In this document: positions 1-64,000 of the stretch, one piece after another
Layout of the letters: every line of letters starts with the position of its first letter
Numbering within the stretch: the first letter of the stretch is position 1
Assembly (NCBI GenBank): GCA_964469955.1
Contig: CAYXZK010000005.1
Location: 47,410 to 111,409 of the forward strand
DNA length: 64,000 bases
Direction: 5' to 3'
Origin: an uncultured Candidatus Saccharibacteria bacterium
Lineage (GTDB): Bacteria > Patescibacteriota > Minisyncoccia > Minisyncoccales > GWA2-38-27
Program-made: the position numbers and the translations under genes
Notes under the pieces: generated by a model
Database searches by the model: none
The model's input: only the letters and a program-made list of their open reading frames with translations
Told to the model about the DNA's origin: nothing

Positions 1-93
1 GCCAAAAAATCGGGAAAACAAAGAAGAGAATTGCGTAAAAGCGTTTTACTTGGCAAGGTTGAAGCTAAAAAAATAAAAAAACTTTTAAAATAA
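1..93 (+). CDS. rpmI: 50S ribosomal protein L35, C-terminal fragment (window starts inside the gene)
   Basis: Frame-1 translation AKKSGKQRRELRKSVLLGKVEAKKIKKLLK* ends 1 nt before the rplT start. The position is the classical infC-rpmI-rplT arrangement. Confidence 0.6.
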   Translation, partial: AKKSGKQRRELRKSVLLGKVEAKKIKKLLK

Positions 94-94
94 T

Positions 95-448
95 ATGACA
101 AGGGTAAAAAGAGGGACAATAGCGCACAAAAGAAGAAAAAACGTATTAAAATATACTAAAGGTTTTAGGTGGGGCAGAAAATCAAAATACAAGGCTGCCA
201 AAGAAGCAATCCAACATGCTTGGACTTACGCCTATAGAGATAGGAGAAACAAGAAAAGAGACATCAGAAGATTTTGGCAAAACAGAATTAATTTCGCAAG
301 TCGAGAAATGGGAATCACTTACAGCCATTTTATGCAAGGAATGAAGAAGAAAAAGATTGAGATAGACAGAAAAATTCTTTCTCAAATAATAGAAGAAAAA
401 CCAGAAATTTTTAATAAAATAGCTGAAGAAATAAAAGCCAAATCATAA
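95..448 (+). CDS. rplT: 50S ribosomal protein L20
   Basis: 117 aa. The N-terminus MTRVKRGTIAHKRRKNVLKYTKGFRWGRKSKYKAAKE is characteristic of L20. Confidence 0.95.
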   Translation: MTRVKRGTIAHKRRKNVLKYTKGFRWGRKSKYKAAKEAIQHAWTYAYRDRRNKKRDIRRFWQNRINFASREMGITYSHFMQGMKKKKIEIDRKILSQIIEEKPEIFNKIAEEIKAKS

Positions 449-500
449 ATCTATAGGAGTTTGTAGGAATCAGACTCCTACAAAGCAAATTCCCCTCACA

Positions 501-546
501 AAAACCCTCTGTAGGAGTCAGACTTCTACAGAGGGTTTTCTTTTGC
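501..546 (+). terminator. Rho-independent terminator after rplT
   Basis: 13-bp stem AAACCCTCTGTAG / CTACAGAGGGTTT followed by a TC-TTTTG tract. A second, weaker hairpin lies just upstream at about 464-495. Confidence 0.6.
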
Positions 547-573
547 AAAGGGTTTTGGGTTTTATAGACTATT

Positions 574-1023
574 CTATAATTTAGTTTTTAGGAAATTATT
601 GGCTTTTTCGAGAATCTCTCTTGCCTTTCTAAAAGTAAGTTGTTCCATAGCTTCGGTATATGGCAACCATCTATAACCAGTATGTTCAAAAGAAATTCTA
701 ATTTCTTTTGTTTTTGTTTCGGCTAAATAAAAAGTAACTATTTTAAAAATAAAAGGAGCTTTCTCTTTTGACCCTCCTTTAAGATTATAAGTGTCCCTAA
801 AAGAATATTTTATCCATTCTTTAAAACCATCTATAATTTTAATATCTTGAACACCTGTTTCTTCCTCAACTTCTCTTTTGACTGTTTCTATTTCTGTTTC
901 GTTTTTCTCAATATGTCCTTTAGGTAAATCCCAATGACCTGCTTCATAATGTAAAAGCAGATATAAAATCTGATTACCTTCTTTTCGAAAAATCACAGCC
1001 CCAGCTGATGTTTCTTTTGGCAT
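574..1023 (-). CDS. NUDIX hydrolase
   Basis: 149 aa with a Nudix box (GHWDLPKGHIEKNETEIETVKREVEEETG). Confidence 0.85.
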   Translation of the reverse strand: MPKETSAGAVIFRKEGNQILYLLLHYEAGHWDLPKGHIEKNETEIETVKREVEEETGVQDIKIIDGFKEWIKYSFRDTYNLKGGSKEKAPFIFKIVTFYLAETKTKEIRISFEHTGYRWLPYTEAMEQLTFRKAREILEKANNFLKTKL

Positions 1024-1028
1024 ATTTT

Positions 1029-2759
1029 TTAGTTTTGTTTAAAATTGCTTAGAAGTTTCTGTAAAGAAAAGGTATTAATAATATTCTTGTTTTCTGCCCA
1101 GCCACGACGAGCTTGATAAACTCCGAATTCCATATATTTCATTTGATTTGCTTCGTGAGCGTCTGAATTAATAATTAATCTCACTTCCAGAGCAATAGCT
1201 CTTTTTATATAAATGTCATTCAAATCCAGTCTTTTGGGGGAAGAATTTATTTCTAAAATTGTATTAGTTTCTTTCGCTTTATCTAAAATATTTTCCATAT
1301 CTAAGCTATATGCGTCTCGCTTGCCCAAAAGCCGACCCGTTGGATGCGCAATTATATCAATATGAGGATTTTCCATAGCCGTGATAATCCTTTTGGTCAT
1401 TTTTTCTTTTGGCATCTTAAAGCTGGAATGAACTCCAGCAATAACGTAATCCATTCTCTTTAATATACTCTCTTTAATATCAACAGAACCATCATTTAAA
1501 ATATTAGTCTCGCAACCATGTAAAATTCTGAATTTAGAATTGCGCGCTTCAAATTCAAGGTTCAATTTATCAATCTCTTGGCGTTGTCTTATCAATTGTT
1601 TTTCATTTAATCCATTTTCAATCCGCAAAAATTTTGTATGATCGCTGATACCTAAATATGCGTAACCCAAAGAAATAGCCATATTTGCCATTGCCTTAAT
1701 TGAATTTTGCCCTCCATTCCAATTAGAATGGCAATGCAAGTCTCCTTTAACGTCTTCTAGTTTTATCAATTTCGGCAAATCTCCTTTTAAGCTTGCCTGA
1801 ATTTCCCCACGATTTTCTCTTATTTCGGGATAAATCCATTGCAATCCAAGTATTTTATAAACACTTTCTTCTGTTTTGCCAGCAATATATTTCTGTTTTT
1901 TAAAAACTCCGTATTCGTTTAGTTTAAACCCTTTTTCTAAAGCGATTCTCCTTAAAATAATATTATGCTCTTTAGAACCAGTAAAATATTGCAATGCCGC
2001 GCCATAGCTTTTTTCAGGCACAACTCTTATGTCTAAATCAAAACCATTTCTTGTTCTAATGGATGATTTTTTTAAACCTTTGCCCCAAATTTTAACAACT
2101 TCTGGTTGAGAAACAAAAAAATCCATTATCTTTTTTGGATTTTTTGAAACTACCAAAATGTCAATATCTCCAATTGTTTCTTGTTTTCTTCTAACGGAAC
2201 CAGCGCTAGAAATTTTTTGGACTTCTTTTAACTGCTTGAGATTATTCTTAATCTCTTCGGCTTTAGGTAAAATTTCAGACAAAAGAAACCGACCTTTGCT
2301 TTTTTTTAAAAAAGCGATTCCTTTTAAAATATTCTCTTCTGTTTTTAATCCAAATCCTGTCAAATCTCTAATTTTTCCTGTTCTTGCTTTTTTTTCTAAG
2401 TCTTTTAAGTTTTTTATTTTAAGTTTTTCAAAAAGAATTTTTGCTTTTTTGGGGCCCAGTCCTTCAACTTTTATTATTTCTTTTAGGTTTAAAGGGAATT
2501 TATTTTTAATTCCTTGATGATATTTAATTTTACCTGTTGTTAAATACTCTTCTATTTTTTTAGCGATATTTTTACCTATACTAGGAATTTTTTCAAGTTC
2601 TTTAACCCCCCCTTTTTTATAAACATCCTGAATGTCTTCTTCTAATTTCTCTAAAACATAAGAAGCTCTTCTATAAGCAGATGGCTTAAAGGCGACTTCA
2701 TGCGCCTGAAGATAATAGCTAATTTCGTAAAAAATCTTTGCCAAATCTTGATTTGTCAT
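1029..2759 (-). CDS. polX: DNA polymerase X family protein (Pol beta-like nucleotidyltransferase plus C-terminal PHP phosphoesterase)
   Basis: 576 aa. Has an N-terminal 8-kDa/HhH region, a [17 protein letters not shown] nucleotidyltransferase motif, and a [12 protein letters not shown]...SDHT motif. Confidence 0.9.
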
Positions 2760-3388
2760 AAATCTCTAGGTCTCCCAAAGGGAAAATAGTGCATAAAAGG
2801 ATGCTCGCGTGGCAAAATATAATTGTACGCGCCTAAAAGCAATAAAGACGAGAGAATGCTAGATGTTCCAACTATAATAAGGACCGCATTAAACCCATAA
2901 ATAGAAGCCATAATTCCTCCAATTCCTCCTGTAATTCCTACACCAAGACCGACAAAAGTGCTATCTATTGCCCATCCAAAAGCTGCTTTATTCTTATTAA
3001 TGTGTCTGGTAAAAATAGCACACCAAGAAGGATAAAACAAAGCCATGCCCAATGCATTCAATGTCTGAAGAAGATAAATATGCCAAACGCAAGAAGAAAC
3101 CAAAAAACCAAAAGGAACTAAACCAGTTAGAAATAATCCTAAAACCATAAACCAATAATCATCCTTCTCGCCATGGACGCGATCTAAAAATCGGCTAATT
3201 GGAATTTGTAGAATTGATTTCACGGTCCAATAAATCAAAGCAGCGAAACCGGCAATCTCGACCGCTTGCGTCGCATCTCCATTAACAACGTTTTTCAAAA
3301 TAAAAATGGCGAAAATAGGGCTAAACAAACCCCATGAAGCAAATAGAAAAAAATCACTAGCTATTAAAAATTTTATAACTACATTCAT
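2756..3388 (-). CDS. Integral membrane protein (about 6 TM, MFS-like half-transporter?)
   Basis: 210 aa and very hydrophobic. It overlaps the polX start by 4 nt (ATGA), which suggests co-transcription. Confidence 0.45.
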   Translation of the reverse strand: MNVVIKFLIASDFFLFASWGLFSPIFAIFILKNVVNGDATQAVEIAGFAALIYWTVKSILQIPISRFLDRVHGEKDDYWFMVLGLFLTGLVPFGFLVSSCVWHIYLLQTLNALGMALFYPSWCAIFTRHINKNKAAFGWAIDSTFVGLGVGITGGIGGIMASIYGFNAVLIIVGTSSILSSLLLLGAYNYILPREHPFMHYFPFGRPRDL

Positions 3389-3542
3389 TGAATTAGATTT
3401 ATTTATGAAACACTTGTTGTCTTCTGTTATTTTATATTATCAGAATCTTAAACGCAACCATTAGTCAGCCAGCAACAAATAGCAAACACGCAAACAATAT
3501 AAAAAAGGTTGACCTCTCGTGCATATAAATTAGAATATAAAT

Positions 3543-4277
3543 ATGCAACAAAAAAACTGGGAAAAAGAAAAAGAAAAAGAATGGAAAGAAAATTCTGATT
3601 TTTGGATTAAAATTATCCGTGAGAAATTAGACCCTTTTCGAGAACAACTAACCAATAAAGCTGTCCTTAGTCCTGTTAGAGAAAGAAAAAATTTAAGAAT
3701 TCTTGACGCTGGATGCGGGGAAGGTTATTTGTGCAGAAAATTAGTAAAAATGGGACATAAGGTTGTTGGCATAGATTCCTCTGAAAGATTGATTAAAGCA
3801 GCAATAGAATTAGAAAAGAAAAAACCTTTAGGAATAAAGTATCTCTTAGGAGATATAAGAAAAACAAAGATCGCTTCTGCTTCTTTTGACGTAATTCTTT
3901 CTCATCAAGTTATTAACGAAATAGAAAATCCTGAAAAAGGGTTTCAAGAATTTTATAGAATTTTAAAAAGAAAAGGAGAGATAGTCTGTCTTTTCTTGCA
4001 TCCTTGCTTTGATTTCAAAAAACCAAATTCTTTAGATTATTTTAGTAAAAAGAAAATAGAAAAAAAACATTTTCTTGTAAGCGGGATCAGGTCGCCCTAT
4101 TCTTATTCTTATATCCATTTACCTCTCTCGGAATGGATAAATATATTAGTCAAAGCAAGTTTTTTAATTTTAGACATTAAAGAACCGCACCCATCCGCGC
4201 GATTTTTCAAAAATAAATGGTGGCAAGAAAATTTCAGTCGCCCCCGTTTTCTTTTGATAAGAGCTAAAAAGAACTGA
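3543..4277 (+). CDS. Class I SAM-dependent methyltransferase (small-molecule type)
   Basis: Motif I LDAGCGEGYLCRKL. Has a methyltransferase type 11 pattern and no DNA-MTase motifs. Confidence 0.8.
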   Translation: MQQKNWEKEKEKEWKENSDFWIKIIREKLDPFREQLTNKAVLSPVRERKNLRILDAGCGEGYLCRKLVKMGHKVVGIDSSERLIKAAIELEKKKPLGIKYLLGDIRKTKIASASFDVILSHQVINEIENPEKGFQEFYRILKRKGEIVCLFLHPCFDFKKPNSLDYFSKKKIEKKHFLVSGIRSPYSYSYIHLPLSEWINILVKASFLILDIKEPHPSARFFKNKWWQENFSRPRFLLIRAKKN

Positions 4278-4281
4278 TCTC

Positions 4282-5502
4282 TTAAGTTTGTTTTGAGAAA
4301 TGATAATTTCTATATAAGCTATCTAGAAACTCTAAGACAACAGGATCGTCTATAAGAAGTTCTATCTTTTTAATCCATTTAGATATGGGAAAATTTTTAT
4401 TGTTCTCCCAATGCTGAAGAGCTTGCATCAACAACATAGCCCAGTAAATTTGATTAACAAAATTTCCTTCTGGGCTTTTTCTTTTTTCACAATCATCCCA
4501 CAAATAAACTATTTTTTCTTTTAGGGTTTTGGGAAGTCCTGAAACAAGAGACTGGATAGATTTTCTATTTTTAACATTCTTATCTTTATCTTTCGCGCTT
4601 TTCGTATAAACTTTAGCCATTTCATAAATCAAACTCATTTTAAGCATCTTTCCAACATTTAAACTTTCTTTCTGCCTAACTTTTTTCGCTATTGCGTCTT
4701 TTGTTGGTTTTTCTTTTATTTTAGAAAGAACCCAAACAGCTATTGCTAATAAAAAGGCATCTTCGGCAACAGCGCTTTCTTCTTTAACGTTTTTCAATAT
4801 TCCCTCATTGCTCTTGATTGATTTAAATTTACCTACTTTTAAAATAAACTCAATCTCATTTTTAGCTACTTTATTTTTATTTTTATAAAATTTTTCTTCT
4901 ACTTGTTCTAAAAAATTACGCAAAATAGGATTATCCACAACTTCTTCTATCTCTTCCCACCATCCGATAACAGGCGAATCTGGCTTTGCTCCCCAATATT
5001 CCAATGCTTGAATCAAAGTCTCTATTTTATCTCCTTGTTTTGAAAAAATCCCTTCAGGAGAATTCATTTTTTCATAATTCATCCAACTATCAATTATCTC
5101 TTTTTTAATTTCTTTTGGAAGAGATTCGACAAGAGTATTTAGGGCTTCATCTTCTTTTTTAAATTTTATCTGCGCCCTTTCGTTCTTCAATTTTTTGGGC
5201 AACCTAATCCACCTTTTTAAAAACTCTTTCCTTTTCTTTCTGTCTTTTGGCAATAACCCCCAATAAGGACTCATGTCGCCTGCGTAAACTTCGCAGAGGT
5301 CATGCACGAGACTTATCTTAATAATCTTTTCTAAGTTTAAACAAGGTTTTACTTTTAACGCCAAAATCCAATTCAATACAGCTACTCTAAAAATATGTTG
5401 AGCAATTGTTTCTGGGTCTTTAATTTCCAACCAAACAAAACCGCTTCTTCGCATTTTTTTAAGTTTTCCGATTTCAGTAAGAAAATAAACAATCTCTTTC
5501 AT
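4282..5502 (-). CDS. Tandem HD-domain protein (YfbR-like 5'-deoxynucleotidase fold, second copy degenerate)
   Basis: The N-terminal half has H...HDLCEVYAGD and a YfbR-like helical layout. The C-terminal half repeats that layout, but SLIYEMAKVY replaces the HD...D metal ligands. Confidence 0.65.
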   Translation of the reverse strand: MKEIVYFLTEIGKLKKMRRSGFVWLEIKDPETIAQHIFRVAVLNWILALKVKPCLNLEKIIKISLVHDLCEVYAGDMSPYWGLLPKDRKKRKEFLKRWIRLPKKLKNERAQIKFKKEDEALNTLVESLPKEIKKEIIDSWMNYEKMNSPEGIFSKQGDKIETLIQALEYWGAKPDSPVIGWWEEIEEVVDNPILRNFLEQVEEKFYKNKNKVAKNEIEFILKVGKFKSIKSNEGILKNVKEESAVAEDAFLLAIAVWVLSKIKEKPTKDAIAKKVRQKESLNVGKMLKMSLIYEMAKVYTKSAKDKDKNVKNRKSIQSLVSGLPKTLKEKIVYLWDDCEKRKSPEGNFVNQIYWAMLLMQALQHWENNKNFPISKWIKKIELLIDDPVVLEFLDSLYRNYHFSKQT

Positions 5503-5559
5503 AGTTTTTTTATTTAAATTATTGGATTACGCAATTTTAAATAATAAATAATCAAATCA

Positions 5560-5596
5560 GACAGAATAAATGCGCGGATTTAAACCCGCGCATTTA
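5560..5596 (-). terminator. Hairpin downstream of greA (possible terminator)
   Basis: 10-bp stem AAATGCGCGG / CCGCGCATTT with an 8-nt loop. The flanking U-tract is poor. Confidence 0.4.
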
Positions 5597-5610
5597 TCAA
5601 TTTCTATAAA

Positions 5611-6087
5611 TTAGCTTGTGTATCTAATTCTTTTTATTTTATAAATCATTTTTGTTGAAGAATTAATTGTAACTTCATCGCCGATTTTACACCCCAAAAG
5701 AGCTCTCCCAACCGGAGACTCATTACTAATCTTTCCAAAAGAAGGATTGGCTTCTAGTGTTCCTACAATCTTGAATTCATCTTTGCGTCCATTTACGTCA
5801 ACTAAAACTTCGGCCCCGATTGAGACAACATCCTTTCTATTTTTTAAAGGAGGTTTTATTAGTTCTACGTTCTTAAAGATATACTCTAACTCAAGAATTC
5901 TCATTTCAAGAAAATCCAAATTCTCTTGAAATGAAAAATATTCTGGGTTTGGGTCTTCAGAATGTAAAACTTCTGGAGCTCCGTCTAGTTCTGCTTTAGA
6001 CTTTTTGATATTTGTCAATTTCTGATATTCTTTTTTTAAATTTTCTAATCCTTCTGTTGTTAAATAGTACTTTCTTTGCATTGCCAT
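5611..6087 (-). CDS. greA: Transcription elongation factor GreA
   Basis: 158 aa with an N-terminal coiled coil and a C-terminal FKBP-like domain. Confidence 0.9.
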   Translation of the reverse strand: MAMQRKYYLTTEGLENLKKEYQKLTNIKKSKAELDGAPEVLHSEDPNPEYFSFQENLDFLEMRILELEYIFKNVELIKPPLKNRKDVVSIGAEVLVDVNGRKDEFKIVGTLEANPSFGKISNESPVGRALLGCKIGDEVTINSSTKMIYKIKRIRYTS

Positions 6088-6222
6088 ATTTCTTTCTTGA
6101 TAAAAATTAACTGATTGCTTTTTCTGTTCTATTTTTTAAACAACAAAATAAAAAATTAGTGTGCTTAAAGATATATTTCTGATATTTATAATACTATTCT
6201 GACCAAAAACTCTTGTCAAGCC

Positions 6223-7869
<1,647 letters not shown>

Positions 7870-7987
7870 TTACAGCAATAGTTAAAATTGGCATTCTGCT
7901 CAAATTTTGCTACCGCTCTAAGCAATAATATAATTTAACGATTAAAAAATTTCTGTTTTATTCTTGTTACGGTAATCATCGTTTAAA

Positions 7988-8278
7988 TTATTCAATAATA
8001 GCTAGAATATCTTCTTCTTTCGCGATTAAATAATCCTTGCCTTCTATTTTTATTTCATTTGGACCGTATTTTGTAAAAAAAACTTTATCACCTATTTTTA
8101 CGTTAATAGGTATAATTTTACCAGAAGATGTTGTTTTGCCAGGTCCAACGGCAATAATTTTACCTTGTTCCGGTCTCTCTTTTTCGGCTGTTTGCGGAAG
8201 AAAAATTCCGGTTTTTGTTTTCTCTTCTTCTTTAGCAGGTTCAATAAGAATATGGTCTGAAAGAGGTTTTATGTTCAT
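7988..8278 (-). CDS. groS: Co-chaperonin GroES (10 kDa)
   Basis: Start set to the internal ATG giving MNIKPLSDHILIEP... (96 aa). The longer ORF start at 8314 adds a hydrophobic extension unlikely to be real. Confidence 0.93.
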   Translation of the reverse strand: MNIKPLSDHILIEPAKEEEKTKTGIFLPQTAEKERPEQGKIIAVGPGKTTSSGKIIPINVKIGDKVFFTKYGPNEIKIEGKDYLIAKEEDILAIIE

Positions 8279-8520
8279 AAAAACAACAAACAACGAATAA
8301 CAAATAATGAACAATAAGAAACATTTTAACGTTTATCAATCTGTTCATTAGTCGCTCTCCGTTATTTTTTTAAAAATAAATTATAAATTATTAATTAATG
8401 GGTAATAATCTATTTTAAGAATAATAAAAAATATGTCAAGTTTTATTCTGTTATCTATGTTCTAAGCAAAATTGACTAACAATGATTGACTTTAAAATAA
8501 AATCTTGTTAATATTGGTTT

Positions 8521-8886
8521 ATGATAACAGGATTGTTTTTTAATATTTTGGCTGGAATATTGGGAATTTTTTTATCAGCTCGTTTTATTCCAGGGATAGC
8601 TTTTTTCGGAGATACGTATATGTTAATCATAATAGGTAGTCTTCTGGGAGGAATTAATTTCTTCATCAAGCCAATTTTAAAAACAATAACTCTTCCTTTA
8701 AGGATTCTAACTTTTGGATTGTTCACGTTAGTAATCAATATGGGTTTAATCTGGATAGTGGAAATAATCTTTCCAAAAGATTTAGAGATATCCGGGATTG
8801 TTCCTCTTTTTTATGCCACGCTCGTAATCTGGGTTTTAAATTTGATTTTTGGATCATACAATGACAGGGAAAACAGAAAAAAATAA
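8521..8886 (+). CDS. DUF360 / phage-holin-4_2-like small membrane protein
   Basis: 121 aa with 4 TM helices. Resembles YvlD-like small membrane proteins. Confidence 0.55.
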   Translation: MITGLFFNILAGILGIFLSARFIPGIAFFGDTYMLIIIGSLLGGINFFIKPILKTITLPLRILTFGLFTLVINMGLIWIVEIIFPKDLEISGIVPLFYATLVIWVLNLIFGSYNDRENRKK

Positions 8887-8915
8887 AAAATAAAAACATA
8901 AAGGAACATCAATAT

Positions 8916-9134
8916 ATGGAAAAATTTATATTAATCGCTCAAATCATTGTTTCTATTCTATTAATGATTTTTATTCTCCTACAACAAAGAGGAACCGCTA
9001 TGGGTTCCGCTTTTGGAGGAGGAAGCGAAGGCTTTTACTCAACGCGAAGAGGCGCGCAGAAAAAAATTTATTGGGCAGCTATAGTTTGTGGAATTTTATT
9101 TATTCTTCTCGCGGCCCTAAACCTCTTTATCTAA
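8916..9134 (+). CDS. secG: Preprotein translocase subunit SecG
   Basis: 72 aa with two TM helices flanking a LLQQRGTAMGSAFGGG loop, which is typical of SecG. Confidence 0.75.
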   Translation: MEKFILIAQIIVSILLMIFILLQQRGTAMGSAFGGGSEGFYSTRRGAQKKIYWAAIVCGILFILLAALNLFI

Positions 9135-9170
9135 GCACAATCTTCTAACCCATCTAATTATTTAACCGAA

Positions 9171-11195
9171 ATGCCCTTGTCTCTCAGAAAAAGAAACCTT
9201 AGATTACCCTCTCGGCAACAATGGACGCAATTCTTCAAAGTCTTAACAAAAAAAGAGAAAATCGTCTTTTTTGTTTTCTTTGTTTTTGCCCTAATCAGTT
9301 TTTCCTTGATTGCTTTTAATTTTTACTTTGAAAATACCGAAATAGCAGCCTCTCAAGGCGGAACTTACACTGAAGGAGTAATCGGACAGCCAAGATTCAT
9401 TAATCCAGTTTATGCTAATTCTGACATTGACAGAGATTTAGTTGAATTAATCTTTTCTGGTTTAATGAAATATGACAAAAACTTAGAAATAGTGCCTGAC
9501 ATAGCGCGAGATTATCCTGAAATTGAGGAGCAAGGAAAAATTTACAAATTTTTCTTAAAAGAAAATATTTTTTGGCAAGATGGCGTTCAACTAACGGCAG
9601 ACGATATAGTCTTCACAATAAAAACAATCCAGAGCTCGGATTATAAAAGCCCACTAATCGCAAATTGGGTCGGAGTAGAAGTTGAAAAAATTGATAAACT
9701 TGGAATTAAATTTGAGTTAAAAAAACCATACAGCTCTTTTCTTGAAAATTGCACCCTAAAAATTATACCAAAACATATCTGGGAAAACGTCTCATCGCAA
9801 AATTTTCCACTCAGCGCTTATAATTTAGAACCGATTGGTTCGGGTCTTTATAAAATTAAAAAAATAAAATCCAGCGCTTCTGAAAAAATAGACTCTTTAA
9901 TATTAACGCCAAACCCTTCGTATTTTGGAAAAAAGGCAAATATATCTAAAATTGAATTTCTCTTCTTTGATAACAAGAAAAAGTTGACTGAAGCGACTAT
10001 ATACGGAAATATCAATGGCTTGTCCTCAAGTTCTCTGATCAATATTGATGAATTTCAAAATCTTTTCACAGGCTTAGATAAAGAAAACTGGAAAAAATAC
10101 TATTTTTCTTTACCAAGATATTTTGCGGTTTTTTTAAATCCTGAAAATTCAGAAATTCTATTCCAGAAAGAAATACGTTTGGCTTTAAATTATGCTACAA
10201 ACAAAGAAGAAGTCGTTAATAAAATATCAGGAATTTCTTATCCAGAAGTCGTTGATTCGCCTATTTTACCTAAAATTTACGGGTTTGATCCACCGCTTAA
10301 TATCTATGAATTCAACCCTGAAAAAGCAAAAGAAATTCTTACGGAAATCGGATTTGAAGACTATGACCAGGACGGCTTTAGGGAAAAAATTATTCAAAGA
10401 GAACAAGCCTTTACTTTCACGAGCAAACTTCAAGAAGGTTCTGAAGGAACACAAGTCAGCGAACTTCAAAAATGTTTGGCGAAATTTCCGGAAATCTACC
10501 CATCAGGAGAAATCTGTGGTTATTTTGGTTCAAAAACAAAACAAGCTGTCATCAATTTTCAAGAAAAATATTCAAAAGATATTTTAGATCCATGGGGATT
10601 TAAAAAAGGAACAGGTATAGTCAGCGAAACAACACGCGCGAAACTAAACGAGATTTGTTTTGATAATTCAGAAAAAATTATACCTTTACAATTTTCTTTA
10701 GTCACGGTTGACCAACCGCAATTAATCAAAGTCGCGGAACTTCTAAAGCAACAATGGCAGGAAATTGGAATTAACACTAATATTGAAAAATTCCCGATAT
10801 CTGAATTAGAACAAAATTTTATCAGACCTAGAAATTACGAAAGTTTACTTTTTGGCGAAGTATTGGGTTCGCTGCCAGATCCTTTCCCTTTTTGGCACTC
10901 TTCGCAAAATATAGACCCTGGATTAAACTTATCAATATATAACAACAAAGAAGCCGATGTTCTTTTGGAAAAAATTAGAACATCTTTAAGTACTGAAGAA
11001 AAAAATAAACAATTAGAATTATTACAAGATATTTTAATAGAAGATGTTCCAGCGGTATTTTTATATAGCTTGGACTACGCTTATTTTGTTTCAGAAGAAG
11101 TTAAGGGCATAGAATCTGGAAAAATTGTAGATCCATCAAAACGTTTTTCTAGAATTCAAGATTGGTATATAAAGACAAAAAGAGTTTGGAAATAA
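9171..11195 (+). CDS. Family-5 solute-binding protein (OppA/DppA-like) with N-terminal membrane anchor and an inserted peptidoglycan-binding (PG_binding_1-like) domain
   Basis: 674 aa. SBP_bac_5-like N- and C-lobes are interrupted by LQKCLAKFPEIYPSGEICGYFGSKTKQAVINFQEKY...GIVSETTRAKLNEIC. No ABC permease or ATPase genes are adjacent. Confidence 0.7.
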   Translation: MPLSLRKRNLRLPSRQQWTQFFKVLTKKEKIVFFVFFVFALISFSLIAFNFYFENTEIAASQGGTYTEGVIGQPRFINPVYANSDIDRDLVELIFSGLMKYDKNLEIVPDIARDYPEIEEQGKIYKFFLKENIFWQDGVQLTADDIVFTIKTIQSSDYKSPLIANWVGVEVEKIDKLGIKFELKKPYSSFLENCTLKIIPKHIWENVSSQNFPLSAYNLEPIGSGLYKIKKIKSSASEKIDSLILTPNPSYFGKKANISKIEFLFFDNKKKLTEATIYGNINGLSSSSLINIDEFQNLFTGLDKENWKKYYFSLPRYFAVFLNPENSEILFQKEIRLALNYATNKEEVVNKISGISYPEVVDSPILPKIYGFDPPLNIYEFNPEKAKEILTEIGFEDYDQDGFREKIIQREQAFTFTSKLQEGSEGTQVSELQKCLAKFPEIYPSGEICGYFGSKTKQAVINFQEKYSKDILDPWGFKKGTGIVSETTRAKLNEICFDNSEKIIPLQFSLVTVDQPQLIKVAELLKQQWQEIGINTNIEKFPISELEQNFIRPRNYESLLFGEVLGSLPDPFPFWHSSQNIDPGLNLSIYNNKEADVLLEKIRTSLSTEEKNKQLELLQDILIEDVPAVFLYSLDYAYFVSEEVKGIESGKIVDPSKRFSRIQDWYIKTKRVWK

Positions 11196-11279
11196 TTCTA
11201 AAATTGTTAAGGTTCTCACGATAATCAATAATCAGGACCAAATAATTAGTAATTAAAGCTAAATGATCAGTGCTAAATT

Positions 11280-11852
11280 ATGAACAAGAAACCAGATATT
11301 CGCTATCTATACGACATAAAAGAAATTATCTATGATAAAAATTGGCTGAAAAAAGCTTCCGATTTTGAGCTTTATTATATGCGCAGAGGCGTCAAAGAAA
11401 AAAACGGCCTAAGATATGATATCACCACAATCCCAGGACAAATGCTTGGTAAAGAATTTGTAAAAACAAAAGGCCATAAGCATATTGGTAAGTTTAAAGA
11501 AATTTATATCGTTCTTAAGGGACAAGCGTTATTTTTAATGCAAAAATGCGAAAACAATGAAGTCAAAGATGTTTATGTCGTAAAAGGCGAAAAAGGCGAC
11601 GCCGTAATAATTCCCTCTGAGTATGAACACATAACAATTAACCCTTTAAAAGAAAATCTCGAAATAGGAAACTGGATTTCTAAAAATTGTAAGAATAATT
11701 ACGAAACAATTAAAAAAATGCACGGCGCTTGTTATTTTTATACAAAAAAAGGCTGGGTTAAAAATAAGAATTATAAAAAAATTCCCAAACTTCGTTTTGA
11801 AAAACCTCTTAAATCAATTCCGAAAAATCTAAATTTTCTGAAACAAAAATAA
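11280..11852 (+). CDS. Cupin-type glucose-6-phosphate isomerase (archaeal-type PGI) candidate
   Basis: 190 aa with a cupin core GHKHIGKFKEIYIVLKGQALF...VIIPSEYEHITINP. His/Glu metal ligands are arranged as in cupin PGIs. Confidence 0.5.
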   Translation: MNKKPDIRYLYDIKEIIYDKNWLKKASDFELYYMRRGVKEKNGLRYDITTIPGQMLGKEFVKTKGHKHIGKFKEIYIVLKGQALFLMQKCENNEVKDVYVVKGEKGDAVIIPSEYEHITINPLKENLEIGNWISKNCKNNYETIKKMHGACYFYTKKGWVKNKNYKKIPKLRFEKPLKSIPKNLNFLKQK

Positions 11853-11854
11853 GC

Positions 11855-11937
11855 GCGGGTATGGCGGAACAGAAGACGCGTTAGCTTCAGGAGCTAATGG
11901 GAGCAATCCCATGGAGGTGCAAATCCTCCTACCCGCA
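11855..11937 (+). tRNA. tRNA-Leu (anticodon CAG)
   Basis: Manual fold gives acceptor GCGGGTA/TACCCGC, anticodon stem TTAGC/GCTAA with loop TTCAGGA, a long variable arm, and T-arm GGAGG-TGCAAAT-CCTCC. CCA is not encoded. Confidence 0.8.
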
Positions 11938-12020
11938 CAACTCCTCGTCAATAAATAAATAAAAAATTTAATCTGTTTTTAAGATTATATTGAGAAATTA
12001 AAAATTATAACAACAAACTA

Positions 12021-13724
12021 ATGGAAAAAATATTTAAAACCAAAAGAGAGAAAAACACTAAAAATCTTAGGGTTATCCCTTTGGGCGGATGCGAAGAAGT
12101 AGGCAGAAATATGACTGTTTTTGAATGTGGAGAAGATATCATTATTTTAGATATGGGCTTACAGTTTCCAGAAGAAGACACCCCTGGCATAGACTATATA
12201 ATTCCAAATACAGAGTATTTAAAAGGAAAGGAAAAAAATATCCAAGGGGTTATCTTTTCTCACGGACACTTAGATCATATTGGAGCTGCTCCAATATTAT
12301 TAAAAAAATTAGGTAATCCTCTCATTATCGGTAGACCTTTAACCATAGAAATGATTAAGCATAGACAAGAAGACGCGGGCAAAGGCAGTTCCAGAGCGCT
12401 TAAGGCTCAATACATTAACGACATTAAAGATAGAATAAATTTAGGTTGTTTTAATATTTCCTTTTTTAGGGTAGATCATTCAATTATGGATGCCGTTGGA
12501 GTTATAATAGAAACCCCTATGGCAACTATTATTCACCCAGGAGACTGGATGATTGAACACGACCCAACAGGGAAGAGCAAGATAGAATATACGCACTTAT
12601 CCAGATTAGAAAAACCAACCGTATTAATGCTTGAAAGTTTAGGGTCAACTGATTCAAAAGAACCCATTACAGAAAAAGAAATGATTCAAAATCTTCACAA
12701 CTTAATTGATTCTGCTCCGGGTAGAATAATCATTGGAACGTTTTCTTCGCAACTGGAAAGAATAAAACAAATCTTAGAATATGCTTCAGAAAAAGATAAA
12801 AAAGTGGCTTTAGACGGATTTTCTATGAAATTGAATGTAGAAATAGCTAAAAAATTAGGCTATATTAAGCCGTCCCAAAACACAATCATCCCTATAGATA
12901 AAATAAAAGACCACCCTGACAATAAAGTCATCGTAATCTGTACAGGTTCGCAAGGAGAAGAAGTTTCTGCTCTCTCAAGAATAGTTGCTGGAAACCATCG
13001 TTTTATAAGTTTAAAAAAAATTGACACTGTTGTTTTTTCTTCTTCCGTAATTCCAGGCAACGAAAGAACAATCCAACGACTAAAAGATAGCATTTATCGT
13101 TTATGCGACAACGTTGTTCATAAAGATATAATGGCGGTGCATACTTCAGGGCATAGCAACATAAATGACATACAAGAGATTATAAGGCAGATCAATCCAA
13201 CTTATTTTATCCCTGTTTACGCCAACCATTTTATGCTCAAAGAAGCTGCTAAAATAGCATTTAACCTTGGCATTAAAAAAGATAAAATTTTCGTTCCTGA
13301 CAATGGTTCTATTATACAATTTAATAAAGAAGGCGCGAGAATTCTTAAAGAAAAAGCTCCCACAAATTATGTTTTCGTTGACGGGTTAGGCGTTGGAGAT
13401 ATTGGCGACATTGTTCTTAGAGATAGAAAAGTATTGGCTAAAGAAGGAATATTTGTCGTGATAGCAATCGTTGACCACAAAACTGGTCAAGTCAAAGGTT
13501 CTCCTGATATAATCTCAAGGGGTTTTATTTATTTAAAAACATCGAAAGATTTACTAGCGCAAACGCGACGCAGGGTAATTTCTATAATAAACAAAACTAC
13601 TAGAGACAAAGAAACCATAAATTGGGCTAATGTCAAAGACGATATTAGAAAAAAAATCAGTCAATTTCTTTTTTCTAAAACAGAGCGAAGACCTATTATT
13701 ATTTCAGTCATAATCGAAGCCTAA
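12021..13724 (+). CDS. rnj: Ribonuclease J (metallo-beta-lactamase / beta-CASP)
   Basis: 567 aa with an HGHLDHIGA motif and beta-CASP and C-terminal domains. Confidence 0.9.
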   Translation: MEKIFKTKREKNTKNLRVIPLGGCEEVGRNMTVFECGEDIIILDMGLQFPEEDTPGIDYIIPNTEYLKGKEKNIQGVIFSHGHLDHIGAAPILLKKLGNPLIIGRPLTIEMIKHRQEDAGKGSSRALKAQYINDIKDRINLGCFNISFFRVDHSIMDAVGVIIETPMATIIHPGDWMIEHDPTGKSKIEYTHLSRLEKPTVLMLESLGSTDSKEPITEKEMIQNLHNLIDSAPGRIIIGTFSSQLERIKQILEYASEKDKKVALDGFSMKLNVEIAKKLGYIKPSQNTIIPIDKIKDHPDNKVIVICTGSQGEEVSALSRIVAGNHRFISLKKIDTVVFSSSVIPGNERTIQRLKDSIYRLCDNVVHKDIMAVHTSGHSNINDIQEIIRQINPTYFIPVYANHFMLKEAAKIAFNLGIKKDKIFVPDNGSIIQFNKEGARILKEKAPTNYVFVDGLGVGDIGDIVLRDRKVLAKEGIFVVIAIVDHKTGQVKGSPDIISRGFIYLKTSKDLLAQTRRRVISIINKTTRDKETINWANVKDDIRKKISQFLFSKTERRPIIISVIIEA

Positions 13725-13746
13725 TCAATAAATAGATTTTATGCAT

Positions 13747-13774
13747 AAACCCTCTGTAGGGGTAGAGGTTTTCA
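13747..13774 (+). terminator. Hairpin terminator after rnj
   Basis: AAACCCTCT GTAGGGGT AGAGGTTTT. It shares the CCCTCTGTAGG core with the rplT terminator. Confidence 0.4.
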
Positions 13775-13801
13775 TAAGATAAGTTTAATTTCAAATAATA
13801 T

Positions 13802-14779
13802 ATGAAAATTTTATCAGGCATTCAGCCAACCGGTTTAATCCATATTGGAAATTATTTAGGAGCTATAAAGCAATGGGTCGAACTCCAAGAAAAAAATGAT
13901 TGTCTATTTTTTATTTCTGATTTACATTCTTTGACAATTCCATATAACCCAGAAGAACTTCAAAAAAATATTCTTGAAGTTGCCATGGCCCACCTATCAG
14001 TCGGCATTGACCCCGAAAAAAGCATATTCTTCGTTCAATCCCATATCAAAGAACACACCGAGCTTTGCTGGCTCTTAAACACTGTTTGTCCAATCGGAGA
14101 CTTAGAAAGAATGACTCAATACAAAGAAAAAGCTAAAAAATTTAGAAAAAATCAGAACGCGGGACTTCTTGATTATCCTGTTTTAATGGCAGCGGATATA
14201 CTTTTATACCAAACAGAAGCAGTTCCTGTCGGAAAAGATCAAATTCAGCATGTTGAACTAACCAGAACTATTGCCAGAAAATTTAACGCGAAATTTGGGA
14301 AAACTTTTATTGAACCGAAATCACTTTTGCCGCATAAAGGAGAAAAAATTATGTCTTTAAATAATCCAAAGAAAAAAATGTCTAAATCTTCCGGTCCGGC
14401 AAACTACATCTCTCTCTTTGAAAAACCAGAAGAAATCAAGAAAAAAATAATGTCAGCCATAACCGACACAGATAAAACAATAAAATATAACCCGAAGAGA
14501 AAACCCGGGATTTCAAATCTTTTAACAATCTATAGTTTGTTTAGTAAAGAAAGAATAGAAGACCTTGAGAAACGCTTTAGAGGTAAAGGATACGCCCAAT
14601 TCAAAGATTCTCTTGCCGAAGTTTTAATAAATTCCCTGAAGCCTTTTCGGCAAAGAAAAAAAGAATTTGCCTCACGTCAAATTTATATTGAAGAAACTCT
14701 TAAAAAAGGAGCAGAAAAAGCAGAAAATATCGCAAAATATTCTATGCAGGAAGTTAGAAAAAAAATGGGATTAATTTAA
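13802..14779 (+). CDS. trpS: Tryptophan--tRNA ligase
   Basis: 325 aa. An N-terminal HIGN-type motif and KMSKS are present. Confidence 0.95.
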   Translation: MKILSGIQPTGLIHIGNYLGAIKQWVELQEKNDCLFFISDLHSLTIPYNPEELQKNILEVAMAHLSVGIDPEKSIFFVQSHIKEHTELCWLLNTVCPIGDLERMTQYKEKAKKFRKNQNAGLLDYPVLMAADILLYQTEAVPVGKDQIQHVELTRTIARKFNAKFGKTFIEPKSLLPHKGEKIMSLNNPKKKMSKSSGPANYISLFEKPEEIKKKIMSAITDTDKTIKYNPKRKPGISNLLTIYSLFSKERIEDLEKRFRGKGYAQFKDSLAEVLINSLKPFRQRKKEFASRQIYIEETLKKGAEKAENIAKYSMQEVRKKMGLI

Positions 14780-14836
14780 ACGTTTATCACCTATTACTTA
14801 TCACTAATCACCCCCAAGCTGTTAATAGCTTGGAGA

Positions 14837-16195
14837 TTAATTACTACTGATCAATCCTATAAGCTTTTTCTTCTTTTGGTCCAATAGTTTTTGCGTGTCT
14901 GCCTCAATCATCATTCTTAAAAGATTTTCCGTGTTTGAGGGACGAACCAAAAACCACCAATCTTGAAAATCTATTCTTAGTCCATCTATTTTTGAAATTT
15001 TCCCCTTTTCAAACTTTCTTTCTAATTTTTTCATCATCGCTTTTTTGTCTTTTATTTTAAAATTTATCTCGCCTGAATGAAAATATTTTCTGAAAGGATT
15101 AATCAATTCTGAAAAATTTTTACCTTTATTAGAAGAGAGAATTTCCAAGATTTTTAACAAAACGAAAAGCGGAGCTTCGGAAAAATAATGCGACATTTTA
15201 TAGTAATGACCAGAAAGCTCGCCTGCAAAAAAGATATTTTCTTGACGCATTTTTTCTTTTATTAAAGAATGCCCAACTTTCCAGACAAACGGTTCGCCTT
15301 GATTCTCTTCAATGGTTTCTTTAACCGATCTGCTTGAACGGACATCGTATAAGATTTTTACGCCAAGATTTTCTTTTAAGATAGATTTAGATAAAAAGGC
15401 AGTGATTAAATCACCTGAAATTATTTTTCCTTTTTCGTCAACAAAAATAATTCTGTCTCCATCTCCATCCAAAGCAACCCCTAGGTCTGCTTTTTTATTT
15501 TTAACAGCTTCTATTAAATTGAACAGATTTTTTTTTATTAAAGGATCAGGTGGATGATTGGGAAAACTTCCATCTGATTTTTCAAATAAAGAATATATCC
15601 TACAAGGCAATTTTTTTTTAAATTCTGGAAGTAAAATCCCAGGCACAGCATTAGCAACATCAATAACAATTTTAAGCGATCCCATTTTCTTAACATTGAA
15701 ATTTTTAAAATTAAACCTTATATATTCTGCTAAAACTTGTTTTTTTATTATCCTGCCTTTTTTAATCTTTGAAGAAAATATATTTTCATTTTCTAATAAC
15801 ATCTTTTTTATTTCATTTAATCCCCTTTCAGCGCTTATTGGAATAGATTTTTCTCTAACCATTTTAAAGCCATTATACCCAGCCGGGAGATGGGAAGCCG
15901 TGATATTTATACCTCCCTCAAATTTAAAATGGCTTACGGTAAAATAAAATAGCGGCGTTGGAGAAAGCCCAATGTCAATAACATCAGCTCCTTGATCAGT
16001 TAAACCTTTTATTAAAGCTTCAGATATCTTTTTTGAAGAAAGGCGATTATCTCTACCAACAACAATTTTTAGGTTTCTTTTGTTTAAAAACAAGACATAG
16101 GCCCTGCCAATAAAATAAGCGGTTTTTATGTTTATCTCGTCAGGAAAAACGCCCCGGATATCATAAGCCTTAAAAATGTTAGGATTAATTTTCAT
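14837..16195 (-). CDS. Phosphohexomutase (phosphoglucomutase/phosphomannomutase/GlmM family)
   Basis: 452 aa with the active-site Ser loop TASHLPAGYNGFK. Confidence 0.85.
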   Translation of the reverse strand: MKINPNIFKAYDIRGVFPDEINIKTAYFIGRAYVLFLNKRNLKIVVGRDNRLSSKKISEALIKGLTDQGADVIDIGLSPTPLFYFTVSHFKFEGGINITASHLPAGYNGFKMVREKSIPISAERGLNEIKKMLLENENIFSSKIKKGRIIKKQVLAEYIRFNFKNFNVKKMGSLKIVIDVANAVPGILLPEFKKKLPCRIYSLFEKSDGSFPNHPPDPLIKKNLFNLIEAVKNKKADLGVALDGDGDRIIFVDEKGKIISGDLITAFLSKSILKENLGVKILYDVRSSRSVKETIEENQGEPFVWKVGHSLIKEKMRQENIFFAGELSGHYYKMSHYFSEAPLFVLLKILEILSSNKGKNFSELINPFRKYFHSGEINFKIKDKKAMMKKLERKFEKGKISKIDGLRIDFQDWWFLVRPSNTENLLRMMIEADTQKLLDQKKKKLIGLISSN

Positions 16196-16303
16196 ATTTA
16201 AAACAGATTAGTTTAATTAATTATAGCACAATTTTTAAAAATCAGCTTGACCAGAAAAGGCATAACTGCTATTATGCTATTATTGATTACTTAGTAATAA
16301 ACT

Positions 16304-16750
16304 ATGAATTTTTATCAGTTAATTTATTTAATAGACGCCAACCTGACTTCAGAAGAATTAAATTCTTTGCCCCAAAAAATAAGCAATTTTATTCTAGAAG
16401 AAGAGGGAAGCTTGGATAAAGCAGAAAAACCAATCAGGAAAAAACTTGCTTATTTTATTAACAAAAAAAATGATGCTTTTTTAGCTGTTTTAAATTTTTA
16501 TTTAATACCAGACAAATTAAAGAAAATTGAGAAAAAGCTTAAATCTGAAAAAGAAATTTTACGTTATATGCTTTTGGTCAATAAGACACCTAAAAAAATT
16601 ATTTTAGAAAAAACTGTTAGAAAAATTCCTGAAATTATAAAAAAATCGCCGGAACCTTTAAAAGAAACGAATGTTGAGCAACAAGAAAATAAAAAAGAAG
16701 AATTAGAGAGAATTGATAAAAGAATAGAAGAAATCTTAAATACAGGTTAA
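16304..16750 (+). CDS. rpsF: 30S ribosomal protein S6 (with K/E-rich C-terminal extension)
   Basis: Sits in the rpsF-ssb-rpsR operon context. The N-terminal region has an S6-like pattern. Confidence 0.75.
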   Translation: MNFYQLIYLIDANLTSEELNSLPQKISNFILEEEGSLDKAEKPIRKKLAYFINKKNDAFLAVLNFYLIPDKLKKIEKKLKSEKEILRYMLLVNKTPKKIILEKTVRKIPEIIKKSPEPLKETNVEQQENKKEELERIDKRIEEILNTG

Positions 16751-16821
16751 TACGAATTTTAGCGAATTAATGCTAATTTAAATTACGCATAAATTAGTTA
16801 AATTTGTATAAATCAACTTCT

Positions 16822-17382
16822 ATGAATTTAAATAAAGTTTTTATTTTAGGAAATTTGACAAGGGATCCAATAATTAAAGTATTACCTTCCGGGCAATCCG
16901 TAGCTAATTTTGGGGTTGCAACAAATAGATTTTTTTACGATAAAGATAAGCAAAAAAAGGAACAAGTTGAATTCCATAATATCGTTGCCTTTGGCAGAAC
17001 AGCGGAAATAATCCAGCAATATTTAAAAAAAGGGTCTATGGTTTTAATAGAAGGCAGGATTCAAACAAGAAATTGGGAAGACCAATCGGGTAATAAACGC
17101 TTTATGACAGAAATTATTACCGAAAAAATGCAACTTGGACCAAGAAACGCTTCTTTTCAAAGAGATAATTCTGATTTTTCCGATTCATACCAAAATCAAA
17201 ACAAAGGAGATAAATTTCAAGAAGATATTCCTGTTATAGAAGAAGGTCAAGATGAGCCAAGTTTCTCTCGCGCTCCTGGGGATTCAAACGCTGAAGCTAA
17301 AGAAAATAAAAAAGAATCAATTAAAGAAAGCGATTTAAATGATAACGAAGAAGAAATTGATTTAAAAGATATTCCTTTTTAA
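16822..17382 (+). CDS. ssb: Single-stranded DNA-binding protein
   Basis: OB-fold N-terminus, acidic tail ending DIPF. Start moved to the ATG at 16822, because the ORF-track start at 16804 is a TTG. Confidence 0.9.
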   Translation: MNLNKVFILGNLTRDPIIKVLPSGQSVANFGVATNRFFYDKDKQKKEQVEFHNIVAFGRTAEIIQQYLKKGSMVLIEGRIQTRNWEDQSGNKRFMTEIITEKMQLGPRNASFQRDNSDFSDSYQNQNKGDKFQEDIPVIEEGQDEPSFSRAPGDSNAEAKENKKESIKESDLNDNEEEIDLKDIPF

Positions 17383-17468
17383 GGATATTAGCGAACCCTG
17401 ATTAATGTTCGTTGGTTATACTGGTTACTAATTATTTATTATTATTATTTATAGAAATTTACACAGAT

Positions 17469-17666
17469 ATGATTTGTTATTTCTGCCAAAAGAATATTGA
17501 TGAAATAGATTTCAAAAACACAGAACTTCTTCAGAAGTTTATTTCAGGTTTAGGTAAAATAAGACCTAAGAAAAGAACAGGCGTTTGCTCTAAGCACCAA
17601 AGACAATTAAAAAGAGCCATTAAAAGAGCGCGTCACTTAGGATTGCTTTCAGCTACCGAGAAATAA
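17469..17666 (+). CDS. rpsR: 30S ribosomal protein S18
   Basis: MICYFCQKNIDEIDFKNTELLQKFIS...RQLKRAIKRARHLGLL. Start set to the internal ATG. Confidence 0.9.
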   Translation: MICYFCQKNIDEIDFKNTELLQKFISGLGKIRPKKRTGVCSKHQRQLKRAIKRARHLGLLSATEK

Positions 17667-17721
17667 AGAATCTCTATTGGTTAAAATTAGTTTCGTAAAT
17701 TAAATCATCTAAATTTAGTTT

Positions 17722-17760
17722 AAAAAGACAAAAACGCTTTTAAAAGCGTTTTTGTCTTTT
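17722..17760. terminator. Bidirectional rho-independent terminator between rpsR (+) and recA (-)
   Basis: 15-bp stem AAAAGACAAAAACGC / GCGTTTTTGTCTTTT, A-rich on the left and T-rich on the right. Confidence 0.65.
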
Positions 17761-17779
17761 CGGAAAAGATATTTTTTGA

Positions 17780-18784
17780 TTAATGATTTATACTCTTATC
17801 CGTAATTGATTTTTTAATTTCTTTGGCTGCTTTAGGGTTTTCTCTTAAAAATTCTTTGGCTGCTTCCATACCTTGTCCTAATTTCATGTCTTGATATTGG
17901 AACCAACTTCCAGATTTTTTTATAATATTATAACTCATGCCAATATTTAATAAATCCGCAAAATAAGAAATTCCTTCATTGTAGTAAATATCAAATTCGC
18001 AAACTTTAAAAGGAGCACCTACTTTATTTTTATCTATTTTGGCTTTAATACGACTGCCAATAATTTCATCACCATGTTTTATTTTAGCAATCCTTCTTAA
18101 ATTAATTCTCACGGAAGAATAAAATTTTAGAGCAAGCCCGCCTGAAGTTGTTTCGGGTGAACCAAACATAACACCGATTTTCATTCTTGTTTGATTCAAA
18201 AACACAAGCGAAGTTCTTGTTTTAGAAATGATTGCAGATAATTTTCTTAAGGCAGAAGACATCAATCTTGCTTGTAAACCAATACGGAATTCACCAATCT
18301 CGCCCGCAATCTCCGCCTTAGGAGCCAAAGCGGCAACAGAATCAACAATAATAGTATCTGTTTGTCCTGATCGAATTAAACTTTCCACGATTTGTAAAGC
18401 TTCTTCGCCTGAATCTGGTTGAGAGACCAAAAGATCATTAGTATTAACTCCAATTCTCTTCGCATAATCAGGATCAAGCGCATGTTCAACGTCTATAAAA
18501 GCTGCTGTACCGCCGCGTTTTTGAGCTTCAGCGCAAATATGCAAGGCAAGAGTTGTTTTGCCTGTTGATTCAGGACCAAAGATTTCAATAACTCTGCCTC
18601 TCGGAATTCCGCCAACACCTAAAGCAAGGTCTAGGGAAATAGAACCAGTTGGAATCACGTCAACGTCAACAGCCCTTGTCTCTCTAAGCTTCATAATTGA
18701 TCCTTCTCCAAAACGTTGTTTAATTTCAGCTATTGCTTCTTCTAAATCGTTTTTCCCTATTTCTTTTATTTTTTTCTTAGGCAT
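17780..18784 (-). CDS. recA: Recombinase RecA
   Basis: 334 aa with Walker A GPESTGKTT and the L1/L2 loops. Confidence 0.97.
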   Translation of the reverse strand: MPKKKIKEIGKNDLEEAIAEIKQRFGEGSIMKLRETRAVDVDVIPTGSISLDLALGVGGIPRGRVIEIFGPESTGKTTLALHICAEAQKRGGTAAFIDVEHALDPDYAKRIGVNTNDLLVSQPDSGEEALQIVESLIRSGQTDTIIVDSVAALAPKAEIAGEIGEFRIGLQARLMSSALRKLSAIISKTRTSLVFLNQTRMKIGVMFGSPETTSGGLALKFYSSVRINLRRIAKIKHGDEIIGSRIKAKIDKNKVGAPFKVCEFDIYYNEGISYFADLLNIGMSYNIIKKSGSWFQYQDMKLGQGMEAAKEFLRENPKAAKEIKKSITDKSINH

Positions 18785-18893
18785 AACTTTATTTTATCAA
18801 TAAAAAATTTTATACGCAAATTAATTAAAAACTAATTCTGGCTAACTTAAACGAAATTTAATTCCAGATTGTATTTAAATATTACAACAATCT

Positions 18894-21161
18894 TTATATT
18901 TTTTTCCATCCCTCTTCATCAATTTGCGGCTCCCCTTCTTCAATGGTTTGGGTTTGAGCAACAGCATATATCTCTCGCGGCTTTGCTCCATCCGCAGGCC
19001 CGACTAATCCTTTTTCTTCTAAAATATCAATTAATCTCGCTGCCCTAGCGTAACCAATTCGCAATCTTCTTTGCAGTAAAGAAGCTGACGCTTTATTGGC
19101 TTCTATTACAACTCTTTTTGCTTCTTCGTAGAGAGGATCTTCATCGCCGTAAAATTCATTTGATCTTTCTTCCCTATCTTCATGAATTTTCTCTATTTCT
19201 TGAACCAAATCAGGCTCTGCTTCTATTTTATTCTCTCTTTTTTCTTCTTCTAAAATTATATGAGCAATAACTTTTTTAACCTCTCTTTCTGATACATAGG
19301 AACCTTGCACTCTCTTTGGTTTAATTATATTAGCTGATATATAAAGCATATCTCCAAAACCCAATAACTTCTCCGCCCCAGCTGTATCTAAAACAGTTCT
19401 TGAATCAACTTGAGAAGCAACTTGAAAAGTAATTCTAGAAGTTATATTTGCCTTAATTAAACCTGTTATAACTTCAACAGAAGGTCTTTGCGTAGCAACC
19501 ACTAAATGAATTCCGGCTGCCCGCGCCATTTGAGCAAGTCTAACTATCTCTGCTTCAATTTCTCTGCCTTTAGCAACCATTAAATCAGCTAATTCGTCAA
19601 TAATGATAACGATGAAGGGTAAAACAGACGTCCCGCTTTTAAGCGCTTTTTCGTTATATGAATAAATATTTCTTGTTTTTGCCTCCGCCAATAGGTCGAA
19701 TCTTCTCTCCATTTCTTTGATTAACCATTTTAAAGCATTAAGAGCTTGAGTCGCGTTATAAATTATTGGACATAAAAGATGAGGGAGATTGCCATATATA
19801 GAAAATTCAACTCTCTTAGGATCAATTAATATAAGTCTTAAATTTTCAGGGCTAGAACTTCTAGCGCCAATGCTTGGTTGATATAAAAGACTTTGAATCA
19901 AAGAATTAAGAAAAATTGTTTTACCGGTTCCAGTACTTCCAGCAACTAAAAGATGAGGCATTTTAGCTAAATCGGCATAAATAGGAGCGCCTGAAACATC
20001 TCTGCCTAACGCAATAATTAAATTTGATGAGAATTTTTCAAATTCTTTATTTTCTATTAAATTTCTTAATTTTACTTGAGCGCGAATTTTATTCGGAATC
20101 TCAATTCCAACTAAAGATCTCCCCGGCACAGGAGCCTCTATTCTTATTGGATGGCTTGCTAAAGCTAAAGATAAATCATTAGAAAGATTTGTTATTTTGG
20201 ACAGCTTCACTCCTTCTGATGGCTTTAAAGTATATTGGGTTACTGTTGGCCCTATATTTATTTCTGACATCGTAACATCAATGTCAAAATTTTCCAAAGT
20301 CTTTTTTATTATCGCCGAATTCAATTTAGTATCTCCGCTACTAGGAACGCCGCGTTCAGGCTCCAATAGATTAATTGGAGGTGGTTGATAAGAAGAAGCT
20401 CTAATTCCTGTTGTTGGCTTATTCTCTATCTTTAAAGAATCTATTTGTTTTTCTTCCTTAATTCCTTGATCGTAACTAATTTCGTCTGTTGGAACTTCTT
20501 TTACTTTAAATTTTGGAGCAAAAAATTTTTTGATAATTGAGGGCTTAGGAACATCTTCTTGAATGTCTTTAGAAAATGTATCTTCTTTTGCTTTAGATAA
20601 ACCAAAACAAGAACGTAAAAAATAATAAAAAATCAAAAGACCAATAGCTATTAAAGCTAAGAATATAATTTGAGTTACCCAAAATCCAGAAAATTTCAAA
20701 AACGGCCAACTTAAAATATATCCCCACAATCCACCTTTTCTAAGAACAGGGTCGAAAGAATTAACCATACCAGTCAATCCAGAAATTAATATTAAAATTG
20801 ACAATATTATTGGCCAAAAAATATTTTGTTTTTCTTTAAAAGTTTCTGGCCTATGCCTTGAAGCTAAAAAAATAAATCCAGCTAATATAAAAACTAGCGG
20901 AGTTATAAAAATTATTTCTCCGATTAAAAACCGCGCGCTTTCCATGAAAAATTTTCCAACCGACCCAGCTTGATTAAAAAAACTTAAAGTTATGATTAAC
21001 GCTAACAAAATCGCAAAAATTCCCCAAATCTTTTGAGTAATCTCGTTTGGCAAAGAAAATCTCTTTAGTTTTTTCTCTTCCGTAAAAGAATTTCTGTTTT
21101 TTTTCTTATTTTTCTTATTTTTTTTAGACAATAAAAATAATGAACAGCGAAAAATAAGCAA
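18894..21161 (-). CDS. ftsK: DNA translocase FtsK/SpoIIIE
   Basis: N-terminal TM helices, a motor domain with GSTGTGKT, and a C-terminal gamma wHTH domain. The annotated start gives an odd K/N-rich leader, so the true start is uncertain. Confidence 0.88.
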   Translation of the reverse strand: MLIFRCSLFLLSKKNKKNKKKNRNSFTEEKKLKRFSLPNEITQKIWGIFAILLALIITLSFFNQAGSVGKFFMESARFLIGEIIFITPLVFILAGFIFLASRHRPETFKEKQNIFWPIILSILILISGLTGMVNSFDPVLRKGGLWGYILSWPFLKFSGFWVTQIIFLALIAIGLLIFYYFLRSCFGLSKAKEDTFSKDIQEDVPKPSIIKKFFAPKFKVKEVPTDEISYDQGIKEEKQIDSLKIENKPTTGIRASSYQPPPINLLEPERGVPSSGDTKLNSAIIKKTLENFDIDVTMSEINIGPTVTQYTLKPSEGVKLSKITNLSNDLSLALASHPIRIEAPVPGRSLVGIEIPNKIRAQVKLRNLIENKEFEKFSSNLIIALGRDVSGAPIYADLAKMPHLLVAGSTGTGKTIFLNSLIQSLLYQPSIGARSSSPENLRLILIDPKRVEFSIYGNLPHLLCPIIYNATQALNALKWLIKEMERRFDLLAEAKTRNIYSYNEKALKSGTSVLPFIVIIIDELADLMVAKGREIEAEIVRLAQMARAAGIHLVVATQRPSVEVITGLIKANITSRITFQVASQVDSRTVLDTAGAEKLLGFGDMLYISANIIKPKRVQGSYVSEREVKKVIAHIILEEEKRENKIEAEPDLVQEIEKIHEDREERSNEFYGDEDPLYEEAKRVVIEANKASASLLQRRLRIGYARAARLIDILEEKGLVGPADGAKPREIYAVAQTQTIEEGEPQIDEEGWKKI

Positions 21162-21239
21162 ATATCAATAATTAATGATTAATGCTTGCGTATCCTTTGT
21201 TGTTCTTTTAGGGTCCTTCTTATTATTATAGCATCTTTC

Positions 21240-24200
21240 TTATTTCTTAAAACCAGTGCCGCAAGGAACTAATTTCCCGATTATCACATTTTCTTTTAAA
21301 CCGTGCAATTTATCTTCTTTGCCCTCAAGAGCTGCTTTTATCAAAACTTTTGATGTTTGTTGGAAAGAAGCAGAAGATAAAAACGAATCTGTGGTAAGAG
21401 CCACGCGAGATATTCCTAATAAAACAGGAACAGATACCGCCATTTCTTTGTTCTCTTTTTTAAGAATTGCGTTTTCTTCTAAAAATTCTGCTTTTTCTAC
21501 AACCTGATCAATTCCAAAAGAACTGTCGCCGGGGTTCTTAATTTTTACACGAGAAAACATTTGACGTGTTATAACTTCAACATGTTTGTCATGAATAATA
21601 GCTCCTTGGGTAACATAGATATTTTGTATTTCGTTTAAAATATACCTTTTGGCCTGTTCCTCCCCTTTTATCTTAAACACCTCTTTCAGGTCCAAGCTAC
21701 CTTCGCAAAGCTGCTGCCCTATTTTAATATCTTGTCCTTTTGATACAAAAATCGCTGACTTATGCGGTATTTTATATTCCACAATTTCTTCTTTTTCTTT
21801 TTTATTTCTCGCTAATTTGCTTTTATCTCTATTTTTTGTCTCAATATTCATTTTAGCATCTGAGATATTGCCAGCTTTATCTTTAACCCTAATCCTAATT
21901 ATTTTATCATCTGTTATATCAACAACTTTCCCTTCTACATTAGAAATTTCAGCTTTTCCTCCGGGTATTCTTGCTTCAAAAACCTCTTGGACTCTTGGTA
22001 GTCCTTGCGTGATATCAGCTCCTCCGACAACTCCACCGGTGTGAAATGTTCTAAGGGTTAATTGCGTCCCCGGCTCACCAATTGATTGAGCAGCTATAAT
22101 TCCAACCGCTTTTCCTAATTTAACTAATTTATTCAAGCCAAAATCCCAACCATAACATTTCTGACATATTCCTCGCACAGATTTACAAGTCAAAGGAGAC
22201 CTAACTCTAATTTTTTGAATTCCAGAATCAATAATTTTTTCTGCGGCGACCCAATCAATTATCTCTCCTTTTTTAACAACAACTTCTTCGCTTTTTAATT
22301 CTTTATCGCCAGCCATTGTTATCTTTTCTGTTTTGATGTCTTCTACAGAGGTTCTCCCTAAAATTTTATAAAGAAAATTCTGACCTATTTTATTAGAATC
22401 TTCTCTATAAATTTCAAGGCCTTCGTTATCCTTACAATCTTCTTCCATAACTATGGTTTCATGAGCAACATCAACAAGCCTTCTTGTTAAGTAGCCTGCC
22501 GTTGATGTCCTTAAAGCAGTGTCAGCCGTTCCTTTCCTAGCGCCATGAGTAGAGATAAAATATTCCAATACATTAAATCCTTCCTTAAAGGAACTTTTTA
22601 CAGGCAATTCCATGATTTGACCTGAAGGATTTATAACTAAACCTTTCATGCCTGCCATTTGAACTGGCTGAACCCAAGAACCTCTCGCGCCTGAATCTAT
22701 AATAGCAAAAACCGTGCCTGTCTTTGGCAAGCATTTAGGAACTAATTTTTCAATTTCTGACTTAGTCCTTGTCCAAACCTCTATGACCGTACTCGTTTTT
22801 TCAGCTCTAGTAAGCAATCCTTTTCTAAAGTGATCTTCTATTTTTGTTATTTCTTTTTCAGCTTTTTTAACAATCTCTTCCTTCTCTTTTGGGACGACTA
22901 AATCGTCCATTGCCCATGTCATCCCAGACAAAGTAGCATTTTCAAATCCTAGCGTTTTGATTTTATCCAAAGTCTCTTCAGCTGTTTCTTGGCCGTAATT
23001 TGAAATAATTTTAGCAACTATTTTTTCTATTTTCTTTGAATTCATTGACATATTCACAAAAGGATAATCTTCAGGCAATGATTCGTTAAACAAAATTCTC
23101 CCAGCAGAAGTCTCTATAATATCATTGAAACCGCTTGCTTCATTTGATAATTTTTTATCTTTATGATCAGAAGACTCATTCGTGCGAGTTTTGAAATCTA
23201 TCATTCTAACTTTAATCAATTCTCTCAATCCTATCTTCCCCAGATCGTAAGCCAAAAGCGCTTCCTCTGGGCTTGACATAATTTTTTGCTTTCTGCCTAA
23301 CTTTAAGTTCTCAACTTCTTGATCTTTACTATCATTTTTACCCAAATTTTTAATATCTGCTTGTTTCGGAATTTTAGTCATCCAATAGCACCCAAGCACA
23401 ATGTCTTGAGTAGGCAAAACAATTGGAGTGCCTGTTGTTGCTTTTAATAAATTAAGACTTGATAGCATTATTTCTTTTGCCTCTTTTTGGGCTTCACGAC
23501 TTAAGGGAAGATGAACTGCCATCTGATCGCCATCAAAATCAGCGTTAAATGCTTTACAAACCATTGGATGCAATCTTATAGATTCGCCTTCTATTAAAAC
23601 TGGTTGAAAAGCCTGGATTCCTAAATGATGCAAAGTAGGCGCTCTGTTTAACAAAACCAATTTGTCTTTGGCAACCTCCTCTAAAATTTCCCAAACTTCG
23701 TCTGTTTGTTGTTCTATCAACTTTGAGGCTCCTCTCACATTATAGACTAATTCTCTGTCTAAAATTTTCTTAATAACGAAAGGTTTAAATAGTTCTAAGG
23801 CCATTTTTTTAGGAAGTCCGCATTGGCGCAATTTGAGTTTTGGGCCAACTACAATTACAGATCTTCCTGAATAATCAACTCTTTTCCCTAAAAGATTTTG
23901 ACGAAATCTACCCTGTTTGCCTTTTAAAATATCAGCCAATGACTTTAAGAACCTTCTTCCTCCTGTTGTAGCGGTAGTCAAAACTCCTTTCCTCATCCCA
24001 TTGTCAATTAAAGAATCAACTGCTTCTTGCAACATTCTCTTTTCGTTCCTTATAATAACTTCAGGCGCGTCAATTTCTAAAAGATACTTAAGGCGGTTAT
24101 TTCTATTAATCACCCGTCTATAGAGATCATTCAAATCAGACGAGGCATAACGTCCGCCGTCTAATTGAACCATTGGTCTTAAGTCAGGCGGCAAAACAGG

Positions 24201-25061
24201 CAAAACTGTTATAAACATCCATTCTGGCCTAATATTAGCTTTAACCATTCCCTTAAAAGTCCTTAATCTTCTCCAAATTTTCTTTCTATTCGCAGGAATC
24301 GCTTCATCTGCTTCTTTCTTTAAGGACTTAATTTCTTTTTTTAAATCAATTTCCTCAAAAATCTTTTTTAATGCTTCTGCTCCAGTTCCAGCTACAAAAA
24401 TTTCTCCGTATTTTAAAGAAAGTTCGTAATACTCAACTTCAGAAATAATACTTAAAAATTTAATTTTTGAAATTTCTTCTTTGGCTTTTTCTCTCGCGTT
24501 TTTTAAATCTTCTAGTTTTGATTGCAATTTTGTTTTTTCCGCTACACTCATTTTAGCAATATCAGTATAAACTCCTTTTTGTTCTTTAATTTTTATCTTG
24601 TATTCTTTCTCAATCTCTTCCAAACATTTCTCCTTGGCTTCTTTGTCAACTTTAGTAATAATATAATTCGCGAAATAAATAACTTTTTCCAGTTGGTGCA
24701 TCGGAACATCTAAAATCATCCCCATTCTTGATGGAACTCCTCTCAAAAACCATATATGAGAAACCGGGCAAGCTAATTTGATATGGCCCATTCTTTCTCT
24801 TCTAACCGAAGATTTCGTGACTTCAACTCCACATCTGTCACACACAACTCCTTTATAGCGAATTCTTTTGTATTTCCCACAATAACACTCGTAATCTTTT
24901 GTGGGACCAAAAATCTTTTCGCAAAAAAGCCCATCTTTTTCTGCTTTTTGGGTTCTGTAATTAATTGTTTCAGGCTTAGTCACTTCTCCATGACTCCAAT
25001 TTAAAATATCGTCTGGTGAAGCAAGTTTTATTCTTATTGATTCTAAATCAGAAACACGCAT
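21240..25061 (-). CDS. rpoC: DNA-directed RNA polymerase subunit beta'
   Basis: 1273 aa with a zinc-binding CX2C...CX2C and the catalytic NADFDGD motif. Confidence 0.98.
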   Translation of the reverse strand: MRVSDLESIRIKLASPDDILNWSHGEVTKPETINYRTQKAEKDGLFCEKIFGPTKDYECYCGKYKRIRYKGVVCDRCGVEVTKSSVRRERMGHIKLACPVSHIWFLRGVPSRMGMILDVPMHQLEKVIYFANYIITKVDKEAKEKCLEEIEKEYKIKIKEQKGVYTDIAKMSVAEKTKLQSKLEDLKNAREKAKEEISKIKFLSIISEVEYYELSLKYGEIFVAGTGAEALKKIFEEIDLKKEIKSLKKEADEAIPANRKKIWRRLRTFKGMVKANIRPEWMFITVLPVLPPDLRPMVQLDGGRYASSDLNDLYRRVINRNNRLKYLLEIDAPEVIIRNEKRMLQEAVDSLIDNGMRKGVLTTATTGGRRFLKSLADILKGKQGRFRQNLLGKRVDYSGRSVIVVGPKLKLRQCGLPKKMALELFKPFVIKKILDRELVYNVRGASKLIEQQTDEVWEILEEVAKDKLVLLNRAPTLHHLGIQAFQPVLIEGESIRLHPMVCKAFNADFDGDQMAVHLPLSREAQKEAKEIMLSSLNLLKATTGTPIVLPTQDIVLGCYWMTKIPKQADIKNLGKNDSKDQEVENLKLGRKQKIMSSPEEALLAYDLGKIGLRELIKVRMIDFKTRTNESSDHKDKKLSNEASGFNDIIETSAGRILFNESLPEDYPFVNMSMNSKKIEKIVAKIISNYGQETAEETLDKIKTLGFENATLSGMTWAMDDLVVPKEKEEIVKKAEKEITKIEDHFRKGLLTRAEKTSTVIEVWTRTKSEIEKLVPKCLPKTGTVFAIIDSGARGSWVQPVQMAGMKGLVINPSGQIMELPVKSSFKEGFNVLEYFISTHGARKGTADTALRTSTAGYLTRRLVDVAHETIVMEEDCKDNEGLEIYREDSNKIGQNFLYKILGRTSVEDIKTEKITMAGDKELKSEEVVVKKGEIIDWVAAEKIIDSGIQKIRVRSPLTCKSVRGICQKCYGWDFGLNKLVKLGKAVGIIAAQSIGEPGTQLTLRTFHTGGVVGGADITQGLPRVQEVFEARIPGGKAEISNVEGKVVDITDDKIIRIRVKDKAGNISDAKMNIETKNRDKSKLARNKKEKEEIVEYKIPHKSAIFVSKGQDIKIGQQLCEGSLDLKEVFKIKGEEQAKRYILNEIQNIYVTQGAIIHDKHVEVITRQMFSRVKIKNPGDSSFGIDQVVEKAEFLEENAILKKENKEMAVSVPVLLGISRVALTTDSFLSSASFQQTSKVLIKAALEGKEDKLHGLKENVIIGKLVPCGTGFKK

Positions 25062-25120
25062 AAATTTAACAGGCGCTATTAATTTATTAATTATTTATCT
25101 TATAAAAATTCTTTTGAAAA

Positions 25121-28100
25121 CTAATCTTCTGCATGTTCATTGCTCTTTGGTTTTTCTTTCACCTCAATGCTTAATCCGAGAGATTTTAATTCTAAAACCA
25201 ACAAATTAAATGAAGCCGGAATGTTCGGGCTCTTTATTTGTTCCCCTTTTAAAATCTCTTCATAGGTTGTAGCTCTTCCAGAGACATCATCCGATTTAAT
25301 TGTCAACATTTCTTGTAAGCAATGCGCTGCTCCATATCCCTCTAAAGCCCAAACTTCCATTTCTCCAAATCTTTGCCCTCCAAACTGAGCCTTACCTCCT
25401 AACGGCTGTTGTGTAATTAAAGAATAAGGTCCGATTGATCTCATGTGAATTTTATCCTGAACCATGTGAATTAATTTAATCATATAAATATATCCAACCA
25501 TAACTCTATTAGAAAAAGGCAATCCAGTTCTTCCGTCATACAAAATAACTTTTCCGTCTTCAGCAAAACCTGCTTTTTTTAATTCCTGTTTTATGTCTTC
25601 ACTAGTCGCTCCAGACATAGGCGGAGTAATCGCGGTATAATTCAAATTTTTTGCAGCCAACCCAAGATGAGTTTCCAAAACTTGACCAAGATTCATTCTT
25701 GAAGACACGCCCAATGGGTTTAAAATAATATCAATTGGAGTTCCGTCTTCCAAAAATGGCATTTCTTCAATTGGAACTACTTTAGAGACAACACCTTTGT
25801 TTCCATGTCTACCCGACAATTTGTCGCCCGCTTGAACCTTTCTAATAACAGACACCTTAACTTCAATTCTTTTTATAACGCCTTGTTCTAATTTATGCCC
25901 ATTCTCTCTGGAAAAAATCTTTACGCCCGTTACTCTTCCCTTTTTCCCGTGTTCCATTAATAAAGAAGTATCTTTAATGTCTCTCGCCTTTTCTCCAAAA
26001 ATGGCTTTCAATAACCTCTCTTCGGCTGTCAGACCAGCTTCTCCTTTTGGAGAAATTTTTCCGACCAATATATCATTTGGCCCAACTTCAGCTCCAATTC
26101 TGATAATACCTTCTTCGTCCAAATCTTTTAATTTTTCTTCTGAAACATTTGGTATGTCGCAAGTAGTGATTTCAGGTCCTAATTTTGTTTCTCTAACATC
26201 GCACCTAAAACTTTCAATATGAATTGAAGTAAAATAATTATTTTTAACCAATCTTTCTGAAATAATAATAGCGTCTTCAAAGTTTAATCCTTGCCAAGAC
26301 ATAAATGCCACAAAAACATTTCTACCTAAAGCAAGCCTGCCTTTAGCTATCGCCCCGCCACTTGTCAAAACATCTCCTGCTTTGACTTTCTGCCCTTTTT
26401 CAACCAAAGGCCTTTGGTGAAAACAAGTATATTGGTTAGTTTTCAAAAAAGTTCTTAGATTATAAATTTTTGGTTTTGATTTTTTATTTCTAATTTCTAT
26501 CTGTTCAGCGTCAACTTCAGACACAACTCCATCTTCTTCGCATATAATTTCTTGGCCAGAATCTCTAGCAATTTTTTCTTCTATTCCAGAACAGACTAAA
26601 GGCGGTTCAGGATTGATCAAAGGGACAGCCTGTCTCTGCATAGTTGAACCCATAAGCGCTCTATTGGCGTCATCATTCTGCAAAAATGGTATAAGAGAAG
26701 TTCCAACAGAAAAACACTGTTCAGTAGAAACATCCATAAAATCTACTTTATTTTTATCAATCTCGCCTGGTTTTCCTTTTATCCTAGCTTCAACTTTTTT
26801 AGGAACAATTCTTCTTTGATCGTCAATTAGCGTATCTCCTGGGATAATATTGTATTTTTCATCTTCAAAAGCGCTTAAATATTCTATCTTACGCGTTATC
26901 TGTCCTTTTTCTACTCTAAAGTAAGGAGTTTCAATAAATCCATATTGATTAATCCTAAAAAAAGAAGAAAAGTGGTTAACCAATCCTATATTAGGACCTT
27001 CTGGAGTTTGAATTGGACATATTCTGCCATAGTGAGAAGGCTGGACATCTCTCACTTCAAAACCTGCTCTTTCTCTTGTTAGTCCGCCTGGACCAGTGGC
27101 AGATAATCTTCTTTTGTGTTCAAGTTCAGCCAACGGATTTTCGTTATCCATAAATTGACACAATTGAGATGAAGTAAAAAATTCCTTGACAACAGCCATC
27201 ACAGGACGAGCATTAACTAATTGAATAGGGGTTAGCGCGCGCGTCTCCAATGTTGACATTTTGTCTTTTATAATTCTTTCTGTTCGCATCAATCCAACCC
27301 TAAATCTATTTTGCAAGAATTCAGCTAAAGTTCTTACTCTTCGATTGCCTAAATGATCAATCTGATCAGGTTCAGACTCAGGATCGTTGCTTAGTCTTAT
27401 AATCTCTCTTATAACGGCTTTAATGTCTTCTACTTTTAAAATTCTATCTTCTGGTTTAATCTCTTTATCTTTGGGTGTCTGAATCTCTTCTAACCTTCTT
27501 CCCATTCTCCATCTGCCAACCTTAGACAAATCATACCTATCAAAGCTAAAAAAAGTATTTTCAATTAATTCTTTGGCAGTTTCAGGACTAGCTAAGTCTC
27601 CTGGCCTCAATCGTTTATAAACTTCAACCAAAGCATCTCTTTGGTTTTGAGTAATATCTTTTTTTAAGGTTTCTTCTATGTAATCAACATCTCCTTTATT
27701 AACATCTTTAAAAAAACTTTTAATTTGTTTATTATCCTCAACTCCAAAAGCTCTTAATAGAGTTGTCACGGCTACTTTTCTTTTTCTATCTATTTTTACT
27801 CCTATGAACCCAGTTGGATCTGTTTCAAATTCAAGCCAAGCCCCGCGATTAGGAATAATTTTTGCGCCAAAACATTTTTTACCGCGGGAATTTTGCAAGG
27901 TAAAAAAAATACCTGGAGAACGAATAAGTTGCGAGATACCAACCCTTTCAACTCCATTAATAATAAAAGTTCCCCTCTCTGTCATTAAGGGGAAGTCTGT
28001 TAGAAAAATTTCCTGATCTTTTGTTTCTTTTGTTTTAAGGTTAACTAATCTTGTTTTAACCCTTAGAGGGACTTCAAAAGAATCATTATTCTCTTTTGCT

Positions 28101-28321
28101 TCAAGATCATTTTTATATCTGCATTTGCCAAATTTATAATCCAAAAACCAAAGCTCAAGTTCCTTGCCAGAATAGTCTCTAATAGGAGAAATTTCAGAAA
28201 ATATTTCATTTAATCCTTTTTCGCAAAGCCATTTCCAACTTTCTTTTTGAAGAGTTAATAAATAAGGCAACGATAAAGAAATTTTTGATTTTGAAAAATC
28301 TTTTATTTTTATATTTTCCAT
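25121..28321 (-). CDS. rpoB: DNA-directed RNA polymerase subunit beta
   Basis: 1066 aa with conserved rpoB blocks. Confidence 0.98.
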   Translation of the reverse strand: MENIKIKDFSKSKISLSLPYLLTLQKESWKWLCEKGLNEIFSEISPIRDYSGKELELWFLDYKFGKCRYKNDLEAKENNDSFEVPLRVKTRLVNLKTKETKDQEIFLTDFPLMTERGTFIINGVERVGISQLIRSPGIFFTLQNSRGKKCFGAKIIPNRGAWLEFETDPTGFIGVKIDRKRKVAVTTLLRAFGVEDNKQIKSFFKDVNKGDVDYIEETLKKDITQNQRDALVEVYKRLRPGDLASPETAKELIENTFFSFDRYDLSKVGRWRMGRRLEEIQTPKDKEIKPEDRILKVEDIKAVIREIIRLSNDPESEPDQIDHLGNRRVRTLAEFLQNRFRVGLMRTERIIKDKMSTLETRALTPIQLVNARPVMAVVKEFFTSSQLCQFMDNENPLAELEHKRRLSATGPGGLTRERAGFEVRDVQPSHYGRICPIQTPEGPNIGLVNHFSSFFRINQYGFIETPYFRVEKGQITRKIEYLSAFEDEKYNIIPGDTLIDDQRRIVPKKVEARIKGKPGEIDKNKVDFMDVSTEQCFSVGTSLIPFLQNDDANRALMGSTMQRQAVPLINPEPPLVCSGIEEKIARDSGQEIICEEDGVVSEVDAEQIEIRNKKSKPKIYNLRTFLKTNQYTCFHQRPLVEKGQKVKAGDVLTSGGAIAKGRLALGRNVFVAFMSWQGLNFEDAIIISERLVKNNYFTSIHIESFRCDVRETKLGPEITTCDIPNVSEEKLKDLDEEGIIRIGAEVGPNDILVGKISPKGEAGLTAEERLLKAIFGEKARDIKDTSLLMEHGKKGRVTGVKIFSRENGHKLEQGVIKRIEVKVSVIRKVQAGDKLSGRHGNKGVVSKVVPIEEMPFLEDGTPIDIILNPLGVSSRMNLGQVLETHLGLAAKNLNYTAITPPMSGATSEDIKQELKKAGFAEDGKVILYDGRTGLPFSNRVMVGYIYMIKLIHMVQDKIHMRSIGPYSLITQQPLGGKAQFGGQRFGEMEVWALEGYGAAHCLQEMLTIKSDDVSGRATTYEEILKGEQIKSPNIPASFNLLVLELKSLGLSIEVKEKPKSNEHAED

Positions 28322-28348
28322 AAATAAACAAAATAAAATAACTTCACG

Positions 28349-28380
28349 AACAAAAAACGCATTTTACGTAAGCGTTTTCA
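28349..28380 (-). terminator. Rho-independent terminator downstream of the Wzy/TPR gene and upstream of the rpoB promoter region
   Basis: Stem AAAACGC/GCGTTTT. On the minus strand it is followed by a TTTTTTG tract. Confidence 0.45.
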
Positions 28381-28698
28381 AGATTGAGGAAATCAAGAAT
28401 ATTTTCTATTTATAATATTAATATTTTTGAAATATAAAATATTTTTTAACAAAAACCTATTTTTCAAACAATCAAATTTTTCCTCTGGAATAAATCCTGT
28501 TTCTAAATTCTGAATACCTAAGAATCAATTAAAAAATTCCAAAATTCCATTTTACAAAAACAAAACACCTTGCAACGATTTTTAGGCGCAAAGAGAATTC
28601 AGCGCAATTTAATTAATTTCTTAAAGCGTTTTAAATTTTATTATTTTTTAAGAAATTTGTCAACCCCTTGTCTAATACTTTTCAATAAAATTCTTTTT

Positions 28699-31134
28699 TT
28701 ACTCCTTTTCAGGTTGCAATTCTTCTGGAGATCCTTCTTCAATAGGAATTTTAGGCGGTTCTTCTTCTATGATATTTTCTAACGCCCTTCTTCCATTTCT
28801 TAAGTTTTCCAAAATAGTTTGAACTTCTGAATTATCAGGATTTAATTCAGCCACTTTTCTAAATTTTTCAATTGCTAAAGAATTTTGTCCCAACTTGTCG
28901 TAAGCAAGACCTAAGAAATACAAAGCGTTTGAATAATTAGGATTAAGCAAAATTGTCCTTTCCAACTCGTTCTTGGCTTTTTCGTAATCTTTATTTTGAT
29001 AATAAATTAATCCTAATTGAAAGGATAGTCCAATGTCATCGGGAGCAATTCTTTTCGTTTTTTCTAATTGACTAATAGCTTCTATTTGTTTGCCTTGCGA
29101 TTGATAAGCCATCGCGATTTGAAAACACGCCGGCGCATAATCAGATTTTAATTCGATCGCTTTTTCAAATTCACTTATTGCTTCATTAATAATTTTATTC
29201 TTTTCTACGCTTTGTTCCTCTGTCAAAAAAAATGATTTGTTTAACAAGGCTATACCTGTTTGTGTTGAAAAATAAGGATTATGTGGCTCAAGCTTTAAAG
29301 CTTCCGCGTAAGATGTCTTTACCCAATCTTCTGATCCATCTATTATGCCTATCATGTTCTGATAGATAAATCCCCTGACAGACCAATTCGCGACATTCTT
29401 AGAATTAATTTCAGTGGCTTTTTTAACGGAAAGGAGAGAGTCGCTAATTAGAGTTTGAGCTTGTTGGCTAATTTCTTCTTTTGGCAAATCTGTTCTATTC
29501 GCAATTTCGTTTATTTTTTTAATGTAAACTTGCGATAATTCTCTCCAATATAAATCAACTTTTGAATTTAAGCCTACTGCTTTTTCGAAAAAAGTAATAG
29601 AATTATCACTTTCTCCTTTTTGCCAAGATTTTATTCCTTTAAGATAATATGCGTCTGCCGCATATCTCTGCCCTTCTGTAATTAAGACACCTAAGCCAAA
29701 AATGAAAATTATAGTGAAAACGAAAGTAGTAGCCAAGGTTGCTAAAGATGAAGACTTAAGCGCAATTTCTTTCTTGGTAAAAGAAGTTAAGGCAACAAAA
29801 CTTGCTATTAATAAGAAAAACAGGAACTCTAAAGACAAATTAGACGGGTGGAGAAAATAAGCGAACAATAAAACAATAAAACTAATAAAAGTTCCAGCGC
29901 TTAAAAGCCACAATAAACCCGTATCTTCTTTGTTTTCTTTCAGCCTATCAACGCTTTTCTCGTTCTTAACTAATTTTTCTCCTTGACCTGCCTTTCCAAA
30001 AAAAGACTTTATGCCATAAAAAATAAATAGAGCGATAAGGGTTAAAAAAGAAATAATCCCCAATACGCCTGTTGTGCTAAATATATCAAGAAATTTTGAA
30101 CCGCTATTTTGAAACCTAACATTCCAAAATGGATTATCGTTAAACTCAATTTTCTTATACTTAGAGAAATCGTATATAAAAGTTCCTGGACCCGTGCCTA
30201 AAATAGGATTTTCTTTTAACGCTTTTTGTCCAATGTCAAAACTTGTTCCTTGCTTTAAAAACACTTCTATGTTGCGCGCGGGCATTCCGGAAACCTCAAA
30301 ACTAAAAAAAATGAAAAATAGAGATAATACCAAGCAAAATGTAGGTAAAATCAACCAACGATTGTCAAAAAATTCTCTTTTTTGAGTAACGAAAGTGATA
30401 ATCAAGGCAGATCCTATTACTACTAACCACCATGCGGTTGGAAAGTTTGCCAAGATTAATAAAACAATACTTACAAGAAGCGTTAGTAGAAAAAGTATCC
30501 TTAAAAATCCTTTTGCTTTTGTTGTTAAGAGAATAAATAAAGGCAATAAAACAGCGCTAAAAATAGCCAAACTAGTAACAGTTCCAATCGTATTGAAAGA
30601 TGGAACACTGGCAAAGTCAAAGGGAAATATAAACTTTCCAAAAAGTTGTAAAACCCCAAAAAGAATTGCCATAAAACTTGAGAAAACCAACACAGACATT
30701 AGCCTGAAAATTTCTTCTTTTTTGAACAGATTTGTTATTAAAAAATACAATAATACCAAACTGAATAAAGTCATAAAGCTATCTGAAGTAACTTGAGGCC
30801 AACCCCAAAAACTCCCATACGGCCATAAAGAAAAAATAGTTGAACTTAATAAAATCAGTAAAAATCCTAAAACGGGAAAATGCAAACGATTAAAATTGAA
30901 TTTAAACTTTCCCACGCTTAAGGTTTTTAATATCCATGCGAATATTGAAATAAAAACCAAAACTATCAACAATGCTTGTTTGTTGAAATCAAGAACATTC
31001 GCCGTCCAAGGCAAGAAGAAAAGCGGCAATAAAAAAATTAAAAGATAAAGACTGCCTTTAGAAATTTTTTCGTAAATCTCACCTGTTTTAGGAGAGACTT
31101 TGCTTGGAGAAGTTTGGTTTAAATTCTTTGTCAT
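28699..31134 (-). CDS. O-antigen ligase-like (Wzy_C) polytopic membrane domain fused to a C-terminal TPR-repeat domain
   Basis: 811 aa. The N-terminal about 480 aa contain around ten TM helices. The C-terminal about 300 aa show TPR-like AxxYxxxG periodicity. Confidence 0.65.
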   Translation of the reverse strand: MTKNLNQTSPSKVSPKTGEIYEKISKGSLYLLIFLLPLFFLPWTANVLDFNKQALLIVLVFISIFAWILKTLSVGKFKFNFNRLHFPVLGFLLILLSSTIFSLWPYGSFWGWPQVTSDSFMTLFSLVLLYFLITNLFKKEEIFRLMSVLVFSSFMAILFGVLQLFGKFIFPFDFASVPSFNTIGTVTSLAIFSAVLLPLFILLTTKAKGFLRILFLLTLLVSIVLLILANFPTAWWLVVIGSALIITFVTQKREFFDNRWLILPTFCLVLSLFFIFFSFEVSGMPARNIEVFLKQGTSFDIGQKALKENPILGTGPGTFIYDFSKYKKIEFNDNPFWNVRFQNSGSKFLDIFSTTGVLGIISFLTLIALFIFYGIKSFFGKAGQGEKLVKNEKSVDRLKENKEDTGLLWLLSAGTFISFIVLLFAYFLHPSNLSLEFLFFLLIASFVALTSFTKKEIALKSSSLATLATTFVFTIIFIFGLGVLITEGQRYAADAYYLKGIKSWQKGESDNSITFFEKAVGLNSKVDLYWRELSQVYIKKINEIANRTDLPKEEISQQAQTLISDSLLSVKKATEINSKNVANWSVRGFIYQNMIGIIDGSEDWVKTSYAEALKLEPHNPYFSTQTGIALLNKSFFLTEEQSVEKNKIINEAISEFEKAIELKSDYAPACFQIAMAYQSQGKQIEAISQLEKTKRIAPDDIGLSFQLGLIYYQNKDYEKAKNELERTILLNPNYSNALYFLGLAYDKLGQNSLAIEKFRKVAELNPDNSEVQTILENLRNGRRALENIIEEEPPKIPIEEGSPEELQPEKE

Positions 31135-31303
31135 ATTTTTAAATAATTAATTATTAATTATTGATTAACGATTATTGATAAATCGCGATTCCTAAAAATC
31201 ATTAATCTCTGCGAACCTAAAAAAGAGACTTGTTGATAATTATTATAATATGTAGTTTATTCTTAAGCAATGTTTAAAACTTTTATTTCCTTTTAAGATA
31301 GAA

Positions 31304-32392
31304 TTAATTAATTTTCGTGCTTTGGAGTATTCCAAAACTAATAAAAACAGCGATTAAGCCTGAACCGCCATAACTAAGCAAAGGCAAAGAAACGCCAATA
31401 ACAGGTAGGACGCCGAGATTCATTCCAATATTGATAAATAGTTGCGATGATAAAACAATAATAATTCCTGAAGCGAAAAGACGCGGAAAATTAGTTTGAG
31501 ACATAACAGCAATTTTCATAATTCTCCAAAATAAAATTACATAAAGGCACAGAAGAAACGATATGCCTATAAGCCCGAACTCTTCCGCGATAGAAGCAAA
31601 AATAAAATCCGTATGAGGTTCAGATAAGAATCCATGTTGGGTTTGCGATCCCTTGCCTAATCCTTGTCCCCAAAATCCACCTGAACCAATTGCAATTTTT
31701 GACTGAATTTGGCTCCAACCCATTCCAAGGGGTTCAACTTCAGGCGCCAAAAAAGATATGACTCTTTCTTGTTGATAGTCTTTTAAAAAGAAAGACCAAG
31801 TTAAAGTTAAAAGCAAAATACCACAAAGAGATAAAATTAAAAAATGACGCATTTTAATTCCAGATATGATTAAAACTCCAATCCATAGAGCGATCAATAT
31901 TAAAGCTGAGCCAAAATCTGGCTGACGGAAGATTAAAAAAGAAGGCAATATAATATAGAAACCTGAAAGAAAAATATGTCTTAATCTATACATTTCTACG
32001 TGTTTCATTGAAAAATATTTTGCGAGTAGAATTATCAGAACAATTTTTGTAAGCTCTATTGGATCAAACGAAACTGGTCCTAACTTATACCATCCTTTGA
32101 CACCTCTAATTTCAGGCGCTAAAAAGAATAATCCGACTAAAGACAGCACACAAAAAGAATAAAGGAATAAAATAAAATAAGAATTAGTTTTAAAAACCCT
32201 CCAATCAAAAAAACCTAAAGCAAACATTAATAAAAGCCCTATCGCAAAAAAAATAATTTGTTTTTTAAAATTAGAAAAGTCTCCTCTGCCTAAAGAAGAA
32301 CTATAAATAGATAAAAGCCCTATTCCAACTAAAAGAATAGAAACAATGATTAGCGTCCAATCAAAACGTTTTAGGTGAACAAATGCGCGCAT
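31304..32392 (-). CDS. ftsW: SEDS-family peptidoglycan glycosyltransferase FtsW/RodA
   Basis: 362 aa and polytopic, with conserved SEDS C-terminal blocks. Confidence 0.85.
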   Translation of the reverse strand: MRAFVHLKRFDWTLIIVSILLVGIGLLSIYSSSLGRGDFSNFKKQIIFFAIGLLLMFALGFFDWRVFKTNSYFILFLYSFCVLSLVGLFFLAPEIRGVKGWYKLGPVSFDPIELTKIVLIILLAKYFSMKHVEMYRLRHIFLSGFYIILPSFLIFRQPDFGSALILIALWIGVLIISGIKMRHFLILSLCGILLLTLTWSFFLKDYQQERVISFLAPEVEPLGMGWSQIQSKIAIGSGGFWGQGLGKGSQTQHGFLSEPHTDFIFASIAEEFGLIGISFLLCLYVILFWRIMKIAVMSQTNFPRLFASGIIIVLSSQLFINIGMNLGVLPVIGVSLPLLSYGGSGLIAVFISFGILQSTKIN

Positions 32393-32428
32393 ATTATTGA
32401 TTCCTAATCAATGATAAATAATCAATAA

Positions 32429-34558
<2,130 letters not shown>

Positions 34559-34602
34559 CTAAAGATTTTTTGAATGAATTACATAAAAAAATACGACAAA
34601 AA

Positions 34603-34989
34603 TTACATCGTAGTTACGATAGCTCTTCTAGTCTCTTTGTAAACTCCTACAGATTTAATACAATGGCTATATTCAAGACTTGCTGGACACCAATCTTCAC
34701 TACCGTCTGCCGTTGCTCTCCAAACTTCATATTCAACAAAACCCAAACTCATTCCCATTTGTATTGGACCTATATGGTCGCTTTGTTCTGCGAGCATCTG
34801 TTCAATTCCAGTATCAGCGCCATAAAAAGCAACAACTGAACTTTCAATATCTTTTGTTGTTTTTATTTGCCCAATTAAAATTACGGTTAAACCTAAAACA
34901 ATAGATAAAATAATGCTCATTATCATAATGGCTAAATAGATAGAAACTCCTTTTTCTCTATTGGCTTGGTAATTTTTTTTAATTGACAT
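34603..34989 (-). CDS. Small membrane-anchored/secreted hypothetical protein
   Basis: 128 aa with an N-terminal TM helix and a C-terminal Cys pair (CPASLEYSHC). The call rests on the ORF and hydrophobicity only. Confidence 0.4.
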   Translation of the reverse strand: MSIKKNYQANREKGVSIYLAIMIMSIILSIVLGLTVILIGQIKTTKDIESSVVAFYGADTGIEQMLAEQSDHIGPIQMGMSLGFVEYEVWRATADGSEDWCPASLEYSHCIKSVGVYKETRRAIVTTM

Positions 34990-35097
34990 ATTTTCTTTAG
35001 TTTCGTTAAAAGTAACCCTAAATAGTCTTTAGGCTTATACCTTTTATTATACAACAGATTCCTGAATCATAAAATGCCTTTTAAGACAAAATTGCGT

Positions 35098-36090
35098 TTA
35101 AAATAATTCGAAAATTTTTATTAAGAATAAAGAGTAAATCAAAAGATACATTAATCCTTCCCAAATATGAATTTTACGAGAAATGCCAGAAATTATAAAA
35201 AGTAAAGTCGCGCTGACCAAAAAAGGCAAACCAATTTCAAAAGTAAGACTATCTATTTTCAATGGCTTGATTAAAGCGGGAACTCCAATTACCAATAAAA
35301 AATTAAAAACATTTGAACCAAACACATTGCCTAAAGCAACTTCATATTTTTTCTTTAAGCATGCTTTAACAGAAACAACAAGTTCAGGCAAAGAGGTCCC
35401 AACAGCAACAGCTGTAATTGTAATCAAGGAGACAGAAATTTCTAAAATAGACGATATCTCTAAAATAGATTCAATTGTATAATTCGCACCGACAGCAAGC
35501 CCAATTATTCCTAAAATCAGAAAAAAGAAAACTTTGAAATTAAGTTTTACAACAGGAACTTCTTGCCTTTTTGCTTGAAATATTTTTTCTTCTGAAGGCA
35601 AAGCTTTAATCGTTTCGGAAACTTCTGTCTTTTGCTCGTCTTTCCTTTGAAAAAAGGTATATAAAACGTAAAAGAGAAAAGCCACGCTTAGAATAACCCC
35701 TTCCCCAAAAACAATATTTTTATCCCACGCAACAAATAAAAAGATTAAAGTCGCTGTAACCAAAAGAGGCGCGTCTAAATCAATTAAATTTCTTTTTATT
35801 ATAAGATGACGCGCTACCACCGCGGATAACCCGACAATCAAAAAAATATTAGCGATATTTGAACCAATAACATTAGCAGCCACAATTTCAGTTGCCCCTT
35901 TTAGAACAGCGGCTATTGACGAAGCCAGCTCTGGAAAAGAAGTGCCAAAAGCAACGATTGTTACGCCAATAACAAAAGGTGAAATTTTAAACGCTAGACC
36001 TATTTTTTCAGAACTTTCAATAAGCCAATCAGCCGATTTTATTAAAAGGACCAAACTAGCGATAAAAATTATACTCCAAAGAATAACCAT
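35098..36090 (-). CDS. Ca2+/cation antiporter (CaCA family, YrbG-like)
   Basis: 330 aa. Two alpha-repeat motifs, GTSFPELASSIAA and GTSLPELVVSV, are present. Confidence 0.85.
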   Translation of the reverse strand: MVILWSIIFIASLVLLIKSADWLIESSEKIGLAFKISPFVIGVTIVAFGTSFPELASSIAAVLKGATEIVAANVIGSNIANIFLIVGLSAVVARHLIIKRNLIDLDAPLLVTATLIFLFVAWDKNIVFGEGVILSVAFLFYVLYTFFQRKDEQKTEVSETIKALPSEEKIFQAKRQEVPVVKLNFKVFFFLILGIIGLAVGANYTIESILEISSILEISVSLITITAVAVGTSLPELVVSVKACLKKKYEVALGNVFGSNVFNFLLVIGVPALIKPLKIDSLTFEIGLPFLVSATLLFIISGISRKIHIWEGLMYLLIYSLFLIKIFELF

Positions 36091-36150
36091 ATTTTTAAAA
36101 ATAACATTTACTGCAACATAATATAGCTTTAATTCCTATATAAATAAATA

Positions 36151-38361
36151 TTACGCCCTTAAATTTGACCATTTTCCGCAACGGTCCCCCCATCTACTAA
36201 CTACTTTACCATTAATCCTGGCTTCAATCACTTCGCATTGGTTGGGGCAACCGTCGCAAGTGAAAGAAGAAGTTTTAATTTCTTGATTAGAAACATCCCA
36301 TCCTCTAAATTTGCCTTTGCTTTCCTGGCCAGCTCTTTGTTCCATTGCCAATAAAGCGACGCCTAAAGCGCCCATCACTATATTATGTTCTGGCACAATG
36401 ACTTTCTCTCCTAATTCTTGCTCAAAAGCTCTTATCATTCCTTTATTTTCGCTTACTCCGCCCTGAAAAACAATAGGTGGCTGTATGTTTTTGCCTTTTC
36501 CAACACCAGCTAAATAATTTCGCGCTAATCCTTGGCAAAGACCTGCGACAATATCTTCGGTCTTGTGTCCAATTTGTTGTTTATGAATCATATCCGACTC
36601 TGCAAAAATTGTGCAACGTGAAGCAATCGTAGTAGGGCTGTTTGACTTTAAAGCAACTTCCCCGAATTTTTCTATGGGAATTTCTAATCTAAAAGACTGC
36701 GCGTCTAAAAAAGATCCTGTGCCTGCAGCGCAATTATGAACTGCTATATTGTTGACAACATAAGAGTCATCTTTTGCTACTTTAAAATTATAAATATTTC
36801 CATTAAATTTATATTTGCTGATTTTCCTAATTGGCTCAAAAAAGAAATTAGAATAAATAAAAGATTTAGAGCTCTGCTTCTTTGGATTAATCAACGAACC
36901 ATCTTCCAGCTTATTAATATCTCTTCCGTGAACAGAAATAAAATAAACATATTTTCCACCTGTAGTCTTTTTAAAAGATCTTCGTAAAGTGCATTTGATT
37001 TTATTCCTCAATAAAATCCAATACAATTGATGAGCAAGAACTTCAGAAACAGTAGAGGAAACATACCTATTGCCAATTTTATTTTTACCTAATGTGTTTT
37101 TAGGTCTTTTCCTTAGCCGTCCATCGCCTCTGAAAAATCCTTTTAATATTTCTTTTTGCAGAGAAGGCTCCAATTTTAACAACTCTCGACTTATTTGTTT
37201 CTTGTCTGCACAAGAACCGCAAAGATATTTTACATAATCTGCTAAACTTTTACTATAAATCGAAACTGTGGCTGAACGATGCTCAGAGTTCTGTCTAACT
37301 TTAACATTAATGTCTTTAAAATTATGAGAAATAATGTTTTTTATATCTTTTACATAATTTTTTTCGTTAATATTAAACACAAAAGAAATCCCTCTTGGAT
37401 GTCTAATTTCCTTGTTCCCACAAGCTTGATTATATATAATAGACCCTTCTGCCAAATAATACCCTAAGAACCTAAACAAATCTGGTTTAAACATAAATTT
37501 GTCTATTTTTTTAAAAGGCTTAGATGCTTTGGGTTCAGTTTTTATAACCGAATAATCTATAAAAGTAGAATTATCAATTTTTGAAGGCAAAGGTGTTGCG
37601 ACGAAATCTCCTTTTCGAAATTCTTGTGCTGGAATAAATTTTGGCTCCCATGAAAAATTCTTATGTTTAACACAACGCTTTTTGCAAGTTCTTTCTTCCG
37701 GAGGTTTACAAATAACAATATTTTTTCTCACATTATCTTGATAGCATTTTATGTCTTTTCTTTTTAATCCTAAAATTGGATGTTCTGGTGTAATTTCCAA
37801 TTTTTTCAAGTTTGAAACTTCAATATCGATCATTTCCCCCTTATAATGCCTTTCAAAGACTTGATCTATTTTTTGAAAATCTCCCTGATGAGTTAAAACA
37901 TGCTGACCAATTTTTACTTCTTTTATAGGTCTTGAAGAATAATTTGGGTTTGTGGTTATCTTTGAATTACTACTCAAACAAATTGCGTTCATGCCAAAAT
38001 CAATTGCTACTCCGTCCTCTAAAATAATAATTTTTGAGTCTTGTCCTCCTATTTCAATAATTGTTCTAACTTCTGGAACTAAAAAACTTGATGCTTTAGC
38101 GTGAGATGTTATCTCATTTTTAACTAAATCAGCTCCTGCAATCACTCCTGCTAAATAGCGAGCTGAACCAGTTGTTCCAACTCCCCAGACTTCAACGCCT
38201 TCACCGATCTGTTCTTTTACTTTTTTTAAACCTGTTTTAACAGCAGTAATCGGATCTCCTTCTGTCCTAATGTATAAAGAAGCTAAAATTTCTTTTTTTT
38301 CATTTACCAGAACAAAATCTGTTGAGATAGAACCGACGTCAATTCCTAAATAAGTTTTCAT
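36151..38361 (-). CDS. BadF/BadG/BcrA/BcrD (HgdC-like) ATPase, 'CoA-enzyme activase', intein-containing precursor with Cys-rich C-terminal extension
   Basis: Exteins: MKTYLGIDVGSISTDF... (ASKHA phosphate-1), ...DFGMNAI | CAAGTGSFLD... (phosphate-2), ...IVFQGGVSENKGM. Removing residues 128-543 restores the canonical MNxxCAAGTGxFL motif. The extein total is about 320 aa. The C-terminus has CDGCPNQC...C. Confidence 0.85.
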   Translation of the reverse strand: MKTYLGIDVGSISTDFVLVNEKKEILASLYIRTEGDPITAVKTGLKKVKEQIGEGVEVWGVGTTGSARYLAGVIAGADLVKNEITSHAKASSFLVPEVRTIIEIGGQDSKIIILEDGVAIDFGMNAICLSSNSKITTNPNYSSRPIKEVKIGQHVLTHQGDFQKIDQVFERHYKGEMIDIEVSNLKKLEITPEHPILGLKRKDIKCYQDNVRKNIVICKPPEERTCKKRCVKHKNFSWEPKFIPAQEFRKGDFVATPLPSKIDNSTFIDYSVIKTEPKASKPFKKIDKFMFKPDLFRFLGYYLAEGSIIYNQACGNKEIRHPRGISFVFNINEKNYVKDIKNIISHNFKDINVKVRQNSEHRSATVSIYSKSLADYVKYLCGSCADKKQISRELLKLEPSLQKEILKGFFRGDGRLRKRPKNTLGKNKIGNRYVSSTVSEVLAHQLYWILLRNKIKCTLRRSFKKTTGGKYVYFISVHGRDINKLEDGSLINPKKQSSKSFIYSNFFFEPIRKISKYKFNGNIYNFKVAKDDSYVVNNIAVHNCAAGTGSFLDAQSFRLEIPIEKFGEVALKSNSPTTIASRCTIFAESDMIHKQQIGHKTEDIVAGLCQGLARNYLAGVGKGKNIQPPIVFQGGVSENKGMIRAFEQELGEKVIVPEHNIVMGALGVALLAMEQRAGQESKGKFRGWDVSNQEIKTSSFTCDGCPNQCEVIEARINGKVVSRWGDRCGKWSNLRA
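36733..37980 (-). mobile_element. Intein (416 aa) with embedded LAGLIDADG homing endonuclease, inserted in the activase CAAGTG motif
   Basis: Starts with Cys (CLSSNSKITT, block A), has block B ITPEHPIL and a C-terminal ...NFKVAKDDSYVVNNIAVHN followed by the +1 Cys. Two LAGLIDADG motifs are present: FLGYYLAEGS and LKGFFRGDGRL. Confidence 0.8.
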
Positions 38362-38372
38362 ACGTTATACGT

Positions 38373-39440
38373 TTATGTATTTTTTTTATTATGATAATTA
38401 TTAACTACATCCGAGAATGCCTCTAAGCGAGTTTGAATTCCCGCTTCGGCTACTTGTTCGTCTAAAGACAAAGATAAAAACGGGATTTTCTTTTCTTTGT
38501 GTATCTTTTCTAAAATAGGCCTGACAGTAACCTCTGGCATACAAGCAAGTGGCAAAATATGAACCACGCCATCAAGTCTTTTTTTAACAGCAACCAGCAT
38601 TTCGTTGACAGCATCTCTGCCATGCCCACCAACAGTTGTTTTTAAATAAGGATAAACCCTTTTCTGCGCAATATAGTCCAACCAAGGAAAAGCTTCGTGC
38701 CTTAGAAAATACGAAAGACTAAGGTCTCGATGAACTTCCATGCCCATTTGTCCTAATTTCTTTTCTAAATCAAAATTAACAATATTGTCGGTTACCATAA
38801 AAATTTCTCCCAGAATGCCTATCTTTATTACGTCTTTATTTTTTATTATTTTAATTTCTTTAAGTTTTTTTAAAGTCTTTTTTTTAAGTTTGCGCAAAGC
38901 GCTTCTTGTTTTTAGCGCGCCTATATTATTAAAAAAATAATCTAAAACTTTATCTGTCTCTCCTTTTGTCGTTTCTCTTGGTCTAAAATAAGCAGCTTTC
39001 TTTTCTAATCTTTCTATAAATCTAATTATACTAAAAGTAGAGTAAAAAGCATCTAATATTTTAAACCAAGAAATTTTATTTATTCTCTTTATTTCTCTTA
39101 TTCTTGAAATAGGATGGCTTGTATTCAGGTTTATAATCTTTGCTTTAAATCCAGCATCGTTTAAGGCTTTTTGTTGAATTATCCAATAATATCTAAATCT
39201 ACAAATACCTCCTAAATTTTCCCACATGAAAATAGTATCTGCGCCTCTTCTTAAAGAAGATACATAATTTCCCATATTTACTTTCAAGGGAAAACAAAAA
39301 AGTTCCGGGGAAATCCTTGCTCCTTCTCTAATAGAGGTTTGGTTAGTTTTTTCAGGAGCAATAACGTCAAATCCCAATTTTTCAAAGAGAATTGTAATCG
39401 CAGGAGTATAATGCCCCCAATATGGAAAAGTTACTTTCAT
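38373..39440 (-). CDS. Acyl-CoA dehydratase activase-related protein (YjiM/DUF2229-like, HgdB-related), paralog B
   Basis: 355 aa with FCFPLK... and a C-terminal LSLDEQVAEAGIQTRLEAF motif shared with the upstream paralog. There is an 11-nt gap to the activase gene. Confidence 0.55.
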   Translation of the reverse strand: MKVTFPYWGHYTPAITILFEKLGFDVIAPEKTNQTSIREGARISPELFCFPLKVNMGNYVSSLRRGADTIFMWENLGGICRFRYYWIIQQKALNDAGFKAKIINLNTSHPISRIREIKRINKISWFKILDAFYSTFSIIRFIERLEKKAAYFRPRETTKGETDKVLDYFFNNIGALKTRSALRKLKKKTLKKLKEIKIIKNKDVIKIGILGEIFMVTDNIVNFDLEKKLGQMGMEVHRDLSLSYFLRHEAFPWLDYIAQKRVYPYLKTTVGGHGRDAVNEMLVAVKKRLDGVVHILPLACMPEVTVRPILEKIHKEKKIPFLSLSLDEQVAEAGIQTRLEAFSDVVNNYHNKKNT

Positions 39441-39448
39441 AAAATAAA

Positions 39449-40471
39449 TTAATGAATTGTGTCTACAAATGCCTCTAATCTGGTTTGCAACCCAGCTTCA
39501 GCAGTATGTTCGTCAACCAATAAATATAGAAATGGAATCTTTCTCTGTTTAAACATTTTTTCAATGAACTCTTTCAAAACCGAATCGCATCCACACTGAA
39601 ACGCAGATACTTCAATAGCCCCTGATAATTTTAATAAAGACAACGCTAAAGATTCTGCTTTAAGGTTGTCGTCATTGGTCTCATTTACCTTTGCTAGTAA
39701 GCTAATCTTAATAATCTTCTGGACTTGTTCTGTTATGTCTCTGCCAAATTCCCAATGCCAGTTGGGAAACTCAGAATCCTTGGCAGCTATTTCATCATGT
39801 GTTAATTTTTCAATAAAACCCATTTTGTTGTTTAGCGATCTGTCTTGTTTTAGTGGGATTTCGTCAATATATATTAATTCCATCCCAAGATCGTTTATTT
39901 TTTTCTCAATCCCCAAATTTACGTATTCGTCGTAAAGTATATACGGATGGCTTATAAAAACTATTTTTTTGCGCTGCGATTTGATTTTTTTATAAAAAGA
40001 TTGCTTTTTTTTTGCTTCTCGTTTCTCTATTTCTCGTTTGCCTTTGTTGATAGCTTTTTTAATTTTCTCTGGGTCGTTGCAAAATTGTTTTCCTATTTTA
40101 AAAGCAACCTTATCAAGAGATTCTTTTTTAAAATCAATTTTTGGAAAAATTATAGGAGTTTTAATTACTAAAGCAGCTATATCTGAAAGGGCAAAAAATT
40201 TAGGGCAATATTCAAGCCCTATCTTGTTTCTAATCATACGCGGAATAAAAATGTAATCTACCTTATCTTCCAATTCTAAAACATGGCCTAAAAAAACTTT
40301 GCTAGAAAAACAACTTTCCGTATCAGACGCTTTTGTCCCTTGAGCCACGATCTGTCTATTGGTTAATGGAGAAATTAACACATTTAAATCTATGTTTTTA
40401 AAAAAAGTCCTCCAAAATTCAATTCCTGGTTCTTTCCAATAAATTAAAGCTCTTGGTATTCCAATTGTCAT
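39449..40471 (-). CDS. Acyl-CoA dehydratase activase-related protein (YjiM/DUF2229-like), paralog A
   Basis: Begins MTIGIPRALIYWKEPGIEFW..., the start I recall for DUF2229, and ends LLVDEHTAEAGLQTRLEAF. The ORF-track start at 40501 is a TTG, and the ATG at 40471 is preferred. There is an 8-nt gap to paralog B. Confidence 0.55.
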   Translation of the reverse strand: MTIGIPRALIYWKEPGIEFWRTFFKNIDLNVLISPLTNRQIVAQGTKASDTESCFSSKVFLGHVLELEDKVDYIFIPRMIRNKIGLEYCPKFFALSDIAALVIKTPIIFPKIDFKKESLDKVAFKIGKQFCNDPEKIKKAINKGKREIEKREAKKKQSFYKKIKSQRKKIVFISHPYILYDEYVNLGIEKKINDLGMELIYIDEIPLKQDRSLNNKMGFIEKLTHDEIAAKDSEFPNWHWEFGRDITEQVQKIIKISLLAKVNETNDDNLKAESLALSLLKLSGAIEVSAFQCGCDSVLKEFIEKMFKQRKIPFLYLLVDEHTAEAGLQTRLEAFVDTIH

Positions 40472-40537
40472 ATAAGTTAATAAACGATAGTTAATGATCA
40501 ATAATCACTAATCAATTATCACCAATCAATCATTGAA

Positions 40538-41797
40538 TCAGAAAAGCGTATTTTGCTGATCCGGATTCTTTCTCTTTGTTTTTGAAAAAATTTCTACTTT
40601 TCCAAAAACTCCGTCATATCCAGGCAATATATTTATTTTCCCCTGCCTAACCCTTATAACCCCTTCAGCAATTTTTGGCAATGTCGCTTTTTCTAAGTCT
40701 TGATATGAAGAATCTAACAAAATTTTAAATTCACTTTCGAATTTTTTAATTAAGTTTTCGTATTCCGCTTTAACCTTTTTAGAGTTAGGCAATGTTCCAA
40801 CGGCTTCAGCGATAATTTCTTTCAAAGGAACTAAGCTTTTAAACGGAATAGCTTTTTTCGGCTTAACTCCTTCTTTTCTGTCTGCTAAGAAATTAATCCT
40901 GTTTAAAACTCCAATTGTTAAGGGTTTCCCGCAAACGGGACAGATGTTATTGTATTTTTCTGATTCCGCGGGATTCAAGCAAACAGCGCAAGCGCGATGA
41001 CCATCGTAATGATATTTGCCTTCTTGCGGAAAAAATTCAATAGTATAGGCAAACTTATTTGAATTCTTAGACTTTAATGCTTCTATGATAGAAAAATAAT
41101 CAAGTTCTGTATCAAAAACATTTGCTTCTCTTCCTAATTTCTCTGGAGAATGCGCGTCGCTGTTTGAAATCAAGGTTATGCTATCTAAAGCTGATATTCT
41201 CCAAAGCATCGGACAATCTGCCGACAATCCTGTTTCTATGGCAAAGATATAATTTGATAGGTCTTCAAAACATTCTTCAATAGAATCAAAACCTGATTTT
41301 GAACCGAATATTCCAAACCAAGGCGTCATGCAATGAGCAGGAACAACTAAACATTCTGGAGAAACGCTTAGAACGATTTTTAGAAGCTCTTTTGCATCTA
41401 ATCCTAAGATTGGTCTTCCATCAGCTTTTAAATTTCCGATCAAGCTAAGCTTATTGTTGATTTTTTCAACTATTTCAAAACTTGGAGCAAAAACCAAAAT
41501 ATGTATTTTCCTAACCCTGCCATTTTTAGAATAAATACAACTAATTTCAGAAGTCAGCATGAAACGAGTAAATTCATTGCCTTCTAAAAAACTTTTTTTT
41601 AACTTAAACAATCCTTTTTCGCATGGCTCGAGTTTATTCCGCAAGTTTTGAAACCATTCTGGATGAGTAAAATCGCCTGTGCCTAAAACTTTTATTCCTT
41701 TTATTTTCGCCCATCTGTCCAAACTTTCTAAGTCCATATTCTTGCTTGTGGCGCGTGAATACTTGGAATGAATATGAAGGTCCGCTATAAATACCAT
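40538..41797 (-). CDS. PHP-family phosphoesterase with Zn ribbon (COG1379/TIGR00375-like), putative endonuclease Q (EndoQ) homolog
   Basis: 419 aa with an N-terminal PHP motif ADLHIHSKYSRAT, later His/Asp ligands, and an internal CAVC...CPVC zinc ribbon. Length and architecture match archaeal EndoQ. Confidence 0.6.
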   Translation of the reverse strand: MVFIADLHIHSKYSRATSKNMDLESLDRWAKIKGIKVLGTGDFTHPEWFQNLRNKLEPCEKGLFKLKKSFLEGNEFTRFMLTSEISCIYSKNGRVRKIHILVFAPSFEIVEKINNKLSLIGNLKADGRPILGLDAKELLKIVLSVSPECLVVPAHCMTPWFGIFGSKSGFDSIEECFEDLSNYIFAIETGLSADCPMLWRISALDSITLISNSDAHSPEKLGREANVFDTELDYFSIIEALKSKNSNKFAYTIEFFPQEGKYHYDGHRACAVCLNPAESEKYNNICPVCGKPLTIGVLNRINFLADRKEGVKPKKAIPFKSLVPLKEIIAEAVGTLPNSKKVKAEYENLIKKFESEFKILLDSSYQDLEKATLPKIAEGVIRVRQGKINILPGYDGVFGKVEIFSKTKRKNPDQQNTLF

Positions 41798-42004
41798 AAG
41801 TCATTTTTGAATTGTAAAATGTGGTTTTTGTTTAAAATCTTTATCGCAAAAGGCATTTTGCAACCTAAAAATACAAAATTATTCCCAGTTCTTAAGCTGG
41901 GTTAAAACATAAATTTTTCAATATTATGCTTTTAAAGCATATCATTTTTATTAACATATTTCAAGAAAAAACATTGCTTAAGGTTTAAAAACGCATGCAA
42001 CAGG

Positions 42005-42032
42005 TTGACAATGTTTTATGCAACTATATAAT
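42005..42032 (+). promoter_or_regulatory. Near-consensus sigma70-type promoter (TTGACA-N16-TATAAT)
   Basis: TTGACA at 42005-42010 and TATAAT at 42027-42032. It drives + strand transcription toward the small ORF at 42132. Confidence 0.5.
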
Positions 42033-42131
42033 AGAAATATATCAGATAAAGGTCGTATCAGAATATAAAATATTTATTTATAATCATTGTAAAACAAAAC
42101 TGCGATTAGTTTTGTTTAAAATAAAATCGTT

Positions 42132-42254
42132 ATGACACAAGACACACTCTATCCTTTATTCGTATCTCAAGATATGCCTGAAGAAGACGGAGAAGAAACT
42201 CCTGACACAGATATGCCTGAAGAAGGCGGAGAAGACGAAGGATCGGTTTTTTAA
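42132..42254 (+). CDS. Small acidic tandem-repeat peptide (40 aa), hypothetical
   Basis: MTQDTLYPLFVSQDMPEEDGEETPDTDMPEEGGEDEGSVF with a DMPEE(D/G)GE(E/D) repeat. It is bracketed by a consensus promoter and a terminator. It is below the ORF-track size cut-off. Confidence 0.35.
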   Translation: MTQDTLYPLFVSQDMPEEDGEETPDTDMPEEGGEDEGSVF

Positions 42255-42276
42255 AAAAAACATAGAAACCCAAAAA

Positions 42277-42300
42277 ACACCGCTTGACGGTGTTTTTTGG
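42277..42300 (+). terminator. Rho-independent terminator after the small peptide ORF
   Basis: AAAACACCG CTTGA CGGTGTTTT followed by TTGG. Confidence 0.55.
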
Positions 42301-42338
42301 TTCCAGCGGAAAATATATAAACTAAATCCACGGATCCC

Positions 42339-42653
42339 TCATTCTTTTTGGTCGTTATAAAGAGAAGATTTTTTAATAATCATCTTATAAATATTCTCCA
42401 AAAAATCACCGCCTGCGTAACCGATAATTAAAGCAAGCGCAGGCGAAAAATAATCTGATTCTAAGAAGGTAATTCCAACTTCTCTAACAGCTATAGCGGC
42501 GATAACTCCAACAACCCCTGATAAAAACATTGTGGTTATAAAATAAGAAAGACGAAATTCAACATTTTTATAAGCAAATTGATGTTTTAAAAATCCAACT
42601 AAACCTCTCAAAACCCCGCCCCCAAAACCAGCGATAAAAATTAATGCATACAT
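42339..42653 (-). CDS. Small 3-TM membrane protein, hypothetical
   Basis: 104 aa with two Gly-rich TM segments (AGFGGGVLRGL and IGYAGGDF). There is a faint resemblance to Fluc/CrcB-type motifs, which I do not consider convincing. Confidence 0.45.
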   Translation of the reverse strand: MYALIFIAGFGGGVLRGLVGFLKHQFAYKNVEFRLSYFITTMFLSGVVGVIAAIAVREVGITFLESDYFSPALALIIGYAGGDFLENIYKMIIKKSSLYNDQKE

Positions 42654-42794
42654 AGTTTATTTTGATTTATCTTTATTTCGTTTACCTTTAATCCTTGTCT
42701 GCTCTAATCTCTTTGCCAACCCCCAAAATCTACGCAAAGAATTCTTTTCTATTTTTATTTGTTTTTGTTTAGGTCTTAACATTTGAATTTTGGA

Positions 42795-43124
42795 CTATAG
42801 TTCTAATTTTCTTTGTCTAAAAGTTTTAACAATCTCCTTGACCATAAATTTTCCTGTTTTCGTAAGCGAGAAAAAGGTCTGTGGATTACCGCTAATTAAT
42901 TTCCTTTTTCTTAAAGTTCTCAAAGGCCTATCAATCTTGCGAGAATCAGGCCATTGTGAAATACTTGCAAACCCAAAAATATCAGGACGGAGCGCGAAAC
43001 TTTCTTTCACTAAGTCCTGAAAAGAACATCTTCCTGTATTTTTAGATAGAGAATCTATACATAGAAGAATAAGCTCATTTGTTTTAATCTCCTTGTAAAA
43101 ATCTTGCTTTGTGTTCTTCTTCAT
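42795..43124 (-). CDS. Hypothetical basic protein (109 aa)
   Basis: ORF only. The basic C-terminal region RPLRTLRKRKLISGNP suggests nucleic-acid binding. Confidence 0.45.
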   Translation of the reverse strand: MKKNTKQDFYKEIKTNELILLCIDSLSKNTGRCSFQDLVKESFALRPDIFGFASISQWPDSRKIDRPLRTLRKRKLISGNPQTFFSLTKTGKFMVKEIVKTFRQRKLEL

Positions 43125-43131
43125 CGTTTTA

Positions 43132-43233
43132 TTAGAAAATATTAATAATTTTCGGTAAGAAATATTCAGCGAGATACCAAATCAAGAAAAGAACTAAAGA
43201 AAGAATAACAATAACATCTAATAATTTTACCAT
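43132..43233 (-). CDS. Candidate 33-aa single-TM micro-protein
   Basis: MVKLLDVIVILSLVLFLIWYLAEYFLPKIINIF. It lies 7 nt upstream of the 109-aa gene and downstream of the P-type ATPase. It is not in the ORF track because of size. Confidence 0.25.
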   Translation of the reverse strand: MVKLLDVIVILSLVLFLIWYLAEYFLPKIINIF

Positions 43234-43349
43234 AATACGCTATTTTTTCATTGTTTTCGTTGTTATTAATTTTAACATATTAAAGAAAATTAACACAACA
43301 TTCCTGAAAATTTAACCGAAGATAGGTTTTAACAATAAACAGACAAGGC

Positions 43350-46025
43350 TTATTTATTAATATTTTTGTCTTTAACGATAAAATACCATTTCGTAATTTC
43401 AATCAAGAACATTGAAATTAGCGCTAGTCCAATTAAAATCGCCCAGCTCCCTATACCTAAAGAAACTGTATGTAAAACGGCCTGTATTGGAGGAAAATAA
43501 ATTGCCGCAGCAAAACTAATAAAAACAATTAAGGACGAAAAAAGCAAAAATCTATTATTAAAAACATCAATCTGCCAAATATTTTTCTTTAAATCTTTGT
43601 AGCAATAAACGACAAACGCAGTGTCTACGCAAAGAGCTCCAAGCACCATTGTCCTGGCATAATCCAAACTTAATCCTAATTTTCCCCAGATAAGCCAAAA
43701 CATGAAGAAAATCAAGAATTCATCAATTAAGCCTGTTGCAAAAATTAAAACTTTCATTTCTTTTGTTAATAAAGAGCTTTTGTTAGAGTTAGGACCCCTT
43801 TTCATTATGTCTTTTTCGTTTGGTTCAAAAGCATAGGCAATACTCGGCAAAGCGTCTTCGACAATATTATTCCAAAGTATTTGAGTCCATAATATAGGAA
43901 TAGGCCATCCTAAAATTATACTTCCTCCAACCAAAATTACCGAAGTAAGAGAATCGGCTAAAATATAACTAATTGCTTTTCTGATATTGTCCAAGGTTGC
44001 TCTGCCTTGTTCAATGGCTTTTATAATGATATCAAAGCTGTTGTCTAACAAGACTAAATCAGCTGTTTGTTTGGCAACATCTGTTCCAGACCCTAAAGCC
44101 AATCCAATATCTGCTTTTCTCAACGCAGGAGTGTCGTTAACTCCATCGCCTGTCATGGCCACGACTTCTCCTATATCCTGCCAAGCCTGGACTACTCTCA
44201 TTTTATGTTTCGGTTCGGCTCTCGCGTAAATTTTTATTTCTACCACCCTGTTTCTTAACTCCTCTTCTGACATTTCATCTAATTCCCATCCTTCTAAAAT
44301 ATTTTTATCTTTTATTTTAATTCCAATCTCTTTAGCAACAAACAAAGCAGTCTGCTTATGGTCACCCGTAATTATTACAGATTTTAGTCCAGCTTGTCGC
44401 GCGGTCCTAAAAGCGTCTTTAACTCCTTCCCTTAAAGGATCTATTAAACTTACAAAGCTCACGAAAGTTATATCCTTGGAATAATCCTCAAGATTTTGCG
44501 TGGTCACGGCTTCTTTTTCTTTTATTTGCTTAAACCCAACAGCAATCACTCTTTTGCCTGTTTTGGTTATCTTGTTCAATTTTTTAAAAAGTTCGTCCCT
44601 TGTTTCTGCATTAATCTTTTTTCGCCCTTTATCCAATTTAACATATGAAGACATTGCTAAAATATTTTCAGGAGCGCCCGCAAAATACAAGAAAAATTTC
44701 TTATCTTTTCGCAATAAAACAGATTCGTATTTTAAAACCGAATTAAAAGAAACTCTTTTGATAATTGAAATTTCTTCATCTGACCTTGGCTTTAAAACTT
44801 CTGCTGTTTTGCCCGCTAAAAGCAAAGCTCTGTCTGTGGACCTGCCCCTAACCTTCCATTCTGCTGGATTATCGTTTGGGTTTTCAATAAAAGCTTCGTT
44901 GCATAAAGTTGAAATCTCTAATGATAAATAATAAAGAGAATTTTCAACCTTTGCTCCAATCTTAAAATCTTTATCAATTGTTACAATCTTATCAGCTTCC
45001 ATGTCTCCTTTAGTAAGAGTCCTCGTCTTGTCAGCGCAAATCACAGAAACAGATCCAAATGTTTCTACTGAAGAAAGTTTCCTAATAAGTCCTTTCTTCT
45101 TAGACAACTTTCCCATTCCGATCGCTAAAATTAACGTCATTACTATGGGCAAAGATTCTGGTATCCCTCCAACCGTAACAGCGGCAGCAATTTCAAACAT
45201 CTCTATTGCGTCTTGACCTTTAATTATTCCCAGAAAAAAAATAAACAGAACGGCTAAGCCTATAAAAACACTTACTGTTCTGGAAAAATGGACTATTTTT
45301 TTCTGTAATGGCGTTTTTTCTTCTTTTGTTTTTTTAACCAAAATGGCAATTTTGCCAGCTTCAGTCTCTTGTCCAACAGAAGTTATGACTGCTTTGCCTT
45401 GTCCTTGCCTTACCAAGCAACCCGCAAAAACCATATTTTTTCTATCCGCCAATCCAATTTTTCCTTTTAAAGTTCGCGTTTTTTTCAAAACAGGTAACCA
45501 TTCTCCCGTTAATGTAGCTTCTGAAATTTCAAGGTTTTCAGATTCAATCAATCTTCCATCGGCAGGAACCTTATTGCCTGAATTAAGCACGACAATATCA
45601 CCCGGAACTATCTGTTCTTGAAAAATTTCTTTTTTATTCCCATTCCTAATAACTATTGTTTTAGTTTTTAAAAGTTTTTTAAGGGTTTCAAAAGTTTTTG
45701 AAGCTTTATTTTCTTCCCAAAATCCAAAAACAACGTTTATCATTATGGCTATAAAAATAAAACAGCTTTCAAGAAGGTTTTGGGGATATTCCTCTAAAAT
45801 TAGAATAATTATTCCCACTATAATTAAAATATAGATAAAAGGATTTCTAAATTGCGCTAAGAAAATACTCACAGCTGTTTGCGGTCCTTTTTGGGGAAGT
45901 CTGTTTTCTCCAAATCTCACTAATCTCTCTTGAGCTTCTTGGTCGCTGAGTCCGTTATCGACATCAGAAGCAAGATTTTCTACTGCTTGTTGCGCGGAAA
46001 TATTATGCCAAAAAATTTCTCTCAT
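43350..46025 (-). CDS. P-type cation-transporting ATPase (P2/Ca2+-Mg2+-type E1-E2 ATPase)
   Basis: 891 aa with TGES-type actuator, phosphorylation site ICADKTRTLT (R instead of the canonical G), the hinge TGDGVNDTPALRKADIGLALG, and 10 TM helices. Confidence 0.9.
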   Translation of the reverse strand: MREIFWHNISAQQAVENLASDVDNGLSDQEAQERLVRFGENRLPQKGPQTAVSIFLAQFRNPFIYILIIVGIIILILEEYPQNLLESCFIFIAIMINVVFGFWEENKASKTFETLKKLLKTKTIVIRNGNKKEIFQEQIVPGDIVVLNSGNKVPADGRLIESENLEISEATLTGEWLPVLKKTRTLKGKIGLADRKNMVFAGCLVRQGQGKAVITSVGQETEAGKIAILVKKTKEEKTPLQKKIVHFSRTVSVFIGLAVLFIFFLGIIKGQDAIEMFEIAAAVTVGGIPESLPIVMTLILAIGMGKLSKKKGLIRKLSSVETFGSVSVICADKTRTLTKGDMEADKIVTIDKDFKIGAKVENSLYYLSLEISTLCNEAFIENPNDNPAEWKVRGRSTDRALLLAGKTAEVLKPRSDEEISIIKRVSFNSVLKYESVLLRKDKKFFLYFAGAPENILAMSSYVKLDKGRKKINAETRDELFKKLNKITKTGKRVIAVGFKQIKEKEAVTTQNLEDYSKDITFVSFVSLIDPLREGVKDAFRTARQAGLKSVIITGDHKQTALFVAKEIGIKIKDKNILEGWELDEMSEEELRNRVVEIKIYARAEPKHKMRVVQAWQDIGEVVAMTGDGVNDTPALRKADIGLALGSGTDVAKQTADLVLLDNSFDIIIKAIEQGRATLDNIRKAISYILADSLTSVILVGGSIILGWPIPILWTQILWNNIVEDALPSIAYAFEPNEKDIMKRGPNSNKSSLLTKEMKVLIFATGLIDEFLIFFMFWLIWGKLGLSLDYARTMVLGALCVDTAFVVYCYKDLKKNIWQIDVFNNRFLLFSSLIVFISFAAAIYFPPIQAVLHTVSLGIGSWAILIGLALISMFLIEITKWYFIVKDKNINK

Positions 46026-46054
46026 ATATTATATTTTGTGTTACTCCCTGTTCT

Positions 46055-47197
46055 TTAATTAAATAAAAAATAAATTATTTCGAAAATAATGCCTAAGGTA
46101 AAAATTCCGATCAATGTATAAAAAAAAGGATGCATTTTTTTAGAAAATTTTTTCTTTAAAAAAGCGCGGTATAAAAAGACGATTAAAATCCCTCCAATTC
46201 CCAGAGAAACAGTTCCTGTAAAGCTTATCACGCTGATAAGCTCCCTAAAACCTAAAAGAAAAAGAATCAATGCCGGAAAGCAAGCCAATCCCCAACTAAC
46301 ATTCTTGGGAAAATTGAAGTCATACCAAAATATCTTCTTTAAAGTCAGACCCAACGCAATAAAAGAGGTAAAGCATGATAGAATTCCGAAAATAAAGCCG
46401 AGCTTTATAAAATCTCCGTTGATTGCTTTATCCAAGCCCGAGATTGACTCTACGGAAGTATCTGGTCCACAAACTCCAAATATAATAAAAATAAAAAAAA
46501 TATAGACAAGGGCAGATATAATAATGCCCCCAAATATCACTTGCCTTAGTTTTGATCTAATCTGCTTTTTGTTTAAATTATTCCCAGCTTTTGCTATCAT
46601 CTCTTTTACTTCAGGAATTATAGAAACTCCCCAAAGAGAAAAGAGAACAACGCCATAAGGTAAGGTTAGGAATCTTATATTAAAATTTTTAAAATGAGCA
46701 ATTTCTATAAAATTAAAACTTTTTATAAAAAAAATAACAAGAACTATGAAAAAAATTCCGAGCAAAGACAATTCAATGCCTGAAATTGTCTTAATTCCTC
46801 GGAAAACTAAATAAGACCCAACGCTAAAAAATAAAATTGAATATAAAACCGAAGTTCCTCCTAAGTAGGAACTAAAGATAGAATTTAAAAATTGTCCACC
46901 GATAATCAAATAGACAATTAAAGTTCCAGTTAACCCAACCCCTATTACGAAAAGAGCGATCTTCTTCCATCTTTTTCCAAAATATTCTCCAACATACCCA
47001 GGTAAACGATGTTTTTCCCTGCTGTTCAAGACTATCTCCGCGTAAATTAAACTAATCGAAATGGCTACAAAAGCCATAAGGATAAAATATATAATTACAA
47101 TAAAAAAACCTGATTTAAAAGCAACGTAGGGCAAAGCAAACATCCCTGCCCCTATAACTGTGCCAAGAAAAACAGAAAGAGTTTTTAAAAAAACCAT
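46055..47197 (-). CDS. Amino acid permease-like transporter (AAAP/Trp-Tyr permease-like)
   Basis: 380 aa and polytopic, with an N-terminal GAGMFALP motif. Confidence 0.55.
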   Translation of the reverse strand: MVFLKTLSVFLGTVIGAGMFALPYVAFKSGFFIVIIYFILMAFVAISISLIYAEIVLNSREKHRLPGYVGEYFGKRWKKIALFVIGVGLTGTLIVYLIIGGQFLNSIFSSYLGGTSVLYSILFFSVGSYLVFRGIKTISGIELSLLGIFFIVLVIFFIKSFNFIEIAHFKNFNIRFLTLPYGVVLFSLWGVSIIPEVKEMIAKAGNNLNKKQIRSKLRQVIFGGIIISALVYIFFIFIIFGVCGPDTSVESISGLDKAINGDFIKLGFIFGILSCFTSFIALGLTLKKIFWYDFNFPKNVSWGLACFPALILFLLGFRELISVISFTGTVSLGIGGILIVFLYRAFLKKKFSKKMHPFFYTLIGIFTLGIIFEIIYFLFN

Positions 47198-47272
47198 TGT
47201 TCTTTTTTATAAAACCAAATTATAAAATAAAAATAGATGTAAAAATTATTTAATAGATATAAAAACGGAAAT

Positions 47273-47554
47273 TTATATCTTGTACACCTTGTATCCCTCT
47301 CTAACTTTTTCTTTAATTTTCATTCCAATTTCGTCGCCTTTTTTGGCTTTTTTAATCTTTTTGTGCTCAACTTCCATTGATTTAACTTTTTGCTTGAAAT
47401 CAGTCTTCTCTCCCCCAATAACCCTAATAGAGTCTTCTATTGATAAAGGCGCAGACAACTTAATCACAGCTACTTCAACTTTTGCGAAATAATGCACAAT
47501 TTCTCCAATTAATTTTTCTTTTTTTGAAGATATATGAGAAATCTCTTTTGGCAT
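47273..47554 (-). CDS. Hypothetical K-rich small protein (EF-Tu domain-2-like beta-barrel?)
   Basis: 93 aa with an alternating hydrophobic pattern IGEIVHYFAKVEVAVIKLSAPLSIEDSIRVIG. Confidence 0.4.
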   Translation of the reverse strand: MPKEISHISSKKEKLIGEIVHYFAKVEVAVIKLSAPLSIEDSIRVIGGEKTDFKQKVKSMEVEHKKIKKAKKGDEIGMKIKEKVREGYKVYKI

Positions 47555-47625
47555 ATTTAAAAATATTATAATCTTATTTTTTAAAATAATGTCTTTAAAT
47601 TACGACCTTTATTCTATTATAGCAT

Positions 47626-47795
47626 AACTAAAAAACCCTGCATTAACAGGATTCTTTAGTGAGGGGGATAGGGGCTTAACAAACTTGGTCTCTTCTTCAA
47701 AGCTAAACTGGACATAGCTAGGGATATCCTAAAACCTCCTTCATTAAATCCCTTAGTCCTTTGGGAATATTTTTATCCCTCACCCCCTCATTTTC
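47626..47795 (-). ncRNA. Candidate structured small RNA or cis-acting leader (about 165 nt) with own promoter, closing stem and terminator
   Basis: The minus-strand 5' segment UGAGGGGGUGAGGGAUA pairs with the 3' segment GCCCCUAUCCCCCUCA (8 bp, a 2x2 internal loop, then 4 bp). A terminator hairpin AAUCCUG-UUAAUG-CAGGGUU plus U6 sits at 47626-47653. There is no plausible ORF. Confidence 0.3.
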
Positions 47796-47798
47796 TAT

Positions 47799-47824
47799 AT
47801 TATATAACCTAAACCATTTGTCAA
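47799..47824 (-). promoter_or_regulatory. Putative promoter for the candidate RNA (TTGACA-N14-TATAAT on minus strand)
   Basis: Perfect hexamers, but the 14-nt spacer is short. Confidence 0.3.
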
Positions 47825-47867
47825 TATCCTACGTTGGCAGGGTTATGGGAAAAAGCGCGGAAAAAGC

Positions 47868-47903
47868 GTGAAAAAATCTGTGGAATCTAAACTTCCACAG
47901 ATT
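47868..47903 (-). terminator. Rho-independent terminator after tRNA-Arg(CCT)
   Basis: Perfect 11-bp stem AATCTGTGGAA / TTCCACAGATT with a 7-nt loop, followed on the minus strand by U6. Confidence 0.65.
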
Positions 47904-47955
47904 TGATTAGTAATTAGTGGCCAGTGACCAGTAATCAATGATTAGTAATATATAA

Positions 47956-48027
47956 TGCCCTCGGCAGGAATCGAACCTACATCAAAGGTTTAGGAAACCT
48001 CTATTCTATCCATTGAACTACGAGGGC
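47956..48027 (-). tRNA. tRNA-Arg (anticodon CCT)
   Basis: Manual fold gives acceptor GCCCTCG/CGAGGGC, anticodon loop TTCCTAA, and T-arm GTAGG-TTCGATT-CCTGC. CCA is not encoded. Confidence 0.85.
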
Positions 48028-48151
48028 GGGAAAATACTATCGTTTGGATTTAACGCTTATGTTTATTGTTTATGTTTAAAATAGCAAGTTTTACACTTGT
48101 TGGCAATGTTTTTTATGGTAGAATACAAACAATAATTTATACTATACTATT

Positions 48152-49180
48152 ATGAAAGATGATTCTCCAATCATTAAAATTGCCAAAACAGCTTGTCCCG
48201 CTGTAATAACTATTATTATCACAAGAGATCTTCCAAAAGTAGATGGTTTTTATTTAATGCCTATTGGGGGCAGAGGCGTCATTCTCCCAAAATTCAAAAA
48301 AGGCAAAAAAGAATCAACTAAAATAGGGGGAGGTTCTGGTTTTATAGTGTCTCCTGATGGCTATGTTATAACTTCAAACCACGTTGTTTCTGACCATGAA
48401 GCCGATTATAGCGTAATTCTAAGTCCAAAGAAAAAATATCAAGCCAAAGTCTTAGCGCGCGATCCTATTAACGATATCGCGATTTTAAAAATAAAAGACA
48501 AAAAACTTCCTTATATAGGCTTAGGCGATTCAAATAAAATTGAGTTAGGCCAAGGAGTGGTTGCTATTGGAAACGCTTTAGGGGAATTCAATGACACATT
48601 AAGCTCTGGAATTGTCTCTGGGTTGTCGCGTTATATCCACGCAACAAATCATTTTGACAGCCATACGGAAAGATTAAGAGGACTTATTCAAACTGACGCC
48701 GCCATTAATCCGGGTAATTCCGGAGGACCATTGGTAGATATGGAAGGAAAAGTGATCGGAGTTAATACCGCCATGGTGATCGGAGCTCAAAATATCGGTT
48801 TTGCTATCCCGATTAATTACGCTAAAAAAGATTTAGACGAAGTTAAAAAATACGGAAAGATAAAGCATCCTTTTTTGGGAATAAAATACATTACATTGAC
48901 AGAAGAAATATCTCAAAAGAACAAGTTGCCTGTAAGCTATGGGGCATTAGTGGTAAGAGAGAGTTTAGGGGAGTCCCCCGTCATAAAAGGATCTGGCGCA
49001 GACAAAGCCGGCCTAAAAGAATTTGATATTATATTGGAAGCAAAAGGCAAAAAAATTAATTCTGAAAAACCATTATCAGATATTCTTCAAGAATCTAAAA
49101 TTGGAGAAATAATTGAATTAAATGTTTTAAGAAAAAACAAAAGAATAATTTTAAAAGCAAAACTTGAAGAAAAAAAATAA
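48152..49180 (+). CDS. htrA: Trypsin-like serine protease HtrA/DegP family with C-terminal PDZ domain
   Basis: Catalytic His (SNHVV), the Asp, and a GNSGGPLV serine motif, followed by a PDZ-like C-terminus. Confidence 0.85.
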   Translation: MKDDSPIIKIAKTACPAVITIIITRDLPKVDGFYLMPIGGRGVILPKFKKGKKESTKIGGGSGFIVSPDGYVITSNHVVSDHEADYSVILSPKKKYQAKVLARDPINDIAILKIKDKKLPYIGLGDSNKIELGQGVVAIGNALGEFNDTLSSGIVSGLSRYIHATNHFDSHTERLRGLIQTDAAINPGNSGGPLVDMEGKVIGVNTAMVIGAQNIGFAIPINYAKKDLDEVKKYGKIKHPFLGIKYITLTEEISQKNKLPVSYGALVVRESLGESPVIKGSGADKAGLKEFDIILEAKGKKINSEKPLSDILQESKIGEIIELNVLRKNKRIILKAKLEEKK

Positions 49181-49192
49181 ATTTAATTAAAA

Positions 49193-49226
49193 ACAGTCCC
49201 GCAGAATTACGGGGCTGTTTTATTTT
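49193..49226 (+). terminator. Rho-independent terminator after htrA
   Basis: ACAGTCCCG (loop) CGGGGCTGT followed by TTTTATTTT. Confidence 0.6.
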
Positions 49227-49241
49227 ACTTTTTTTAGAGAA

Positions 49242-49318
49242 TGGGGCGATCGACCGGGCATGATCCGGCAACCTCTTCGGCCACAGCGAAGCGCTCTACC
49301 AATTGAGCTACGACCGCC
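49242..49318 (-). tRNA. tRNA-His (anticodon GTG) with encoded G-1 and CCA, atypical T-loop
   Basis: GGCGGTCG TA GCTC AATTGGTA GAGC G CTTCG CTGTGGC CGAAG AGGTT GCCGG ATCATGC CCGGT CGATCGC C CCA. It has a canonical D arm and the extra 5' G typical of tRNA-His. The T-loop ATCATGC deviates from TTCRAAT. Confidence 0.7.
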
Positions 49319-49535
49319 ATATTATACTCTATGGCTTAGATATATTTCTTTCTAAAACCAAAACTCTTTTTTTTCAAAAATCGTTTTTTGATTTTTTTTC
49401 GTTTGTTTTTATGGATTCAAAATAGTGGGCTTTAGCAATATCTAACTGATTTAAGAATAACAAAAGAGAAAACTGGTGTCAAACAAAAAAAATCAGCCGA
49501 TTAAGCAGAAAATTGAAGATAGTCAAATTATTTAC

Positions 49536-49610
49536 TGGTGCCCCCGAGAGGAGTCGAACCCCTATCTAGAACTTAGAAGGTTCCTATTCTGTCCGTTGAA
49601 CTACAGGGGC
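49536..49610 (-). tRNA. tRNA-Arg (anticodon TCT), CCA encoded
   Basis: Acceptor GCCCCTG/CGGGGGC, anticodon loop CTTCTAA, T-arm AGGGG-TTCGACT-CCTCT. The + strand ORF 49476-49838 is its translation artefact (ESNP signature). Confidence 0.85.
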
Positions 49611-49636
49611 AATAATGTTGTTATAGCTGAAATAAA

Positions 49637-49963
49637 TTATTCGGTCAATTCTTCATGCGCCACAGGAACGGTCGCTTCTTCAAAAGGATTAAGGTATTCG
49701 TTCAAATCTGATTGTATAAATTTCTTTTCGCGCGCCTGCCATTCTTCTAAAATTCTTTGGCGCGATTCTTCTTTCAATAAGAAAAACTCTTCTGAAATGT
49801 TTAAGGTTATCTTTTGGGGGGTAATAACATATTCATAAAACACGAAAGCGCCTATAAGTAAACTTAAGAACAAAAGCAATAAACAAACATAAAAAATATT
49901 CTTTGTTATTATTGTTAAAAAAATTTTTATAAGATTTCTAATTTTGTCTGATTTCATATTCAA
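49637..49963 (-). CDS. Small single-TM protein at the distal end of the pilus operon, hypothetical
   Basis: 108 aa with an N-terminal TM helix and an acidic C-terminus. It immediately follows the pilO-like gene. Confidence 0.4.
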   Translation of the reverse strand: MNMKSDKIRNLIKIFLTIITKNIFYVCLLLLFLSLLIGAFVFYEYVITPQKITLNISEEFFLLKEESRQRILEEWQAREKKFIQSDLNEYLNPFEEATVPVAHEELTE

Positions 49964-49972
49964 AAAAATATA

Positions 49973-50518
49973 TTATTCTGTAAAAACTTTTACCGCTAAA
50001 TCAGCTTGAATACTGTTTGCGGGCATCTCCGCGTAACCAAAATTTTTACTTGTCAGCTTTTTTATCTTTAAATTTTGAACCTCGATTAAATAGGGAGCTG
50101 CTTCCGTTTTTTTAAGAAATTTTGAGAAATCTGAAAAAGAACCCGTTAAAACAACCTTGAATCCTATAAAATTCCAAACATCTGTTTTGTATTCTCTAGG
50201 CACGAAAGGAGAAAATTCAATTAAAAGATTGTTATTCATAGCTACGCCTTCCCAGAATTCAATTAAGCCAACAGGCACCTCTGGATCAATAAAAAGATCG
50301 TCTATCTTTTTAAGATCTAATTTCAACTTTTCGTAGTTTTTGCTATAATCTTGAGATTTTTCAACTTGTTCGCACAATAAAATTGTTTTCTCTCTGGTAT
50401 TAATAATTTTTTTAGAATTTTCTTGGATATCTTTAAATAAAGGAAATATTATAAAAACGATTAGAAACAAGGCTATTATCCCAGAAATAATCACAGTTGT
50501 AACAATGTTTTTTTTCAT
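49973..50518 (-). CDS. pilO: Type IV pilus assembly protein PilO-like
   Basis: 181 aa with an N-terminal TM helix and a coiled-coil/periplasmic domain. It overlaps pilN by 4 nt. Confidence 0.5.
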   Translation of the reverse strand: MKKNIVTTVIISGIIALFLIVFIIFPLFKDIQENSKKIINTREKTILLCEQVEKSQDYSKNYEKLKLDLKKIDDLFIDPEVPVGLIEFWEGVAMNNNLLIEFSPFVPREYKTDVWNFIGFKVVLTGSFSDFSKFLKKTEAAPYLIEVQNLKIKKLTSKNFGYAEMPANSIQADLAVKVFTE

Positions 50519-51105
50519 CGTTTTACTTTAAAGGTTAGAGAAAATTTAATATCATCTCGGCTGACTAGATTTTTTAAAGGAAAATAAATCTCTTCAAAAC
50601 TTTCTTCTTTTTCGAGCTCCTGCTTAAACCAAATAAGAATTTCTCGATTCAAAGCAATCCCTGTAAGAGAAAATTTAATTCCATATGCTTCTATTGTTTT
50701 TTGAAGCTCTTTTTGGGTTGGGTCTATAACTAATTCAGAATAATGTTCCGCCGAAAAATCAGTTAAATATATTTCTGGCGGTAAGGTCTGAGAAATTTTT
50801 TCCAAAATTTCAGAAATATAAATTTGTCTGCCGTAAAAAGAATTAATTTCTTCAAGTTCTAAATTAGCCCTTTTAATTTCTTCTTTAAAATTTCTAAATT
50901 CAGATTTATCAAGTTCTTTCTCTTTTTCCGTCACAACAAATTCTTGCGACTCAAGGATAATTTGAGAATATATCTTTATTGAATAAAAGACTAAAATCAA
51001 ACAAAAAATAAAATAAAAAAACAAAACCAAAAGAATTAGATTCAATTTTATCTTTTTTTTAAATAAAAGTTTTTCTTTTTTGTCTGAAGGGAGTAAATTA
51101 ATCAT
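50515..51105 (-). CDS. pilN: Type IV pilus assembly protein PilN
   Basis: Begins MINLLP..., which is characteristic of PilN. Single TM helix. Confidence 0.65.
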   Translation of the reverse strand: MINLLPSDKKEKLLFKKKIKLNLILLVLFFYFIFCLILVFYSIKIYSQIILESQEFVVTEKEKELDKSEFRNFKEEIKRANLELEEINSFYGRQIYISEILEKISQTLPPEIYLTDFSAEHYSELVIDPTQKELQKTIEAYGIKFSLTGIALNREILIWFKQELEKEESFEEIYFPLKNLVSRDDIKFSLTFKVKR

Positions 51106-51108
51106 AAA

Positions 51109-52236
51109 TCAATAATCTCTATTTATTCCCCTTAGAGCCAAACCCAAAACAGCAGAATAGCCAAGAGACTCTGTAAATGTTATTTCGGGCACCTCTCTTA
51201 AAGGCTCGGGCAAGATATTTACCCAAGGATTGGCTAACTCAACAGGAATTTTTAGGATTATAGAGAGAAAATCGCTTAATCCTTTTAAATCAGATTCTTC
51301 CCCTGAAAGAATAATTTTTTTAATTTTTACATTACCCGCAACAAGGTGTTCATATTTTCTGTGAGTTTCATAATAATCAATATATTTCCTGATTTGTTCG
51401 GTCAAATCGGCTAAAACAGGAACCATTGCGTCAAAAATACTTCTCTCTTCAGTTTCCTCTTCTTCTTTTTTATTAAATTTTAAAAAATCATAAGATAAGC
51501 CATATTTCTTTTTTAGTTTTTCTGCTTGAGTTATATCTACTTTTAAAATTTTGGATATTGCTCCCGTTAAATCTTCCGAAGAAATAGGTATGGTCGTGGT
51601 AAAACGGATAGAATGGCCCGAGAAAACAATGAAATTTGTCTTAGTCTTTCCTAAATCAATTATTAATAAAGGGAAAGGACTTGTTCCATCTTGAACCAAG
51701 GACCTGCTTATGGATTGAACATCAACTTCTAGCGCCCGTAAATTGAGTCCCGCTTTTTCAATACAATCAATATAAGGATCAGCAATTTTTCTAGGAAAAG
51801 CCGCGATTAAAACATTCAGATGATCCAAATGATTTAGAAAAGGATTAATTATTTGAAAATCTAAATAAACTTGTCTTATCGGAAGAGGTATGTAATTTTC
51901 GGCTTCAAACAAAACAGCTGTTTTTAATTCTTCTACTTTCATTTTAGGCATTTGAATAACTTGTAAAAATGCCATTTTTTCCGGCAAGGAACTCACAACG
52001 TTTTTTATTTTTATTTTTTCCCCTTTCGTATTATTTAAAATCTCTTTTATGGCAGCAGTCAAAGCTTGTTTTTTTTTAATGTTCCCTTGTTCAACTATAC
52101 CCGGCTTTAAACTCATTTCCTGAAAAGATTTTAAACCTAAAAACTTACCCTTCTTTTTAAGCTGAACAACTTTTAAGGATAAATCAGAAATTTCCAAACC
52201 AAACGATTCCGGATTTAGATCAAAAAAATTTAGCAT
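51109..52236 (-). CDS. pilM: Type IV pilus assembly protein PilM (actin-like ATPase fold)
   Basis: 375 aa. PilM-like ASKHA fold, placed directly upstream of pilN. Confidence 0.8.
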   Translation of the reverse strand: MLNFFDLNPESFGLEISDLSLKVVQLKKKGKFLGLKSFQEMSLKPGIVEQGNIKKKQALTAAIKEILNNTKGEKIKIKNVVSSLPEKMAFLQVIQMPKMKVEELKTAVLFEAENYIPLPIRQVYLDFQIINPFLNHLDHLNVLIAAFPRKIADPYIDCIEKAGLNLRALEVDVQSISRSLVQDGTSPFPLLIIDLGKTKTNFIVFSGHSIRFTTTIPISSEDLTGAISKILKVDITQAEKLKKKYGLSYDFLKFNKKEEEETEERSIFDAMVPVLADLTEQIRKYIDYYETHRKYEHLVAGNVKIKKIILSGEESDLKGLSDFLSIILKIPVELANPWVNILPEPLREVPEITFTESLGYSAVLGLALRGINRDY

Positions 52237-52262
52237 CGTTTTCTAATTATTATACTAACATT

Positions 52263-53702
52263 TTAATATATTTCTTCCCAGTTTATAATTTCATACTGTC
52301 CAAAAGCAGGGAAATAAGGAGGCGGATCATAGATTAAATCTGGATCATAGCTCATTTCAGTTTCTTTATATCCAGAAGTTACGTCTTCTTGGGAGTTCAC
52401 CCAAGTAAAAGTCCACATTTGGTTAGTGATTATTGAGCCATAGGTTTCAATATAGTTAGTAATAGAACAGCTTTTATAAGGTTCCTGCCAAGACCAATCC
52501 GGATAATAATAACGAAAAACTCGGCCTTTTTGCGCAAGCAAAGAAGCCTTTATTTCTAAATTCTCCAATGAACAAATTTTATGCGTTGAATCGGTTGGAT
52601 ATCCCATCGGAATTATAATATCTTTTTGAGCTATCAGTCCTAAAACTGAATCTGCTCCTATGTAGCTAATATCTCCCCAAATAATTATTTTGGGCTCTTG
52701 CCCGGGCATATCCGGCAATTTTGCCGCAGCCAAAACAACTCTACCGTTAACGTCTCCGTTAACCCATAAATTATCTTCTACAAAAATCGGTTTACAATCA
52801 GAAGGAACAGAAAAATTACCAAGAATAGTCTCGTTTTCTATGCTATTTGACTCAAAAACCCATTCTTCCATATTCCACCCCCAGACTTCTTCTCTTAAGC
52901 TATTGACTTTATATAAATTGAAACTGCCATTGCTTAAAAACTCAATATGATATCCATAAGCACCCGAATCTTCAAAATAACAATCCTCTGTCAAAGAGCA
53001 TTCTCCTTGTTTTGATTCTGTTTTTAGGGTTCCCAAATCTTGCGTAATTTTGTCAAAATCTATAAACGGAACTGGAAATTCCCATAATCCGTCTTCGCCT
53101 CCCTCCCCATCACCCCAAATCCCTTCTTTCTCTTGGGAAGGAGAACAACCGTGTTCTGGTCCGCAAACATAAGTTTCTTGAGCAGAGGTAGAAAGAGAAT
53201 TTTGGTCGCCATCCATTCTTATCCCTCCGTTAGAATGAAAGAGACCTTTCAGTTCTTCGTTCGCCCCAAACCATACATTTGAATTTGTTAGAAAAGAATA
53301 TTTAGCTAAAGATGGTTGGGAATATTTTATTTTAATTTTCCGTTCCAAATCCGGAAAATCCAATGTCCATCCATTGGATTCAATTTTTATACCCGAACTA
53401 CATCCAGTCGGGGGAAGTATATTTAGTTCGTATTCGCCAATCCCGGCATAAGACCTGTTACCGCTGAAACTAAGGTCGTTTTCAGCATGCAAAAAATGCC
53501 ATCTAGAATAATTTATACCTGCTTCCGCCACATAAAGAGCTTCGTTCCACGCGACTTTTTTCAGAGATGTTTTGTGTTGAAAAATAATAAAACCCAATAA
53601 ACCGGTCAACATGATTAAAAAAATAGCTCCAAAAACTAAAACTAAAGCAGTAATTATGCCCAGCTGTTTATTGTTTGTCTTTTGAAAACTATTGTTTGCC
53701 AT
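52263..53702 (-). CDS. PilX-like minor pilin / pilus-associated protein
   Basis: 479 aa with an N-terminal TM helix followed by ALYVAEAGINYSRWH, which resembles the PilX_N domain. Confidence 0.45.
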   Translation of the reverse strand: MANNSFQKTNNKQLGIITALVLVFGAIFLIMLTGLLGFIIFQHKTSLKKVAWNEALYVAEAGINYSRWHFLHAENDLSFSGNRSYAGIGEYELNILPPTGCSSGIKIESNGWTLDFPDLERKIKIKYSQPSLAKYSFLTNSNVWFGANEELKGLFHSNGGIRMDGDQNSLSTSAQETYVCGPEHGCSPSQEKEGIWGDGEGGEDGLWEFPVPFIDFDKITQDLGTLKTESKQGECSLTEDCYFEDSGAYGYHIEFLSNGSFNLYKVNSLREEVWGWNMEEWVFESNSIENETILGNFSVPSDCKPIFVEDNLWVNGDVNGRVVLAAAKLPDMPGQEPKIIIWGDISYIGADSVLGLIAQKDIIIPMGYPTDSTHKICSLENLEIKASLLAQKGRVFRYYYPDWSWQEPYKSCSITNYIETYGSIITNQMWTFTWVNSQEDVTSGYKETEMSYDPDLIYDPPPYFPAFGQYEIINWEEIY

Positions 53703-53735
53703 CTAACGTTGATTGTTTATTATTAATTATCACTT

Positions 53736-54446
53736 CTAAAGATTAGTCTTCAGGTTTCTAATTTGAACACCCGAAATTAATTTATATCCTTCTGGAATTT
53801 TATCAGGATCAAAATTAATTATTAAACAAAGATGCATTAATCTGGTCTTTTTAAGTCGGACCGGGGTAGGAAGAGGGTTATTGATACAACTTTCCGCCGA
53901 TGGATTAAGCTCGCAATAAGTCGTTCCCACCCAATCTTCGTCATAATATTTAAAAACATACTCTTCCGGATCGATAACATTGTTTCTCACATTCTGGGAA
54001 AGAATAATAATTTCTCCGTTATAGGCAGGATCGTCCTTATCCTTAACATATTCAATCGGGCAACAAGCGCTTGGATTAATTATCTCTTTTTTAAAATCGT
54101 TGCCATCAATATAATATCTAACCCTTTCTGTCTCTTGGTCTTTATCTATGTCTGAATAAAAAATAAATTCATCGTTATCAGCTTTTTCAATTATATAAAA
54201 TCCGTCATCTCCGATAACAGCTTCTCTTATTTCTTTTGCCATTGTTTCTATCCCTCTATTCGCTTCTTCTATCGCCCTAGATTGATTCCAAGCGTAGTCC
54301 TGCGTCCGATAAACCATAATAATAAAAGCAAAGATTGTTCCCAACGCCAAAGTAAAAATAATAATAGCAACAAGAGTTTCTATTAACGTAAAACCATTCT
54401 TTTTATGATTTATGCTTTGTGTCCTGTGTTTTATTATATTAGACAT
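53736..54446 (-). CDS. Prepilin-type N-terminal cleavage/methylation domain protein (pseudopilin)
   Basis: KNGFTLIETLVAIIIFTLALG class-III signal motif. 236 aa. Confidence 0.7.
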   Translation of the reverse strand: MSNIIKHRTQSINHKKNGFTLIETLVAIIIFTLALGTIFAFIIMVYRTQDYAWNQSRAIEEANRGIETMAKEIREAVIGDDGFYIIEKADNDEFIFYSDIDKDQETERVRYYIDGNDFKKEIINPSACCPIEYVKDKDDPAYNGEIIILSQNVRNNVIDPEEYVFKYYDEDWVGTTYCELNPSAESCINNPLPTPVRLKKTRLMHLCLIINFDPDKIPEGYKLISGVQIRNLKTNL

Positions 54447-54471
54447 TAGGTTGAAAAATAATTAAAAAAAA

Positions 54472-55902
54472 TTATTCAGGCAGAGGAGTTAAGAAAATAA
54501 GAGCATTAGGATTTGTTACCGGCGTAGTGTCGCCTGAAACAAAAATTGTCCCGTTATATGTTTCGTACCCGTCAATCTTAACTTCAATGCTATAAGTAAT
54601 TTTCTCCAATGGGATAAAAAAAGCCTGTCCTTCTTCGTCAGTAGGGTAAGTTTCGTCATAGCTCAAATCAAAATTAAATAATCTCACGCTAGCCCCAAAA
54701 ATAGGATCTGCGGTATTAATGTCTTGAGTTTTGACAGAGAGAGTGTTTTCGGCTTTCAAAATTAAATTTATTTCCTGAAAGGTATCAGGTAAAATATCAA
54801 ACGGTTGCGCGCTATCAACTCCAGGCGGAGATTGAATCCCAATTAATTGATAACTTGGAGAATCTACGTAAAAATTATAAGAATCCCATTCTAAATCAGT
54901 AAGTTCTATTTCACCTTGCGCGTTAGATGTTTGTGATTGAAGATATTTATAAATAGGATCTCCATTCTCGTCCTTGCCAACAGTTTTTAACCCTTGCATC
55001 TCAAAATTAACATTGCCAATAATAGGATAACCCTGTTCTAATGTACCCAGTGTTTTAATCCTCGCATTACTAAGTTTGTCAATTGAAAAACCAATTTCCG
55101 TAAGGTTGCTTTCGTAAATTAAAGGATGCGATTTAACTGGTTCTGTTATAATCCTGCCTCCATAACTATCGCCTGTTTGATATGTAGTTTCAGAACTATA
55201 AGAGAAGCCAGTCCCAGGATTAGTTATTCTAATTTTATAAGCACTGGGACTAAAAACGAAATTATGCTCTCCAGAAACTGGTTGATAGCTAGTTAAAACT
55301 TCTTCATTTAGGGGATTCAAAATCTCTATTAAGGGAGAAGAAATGGCTTGTCCAAGCGCGTCGAAAACTGAAACTGACAAAACTCCAGCCGCGGACCCAG
55401 TACACTCTTCTAATTCTTGATTAAGACTATTCGGAGAAATATCAGTAATGAGAGTAACTTCTCCTTGGAAAGGCTTGCTCCAAGAAACAACCACTTTTAC
55501 TCTTTTGTAATCCTTAACGCAATCATCTGTTAAGGGCGCGGTCGGACACTCAGCGCTTCGTGGCCCATCAAAGCAATCAGAAACATACCTTATTTCGGTT
55601 GACAGAGTATATTCAATATAATTCTGTAAAATTGTTTCTGTTTGCAAAAGTTCTCCTTCTGGCCCATCTGCTAATTTAGGAATATTGCCTATTTTTTTAT
55701 AAGGTAAATTTTTTATTGTTTCTATCTTCTGGTTCGCGATAGCTATCGCGATTATCCTTGCTTTATTTTGAAAAATTACTTTTACAGCTAATTGGTACGC
55801 GCCTAAAATTCCTAAAAAAACTATTATAATTAAAAAAGTCCCAACCAAGGCGTCAATTAAGGTAAATCCTTTTTTTGTTTTAAAATTTAAACCTATAAAC
55901 AT
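54472..55902 (-). CDS. Large pilin-like protein with prepilin-type N-terminus
   Basis: KKGFTLIDALVGTFLIIIVFLGILG. 476 aa. Confidence 0.7.
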   Translation of the reverse strand: MFIGLNFKTKKGFTLIDALVGTFLIIIVFLGILGAYQLAVKVIFQNKARIIAIAIANQKIETIKNLPYKKIGNIPKLADGPEGELLQTETILQNYIEYTLSTEIRYVSDCFDGPRSAECPTAPLTDDCVKDYKRVKVVVSWSKPFQGEVTLITDISPNSLNQELEECTGSAAGVLSVSVFDALGQAISSPLIEILNPLNEEVLTSYQPVSGEHNFVFSPSAYKIRITNPGTGFSYSSETTYQTGDSYGGRIITEPVKSHPLIYESNLTEIGFSIDKLSNARIKTLGTLEQGYPIIGNVNFEMQGLKTVGKDENGDPIYKYLQSQTSNAQGEIELTDLEWDSYNFYVDSPSYQLIGIQSPPGVDSAQPFDILPDTFQEINLILKAENTLSVKTQDINTADPIFGASVRLFNFDLSYDETYPTDEEGQAFFIPLEKITYSIEVKIDGYETYNGTIFVSGDTTPVTNPNALIFLTPLPE

Positions 55903-55984
55903 TAAAATTTTAAATTATATGGAAATTTTATTTCACGATATGCTCATTAAACAAAAATGAACATTAAAATATTAAACCCTTTTC

Positions 55985-57205
55985 TTACATTGACCCTATC
56001 ATTGAATACATTGTTTGAATTATTGATATTGCAAAAAACCCAACCGCCGCTCCAACGACAAGCATTAAAACAGGCTCAATCAAAGAAGATAAATTTTCCG
56101 AAATACGCGTAACTTCGTCTTCAAAAAATTCTGACAATTTTTGAAGAATAGCTGATGTTTCACCGGTTTCTTCTCCAACGCTAATCATTTGGATAACCAA
56201 ATTTGGATAAATTTTTTTGTATTTTGACATTGCTTCAGAAACCTTAACTCCTTTTTTAACTTGTTCAGCGATTTCTAAAAGCGCCTCTTTATAATAGACA
56301 TTGCTTAATGTTCCGGAAACAATCCTAAGCGCGTTCAAAATAGGTACTCCTGCCACGATTAGAGAACTTAATGTTCTAACCGTATAAGCAGAATTGGTTT
56401 TTTGAACCAAAGAAGAAACAATGGGAATTTTTAGGAAAAGAAAATCTTTTAAACGCCTTCCTAATCTCGTTTTTAAAGCTACTCTTGCTAAAATTATTAT
56501 GAAAAAAACAATTACAGGCAGAAGATACCAGAAATTAGCTAAAAAGGAACCTGTTCGAATAACAATTCTTGTTGTAAAAGGAAGTTCTATGTTCAAAGAA
56601 TCAAACGTTTCGGCCAATTTCGGGACAACTAAAATCAACATAACAATCCCAATTAATATCATAGCGATAACTATCACCGCGGGATACATCATAGCCCCTT
56701 TTACTTTTGATCTAAGTTGATAATTTCTATCCATTTGCATAGCTAAAACTTCTAAAGATTGCTCTAAAGTTCCGCCTTGTTCACCCGCCTTAACCATATT
56801 CTGAAAAAGTTCAGAAAAAACATCAGGATATTTACCAAGGGCTTTGGAAAAATCGCTTCCTTCTATAATTTCGTTCTCTATTTTTAAAAGAACCTTTTTA
56901 AATTTTTTGCTTTTTGCTTGATCTCTTAAAATTCTTAATGAGCGTGGCAAAGAAATTCCCGCTGAAATCATAATTTTAAGATTGCGAGTAAACATCAATT
57001 TTTCAACCAGAGAAACCCTTCCAAAAAAAGAGAACAGATTATCTAATCTGTTTTTGAATGATTTTTTCTTTTCCAAGACAGCTGAAATCAAAACATATCC
57101 GTCTTTTCTAAAAATTGCCGCAAGCCTGCTTTTGTTTTCTGCTTCTAAAAATCCTGACTTCACATTGCCCCTTATATTTTTAACAACATAATGATAATTT
57201 GGCAT
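55985..57205 (-). CDS. pilC: Type IV pilus/T2SS platform protein PilC (GspF family)
   Basis: 406 aa. It contains two T2SSF-like domains and three TM helices. Confidence 0.9.
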   Translation of the reverse strand: MPNYHYVVKNIRGNVKSGFLEAENKSRLAAIFRKDGYVLISAVLEKKKSFKNRLDNLFSFFGRVSLVEKLMFTRNLKIMISAGISLPRSLRILRDQAKSKKFKKVLLKIENEIIEGSDFSKALGKYPDVFSELFQNMVKAGEQGGTLEQSLEVLAMQMDRNYQLRSKVKGAMMYPAVIVIAMILIGIVMLILVVPKLAETFDSLNIELPFTTRIVIRTGSFLANFWYLLPVIVFFIIILARVALKTRLGRRLKDFLFLKIPIVSSLVQKTNSAYTVRTLSSLIVAGVPILNALRIVSGTLSNVYYKEALLEIAEQVKKGVKVSEAMSKYKKIYPNLVIQMISVGEETGETSAILQKLSEFFEDEVTRISENLSSLIEPVLMLVVGAAVGFFAISIIQTMYSMIGSM

Positions 57206-57229
57206 AATAACTCAATGTCAAATAACAAA

Positions 57230-58975
57230 TTATTCCGCAATTACTCTTAAAACTTCTTCGATAGAAGTTATGCCTTGAACCGCTTTAATTAATCCATCTT
57301 CAATCATAGTTTGCATTCCTTCTCTGCGCGCTTGATTTGTAATTTCGCTAGCAGTTGCTCGTTTAACAATTAAACCTTTGATAGTTTCCGTCACCCTTAA
57401 AACTTCTAAGATTCCTATTCTGCCCTTATATCCTTTGGGACATTCCTTAGAAGGTTTAGGTCTAAAAAAAGCTATATCTCTAAAAGTATCTTTCGGTTTT
57501 ATTATTTTTTCTTCTTTCAAAATATCGAGTAATCGGTTTAAGTCACAATATTTAGATATATTTTCTAAATCATTTTTATCTAAAAAATATTTTTCTTTTT
57601 CCGAACACAACCTTCTTACTAATCTCTGCGCTAAAATAACCTGCAAGGTAGAAGAAATTAAAAATGGCTCAGCCCCCATATCAATTAAACGCGGGATAGT
57701 CCCAGAAGCGCTAATTGTATGCAAACTAGATAAAACCAAATGCCCTGTCAAGGCGGCATTAATAGCTAAGTTAGCGGTTTCCTTGTCTCTGATCTCGCCA
57801 ACCATAATTATATCAGGGTCTTGCCTAACCAAAGACCTTAACCCATTAGCAAAAGTTAAACCAATTTTTGAATTAATCTGTGTTTGATTAATTCTTGGCA
57901 TCCTATATTCAACTGGATCTTCAACGGTCGAAATATTTACTTGAGGGGTATTTAAAATTTCCATTATAGAGTAAAGCGTTGTAGTTTTACCCGAACCCGT
58001 CGGCCCAGTAACAAGGATCATGCCAACCGGCTTTTTTAGCGCATCTTGGGTCTTTTCCAAAGCCTCCCCTTTTAAACCAAGTTCTTCTAACGTAAGAGCG
58101 TTTGATGTTTCTGATAAAAGCCTCATAACGATTTTTTCACCATTGAAAATCGGTAAAACTGAAACCCTGATAGAATATTTATATTCTTTGTCCCTAATCT
58201 TGAATCTCCCGTCTTGCGGCAATCTGTGCTCATCTAACTTTAATTTTGAGAGAACTTTAATTCTCGCCACAATCCCGGAGCTAACATTTTTCGGAAGCAC
58301 CATAGCATCGCGTAAAATTCCGTCAATTCTATATCTAACAATTACTTCTCTTTCAGTAGGTTCAATATGAACATCGGAAGCTCTTTGTAAAATCGCGTGT
58401 TTTATTAAAGTATTTACAATTCTAATTATTGGTAGTTTTTTAGCAGCTTTTTTTAGTTCTACTTCTTTTTCAACGCTCTTTTCTTTGACAAGAGACATTT
58501 TCCCCGCCTCTTTGTCTATAATTTCTCCAAATTCAACTTTTAAAGTTTTTTGATACTGCTTTAGAATATTTTTGATACTTTGAACGGTTGTTAGTCTTGC
58601 TAAAATTTTCAAATTAGATTTCTTTTTTATGAATTCAATTGTTCTTAGATCTCTTGGGTCAAGCATAGCCACCTCTAAATTCTCTCCTGTTTTTCTAAAA
58701 GCAACAATATCATGTTTTCTGGCAACTGGCTCTGGAATTATTTTTAAAACATCATAAGGAATAACTTCATTTTCCAAATTCACGAACGGAATGCCTAAAA
58801 TATAAGCTTCTAATTTGATCAATTCTCCTTCAGAAATTAAACCGTTTGAAACCAAAACATCCCCAATTTCTTTTCGGGTTTTTTTTGCTTTTTTTTCGGC
58901 TTGTTCAAATTGAGACTTGCTAACCAAACCAATGTCAAGCAAAAACGCTTTTAACTGTTGTGGCTCTATGTTCAT
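57230..58975 (-). CDS. pilB: Type IV pilus assembly ATPase PilB (GspE family)
   Basis: 581 aa with N-terminal GSPII_E_N-like domains, Walker A GPTGSGKTTTLYS, Asp/His boxes and a tetra-Cys motif. Confidence 0.92.
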   Translation of the reverse strand: MNIEPQQLKAFLLDIGLVSKSQFEQAEKKAKKTRKEIGDVLVSNGLISEGELIKLEAYILGIPFVNLENEVIPYDVLKIIPEPVARKHDIVAFRKTGENLEVAMLDPRDLRTIEFIKKKSNLKILARLTTVQSIKNILKQYQKTLKVEFGEIIDKEAGKMSLVKEKSVEKEVELKKAAKKLPIIRIVNTLIKHAILQRASDVHIEPTEREVIVRYRIDGILRDAMVLPKNVSSGIVARIKVLSKLKLDEHRLPQDGRFKIRDKEYKYSIRVSVLPIFNGEKIVMRLLSETSNALTLEELGLKGEALEKTQDALKKPVGMILVTGPTGSGKTTTLYSIMEILNTPQVNISTVEDPVEYRMPRINQTQINSKIGLTFANGLRSLVRQDPDIIMVGEIRDKETANLAINAALTGHLVLSSLHTISASGTIPRLIDMGAEPFLISSTLQVILAQRLVRRLCSEKEKYFLDKNDLENISKYCDLNRLLDILKEEKIIKPKDTFRDIAFFRPKPSKECPKGYKGRIGILEVLRVTETIKGLIVKRATASEITNQARREGMQTMIEDGLIKAVQGITSIEEVLRVIAE

Positions 58976-59050
58976 AAATTATTTAGAACTATCAATGTTT
59001 TAAATCTATCAATTCCTTTGCCTAAATAGTTTTATGTTTACCTTAAATTA

Positions 59051-59416
59051 TTATTTTAGGATTCCTTTAACTTTTTGCACAATTTCTTCTAACTTATATT
59101 GAGTTTTGATTAAATAAGCGGCCGCTCCTAAAGCAAGAGCTTTTTCTATATCTTCAATTCTTTCTATATTAGTTAAAATTATTACTGGAATTTTTTTTGT
59201 TTCTGGGCTCTCTTTAAGCGCTCTAAGAACCTCAAATCCCTCTTTTTTGGGCAAAATCAAGTCAAGAATGATCAAATCAGGAATTTGGGAGATGGCTATA
59301 TTTAAACCTTTTTCTCCGTCAAAAGCGTTAGCTATTTCATAATTCTGCTCTTTTAAAGCGCTTCCAAGAGCTTTTTGGAGCACAGACTCATCTTCAATAA
59401 GTAATATTTTTTTCAT
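59051..59416 (-). CDS. Response regulator receiver domain protein (CheY-like, stand-alone)
   Basis: 121 aa with the acid pocket DE...D and a conserved K. Confidence 0.8.
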   Translation of the reverse strand: MKKILLIEDESVLQKALGSALKEQNYEIANAFDGEKGLNIAISQIPDLIILDLILPKKEGFEVLRALKESPETKKIPVIILTNIERIEDIEKALALGAAAYLIKTQYKLEEIVQKVKGILK

Positions 59417-59506
59417 ATTTCTTACAACTCATAATCCGTAGAATGTAACTTAAAAATATTTAAAATTTAAAATTTTTAGGTTACAAATTACAAACTATAA
59501 ACTTTA

Positions 59507-60457
59507 TTATTTAATTGGTATTGTAAAATAAAACGTTGTTCCTTCTTTTTCTTTTGAATCAAACCAAATTTTTCCTTTTAATCTTTTTATTATTAGTTTT
59601 GAAATATATAAACCCAATCCACTGCCTTGAGTTTCTTCTTTTAGCAAATTTTCTGACCTAAAAAACTTTTGAAAAATATATTTTTGGTCTTTTTGGGGAA
59701 TCCCGACACCGTTATCTTTTATCTTGAATAAAAAATTATTCTTTTGTTTCTTAAGATAAATATCAATCTTCCCTTTCCCCGAAGTATAACGAATAGAATT
59801 GCCCACTAAACTATCTATAACTAATTTTAAATAGTAACTATCGGTAAATATCTTCGGTAAATTATTTTCACAATGAAGATTCAGTTTAGTTTTTGAGGCA
59901 TCGCTAAAAAATCTAAAGCGTTTAATTGATTCTTCCACCTCTTTTTCTAGAAAAAATTCTTTTTTCTTTAAGGTAAATTTTTTATCCTCCACCCTAGAAA
60001 CAACCAACAAATCATCAATCAATTCCACCATTAAGTTAATGCTTTCTTTGGCATCGTTAAAATACTTTTTTCTTTCTGTTGGGGTTAATTTTGTTTTATT
60101 CGTTGTCAAAAGTTCAATAACCCATTTCAGTCCTGTTAAAGGCGATCTAATATGATGAGAAGCTATATCAATAAATTCTGATCTCATTCTGGCTACTTCT
60201 AACAATCTTTCAAAATTATGAATAATCGTAAAAAAGATAATAAATAAAACTATTGAGATTGTAAGCACTAACAAAGCCACTTTGGCGTGATCAAGCGTAT
60301 AATAATTAGTTCCGATTAAATAAAAAACAATTGAAACGCTAATAATTATTACACCCATTACTAAAAAAAGAAATTGAGGACACTGCCAAAAAGGAATTCC
60401 AAACTTTTGACATTTTGAAAAAATATTTAGATGTTTTAAAAGTTTTTTAAAATCCAT
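59507..60457 (-). CDS. Sensor histidine kinase (2 TM, HisKA plus HATPase_c)
   Basis: H-box SHHIRSPLTGL and N, G1, G2 boxes (KDNGVGIP, GSGLGL). Confidence 0.85.
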   Translation of the reverse strand: MDFKKLLKHLNIFSKCQKFGIPFWQCPQFLFLVMGVIIISVSIVFYLIGTNYYTLDHAKVALLVLTISIVLFIIFFTIIHNFERLLEVARMRSEFIDIASHHIRSPLTGLKWVIELLTTNKTKLTPTERKKYFNDAKESINLMVELIDDLLVVSRVEDKKFTLKKKEFFLEKEVEESIKRFRFFSDASKTKLNLHCENNLPKIFTDSYYLKLVIDSLVGNSIRYTSGKGKIDIYLKKQKNNFLFKIKDNGVGIPQKDQKYIFQKFFRSENLLKEETQGSGLGLYISKLIIKRLKGKIWFDSKEKEGTTFYFTIPIK

Positions 60458-60590
60458 TTGATTGTAATTAAATGCTTAACATTAATGAGCCTAAAAGATT
60501 ATTTAAATTATAACATTTTATTTTCAAATTATGAAATATAGTTATAAATATTGAACAATCCAAGATATAATGATATACATAGAAAATAAA

Positions 60591-60663
60591 CGGGGCATGG
60601 TGTAATGGTTAACATATGCGCTTTGGGAGCGCAGGATTCCCGGTTCGAGTCCGGGTGCCCCGA
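60591..60663 (+). tRNA. tRNA-Pro (anticodon TGG)
   Basis: Acceptor CGGGGCA/TGCCCCG, anticodon loop TTTGGGA, T-arm CCCGG-TTCGAGT-CCGGG. CCA is not encoded. Confidence 0.85.
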
Positions 60664-60678
60664 AAAAATAGATTTAAT

Positions 60679-60752
60679 GCGGGTGTAGTTTAGTGGCAGA
60701 ACCTCAGATTTCCAATCTGATGGCGAGGGTTCGACTCCCTTCACCCGCTCCA
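60679..60752 (+). tRNA. tRNA-Gly (anticodon TCC), CCA encoded
   Basis: Acceptor GCGGGTG/CACCCGC, anticodon loop TTTCCAA, T-arm GAGGG-TTCGACT-CCCTT. Confidence 0.85.
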
Positions 60753-60836
60753 AAATTTTATTGACGTATATTCCCGCTATCTTGTAATTTTTTAAGGTAT
60801 TAAGGTATAATGAAAGATATAAAAAATTAAAAATCT

Positions 60837-61184
60837 ATGGTTAAAAAAATTAAAAAAGCGATTTTCCCAGGATTAACTTTGATAGTCTCATTTTACTATG
60901 TTTCAATTATATTTGTTGTCGGCATAATTCTTGGATATCTTGGAACAGATTTCTTTAAGAAAAAATTTTTAGACACAGGTAAAATAAAATTAATAATTCT
61001 TAGATTAGGCGATTATAGAATTCATGTGCATCATTGGATACTGGGAGGCATGGCAATATCTTTCGTTGCTTATGTAAATCTTGTTTATAGCTTGCCTGTT
61101 GTCGTTTTAGGAGGATTGGGCGGACTAATCGTCCATGACTTTTACACTGACAAAGAATGGTATAGGGTTATATATAAAAAATAA
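60837..61184 (+). CDS. Small 3-TM membrane protein, hypothetical
   Basis: 115 aa. Evidence is the ORF, hydrophobicity, and a terminator immediately downstream. Confidence 0.45.
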   Translation: MVKKIKKAIFPGLTLIVSFYYVSIIFVVGIILGYLGTDFFKKKFLDTGKIKLIILRLGDYRIHVHHWILGGMAISFVAYVNLVYSLPVVVLGGLGGLIVHDFYTDKEWYRVIYKK

Positions 61185-61210
61185 AAAAATTTAATTTTTT
61201 TAATCAACGC

Positions 61211-61240
61211 AAAACCCGCTTTCAAAAAGCGGGTTTTGTT
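61211..61240. terminator. Bidirectional rho-independent terminator
   Basis: AAAACCCGC TTTCAAAAA GCGGGTTTT, flanked by an A-run and a T-run. Confidence 0.6.
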
Positions 61241-61297
61241 AACTCCAAGGTTATCAACATCTTCGGAAACCATTTACAGTTATCAATGATCGGTAAT

Positions 61298-62827
61298 TTA
61301 GCGCGCGTATTCAATTATTCTGTTTTCTCTGATTACAGTCACTTTTATTTCTCCTGGATAGCGCAACTCTCTTTGGATTTTATTAGCAATACCTTTTGCC
61401 ATTTTTTCTGTCGCGAAATCGTTTATTTCATCAGGCTTTACAAACACCCGTATTTCTCTTCCTGCTTGAATGGCGTATGCTTTCTTTACTCCCGAGAAAG
61501 ACATCGCAATATTTTCGAGTTCTTCTAAACGTTTAATGTAATTTTCTAAGGTATCTTTTCTCGCCCCAGGTCTTGCACCAGAAATTTGATCCGCCACTTG
61601 TACTATAATCGCTTCAACTGTTTCATAAGGATATTCCTCATGATGAGATTTCATAGCATCAATTACCGCTTTTTCTACCCCAAACTTTTCCAAAATTCTC
61701 ATACCAATTTTAACATGCGAACCTTCTGTTTGATGATCAAGAGCTTTGCCAATATCGTGTAACAATCCGGCTTTTTTAGCTACTTGAGCGTCAGCATTTA
61801 ATTCAGCGGCAATTGCTTCCGCCAAATAGGAAACTTCTATTGAATGCAATAAAACATTTTGTCCATAACTAGTCCTGAAATGCAATCTTCCCAAAAGTTG
61901 AACTATTTTAGGGTCTAAATTAATTATCCCTGTTTCGTAAACGACTCTTTCGCCTGCTTCTTTTATTTCTGAAACTATTTCTGCTTCAGCTTTTTGAACC
62001 ATTTCTTCAATTCGAGCTGGTTGTATTCTGCCATCTTGAATTAATTTTTCTAAAGCATTTTTCGCAATTTGTCTTCTAACAGGATCAAAGCCAGATATAA
62101 GAACCATTTCAGGCGTTTCGTCAACCATAATTTCAACTCCTGTTAATTTTTCCAATGTCTTAATGTTCCTACCCTCCTTACCAATAATTCTTCCTTTTAT
62201 ATCATCTGAAGGAAGATTTACGCTTGTTGTCGTTATTTCTTGCGCTTGAGAAAGAGCGCATTTTTGGATAGCAAAAGCCAATATCTCTCTTGCTTTTCTT
62301 TCGTATCTCTCAAATCCGTCAACTTTTAGTTTTCTCATTTTCTCTAAAATTTCTACTTCATATTCTTTCTCAATATTATCCAACAATTCCTTCTTAGCTT
62401 CTTCTTTGGGTAGTTTAGAAATTTTTTCCAACCTTTCTAAGGCTTCTTTTTTTAAATCCTCCAGAGATAATTTTATAGCTTTTAATTTGCTAACTTTTTG
62501 TAAAAATTCTTTTTCTTTTTCGTCTAATATTGACGCTTTTTTACCTAAAGAATTTTCCCTTTGTAACAAGATTTTATCCGCGCTAAAAAGTTGTTTTTTC
62601 TGCTCTTCTGTTTCTTTTTTTGCTTTTTCAATAATTTGAGATGCTTCCTTTTCCGCTTTTGCTTTAATTAATTCTATTTCTTTTTTAACTTGAGCAACTT
62701 TTTTCTGCAAAAGAACTTCTATTCCATCTGCTTTTTTTCTGGCAATTGATTGTCTGGCGTAATAACCCAAAAGAGCCCCAGCGATTAAAGCAAACACGCC
62801 TATTAAAAGTAGGATAAGTTGATTCAT
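61298..62827 (-). CDS. rny: Ribonuclease Y
   Basis: N-terminal TM helix, coiled coil, KH and HD domains. Start placed at the ATG giving MNQLILLLIGVF... Confidence 0.9.
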   Translation of the reverse strand: MNQLILLLIGVFALIAGALLGYYARQSIARKKADGIEVLLQKKVAQVKKEIELIKAKAEKEASQIIEKAKKETEEQKKQLFSADKILLQRENSLGKKASILDEKEKEFLQKVSKLKAIKLSLEDLKKEALERLEKISKLPKEEAKKELLDNIEKEYEVEILEKMRKLKVDGFERYERKAREILAFAIQKCALSQAQEITTTSVNLPSDDIKGRIIGKEGRNIKTLEKLTGVEIMVDETPEMVLISGFDPVRRQIAKNALEKLIQDGRIQPARIEEMVQKAEAEIVSEIKEAGERVVYETGIINLDPKIVQLLGRLHFRTSYGQNVLLHSIEVSYLAEAIAAELNADAQVAKKAGLLHDIGKALDHQTEGSHVKIGMRILEKFGVEKAVIDAMKSHHEEYPYETVEAIIVQVADQISGARPGARKDTLENYIKRLEELENIAMSFSGVKKAYAIQAGREIRVFVKPDEINDFATEKMAKGIANKIQRELRYPGEIKVTVIRENRIIEYAR

Positions 62828-63054
62828 ATTTAGTAATAAGAATTTGGTTTTTAAGCAACACTTTAATTTACACAAATTTGAACAAAAATTCGCATAAAAG
62901 TTATTTAAGCATTCTCGCGCTCTGTTCAGTGTTATTTTGTGTTATTTTAAGTAAATCCAACATTCTAAGTTAAAATTTATTAGTACTTTGAATCTCGAAA
63001 TTATATTTCAAGGTTCTAAGTAGTAGTAAAATTATAGCAAAATTATTTAATAAT

Positions 63055-63089
63055 GTCAAAAATAAAATTACAGGGATTATTCCCTGTAA
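63055..63089 (-). terminator. Rho-independent terminator after clpP
   Basis: TTACAGGGA ATAA TCCCTGTAA, followed on the minus strand by TTTTATTTT. Confidence 0.55.
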
Positions 63090-63152
63090 CCTTATTTCTA
63101 AACAATAATATCTCTTAAAAATTCGTTAAAAAAACATATTTGGTAATCTATC

Positions 63153-63746
63153 TTACCCGATTTGATCTTCTTTTTTAATTACTTCGTCAATGATTCCATA
63201 GGTTTTCGCTTCTTCTGAAGATAAATAGAAATCTCTGTCGGTGTCTTTTTCTAGTTTTTCTAAAGAATTACCTGTGTGTTTAGCTAAAATCTTATTTAAC
63301 TTATTCTTTATTTTTATAATTTGCTTAGCGGTAATTTCTACATCAATCGCGGGACCAGTAGCTCCTCCAGCGACTTGATGGAGTAAAATTTCGGCATTTG
63401 GCAAAGCAAATCGTTTACCAGCTTCTCCTGTTGCGAGCAATACTGCTCCCATTGATGCCGCTAAACCGAAGCAAATAGTCGCAATCGGGCATTTCACATA
63501 TTGCATTGTGTCATAAATAGCTAAACCAGCTGTTACTGAACCTCCCGGAGTATTGATATAAAGCTGAATATCTTTTTTAGAATCTTTACTAGCCAAAAAA
63601 AGCATTTGAGCGATAATTGAATTGGCCAAAGTGTCGTTGATTGGGCCTGTTAAAAAAATAATTCTCTCTTTCAAAAGTCTTGAATAAATATCGTAAGCCC
63701 TTTCTCCATATTTTGTTTTCTCTAAAACTGTAGGAACTAAATTCAT
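63153..63746 (-). CDS. clpP: ATP-dependent Clp protease proteolytic subunit
   Basis: 197 aa with the catalytic triad in the GLAASMGA and HQ contexts. Confidence 0.95.
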
Positions 63747-63824
63747 ATTTATTTAAGCTAATTCGTATAAAAGCGTAACAAATTCTTAATAGCTTATATC
63801 TTTTGTGTCGCAGTTTATTGTTAA

Positions 63825-64000
63825 TTAGCTAATATTAATAAATTGTTCAAGTAATTGAAAAACTTTTTCATTCCGGATTTTTTCTTTAGCGTATTCTTTA
63901 ATATTTTCAGAATCAAAATCTTTTTCAGCTTTATTGATGTTCGGAATATTTTTTAATAATTTCTGCGTTTCTGCCCCTATTTCTTGGTCTGAAATTTCTA
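63825..64000 (-). CDS. C-terminal fragment of an upstream gene (possibly trigger factor, by tig-clpP synteny)
   Basis: Open frame to the window edge, ending ...EKVFQLLEQFINIS*. Only 58 aa are visible, so identity is not established. Confidence 0.3.
   Translation of the reverse strand, partial: EISDQEIGAETQKLLKNIPNINKAEKDFDSENIKEYAKEKIRNEKVFQLLEQFINIS

Follow-up and report, generated by a model that had tools for sequence, protein, structure and literature searches.

What is the 416-residue segment that interrupts a predicted activase directly before its conserved CAAGTG motif, and can the interrupted gene still give rise to a working protein? The gene lies in a 64,000-nucleotide stretch of DNA (hereafter the window) from an uncultured Candidatus Saccharibacteria bacterium of the Patescibacteria (CPR; assembly GCA_964469955.1, contig CAYXZK010000005.1, positions 47,410 to 111,409). 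An original prediction, made from the letters of the window, had proposed a full-length intein with a LAGLIDADG endonuclease at this position. Our analysis favors this reading with a probability of about 0.85: we take the insert for a class-1 intein of canonical type that carries a LAGLIDADG homing endonuclease and lies in the activase of a three-gene activase/HGD-D-like cluster, with an iron-sulfur ligand as the predicted role of its +1 residue.

The genes of the cluster, in order of transcription, are:

39449..40501, minus strand: second partner subunit, 350 aa by ORF call, DUF2229 and HGD-D (Pfam)
38373..39440, minus strand: partner subunit, 355 aa, DUF2229 with HGD-D C-terminal motif (Pfam)
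36151..38361, minus strand: activase precursor gene with in-frame intein, stop codon included (ORF list; Pfam and NCBIfam matches)

The last of these encodes 736 aa and belongs to the BcrAD_BadFG / TIGR00241 acyl-CoA-dehydratase-type activases according to the ORF list and profile search. The first gene (340 aa in public gene calls) and the second, which is directly upstream of the activase in the same orientation, both lack an intein in the window. This order of two HGD-D-like partners followed by the activase is kept on all six public contigs shown, where the intein-bearing gene differs from the window by 0-2 bases, all synonymous; a selection test on the window copy is therefore uninformative. 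The identical precursor protein (P0001) occurs on 9 metagenome contigs. No other intein was found in the ten largest other ORFs of the window, to which the scan was limited. An 83-aa ORF on the plus strand (36736-36987), antisense to the intein, has nothing supporting it and was treated as a mechanical ORF.

The two exteins that flank the insert carry the features of the host protein:

37981..38361, minus strand: N-extein, aa 1-127, ending ...DFGMNAI (translation; gap-free alignment to 1HUX, 4EHT and 9GAI)
38317-38346, minus strand: phosphate-1 motif GIDVGSISTD, in the N-extein
38038-38055, minus strand: phosphate-2 motif EIGGQD, in the N-extein
36151..36732, minus strand: C-extein, aa 544-736 and stop codon, opening with CAAGTG (alignment to 7yyl_E and 1HUX)
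36715-36732, minus strand: CAAGTG motif, at the start of the C-extein
36730-36732, minus strand: +1 Cys codon (Cys544), predicted second-step nucleophile and [4Fe-4S] ligand
36595-36621, minus strand: SRCTIFAES, holding the predicted second ligand Cys (alignment to 7yyl_E C152 and 1HUX Cys166)
36445-36468, minus strand: adenosine motif FQGGVSEN, in the C-extein
36178-36258, minus strand: Cys-rich tail of the C-extein

The ASKHA motifs GIDVGSISTD, EIGGQD and FQGGVSEN are all present and aligned with those of homologues. When the full precursor is compared with Pfam, BcrAD_BadFG (PF01869) matches in two stretches (7e-44). Spliced in silico to 320 aa, the protein gives one continuous match instead, residues 5-256 on profile positions 1-271, with 171.7 bits in place of 150.8 (cutoff 31.5); the TIGR00241 score likewise rises from 184.6 to 200.6 bits (cutoff 125.4). 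The junction is gap-free in the alignment of the spliced protein to the solved activators 1HUX, 4EHT and 9GAI_D. With both family profiles over their cutoffs, the proposed host, a BadF/HgdC-type activase of about 320 aa, was borne out, and so was the expectation that the family match would be broken by the insert and become continuous after excision, which rebuilds CAAGTG and restores a colinear host. More specific identities as benzoyl-CoA reductase subunit A, D or Q or as methanogenesis marker 15 were rejected on equivalog scores below their cutoffs (TIGR02259, 106 vs 578 bits; TIGR03192, 92.7 vs 380; TIGR02261, 58 vs 313; TIGR03286, 139.6 vs 456). The exteins have GC contents of 34.9% and 41.6%, versus 29.6% for the insert.

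Within the insert, the following elements can be delimited:

36733..37980, minus strand: intein, 416 aa, precursor aa 128-543, 29.6% GC (Intein_splicing, LAGLIDADG_3, TIGR01445; AF2/Foldseek)
37951..37980, minus strand: block A, CLSSNSKITT, intein 1-10 (translation; conservation)
37978-37980, minus strand: Cys1 codon, predicted first-step nucleophile (Cys128 of the precursor), invariant in relatives
37780..37791, minus strand: block B TxxH, here TPEH, with intein T64 and H67 (both invariant in alignment A1)
37672..37746, minus strand: Cys-rich insert in the Hint-N half, intein C79, C91, C99 and C103 (alignment A1)
36892..37485, minus strand: LAGLIDADG homing-endonuclease domain, about intein 166-363 (Pfam LAGLIDADG_3; Foldseek)
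37441-37470, minus strand: endonuclease motif 1, FLGYYLAEGS, intein 171-180, acidic residue E178 (translation)
37114-37146, minus strand: endonuclease motif 2, LKGFFRGDGRL, intein 279-289, acidic residue D286 (translation)
36733..36801, minus strand: blocks F and G, GNIYNFKVAKDDSYVVNNIAVHN (conservation)
36733-36738, minus strand: terminal His-Asn, with Asn543 the predicted cyclising residue

Translation reproduced exactly the coordinates first proposed for the 416-aa insert in the 736-aa ORF, and every motif string then quoted is found in it: CLSSNSKITT, ITPEHPIL (intein 63-70), FLGYYLAEGS, LKGFFRGDGRL and VVNNIAVHN, the last of which precedes CAAGTG. In the full precursor, Intein_splicing matches over its cutoff (1e-10) and LAGLIDADG_3 right at its cutoff. 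The insert alone gives 1.7e-11 for Intein_splicing and 2.1e-5 for LAGLIDADG_3 (25.1 bits vs cutoff 22.5), and 26.3 bits for TIGR01445 intein_Nterm (cutoff 24.5); for Intein_splicing the score is 44.6 bits (cutoff 35.8). Chance falls far short of accounting for the profile matches. The sequence of the intein alone found only PI-PkoII in the PDB, at E = 0.044; structure prediction and a fold search were needed, and these gave a clear answer. The AlphaFold (AF2) model of the intein has a pLDDT of 87.3 and a pTM of 0.88, and the 16 best PDB matches returned by Foldseek are all endonuclease-containing inteins, with 7qss, 1vde, 2cw7 and 1dq3 at 2e-19 to 2e-15. The sole low-confidence stretch of the model, residues 81-110 (ten-residue block pLDDT means of 47-58), coincides with the region of the Cys-rich insert, which is possibly a metal-binding knuckle.

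Conservation among relatives points the same way. All 48 full-length inteins at the activase CAAGTG site start with Cys, end with Asn and have Cys at +1. The penultimate His, present in the window copy, gives way to K, G, A, S or R in 18 of these 48 inteins. Alignment A1, with 20 sequences, shows no variation at Cys1, T64, H67, C79, C91 and C103, and at least 90% conservation at C99. Block F reads DDSY and lacks the His common in many inteins; its S406 and Y407 are invariant in A1. In the endonuclease domain, G173, Y174, L176 and G179 are invariant in A1, and conservation reaches at least 90% at E178, G285, D286 and G287. This part of the model also matches the free-standing endonucleases I-DmoI, I-OnuI, I-AniI and I-Tsp061I (E 2.5e-7 to about 1e-5). 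Profiles, model with fold search and splice-residue conservation thus agree on a full-length intein with a LAGLIDADG endonuclease, and they fix its domain identities and its exact in-frame boundaries.

Conserved functional sites are the usual targets of inteins, for selfish reasons. Which function does CAAGTG serve? The original prediction took it for the phosphate-2 motif, and this part needs correction. In the activator DCCP-R, the phosphates are held by S9-N11 and by the stretch numbered Q92-D94, whereas the [4Fe-4S] ligands are C115 and C152 (PMC9351452). The Q92-D94 stretch corresponds to the GGQD motif, which in the window protein lies 23 residues upstream of CAAGTG, and phosphate-2 is therefore GGQD. 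C128 and C167 of the spliced protein align with C115 and C152 of DCCP-R (7yyl_E), and also with Cys127 and Cys166 of HgdC (1HUX), a numbering that we counted ourselves along the 1HUX alignment; for the ligand roles we rely on the DCCP-R paper together with the alignment. As judged by this transfer from homologues that are about 30-40% identical (by eye), the intein sits at a predicted cluster-ligand Cys, so that the splicing nucleophile would later become a metal ligand. An insertion at such a Cys would suit the logic of targeting the most conserved functional residue even better.

Splicing itself we infer from the sequence, and established intein chemistry suggests its course. After translation, an N-S acyl shift would occur at Cys128 (Cys1 of the intein), the resulting thioester would be attacked by Cys544 (+1), cyclisation of Asn543 would free the intein, and an S-N shift would link ...DFGMNAI to CAAGTG... 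to give the 320-aa activase. The thiol of Cys544, together with Cys583 (Cys167 in the spliced protein), would then provide ligands for the [4Fe-4S] cluster that bridges the activase homodimer. Since Cys544 would serve as both splice nucleophile and cluster ligand, the precursor should be no working electron donor, and splicing would be obligatory for function. For the endonuclease, the predicted target is the intein-free allele, which would be cut across the junction of ...GATTTTGGNATGAACGCAATT and TGCGCNGCAGG..., whereupon repair would copy the intein in (homing).

Different alleles of the site can be compared. An empty site is present on locus L001, where the homologue P0121 matches the predicted spliced product in length (320 aa) and is colinear with it; protein identity between the two is 92% and DNA identity 85%, and no residue differs within 12 positions of the junction on either side. 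The intein-less relative that had been called for as a check is thus available. The other 119 extein homologues among those listed have 314-333 aa and no intein domain. Intein-bearing alleles at the activase CAAGTG site number at least about 55 among the proteins listed, and they are assigned to Patescibacteria wherever a source names them. Six mini-inteins of 140-184 aa occupy the same site, with homologous Hint halves (44-54% identical) and the endonuclease missing, and in P0031 the Cys-rich insert is gone, as is part of the endonuclease region. P0026 and P0032 are 93-100% identical in their exteins and Hint-N but only 23-50% identical beyond about alignment column 250, as far as the C-terminal junction; intein and extein histories are discordant here, and these mosaics show recent DNA exchange involving the endonuclease region. 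Taken as a whole, the site shows occupied, empty, double-intein, mini-intein and mosaic alleles. Close relatives of the intein also precede conserved Cys of partner subunits: in relatives of the partner at 38373..39440, inteins of the same lineage stand before the Cys of ...ELF/CFPLKV and ...LPLA/CMPE, where the slash marks the insertion point (P0242, P0245-P0248; L013, L014). These Cys may be cluster ligands; the alignments of the partner subunits to DCCP and HadC are weak (E about 0.07-0.1). In the activase, the second ligand Cys is likewise preceded by an intein, which is only a distant relative. Viral contigs contain no close relative, the best being at most 29% identical, and a phage vector for the intein was rejected on this basis.

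Does the endonuclease still drive the spread of this element? The intein may splice while its endonuclease is inactive or decaying, so that the element is fixed, vertically inherited and heading toward a mini-intein; we consider this a possibility, clearly short of even odds. It would fit the endonuclease-deleted mini-inteins at exactly the same site, the condition of P0031, the replaced penultimate His in 18 of the 48 full-length relatives and the occurrence of close relatives at the activase CAAGTG site in only four GTDB species representatives, and LAGLIDADG motifs alone are no proof of activity. However, both motifs of the window copy retain their acidic residues, and the mosaic alleles point to recent exchange that includes the endonuclease region. 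In addition, the domain is as conserved as the splicing domain across 47 homologues, with mean identities of 0.60 for the endonuclease region, 0.58-0.61 for the Hint parts and 0.62 for the N-extein.

Another alternative, which we hold unlikely, makes the intein a regulatory device: splicing would be gated by redox, through a disulfide of Cys1 and the +1 Cys or another one, or by iron-sulfur availability, and the activase would mature only under reducing conditions. Thiols stand at both Cys1 and Cys+1, four more Cys are conserved in the intein, and related inteins precede conserved Cys in several subunits of the same system. The disulfide-trapped intein of Pyrococcus abyssi MoaA, likewise in an oxygen-labile enzyme, offers a precedent (PMC10663303). 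Yet the N-extein ends in DFGMNAI, a stretch free of Cys, unlike in MoaA. Any Cys-dependent intein needs the +1 Cys anyway, the choice of a conserved functional site has its selfish explanation, and many close relatives manage without an intein. The same low odds apply to a broader idea, that a single intein lineage has become a specialist for the conserved, probably cluster-binding Cys of one ATP-driven iron-sulfur reductase system (in the activase the first ligand Cys, in the partner subunits at least two conserved Cys, with a distant relative at the second ligand Cys), and that splicing is coupled to redox or iron-sulfur availability, the intein being a maturation switch and no pure parasite.

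It is very improbable that the interrupted gene is dead, with an insert that has stopped splicing, an activase without function and an ORF open by chance or recency. The atypical block F, with DDSY in place of a His-containing motif, could be read in this way, but 9 independent metagenome contigs carry the same intact 2,211-nt ORF, no essential splice residue is missing and each is invariant across homologues down to 38-69% identity, the exteins are conserved (60-69% mean identity across homologues) with ATP-binding and cluster motifs intact, and the partner genes are intact as well. A native accessory domain, a bacterial intein-like (BIL) domain or another Hint domain such as Vint, hinted at by sub-threshold Pfam matches to Vint and Hint_2, is ruled out by the insert-free colinear closest homologue and the canonical His-Asn and Cys at an invariant functional residue, besides Cys1, TxxH, the Intein_splicing score over its cutoff and a predicted fold that matches solved inteins; BIL domains typically lack the +1 nucleophile or the C-terminal His-Asn and lie in variable regions, not at catalytic residues.

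The canonical intein with a homing endonuclease, our preferred reading, is not a new kind of element but one of textbook type. The claim that the insertion site had not been described stands for the literature searched, in which no paper ties inteins to the BadF/HgdC-type ATPase family, and the main text of a 2015 intein survey does not mention activase, dehydratase, BadF or iron-sulfur (PMC4760082). It does not stand for the databases, since some of the listed alleles already carry the automatic JGI annotation 'activator of 2-hydroxyglutaryl-CoA dehydratase/intein/homing endonuclease'. The intein catalogue thus gains a well-supported host family and insertion site. For annotation, it matters that the roughly 740-aa activase genes of these genomes are neither fusions nor novel domain architectures. 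The range of allele states is useful for study of the homing cycle in uncultured Patescibacteria. Furthermore, the locus appears to be a clear-cut natural example of a +1 splicing nucleophile that goes on to act as a ligand of a redox-active [4Fe-4S] cluster; with sister inteins at the second ligand Cys and in the partners, it would be a concrete test system for redox- or cofactor-dependent splicing in an oxygen-sensitive enzyme.

How does this intein compare with known systems? In TliVMA (7qss), PI-SceI / Sce VMA1 (1vde, 1lws), PI-PkoII (2cw7) and PI-PfuI (1dq3), as in the window intein, the Hint domain is split by a two-motif LAGLIDADG endonuclease; all have Cys1, TxxH, His-Asn and Cys+1 and are inserted at a conserved functional ATPase residue. 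Their query-normalised TM-scores against the window model are 0.55-0.64, whereas sequence identity is merely 11-18%. The solved inteins reside in V-ATPase, polymerase or RNR hosts, whereas the window host is an iron-sulfur electron-transfer ASKHA ATPase. Unlike them, the window intein has an extra conserved four-Cys insert in its Hint-N half, and its +1 Cys is a predicted cluster ligand. Beyond activase/HGD-D hosts and the methyltransferase hosts P0243 and P0258, the next tier in sequence is formed by the SufB (Pps1-type) inteins (...YVEG/C...HN/CTAP), represented on L015, L019, L024, L059, L066 and L087. These are 25-31% identical to the window intein over the full length, far under the 45-69% among inteins of the activase CAAGTG site; they share Cys1/Cys+1 and an iron-sulfur-related host, but differ in host protein and site. 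The P. abyssi MoaA intein also interrupts an oxygen-labile iron-sulfur enzyme with catalytic Cys residues, but its redox trap is a bond between an N-extein Cys and Cys1 (PMC10663303), for which the window N-extein has no Cys at its end. On the host side, the spliced extein aligns end to end (E 4e-45 to 3e-23) with the activators ('archerases') HgdC (1HUX), HadI (4EHT), MbdQ (9GAI) and DCCP-R (7YYL), through GIDVGS, GGQD, both ligand Cys and the GG adenosine motif. In contrast to these solved activators, which all lack an intein, the window activase carries about 60 additional residues at its C-terminus, a Cys-rich tail (CDGCPNQC...C), and has DUF2229/HGD-D proteins as its partners.

The activase gene of the window encodes a single precursor interrupted by an insert, and its extent agrees with the original prediction. 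The ORF list and the translation confirmed both the 736-aa ORF and the position of the insert, and all of the motifs quoted for them were found, each at its expected place:

36151-38361, reverse strand: activase precursor ORF, 736 aa (ORF list)
36733-37980, reverse strand: intein insert, precursor residues 128-543 (translation)

In the translated ORF, the insert is flanked as ...DFGMNAI / CLSSNSKITT ... YVVNNIAVHN / CAAGTGSFLD..., and its GC content, 29.6%, is below that of the window (32.7%) and of either extein (34.9% and 41.6%). On the opposite strand, an 83-aa ORF (36736-36987, forward strand) overlaps the intein's C-terminal part and is put down to the AT-rich sequence.

Profile searches separate host from insert. 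The precursor matches Pfam BcrAD_BadFG in two separated stretches and also matches Intein_splicing and LAGLIDADG_3. As had been expected of residues 128-543, the excised 416-aa segment scores above cutoff against Intein_splicing (44.6 bits, cutoff 35.8), LAGLIDADG_3 (25.1 bits, cutoff 22.5) and TIGR01445 intein_Nterm (26.3 bits, cutoff 24.5). The predicted break of the activase profile at the insert is present in the precursor and disappears upon excision: after in-silico splicing, the 320-aa product matches BcrAD_BadFG in a single continuous stretch (residues 5-256 on profile positions 1-271), and the scores rise from 150.8 bits in the precursor to 171.7 for PF01869 and from 184.6 to 200.6 bits for TIGR00241. 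The spliced protein also aligns, with a gap-free junction in every case, to the structurally solved activators MbdQ (9GAI_D, 4e-45), HadI (4EHT, 2e-43), HgdC (1HUX, 1e-37) and DCCP-R (7YYL_E, 3e-23).

Could the insert instead be a native accessory domain of the activase? An empty site in a close homologue, for which the original prediction had looked to related genomes, rules this out. With the spliced extein as query, the homologue P0121 was found to have exactly the predicted product length (320 aa) and 92% identity, and the 12 residues on either side of the junction are identical in the two proteins. Its DNA locus, L001, is colinear with the spliced coding sequence of the window (963 nt each, 85% identity) and reads GATTTTGGAATGAACGCAATT/TGCGCAGCAGGGACAGGA across the uninterrupted junction. 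A further 119 extein homologues among the matches listed are 314-333 aa long and lack an intein domain; those with an organism named by the source are mostly Patescibacteria, Nealsonbacteria or Parcubacteria.

The role originally given to the interrupted motif, MNxxCAAGTGxF as phosphate-2 motif, is contradicted by the alignment of activators and by the study of DCCP-R (PMC9351452). In that protein a dimer-bridging [4Fe4S] cluster is coordinated by C115 and C152, and phosphate is bound by S9-N11 and a stretch numbered Q92-D94 (PMC9351452), which corresponds to the GGQD motif, 23 residues upstream of the insertion. Counted along the alignments, the +1 Cys of the window protein aligns with Cys127 of HgdC and Cys115 of DCCP-R, and the Cys of SRCTIFAES with Cys166 of HgdC and Cys152 of DCCP-R. 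By this homology the intein would sit directly before a cluster-ligand cysteine, and the same residue would serve as both the +1 splicing nucleophile and a predicted [4Fe-4S] ligand.

Since a sequence search of the PDB with the intein was nearly blind (best E = 0.044, to PI-PkoII), an alignment of 20 related inteins was built and a structure predicted. The resulting model has a mean pLDDT of 87.3 and a pTM of 0.88, with low confidence only near residues 80-110 (counted from intein Cys1). All 16 top Foldseek matches to it in the PDB are endonuclease-containing inteins, led by TliVMA (7qss, 2e-19), with PI-SceI, PI-PkoII and PI-PfuI next; behind the inteins rank free-standing LAGLIDADG enzymes such as I-DmoI, I-OnuI and I-AniI. 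The sole low-confidence part of the AF2 model is a Cys-rich insert in the Hint-N half (37672-37746, reverse strand; intein residues 79-103; CYQ...ICKP...TCKKRC). The 20 aligned inteins all have C79, C91 and C103 of this insert, and C99 is conserved to at least 90%; of the four cysteines P0031 retains one, and shorter mini-inteins are entirely without the insert. It looks like a small, putative metal-binding knuckle, a type of element that is not among the standard intein blocks.

With the precursor as query, at least about 55 proteins carry an insert at the same position, directly before the Cys of CAAGTG (site-a). The named carriers are Ca. Paceibacterales, Ca. Nealsonbacteria or 'Patescibacteria group', and the JGI pipeline labels a few of them 'activator of 2-hydroxyglutaryl-CoA dehydratase/intein/homing endonuclease'. 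In an alignment of the window protein with 47 full-length relatives, which share 38-69% identity with it, all 48 inteins had Cys first, Asn last and Cys next. The window intein has the usual penultimate His; 18 of the 48 (including P0003, P0005-P0008, P0010, P0011 and P0013) have K, G, A, S or R in its place, with the terminal Asn and Cys+1 kept. In the 20-intein alignment, T64, H67 and N416 are invariant together with the three cysteines, and the acidic LAGLIDADG residues E178 and D286 are at least 90% conserved. At a mean identity of 0.60, the endonuclease region is conserved to about the same degree as the N-extein (0.62) and the two halves of the Hint domain (0.58-0.61), which speaks against an endonuclease decaying freely in the family as a whole. 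At site-a, six mini-intein alleles of 140-184 aa have the endonuclease deleted but keep both Hint halves (N- and C-terminal), at 44-54% identity to the window intein; the differing deletion sizes suggest independent losses. In addition, several intein-bearing homologues (P0050, P0052, P0241, P0249, P0054 and locus L011 of Ca. Nealsonbacteria CP179888.1) have CSGGCG or CGGGTG rather than CAAGTG, and P0050/P0052 (L011) have DLGQED in place of GGQD. These divergent host motifs suggest a divergent paralogue that has kept the intein at the same Cys.

The family also bears traces of mobility. Intein and extein identities correlate overall (Spearman 0.71), but some pairs are strongly discordant. For example, P0026 and P0032 are 93-100% identical across the N-extein and the Hint-N half. 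At about alignment column 250, inside the intein, identity drops to 23-50%, and past the C-terminal splice junction it is back at 87-100%, so that these two points mark the breakpoints. P0025 and P0037 form another such mosaic pair, in which the exteins and the Hint-N half are likewise 93-100% identical and the endonuclease and Hint-C halves 23-50%. Recombination, or re-homing at a site already occupied, would produce mosaics of this kind; they concern the family rather than the window copy. Alleles in the empty, occupied, double, mini and mosaic states are all seen.

The double state involves the second ligand cysteine, directly before which P0061-P0065 and P0072 carry another, distantly related intein (...SSR/CLTEDN...FLCHN/CTIFAES), about 24-30% identical to that of the window; P0014 (1161 aa) has inteins at both ligand cysteines. 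The window equivalent of this second site is a Cys codon inside 36595-36621. When the intein alone was searched exhaustively against 1.84 billion representative proteins, 4,901 matches had E <= 1e-3, and the top two of them (P0009 and P0050) are activases at site-a. Host domains were scanned for ten of the best full-length matches: two are likewise activases at site-a, five are DUF2229/HGD-D partner proteins interrupted at two different conserved cysteines (...EMM/C...HN/CMPFKV and ...LPxx/C...HN/CMPE), two are SAM methyltransferases, and one has no recognisable host domain. The partner-subunit inteins (P0242, P0245-P0248, P0106, P0111; loci L012-L014) are 35-43% identical to the window intein. 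Inteins 34-38% identical to it occur in the SAM-dependent methyltransferases P0243 and P0258 (...LDVG/C...HN/CGQG), so the lineage is found beyond the activase system as well. Only four genomes of GTDB species representatives have a close site-a relative, and two of these genomes are complete chromosomes of Nealsonbacteria; the intein of the CMPE site is also found in Dehalococcoidia, and the next tier is the widespread SufB intein (25-31% identity). The viral contigs searched held distant relatives and no close one.

In the window, the activase is the last gene of a cluster after two DUF2229/HGD-D genes, an order shared by all six public contigs shown with an identical protein (JGI 3300001533, 3300001335, 3300077563, 3300077317 and 3300077522, and SRR2989655):

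38373-39440, reverse strand: partner gene, with ELF/CFPLKV and LPLA/CMPE as equivalents of the two partner sites
39449-40501, reverse strand: second partner gene
40538-41797, reverse strand: 419-aa gene directly upstream of the cluster, with a precomputed Pfam match to PF27218 (MJ0043_C)
1029-2759: Pol X/PHP polymerase, elsewhere in the window

Both partner genes have the target cysteines and lack the intein. Alignments to DCCP and HadC were weak and did not confirm a possible role of these cysteines as cluster ligands. The window activase reached none of the equivalog models for benzoyl-CoA reductase subunits or methanogenesis marker 15, and these models therefore assign no substrate to the system. 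The N-terminus of the 419-aa protein (...DLHIHSKYSRATS) looks PHP-like. The window otherwise has the appearance of an ordinary low-GC bacterial chromosome: it encodes rpoB/rpoC, GroEL, FtsK, RNase J, LigA, a P-type ATPase and six tRNAs, with no rRNA; its ten largest other ORFs contain no intein; and it matches JGI metagenome contigs in the same gene order, such as 3300001533 MLSed_10000033 (118 kb).

From established intein chemistry, Cys128 would undergo an N-S acyl shift, Cys544 trans-thioesterification and Asn543 cyclisation, and an S-N shift would then yield the 320-aa activase, in which Cys544 and Cys583 would, by analogy with homologous structures, ligate a [4Fe-4S] cluster at the homodimer interface. 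With 416 residues inserted at the cluster site, the precursor could not be expected to function, so splicing would be obligatory. The predicted role of the endonuclease is to drive homing by recognising the junction of empty alleles, and the window copy may still be active. Redox-conditional splicing, as originally suggested, is chemically plausible, and the P. abyssi MoaA intein (PMC10663303) sets a precedent for it; what speaks for it here comes down to the thiols present in the window intein and its junction, and many close relatives of the activase live without an intein.

Compared with known systems, the element is a canonical intein of a well-known kind. The claim that the insertion site was undescribed stands insofar as host family and site were not found in the searchable literature, but such proteins are already in public databases, with at least one automatic annotation. 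What lifts this intein above the routine is a +1 Cys that doubles as a predicted [4Fe-4S] ligand, a sister intein before the second ligand Cys, and the spread of the same lineage across conserved cysteines of the partner subunits.

Follow-up and report, generated by a model that had tools for sequence, protein, structure and literature searches.

A three-gene locus with an intein-bearing activase encodes a putative ATP-dependent reductase related to PlsA/PlsR and Ger

Gene layout and the activase intein

The window, which is the whole 64,000-nucleotide stretch of Patescibacteria (candidate phyla radiation) DNA that was analysed, carries three consecutive genes on its minus strand, referred to here as A, B and the activase. 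The intergenic gaps are 8 nt (A to B) and 11 nt (B to activase), as confirmed from the ORF coordinates. At its longest the A ORF spans 40501..39449 on the minus strand, with an in-frame TTG upstream at 40501; the start is probably the ATG at 40471, as in database entry P0001, and not the TTG. All three ORFs are intact and every family-invariant residue is present, ten cysteines included. The features are:

39449..40471, minus strand: gene A, a DUF2229 protein of 340 residues counted from the ATG, corresponding to Red1 of PlsA/Ger
38373..39440, minus strand: gene B, a paralog of A with 355 residues, corresponding to Red2/PlsR
36151..38361, minus strand: activase precursor ORF of 736 residues, comprising N-extein, intein and C-extein
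37981..38361, minus strand: activase N-extein, residues 1–127, ending in ...DFGMNAI
36733..37980, minus strand: class-1 intein of 416 residues, precursor residues 128–543, delimited by Pfam/TIGRFAM matches and block alignment
36151..36732, minus strand: activase C-extein, residues 544–736 plus the stop codon, starting with CAAGTG and containing SRCTIFAESD
36154..36327, minus strand: C-terminal Cys4 tail of the activase, C286-x2-C289-x3-C293...C312 in the numbering of the spliced protein

The order A-B-activase is conserved. It was found in 39 of 57 Patescibacteria-type loci of other genomes, where neighbouring stop and start codons often overlap, and such recurrence excludes a chance arrangement. 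The same order is seen in Bacillota, Planctomycetota, Kiritimatiellae and Chloroflexota. In a survey of the neighbourhood across phyla neither a lipid gene nor any other conserved partner adjoined the module, and the neighbours of the locus include no CoA-transferase or 2-hydroxyacid dehydrogenase genes.

The activase ORF reaches 736 residues, not approximately 320, because a 416-residue LAGLIDADG intein, overlooked in the original prediction, lies inside it and splits the match to the activase family (PF01869, TIGR00241) into two parts. The intein matches Pfam Intein_splicing (42 bits, 1e-10, cut-off 35.8) and TIGR01445, whereas its score against Pfam LAGLIDADG_3 (22.5 bits) equals the cut-off exactly. 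Its splicing residues comprise Cys1 (CLSSNSKI), a block B ITPEH (TxxH), block F, a terminal VHN and a Cys at position +1, and its two LAGLIDADG motifs are LGYYLAEGS (37441-37479) and FFRGDGR (37117-37149). The insertion point is directly before the CAAGTG cysteine of the activase, Cys128 of the spliced protein and a predicted [4Fe-4S] ligand. The blocks align with those of five alleles at this site, and inteins occupy the same site in about 60 protein clusters (90% identity); a mini-intein form has lost only the endonuclease. The closest related genome (L008) has an intein-free allele, to which the spliced gene aligns over 963/963 nt with no gaps and 84.5% identity; in L008 and in about 40 other activases the sequence ...MNxxCAAGTG... 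is uninterrupted. The GC content of the intein is 29.6%, versus 38.9% for the exteins. The penultimate His is lost in many alleles and is kept in that of the window (HN). Identity between alleles is about 55-70% for the intein versus 66-72% for the exteins; the intein tracks its host gene, which points to purifying selection. With this set of residues the intein is very likely competent to splice. In related genomes, inteins also occur before the second activase cluster cysteine (Cys167) and before the invariant Cys300 of B.

Class-1 inteins with Cys1 and a +1 Cys at a conserved functional site include those of M. tuberculosis SufB and P. abyssi MoaA, in which splicing can be restrained by a Cys1/Cys+1 disulfide or by oxidative stress. 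The present intein differs from both in that its host is an archerase-type activase, that the +1 Cys is itself a predicted cluster ligand, and that sister sites exist at the second activase ligand and at a ligand candidate of B. Our literature search found no account of inteins at an Fe-S-ligand cysteine of an archerase-type activase or of its partner B.

The activase and the two catalytic subunits

The activase matches Pfam BcrAD_BadFG (PF01869; 150.8 bits, 7e-44, cut-off 31.5) and TIGR00241 (184.6 bits, 2e-54, cut-off 125.4). The spliced form of 320 residues matches MbdQ, HadI and HgdC from one end to the other (E 4e-45 to 1e-37), and CAAGTG (Cys128) and SRCTIFAESD (Cys167) coincide with the same motifs in these three activators. 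Both cysteines are kept in 45/45 relatives. The inter-subunit [4Fe-4S] ligands of HgdC are Cys127 and Cys166, and by comparison with the solved activators Cys128 and Cys167 are the predicted ligands 1 and 2. A further cysteine, Cys193, is present in all 45 split-type activases aligned, that of Monoglobus included, and is absent from the Listeria fused protein and from the solved activators.

The CDGCPNQC...C tail, which had been described as an extra feature of this activase, is indeed present and is invariant in 45/45 relatives, yet it is not an addition: it follows the second activase domain of PlsA/Ger-like proteins, namely the fused proteins of Listeria, Deltaproteobacteria and Dehalococcoidia, and it is also found on the split activase of Monoglobus. 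It was detected in loci L076, L080, L081 and L087. It is absent from the solved activators (243-276 residues) and from E. coli YjiL (254 residues). As judged by these comparisons, the tail is a hallmark of the family and not a peculiarity of this activase.

A and B are paralogs (BLASTP, E 7e-15), in line with the two proteins of roughly 350 residues proposed originally. A begins with MTIGIPRAL, which contains the IGIPRAL start that had been pointed out, and ends with DEHTAEAGLQTRLEAF; B ends with DEQVAEAGIQTRLEAF, so that the C-terminal motif said to be shared is a resemblance without identity. Both proteins exceed the gathering threshold of Pfam DUF2229 (PF09989; 29.4 bits): A scores 146.5 bits (1e-42) over the full domain (model positions 1-216 of 218) and B 50.0 bits (4e-13) over its N-terminal part only (positions 12-75 of 218). 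For Pfam HGD-D (PF06050; threshold 28.4 bits) B narrowly passes with 28.8 bits at model positions 280-340 and A remains under the threshold with 25.0 bits; in both proteins this partial match covers no more than the C-terminal ~60 residues. An assignment of A and B as full-length HGD-D proteins of the YjiM/HgdB/HadC type was rejected for this reason.

There are exactly three invariant cysteines in each subunit: Cys54, Cys89 and Cys293 (ATG numbering) of A are kept in 70/70 homologs, and Cys49, Cys80 and Cys300, the only cysteines of B, in 51/51. The AlphaFold2 models have pLDDT values of 84.7 (A) and 87.7 (B). Foldseek comparison of the A model returned members of the HAD/BCR/DCCP family as the top 13 matches, led by DCCP, HadBC and BzdNO; three weaker matches were to the substrate-binding protein FpvC. 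All 18 matches of the B model at E<=1e-3 are to DCCP, BzdNO, HadBC or MbdON, with TM scores up to 0.60. On these models, A and B are predicted to share the catalytic-subunit fold of the 2-hydroxyacyl-CoA dehydratase/benzoyl-CoA reductase/double-cubane superfamily. The original placement of the locus as an activator with Fe-S partners of this superfamily is upheld by the fold matches, profile similarity, invariant ligand candidates and tight linkage, and none of the grounds named for rejecting it applies.

Within the superfamily, HadBC/HadI and HgdAB/HgdC resemble the locus in having an activator homodimer with a bridging cluster, matched by the activase over its full length, and a heterodimer of two paralogous Fe-S subunits of the same fold (PDB accession number 3o3m is among the top matches, TM 0.5-0.6). 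They differ in that the similarity of A and B to HGD-D is confined to the last ~60 residues and in that HadI and HgdC have no Cys4 tail. The DCCP/DCCP-R system (PDB accession numbers 6eno and 7yyl) gives the best Foldseek E-values for both A and B and likewise has an ATP-dependent activase partner. DCCP (6eno) is a homodimer in which six cysteine ligands per subunit bind an [8Fe-9S] cluster, in contrast to the three invariant cysteines in each of A and B and their presumptive heterodimer. A double-cubane cluster protein was rejected on the basis of this cysteine count and of a score of 22.6 bits against the NCBIfam double_cubane model (cut-off 350).

Relation to PlsA/PlsR and Ger

The original prediction regarded the family as uncharacterised. 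This does not hold: the DUF2229 branch is already characterised through PlsA/PlsR and Ger, which were shown to act on lipid esters when expressed heterologously in E. coli under anaerobic conditions (PMC13159169, PMC12838417, PMC8788747 supplement), and every member of the branch with a tested function acts on glycerolipid esters. PlsA/PlsR and Ger consist of two PF01869 domains with PF09989 and PF06050 (PMC13159169; PMC8788747 and its supplement, Fig. S3 legend; PMC12838417); in Ger a BBD core (two PF01869 domains plus PF09989) is followed by PF06050/PF09989 fragments (PMC13159169). The PlsA/PlsR system is CPE1194/CPE1195 in C. perfringens and occurs in single-gene form as EF1327 of E. faecalis and as a 1475-residue Listeria protein (L005), which, judging from PMC9702350, would be the product of the Listeria pls gene. 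Ger (Tmari_0479 of T. maritima, SHJ90043 of D. alkenivorans) combines all its parts, two activase domains among them, in one fused protein. Since Ger and PlsA are not distinguishable by sequence (PMC11868695), no prediction of alkyl versus alkenyl products is made for this locus.

The module content and order of PlsA/PlsR, that is, activase, Cys4 linker or tail, DUF2229 Red1 and Red2, are those of the locus, as are the three cysteines kept in each reductase domain and the membership in the oxygen-sensitive HAD/BCR superfamily. Profile comparison with the Listeria fused protein using hhalign aligned A with Red1 (99% probability, E 8e-18) and B with Red2 (97% probability, E 4e-11, all three cysteines aligned) and gave no match between A and Red2, which establishes a one-to-one mapping of domains. 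The activase of the window aligns with Listeria residues 319-632, the Cys segment included. The fused homologs of ~1400 residues from Desulfobacterales and Deltaproteobacteria (L076, L081 and L087) similarly align with activase, tail, A and B in order. Nonetheless, the locus shares no more than 23-28% identity with fused PlsA/Ger-like proteins. The locus further differs from PlsA/PlsR in having three polypeptides, an intein in the activase, and a single free-standing activase gene where the fused proteins (L005, L006, L081 and L087) have two tandem domains joined to Red1. B scores 140-200 bits against split-type B proteins versus <45 bits against Red2, the second half of fused Ger-like proteins.

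In a rough neighbor-joining tree (no bootstrap), which sampled fused PlsA/Ger-like proteins without the validated CPE1194/95, EF1327, Tmari_0479 and SHJ90043 sequences, the split and A-B-fused forms, this locus included, make up the sister group of the fused PlsA/Ger-like clade, in the A half as well as in the B half. The locus appears, then, to belong to a split, single-activase subfamily that is sister to the sampled fused proteins. The family comprises 259 representative clusters at E<=1e-30 with a patchy distribution, and some relatives retain A alone, or A and B without an adjacent activase; this small and incomplete occurrence lends no support to the core redox function first suggested. 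Ca. Kuenenia has the split cluster (L077) and reportedly also a two-activase Ger-type protein (PMC8788747 supplement), and Bacillota are reported to contain further PlsA homologs that lack an activation domain and have no assigned role (PMC13274423). Split and fused paralogs within one genome suggest different substrates. Given the sister position and this coexistence, a lipid ester is a plausible but unproven substrate.

Proposed mechanism and alternative explanations

The locus is probably best explained as a three-polypeptide ATP-dependent low-potential reductase of the DUF2229 branch (PlsA/PlsR, Ger), with a lipid ester as the most likely class of substrate. The enzyme class and the following mechanism are proposed with high confidence. 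The activase would be translated as the 736-residue precursor, from which intein excision would join ...DFGMNAI to CAAGTG... to yield the 320-residue enzyme, the +1 nucleophile of splicing being the same cysteine that would later bind the cluster. Two spliced chains would pair into a homodimer with a single [4Fe-4S] cluster, each chain contributing Cys128 and Cys167 as ligands, an arrangement known from HgdC and HadI. The Cys4 tail is probably metal-binding and may dock the activase onto A, a role suggested by the fused homologs, where it lies between the second activase domain and Red1. Ferredoxin or flavodoxin would reduce the activase, and ATP hydrolysis would then push one electron into the A/B heterodimer. 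The three invariant cysteines of each A/B subunit fit a [4Fe-4S] cluster in which one iron is left open; this iron could take the carbonyl oxygen of the substrate, and a ketyl radical would be generated. The most conditional element of the scheme is the substrate. Among substrate classes, homology most favours the sn-1 acyl ester of glycerolipids, which would be turned into a vinyl or alkyl ether; a lipid ester as such is proposed only tentatively. For an organism unable to make its own lipids, such a reaction would amount to the remodelling of scavenged ones.

A possibility to be taken seriously, itself short of probable, is that the split single-activase subfamily, with the enzyme class unchanged, has another carbonyl substrate, non-lipid or unknown, which would make it a functional paralog of PlsA/Ger and not an equivalent. 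The sister position in both tree halves, the fact that B clearly resembles split-type B proteins more than it does fused Red2, the presence of split systems alongside fused Ger/PlsA homologs in Kuenenia and Bacillota, and the restriction of Cys193 to the split-type activases in the comparison with the Listeria and solved proteins all agree with such a divergence. So does the report that bacterial ether lipids were not detected in the CPR-rich size fraction of Crystal Geyser (bioRxiv 10.1101/465690), apparently the place of origin of several related genomes, as judged by their CG-prefixed record names. On the other hand, the gene context points to no alternative substrate, the sole functionally tested members of the branch act on glycerolipid esters, and domain order, cysteine pattern and Cys4 tail are common to the locus and PlsA/Ger.

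Two other explanations are very improbable. The original prediction saw an uncharacterised system of the YjiL/YjiM type, in which short DUF2229 partners and an extra tail would define a new low-potential reductase with a core redox role. The YjiL half of this comparison stands, inasmuch as the activase belongs to the same Pfam family (BcrAD_BadFG) and yjiL and yjiM are adjacent genes; YjiL, however, has no tail and one partner gene instead of two. YjiM is a full-length HGD-D protein (407.8 bits, E 7e-122, model 1-342) without DUF2229, and the A and B profiles match it with only 23-27% probability (hhalign), over the C-terminal ~60 residues. PlsA/Ger-type proteins have both the tail and the DUF2229 pair in common with the locus, and the distribution is patchy, with B or the activase lost in some relatives. 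The profile comparisons of A and B with Red1, Red2 and YjiM largely refute this assignment. Equally improbable is that the locus is decaying, its module non-functional and its intein-bearing activase gene dead. Such decay would fit the related genomes left with only A, or with A and B but no adjacent activase, and the many intein alleles that have lost the penultimate His, but it is at odds with three intact ORFs that keep all invariant residues, with the full canonical set of Cys1, TxxH, HN and +1 Cys in the window intein, and with the purifying selection indicated by allele identities.

The preferred explanation, a DUF2229-branch reductase, can be extended to a more specific picture that we consider unlikely as a whole. 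In Nealsonbacteria/Paceibacteria-type Patescibacteria, which have no de novo lipid synthesis, a minimal three-subunit, single-activase relative of PlsA/Ger would make plasmalogens or alkyl ethers from scavenged ester phospholipids, and the inteins directly before activase Cys128 and Cys167 and before Cys300 of B would serve as redox-gated switches. A Cys1/Cys+1 disulfide would stop splicing under oxygen, so that an oxygen-sensitive enzyme would mature only in reducing conditions.

Organization of the gene cluster and the activase intein

The three genes under study lie on the minus strand, downstream of a gene for an endonuclease Q homolog (EndoQ).

Features of the A-B-activase region (window positions)
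41797-40538, minus strand: EndoQ homolog (PDB 5zb8, E 2e-55, full length)
40501-39449, minus strand: gene A, ORF call; ATG at 40471 (MTIGIPRAL...), giving 340 aa
39440-38373, minus strand: gene B, ORF call, 355 aa
38361-36151, minus strand: activase ORF, ORF call, 736 aa
37980-36733, minus strand: intein, residues 128-543 of the activase ORF, from motif and domain matches

The start of A at the ATG at 40471 agrees with the homologs and the database entry. In Pfam, A matches DUF2229 across the entire domain (1e-42) and B matches the N-terminal portion of it (4e-13); the HGD-D match of both is confined to the last ~60 residues, and the third ORF matches BcrAD_BadFG / TIGR00241. The original prediction, made from sequence inspection, described three ORFs with intergenic gaps of 8 and 11 nt and two paralogs with a shared end motif. 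This description was borne out, with A and B paralogous at E 7e-15 and ending in the related motifs DEHTAEAGLQTRLEAF and DEQVAEAGIQTRLEAF. JGI metagenome contigs of up to 118 kb match the window, whose nearest relatives are labeled Patescibacteria, Nealsonbacteria, Parcubacteria or Paceibacterales. A, B and the activase each lack an upstream Shine-Dalgarno-like sequence, and no terminator-like site of note lies inside the cluster; scans of 34-43.5 kb for RNA families, repeats, promoters and terminators yielded nothing above chance within it. The 66-nt spacer between EndoQ and A (40472-40537) is rich in TGATT(G/A) repeats: tgattcaatgattgattggtgataattgattagtgattattgatcatta.

At over double the length usual for an activase, the third ORF is labeled by gene callers simply as an activase of twice normal size. 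It contains an intein, which the original prediction did not mention. The family match of the ORF is broken into residues 1-135 and 531-672, between which lie matches to Intein_splicing, an intein N-terminal region and LAGLIDADG_3. The intein begins with Cys1 (CLSSNSKI), contains block B (ITPEH), two LAGLIDADG motifs (LGYYLAEGS and FFRGDGR) and block F, and terminates in VHN followed by the +1 Cys. Excision joins ...DFGMNAI to CAAGTGSFLD... and leaves a 320-aa protein whose alignment with MbdQ, HadI and HgdC, activators of solved structure, runs from end to end (E 4e-45 to 1e-37). The activase of L008, the locus of the closest related genome (A 82% identical), has no interruption, and the spliced window gene is 84.5% identical to it in a gapless alignment of 963/963 nt. 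With a GC content of 29.6%, the intein is richer in AT than the gene that hosts it (38.9%). Judged from its motifs, it is very likely competent for splicing. No further intein of this kind occurs within the window.

The +1 Cys in CAAGTG and the Cys in SRCTIFAESD align with both ligand-carrying motifs of HgdC/HadI-type activators, and are invariant in 45/45 relatives. In the 1HUX and 4EHT structures these motifs carry the [4Fe-4S] ligands. A third cysteine, Cys193 of the spliced protein (GLCQGLARNY; 36514-36516, minus strand), occurs without exception in the 45 split-type activases aligned, that of Monoglobus among them; the Listeria fused protein, HadI and MbdQ lack it. Residues 79-103 of the intein (37672-37746, minus strand) form a Cys-rich insert in the N-terminal splicing domain, CYQ...ICKPPEERTCKKRC, with four cysteines. 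It is kept in full-length alleles and partly in a mini-intein, and could be a metal-binding or DNA-contact element.

A and B as split relatives of plasmalogen synthase and glycerol ester reductase

Sequence searches against solved structures connect A and B only to the last ~65 residues of the double-cubane cluster protein DCCP and of HadC. The predicted structures are confident (pLDDT 84.7 for A and 87.7 for B) and give significant full-length matches to DCCP and to the catalytic subunits of HadBC, BzdNO and MbdON; the A model additionally gives three weak matches to substrate-binding proteins. A ~30-residue insertion at residues ~255-285 of A (39620-39710, minus strand; KISLLAKVNETNDDNLKAESLALSLL) is absent from most homologs and is a lower-confidence stretch of the model (block pLDDT about 58-61). 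Three cysteines of A are invariant (54, 89 and 293 from the ATG; 70/70 homologs), and B contains exactly three, all invariant (49, 80 and 300; 51/51 homologs). The clusters of 2-hydroxyacyl-CoA dehydratases occupy one three-Cys site per subunit, with one iron left open for the carbonyl oxygen. A and B share this three-Cys pattern, unlike the double-cubane protein with its six-Cys site. The models and the invariant cysteines uphold the predicted pairing of an activator with Fe-S partners of the HgdB-related superfamily.

The same set of domains, PF01869 (activation), PF09989 (DUF2229) and PF06050, occurs in plasmalogen synthase, PlsA/PlsR, and in glycerol ester reductase, Ger (PMC13159169; PMC8788747 and its supplement; PMC12838417; PMC9702350). 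PlsA/PlsR is the anaerobic plasmalogen synthase of C. perfringens (CPE1194/1195), encoded by a single gene in Enterococcus, Lactococcus and Bifidobacterium, and Ger is known from T. maritima (Tmari_0479) and D. alkenivorans (PMC13159169; PMC8788747; PMC12838417; PMC9702350). On anaerobic expression in E. coli, both enzymes produce vinyl or alkyl ethers from lipid esters (PMC13159169; PMC8788747 and its supplement; PMC12838417; PMC9702350). Fused homologs from Listeria, Paraclostridium and Desulfobacterales MAGs served as stand-ins for CPE1194/95, EF1327 and Tmari_0479. The 1475-aa Listeria protein (L005) is collinear with the window, with activase and Cys tail at 319-632, A at 669-886 and B at 1043-1232. 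The A profile matches the first reductase domain, Red1 (99% probability, E 8e-18), and gives no match to the second, Red2, which the B profile matches with its three cysteines aligned (97% probability, E 4e-11).

These comparisons revise the original prediction in three respects. The system is not uncharacterised, since PlsA/PlsR and Ger have the same domain set and a published activity. The CxxCxxxC...C tail of the activase is not an extra feature; it is invariant in the split subfamily, and the segment directly follows the second activase domain in fused proteins of Listeria, Deltaproteobacteria and Dehalococcoidia. The assignment to a YjiL/YjiM type fails: YjiM is a full-length HGD-D protein without DUF2229 whose similarity to the A and B profiles is limited to the last ~60 residues (23-27% probability), and E. 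coli YjiL, unlike the window activase, has no Cys tail. From the sequence comparisons, the locus encodes a patescibacterial relative of PlsA/PlsR/Ger that is split into three polypeptides, has a single activase and carries an intein at a predicted Fe-S ligand cysteine.

The distribution of the split form was surveyed in 80 loci, one genome per species, in which ORFs were called and classified. Among CPR genomes the neighborhood recurs: of 57 Patescibacteria-type loci, 39 keep the A-B-activase order, and the stop of one gene frequently overlaps the start of the next. Bacillota (for example Monoglobus, L007) and Kiritimatiellae show the same split arrangement; Planctomycetota, Ca. Kuenenia among them, place the activase first (activase-A-B), and in Chloroflexota A and B are fused. 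Fully fused two-activase proteins are found in Deltaproteobacteria, Dehalococcoidia, Planctomycetota and Bacillota. In a rough NJ tree the split and A-B-fused forms are the sister group of the fully fused ones, for the A half and the B half alike. Scores of B are 140-200 bits with split-type B proteins and <45 bits with the second half of the fused ones. When B was searched exhaustively, 259 representative clusters reached E<=1e-30; of these, the top 150 are stand-alone B (~355-375 aa), A-B fusions (~670-770 aa), intein-bearing B or fragments, with no fully fused protein among them. The module is ordinary in its class, and by these measures it appears to belong to a distinct subfamily beside the fused PlsA/Ger-type proteins.

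Some loci depart from this arrangement. In L018, L023, L054 and L058 EndoQ-A is retained and neither B nor an activase lies within 7 kb; L022, L059 and L061 retain A-B and have no activase beside it. Bins labeled Cloacimonadia and Humimicrobiaceae (L029, L032) contain A-B-activase clusters that resemble those of Patescibacteria (43-45% identity to A), a placement that may reflect mis-binning or gene transfer.

In 42 Patescibacteria loci, and in none from other phyla, EndoQ is the gene immediately upstream of A; genes further upstream are likewise conserved in Patescibacteria. A functional link between EndoQ and the module was therefore rejected, and the adjacency was read as inherited gene order. 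Across phyla no gene is linked to the module with any consistency, and no lipid or redox partner gene recurs near it. An apparent EndoQ-A fusion in L008 (764-aa ORF) is an artefact, its junction being a run of N (masked bases). The EndoQ gene of L037 (3012-5507) carries its own 416-aa intein, at ...VPAH|C...IHN|CWTPWF. Upstream of EndoQ, at 42170-42235 and 42270-42300 of the window, lie a 27-nt direct repeat (two copies at 39-nt spacing, one mismatch) and, beside it, a strong minus-strand hairpin (14 pairs) resembling a terminator.

Intein insertion sites at predicted cluster cysteines

Inteins occupy three sites in the enzyme system, each directly before a predicted Fe-S ligand cysteine. Site a, before CAAGTG, also carries inteins of 417-418 aa in L016, L034, L038 and L039, and, in L055, a 184-aa mini-intein in which just the endonuclease is missing; the site is occupied in about 60 protein clusters of a large protein collection. 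The penultimate residue is not His in many of these inteins, and the Asn and +1 Cys are invariant.

Carriers of inteins at the other two sites
L060:8951-10897, P0181-P0185, P0192 and P0134: site b, before the second activase cluster Cys (...IAGR|C...KN|CTIFAESD)
L021:7869-9137, L037:11815-13407, P0257 and P0362: site c, before the invariant Cys300 of B (...LLPxx|C...HN|CMPE...)

Site b is occupied in L060 and at least six clusters, and P0134 (1161 aa) has inteins at both a and b. At site c the intein lies between ...LLP(x)(x) and CMPE, and is full-size in P0362 (732-aa protein) and a mini-intein in P0257 (527-aa protein). Identity between alleles is slightly lower for the intein (47-73%) than for the extein (66-84%), which points to long residence under selection; recent horizontal homing was rejected on the same values, with no sign of recent transfer. 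Literature searches on inteins in activases or in Patescibacteria returned nothing relevant. The sites at the cluster cysteines are the most unusual feature of the module, and we found no description of them in the literature searched. They provide a clean natural example of catalytic-cysteine targeting and allow redox-conditional splicing to be tested in an oxygen-sensitive enzyme.

Proposed chemistry and its implications

In the proposed mechanism the activase precursor would splice, and two activase chains would hold a common [4Fe-4S] cluster via Cys128 and Cys167. The Cys4 tail would probably bind metal and dock the activase onto A, as its position in the fused proteins suggests. An electron from reduced ferredoxin or flavodoxin would be driven into A/B by ATP hydrolysis, the three-Cys cluster of A/B would bind the substrate carbonyl, and a ketyl radical would arise. 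The enzyme class and this mechanism we regard as highly probable.

By homology, the likeliest substrate class would be a glycerolipid sn-1 ester, converted to a vinyl or alkyl ether; a lipid ester is a plausible substrate, at somewhat less than even odds. The main rival is that the same chemistry acts on a different carbonyl compound. It is favored by the coexistence of split and fused homologs in Kuenenia and Bacillota, which argues for a different substrate or position specificity: besides its split cluster (L077), Kuenenia is reported to carry a Ger-type protein with two activase domains (PMC8788747 supplement), and Bacillota have 'additional PlsA homologs' without the activation domain, whose role was called unclear (PMC13274423). 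A lipid survey of the CPR-rich size fraction at Crystal Geyser, from which several related genomes with CG-prefixed names appear to come, found no bacterial ether lipids (bioRxiv 10.1101/465690), which speaks mildly against an ether-lipid role, or else for expression that is conditional.

A published survey queried with long fused proteins, using DIAMOND with >=30% query coverage (PMC13159169), and a 2026 sponge-symbiont preprint used tBLASTn for full-length matches with such proteins; the split single-activase form is therefore probably under-detected. DUF2229/activase enzymes bear on the 'lipid divide' debate and on the sources of ether-lipid biomarkers; they are the only known anaerobic route from ester to ether lipids. 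Should the split form make ether lipids, a whole class of ultra-small symbionts regarded as mere borrowers of lipids would prove to remodel them. Otherwise the same enzyme family would hold a second, unknown chemistry, which would also extend to Bacillota, Planctomycetota and Chloroflexota.
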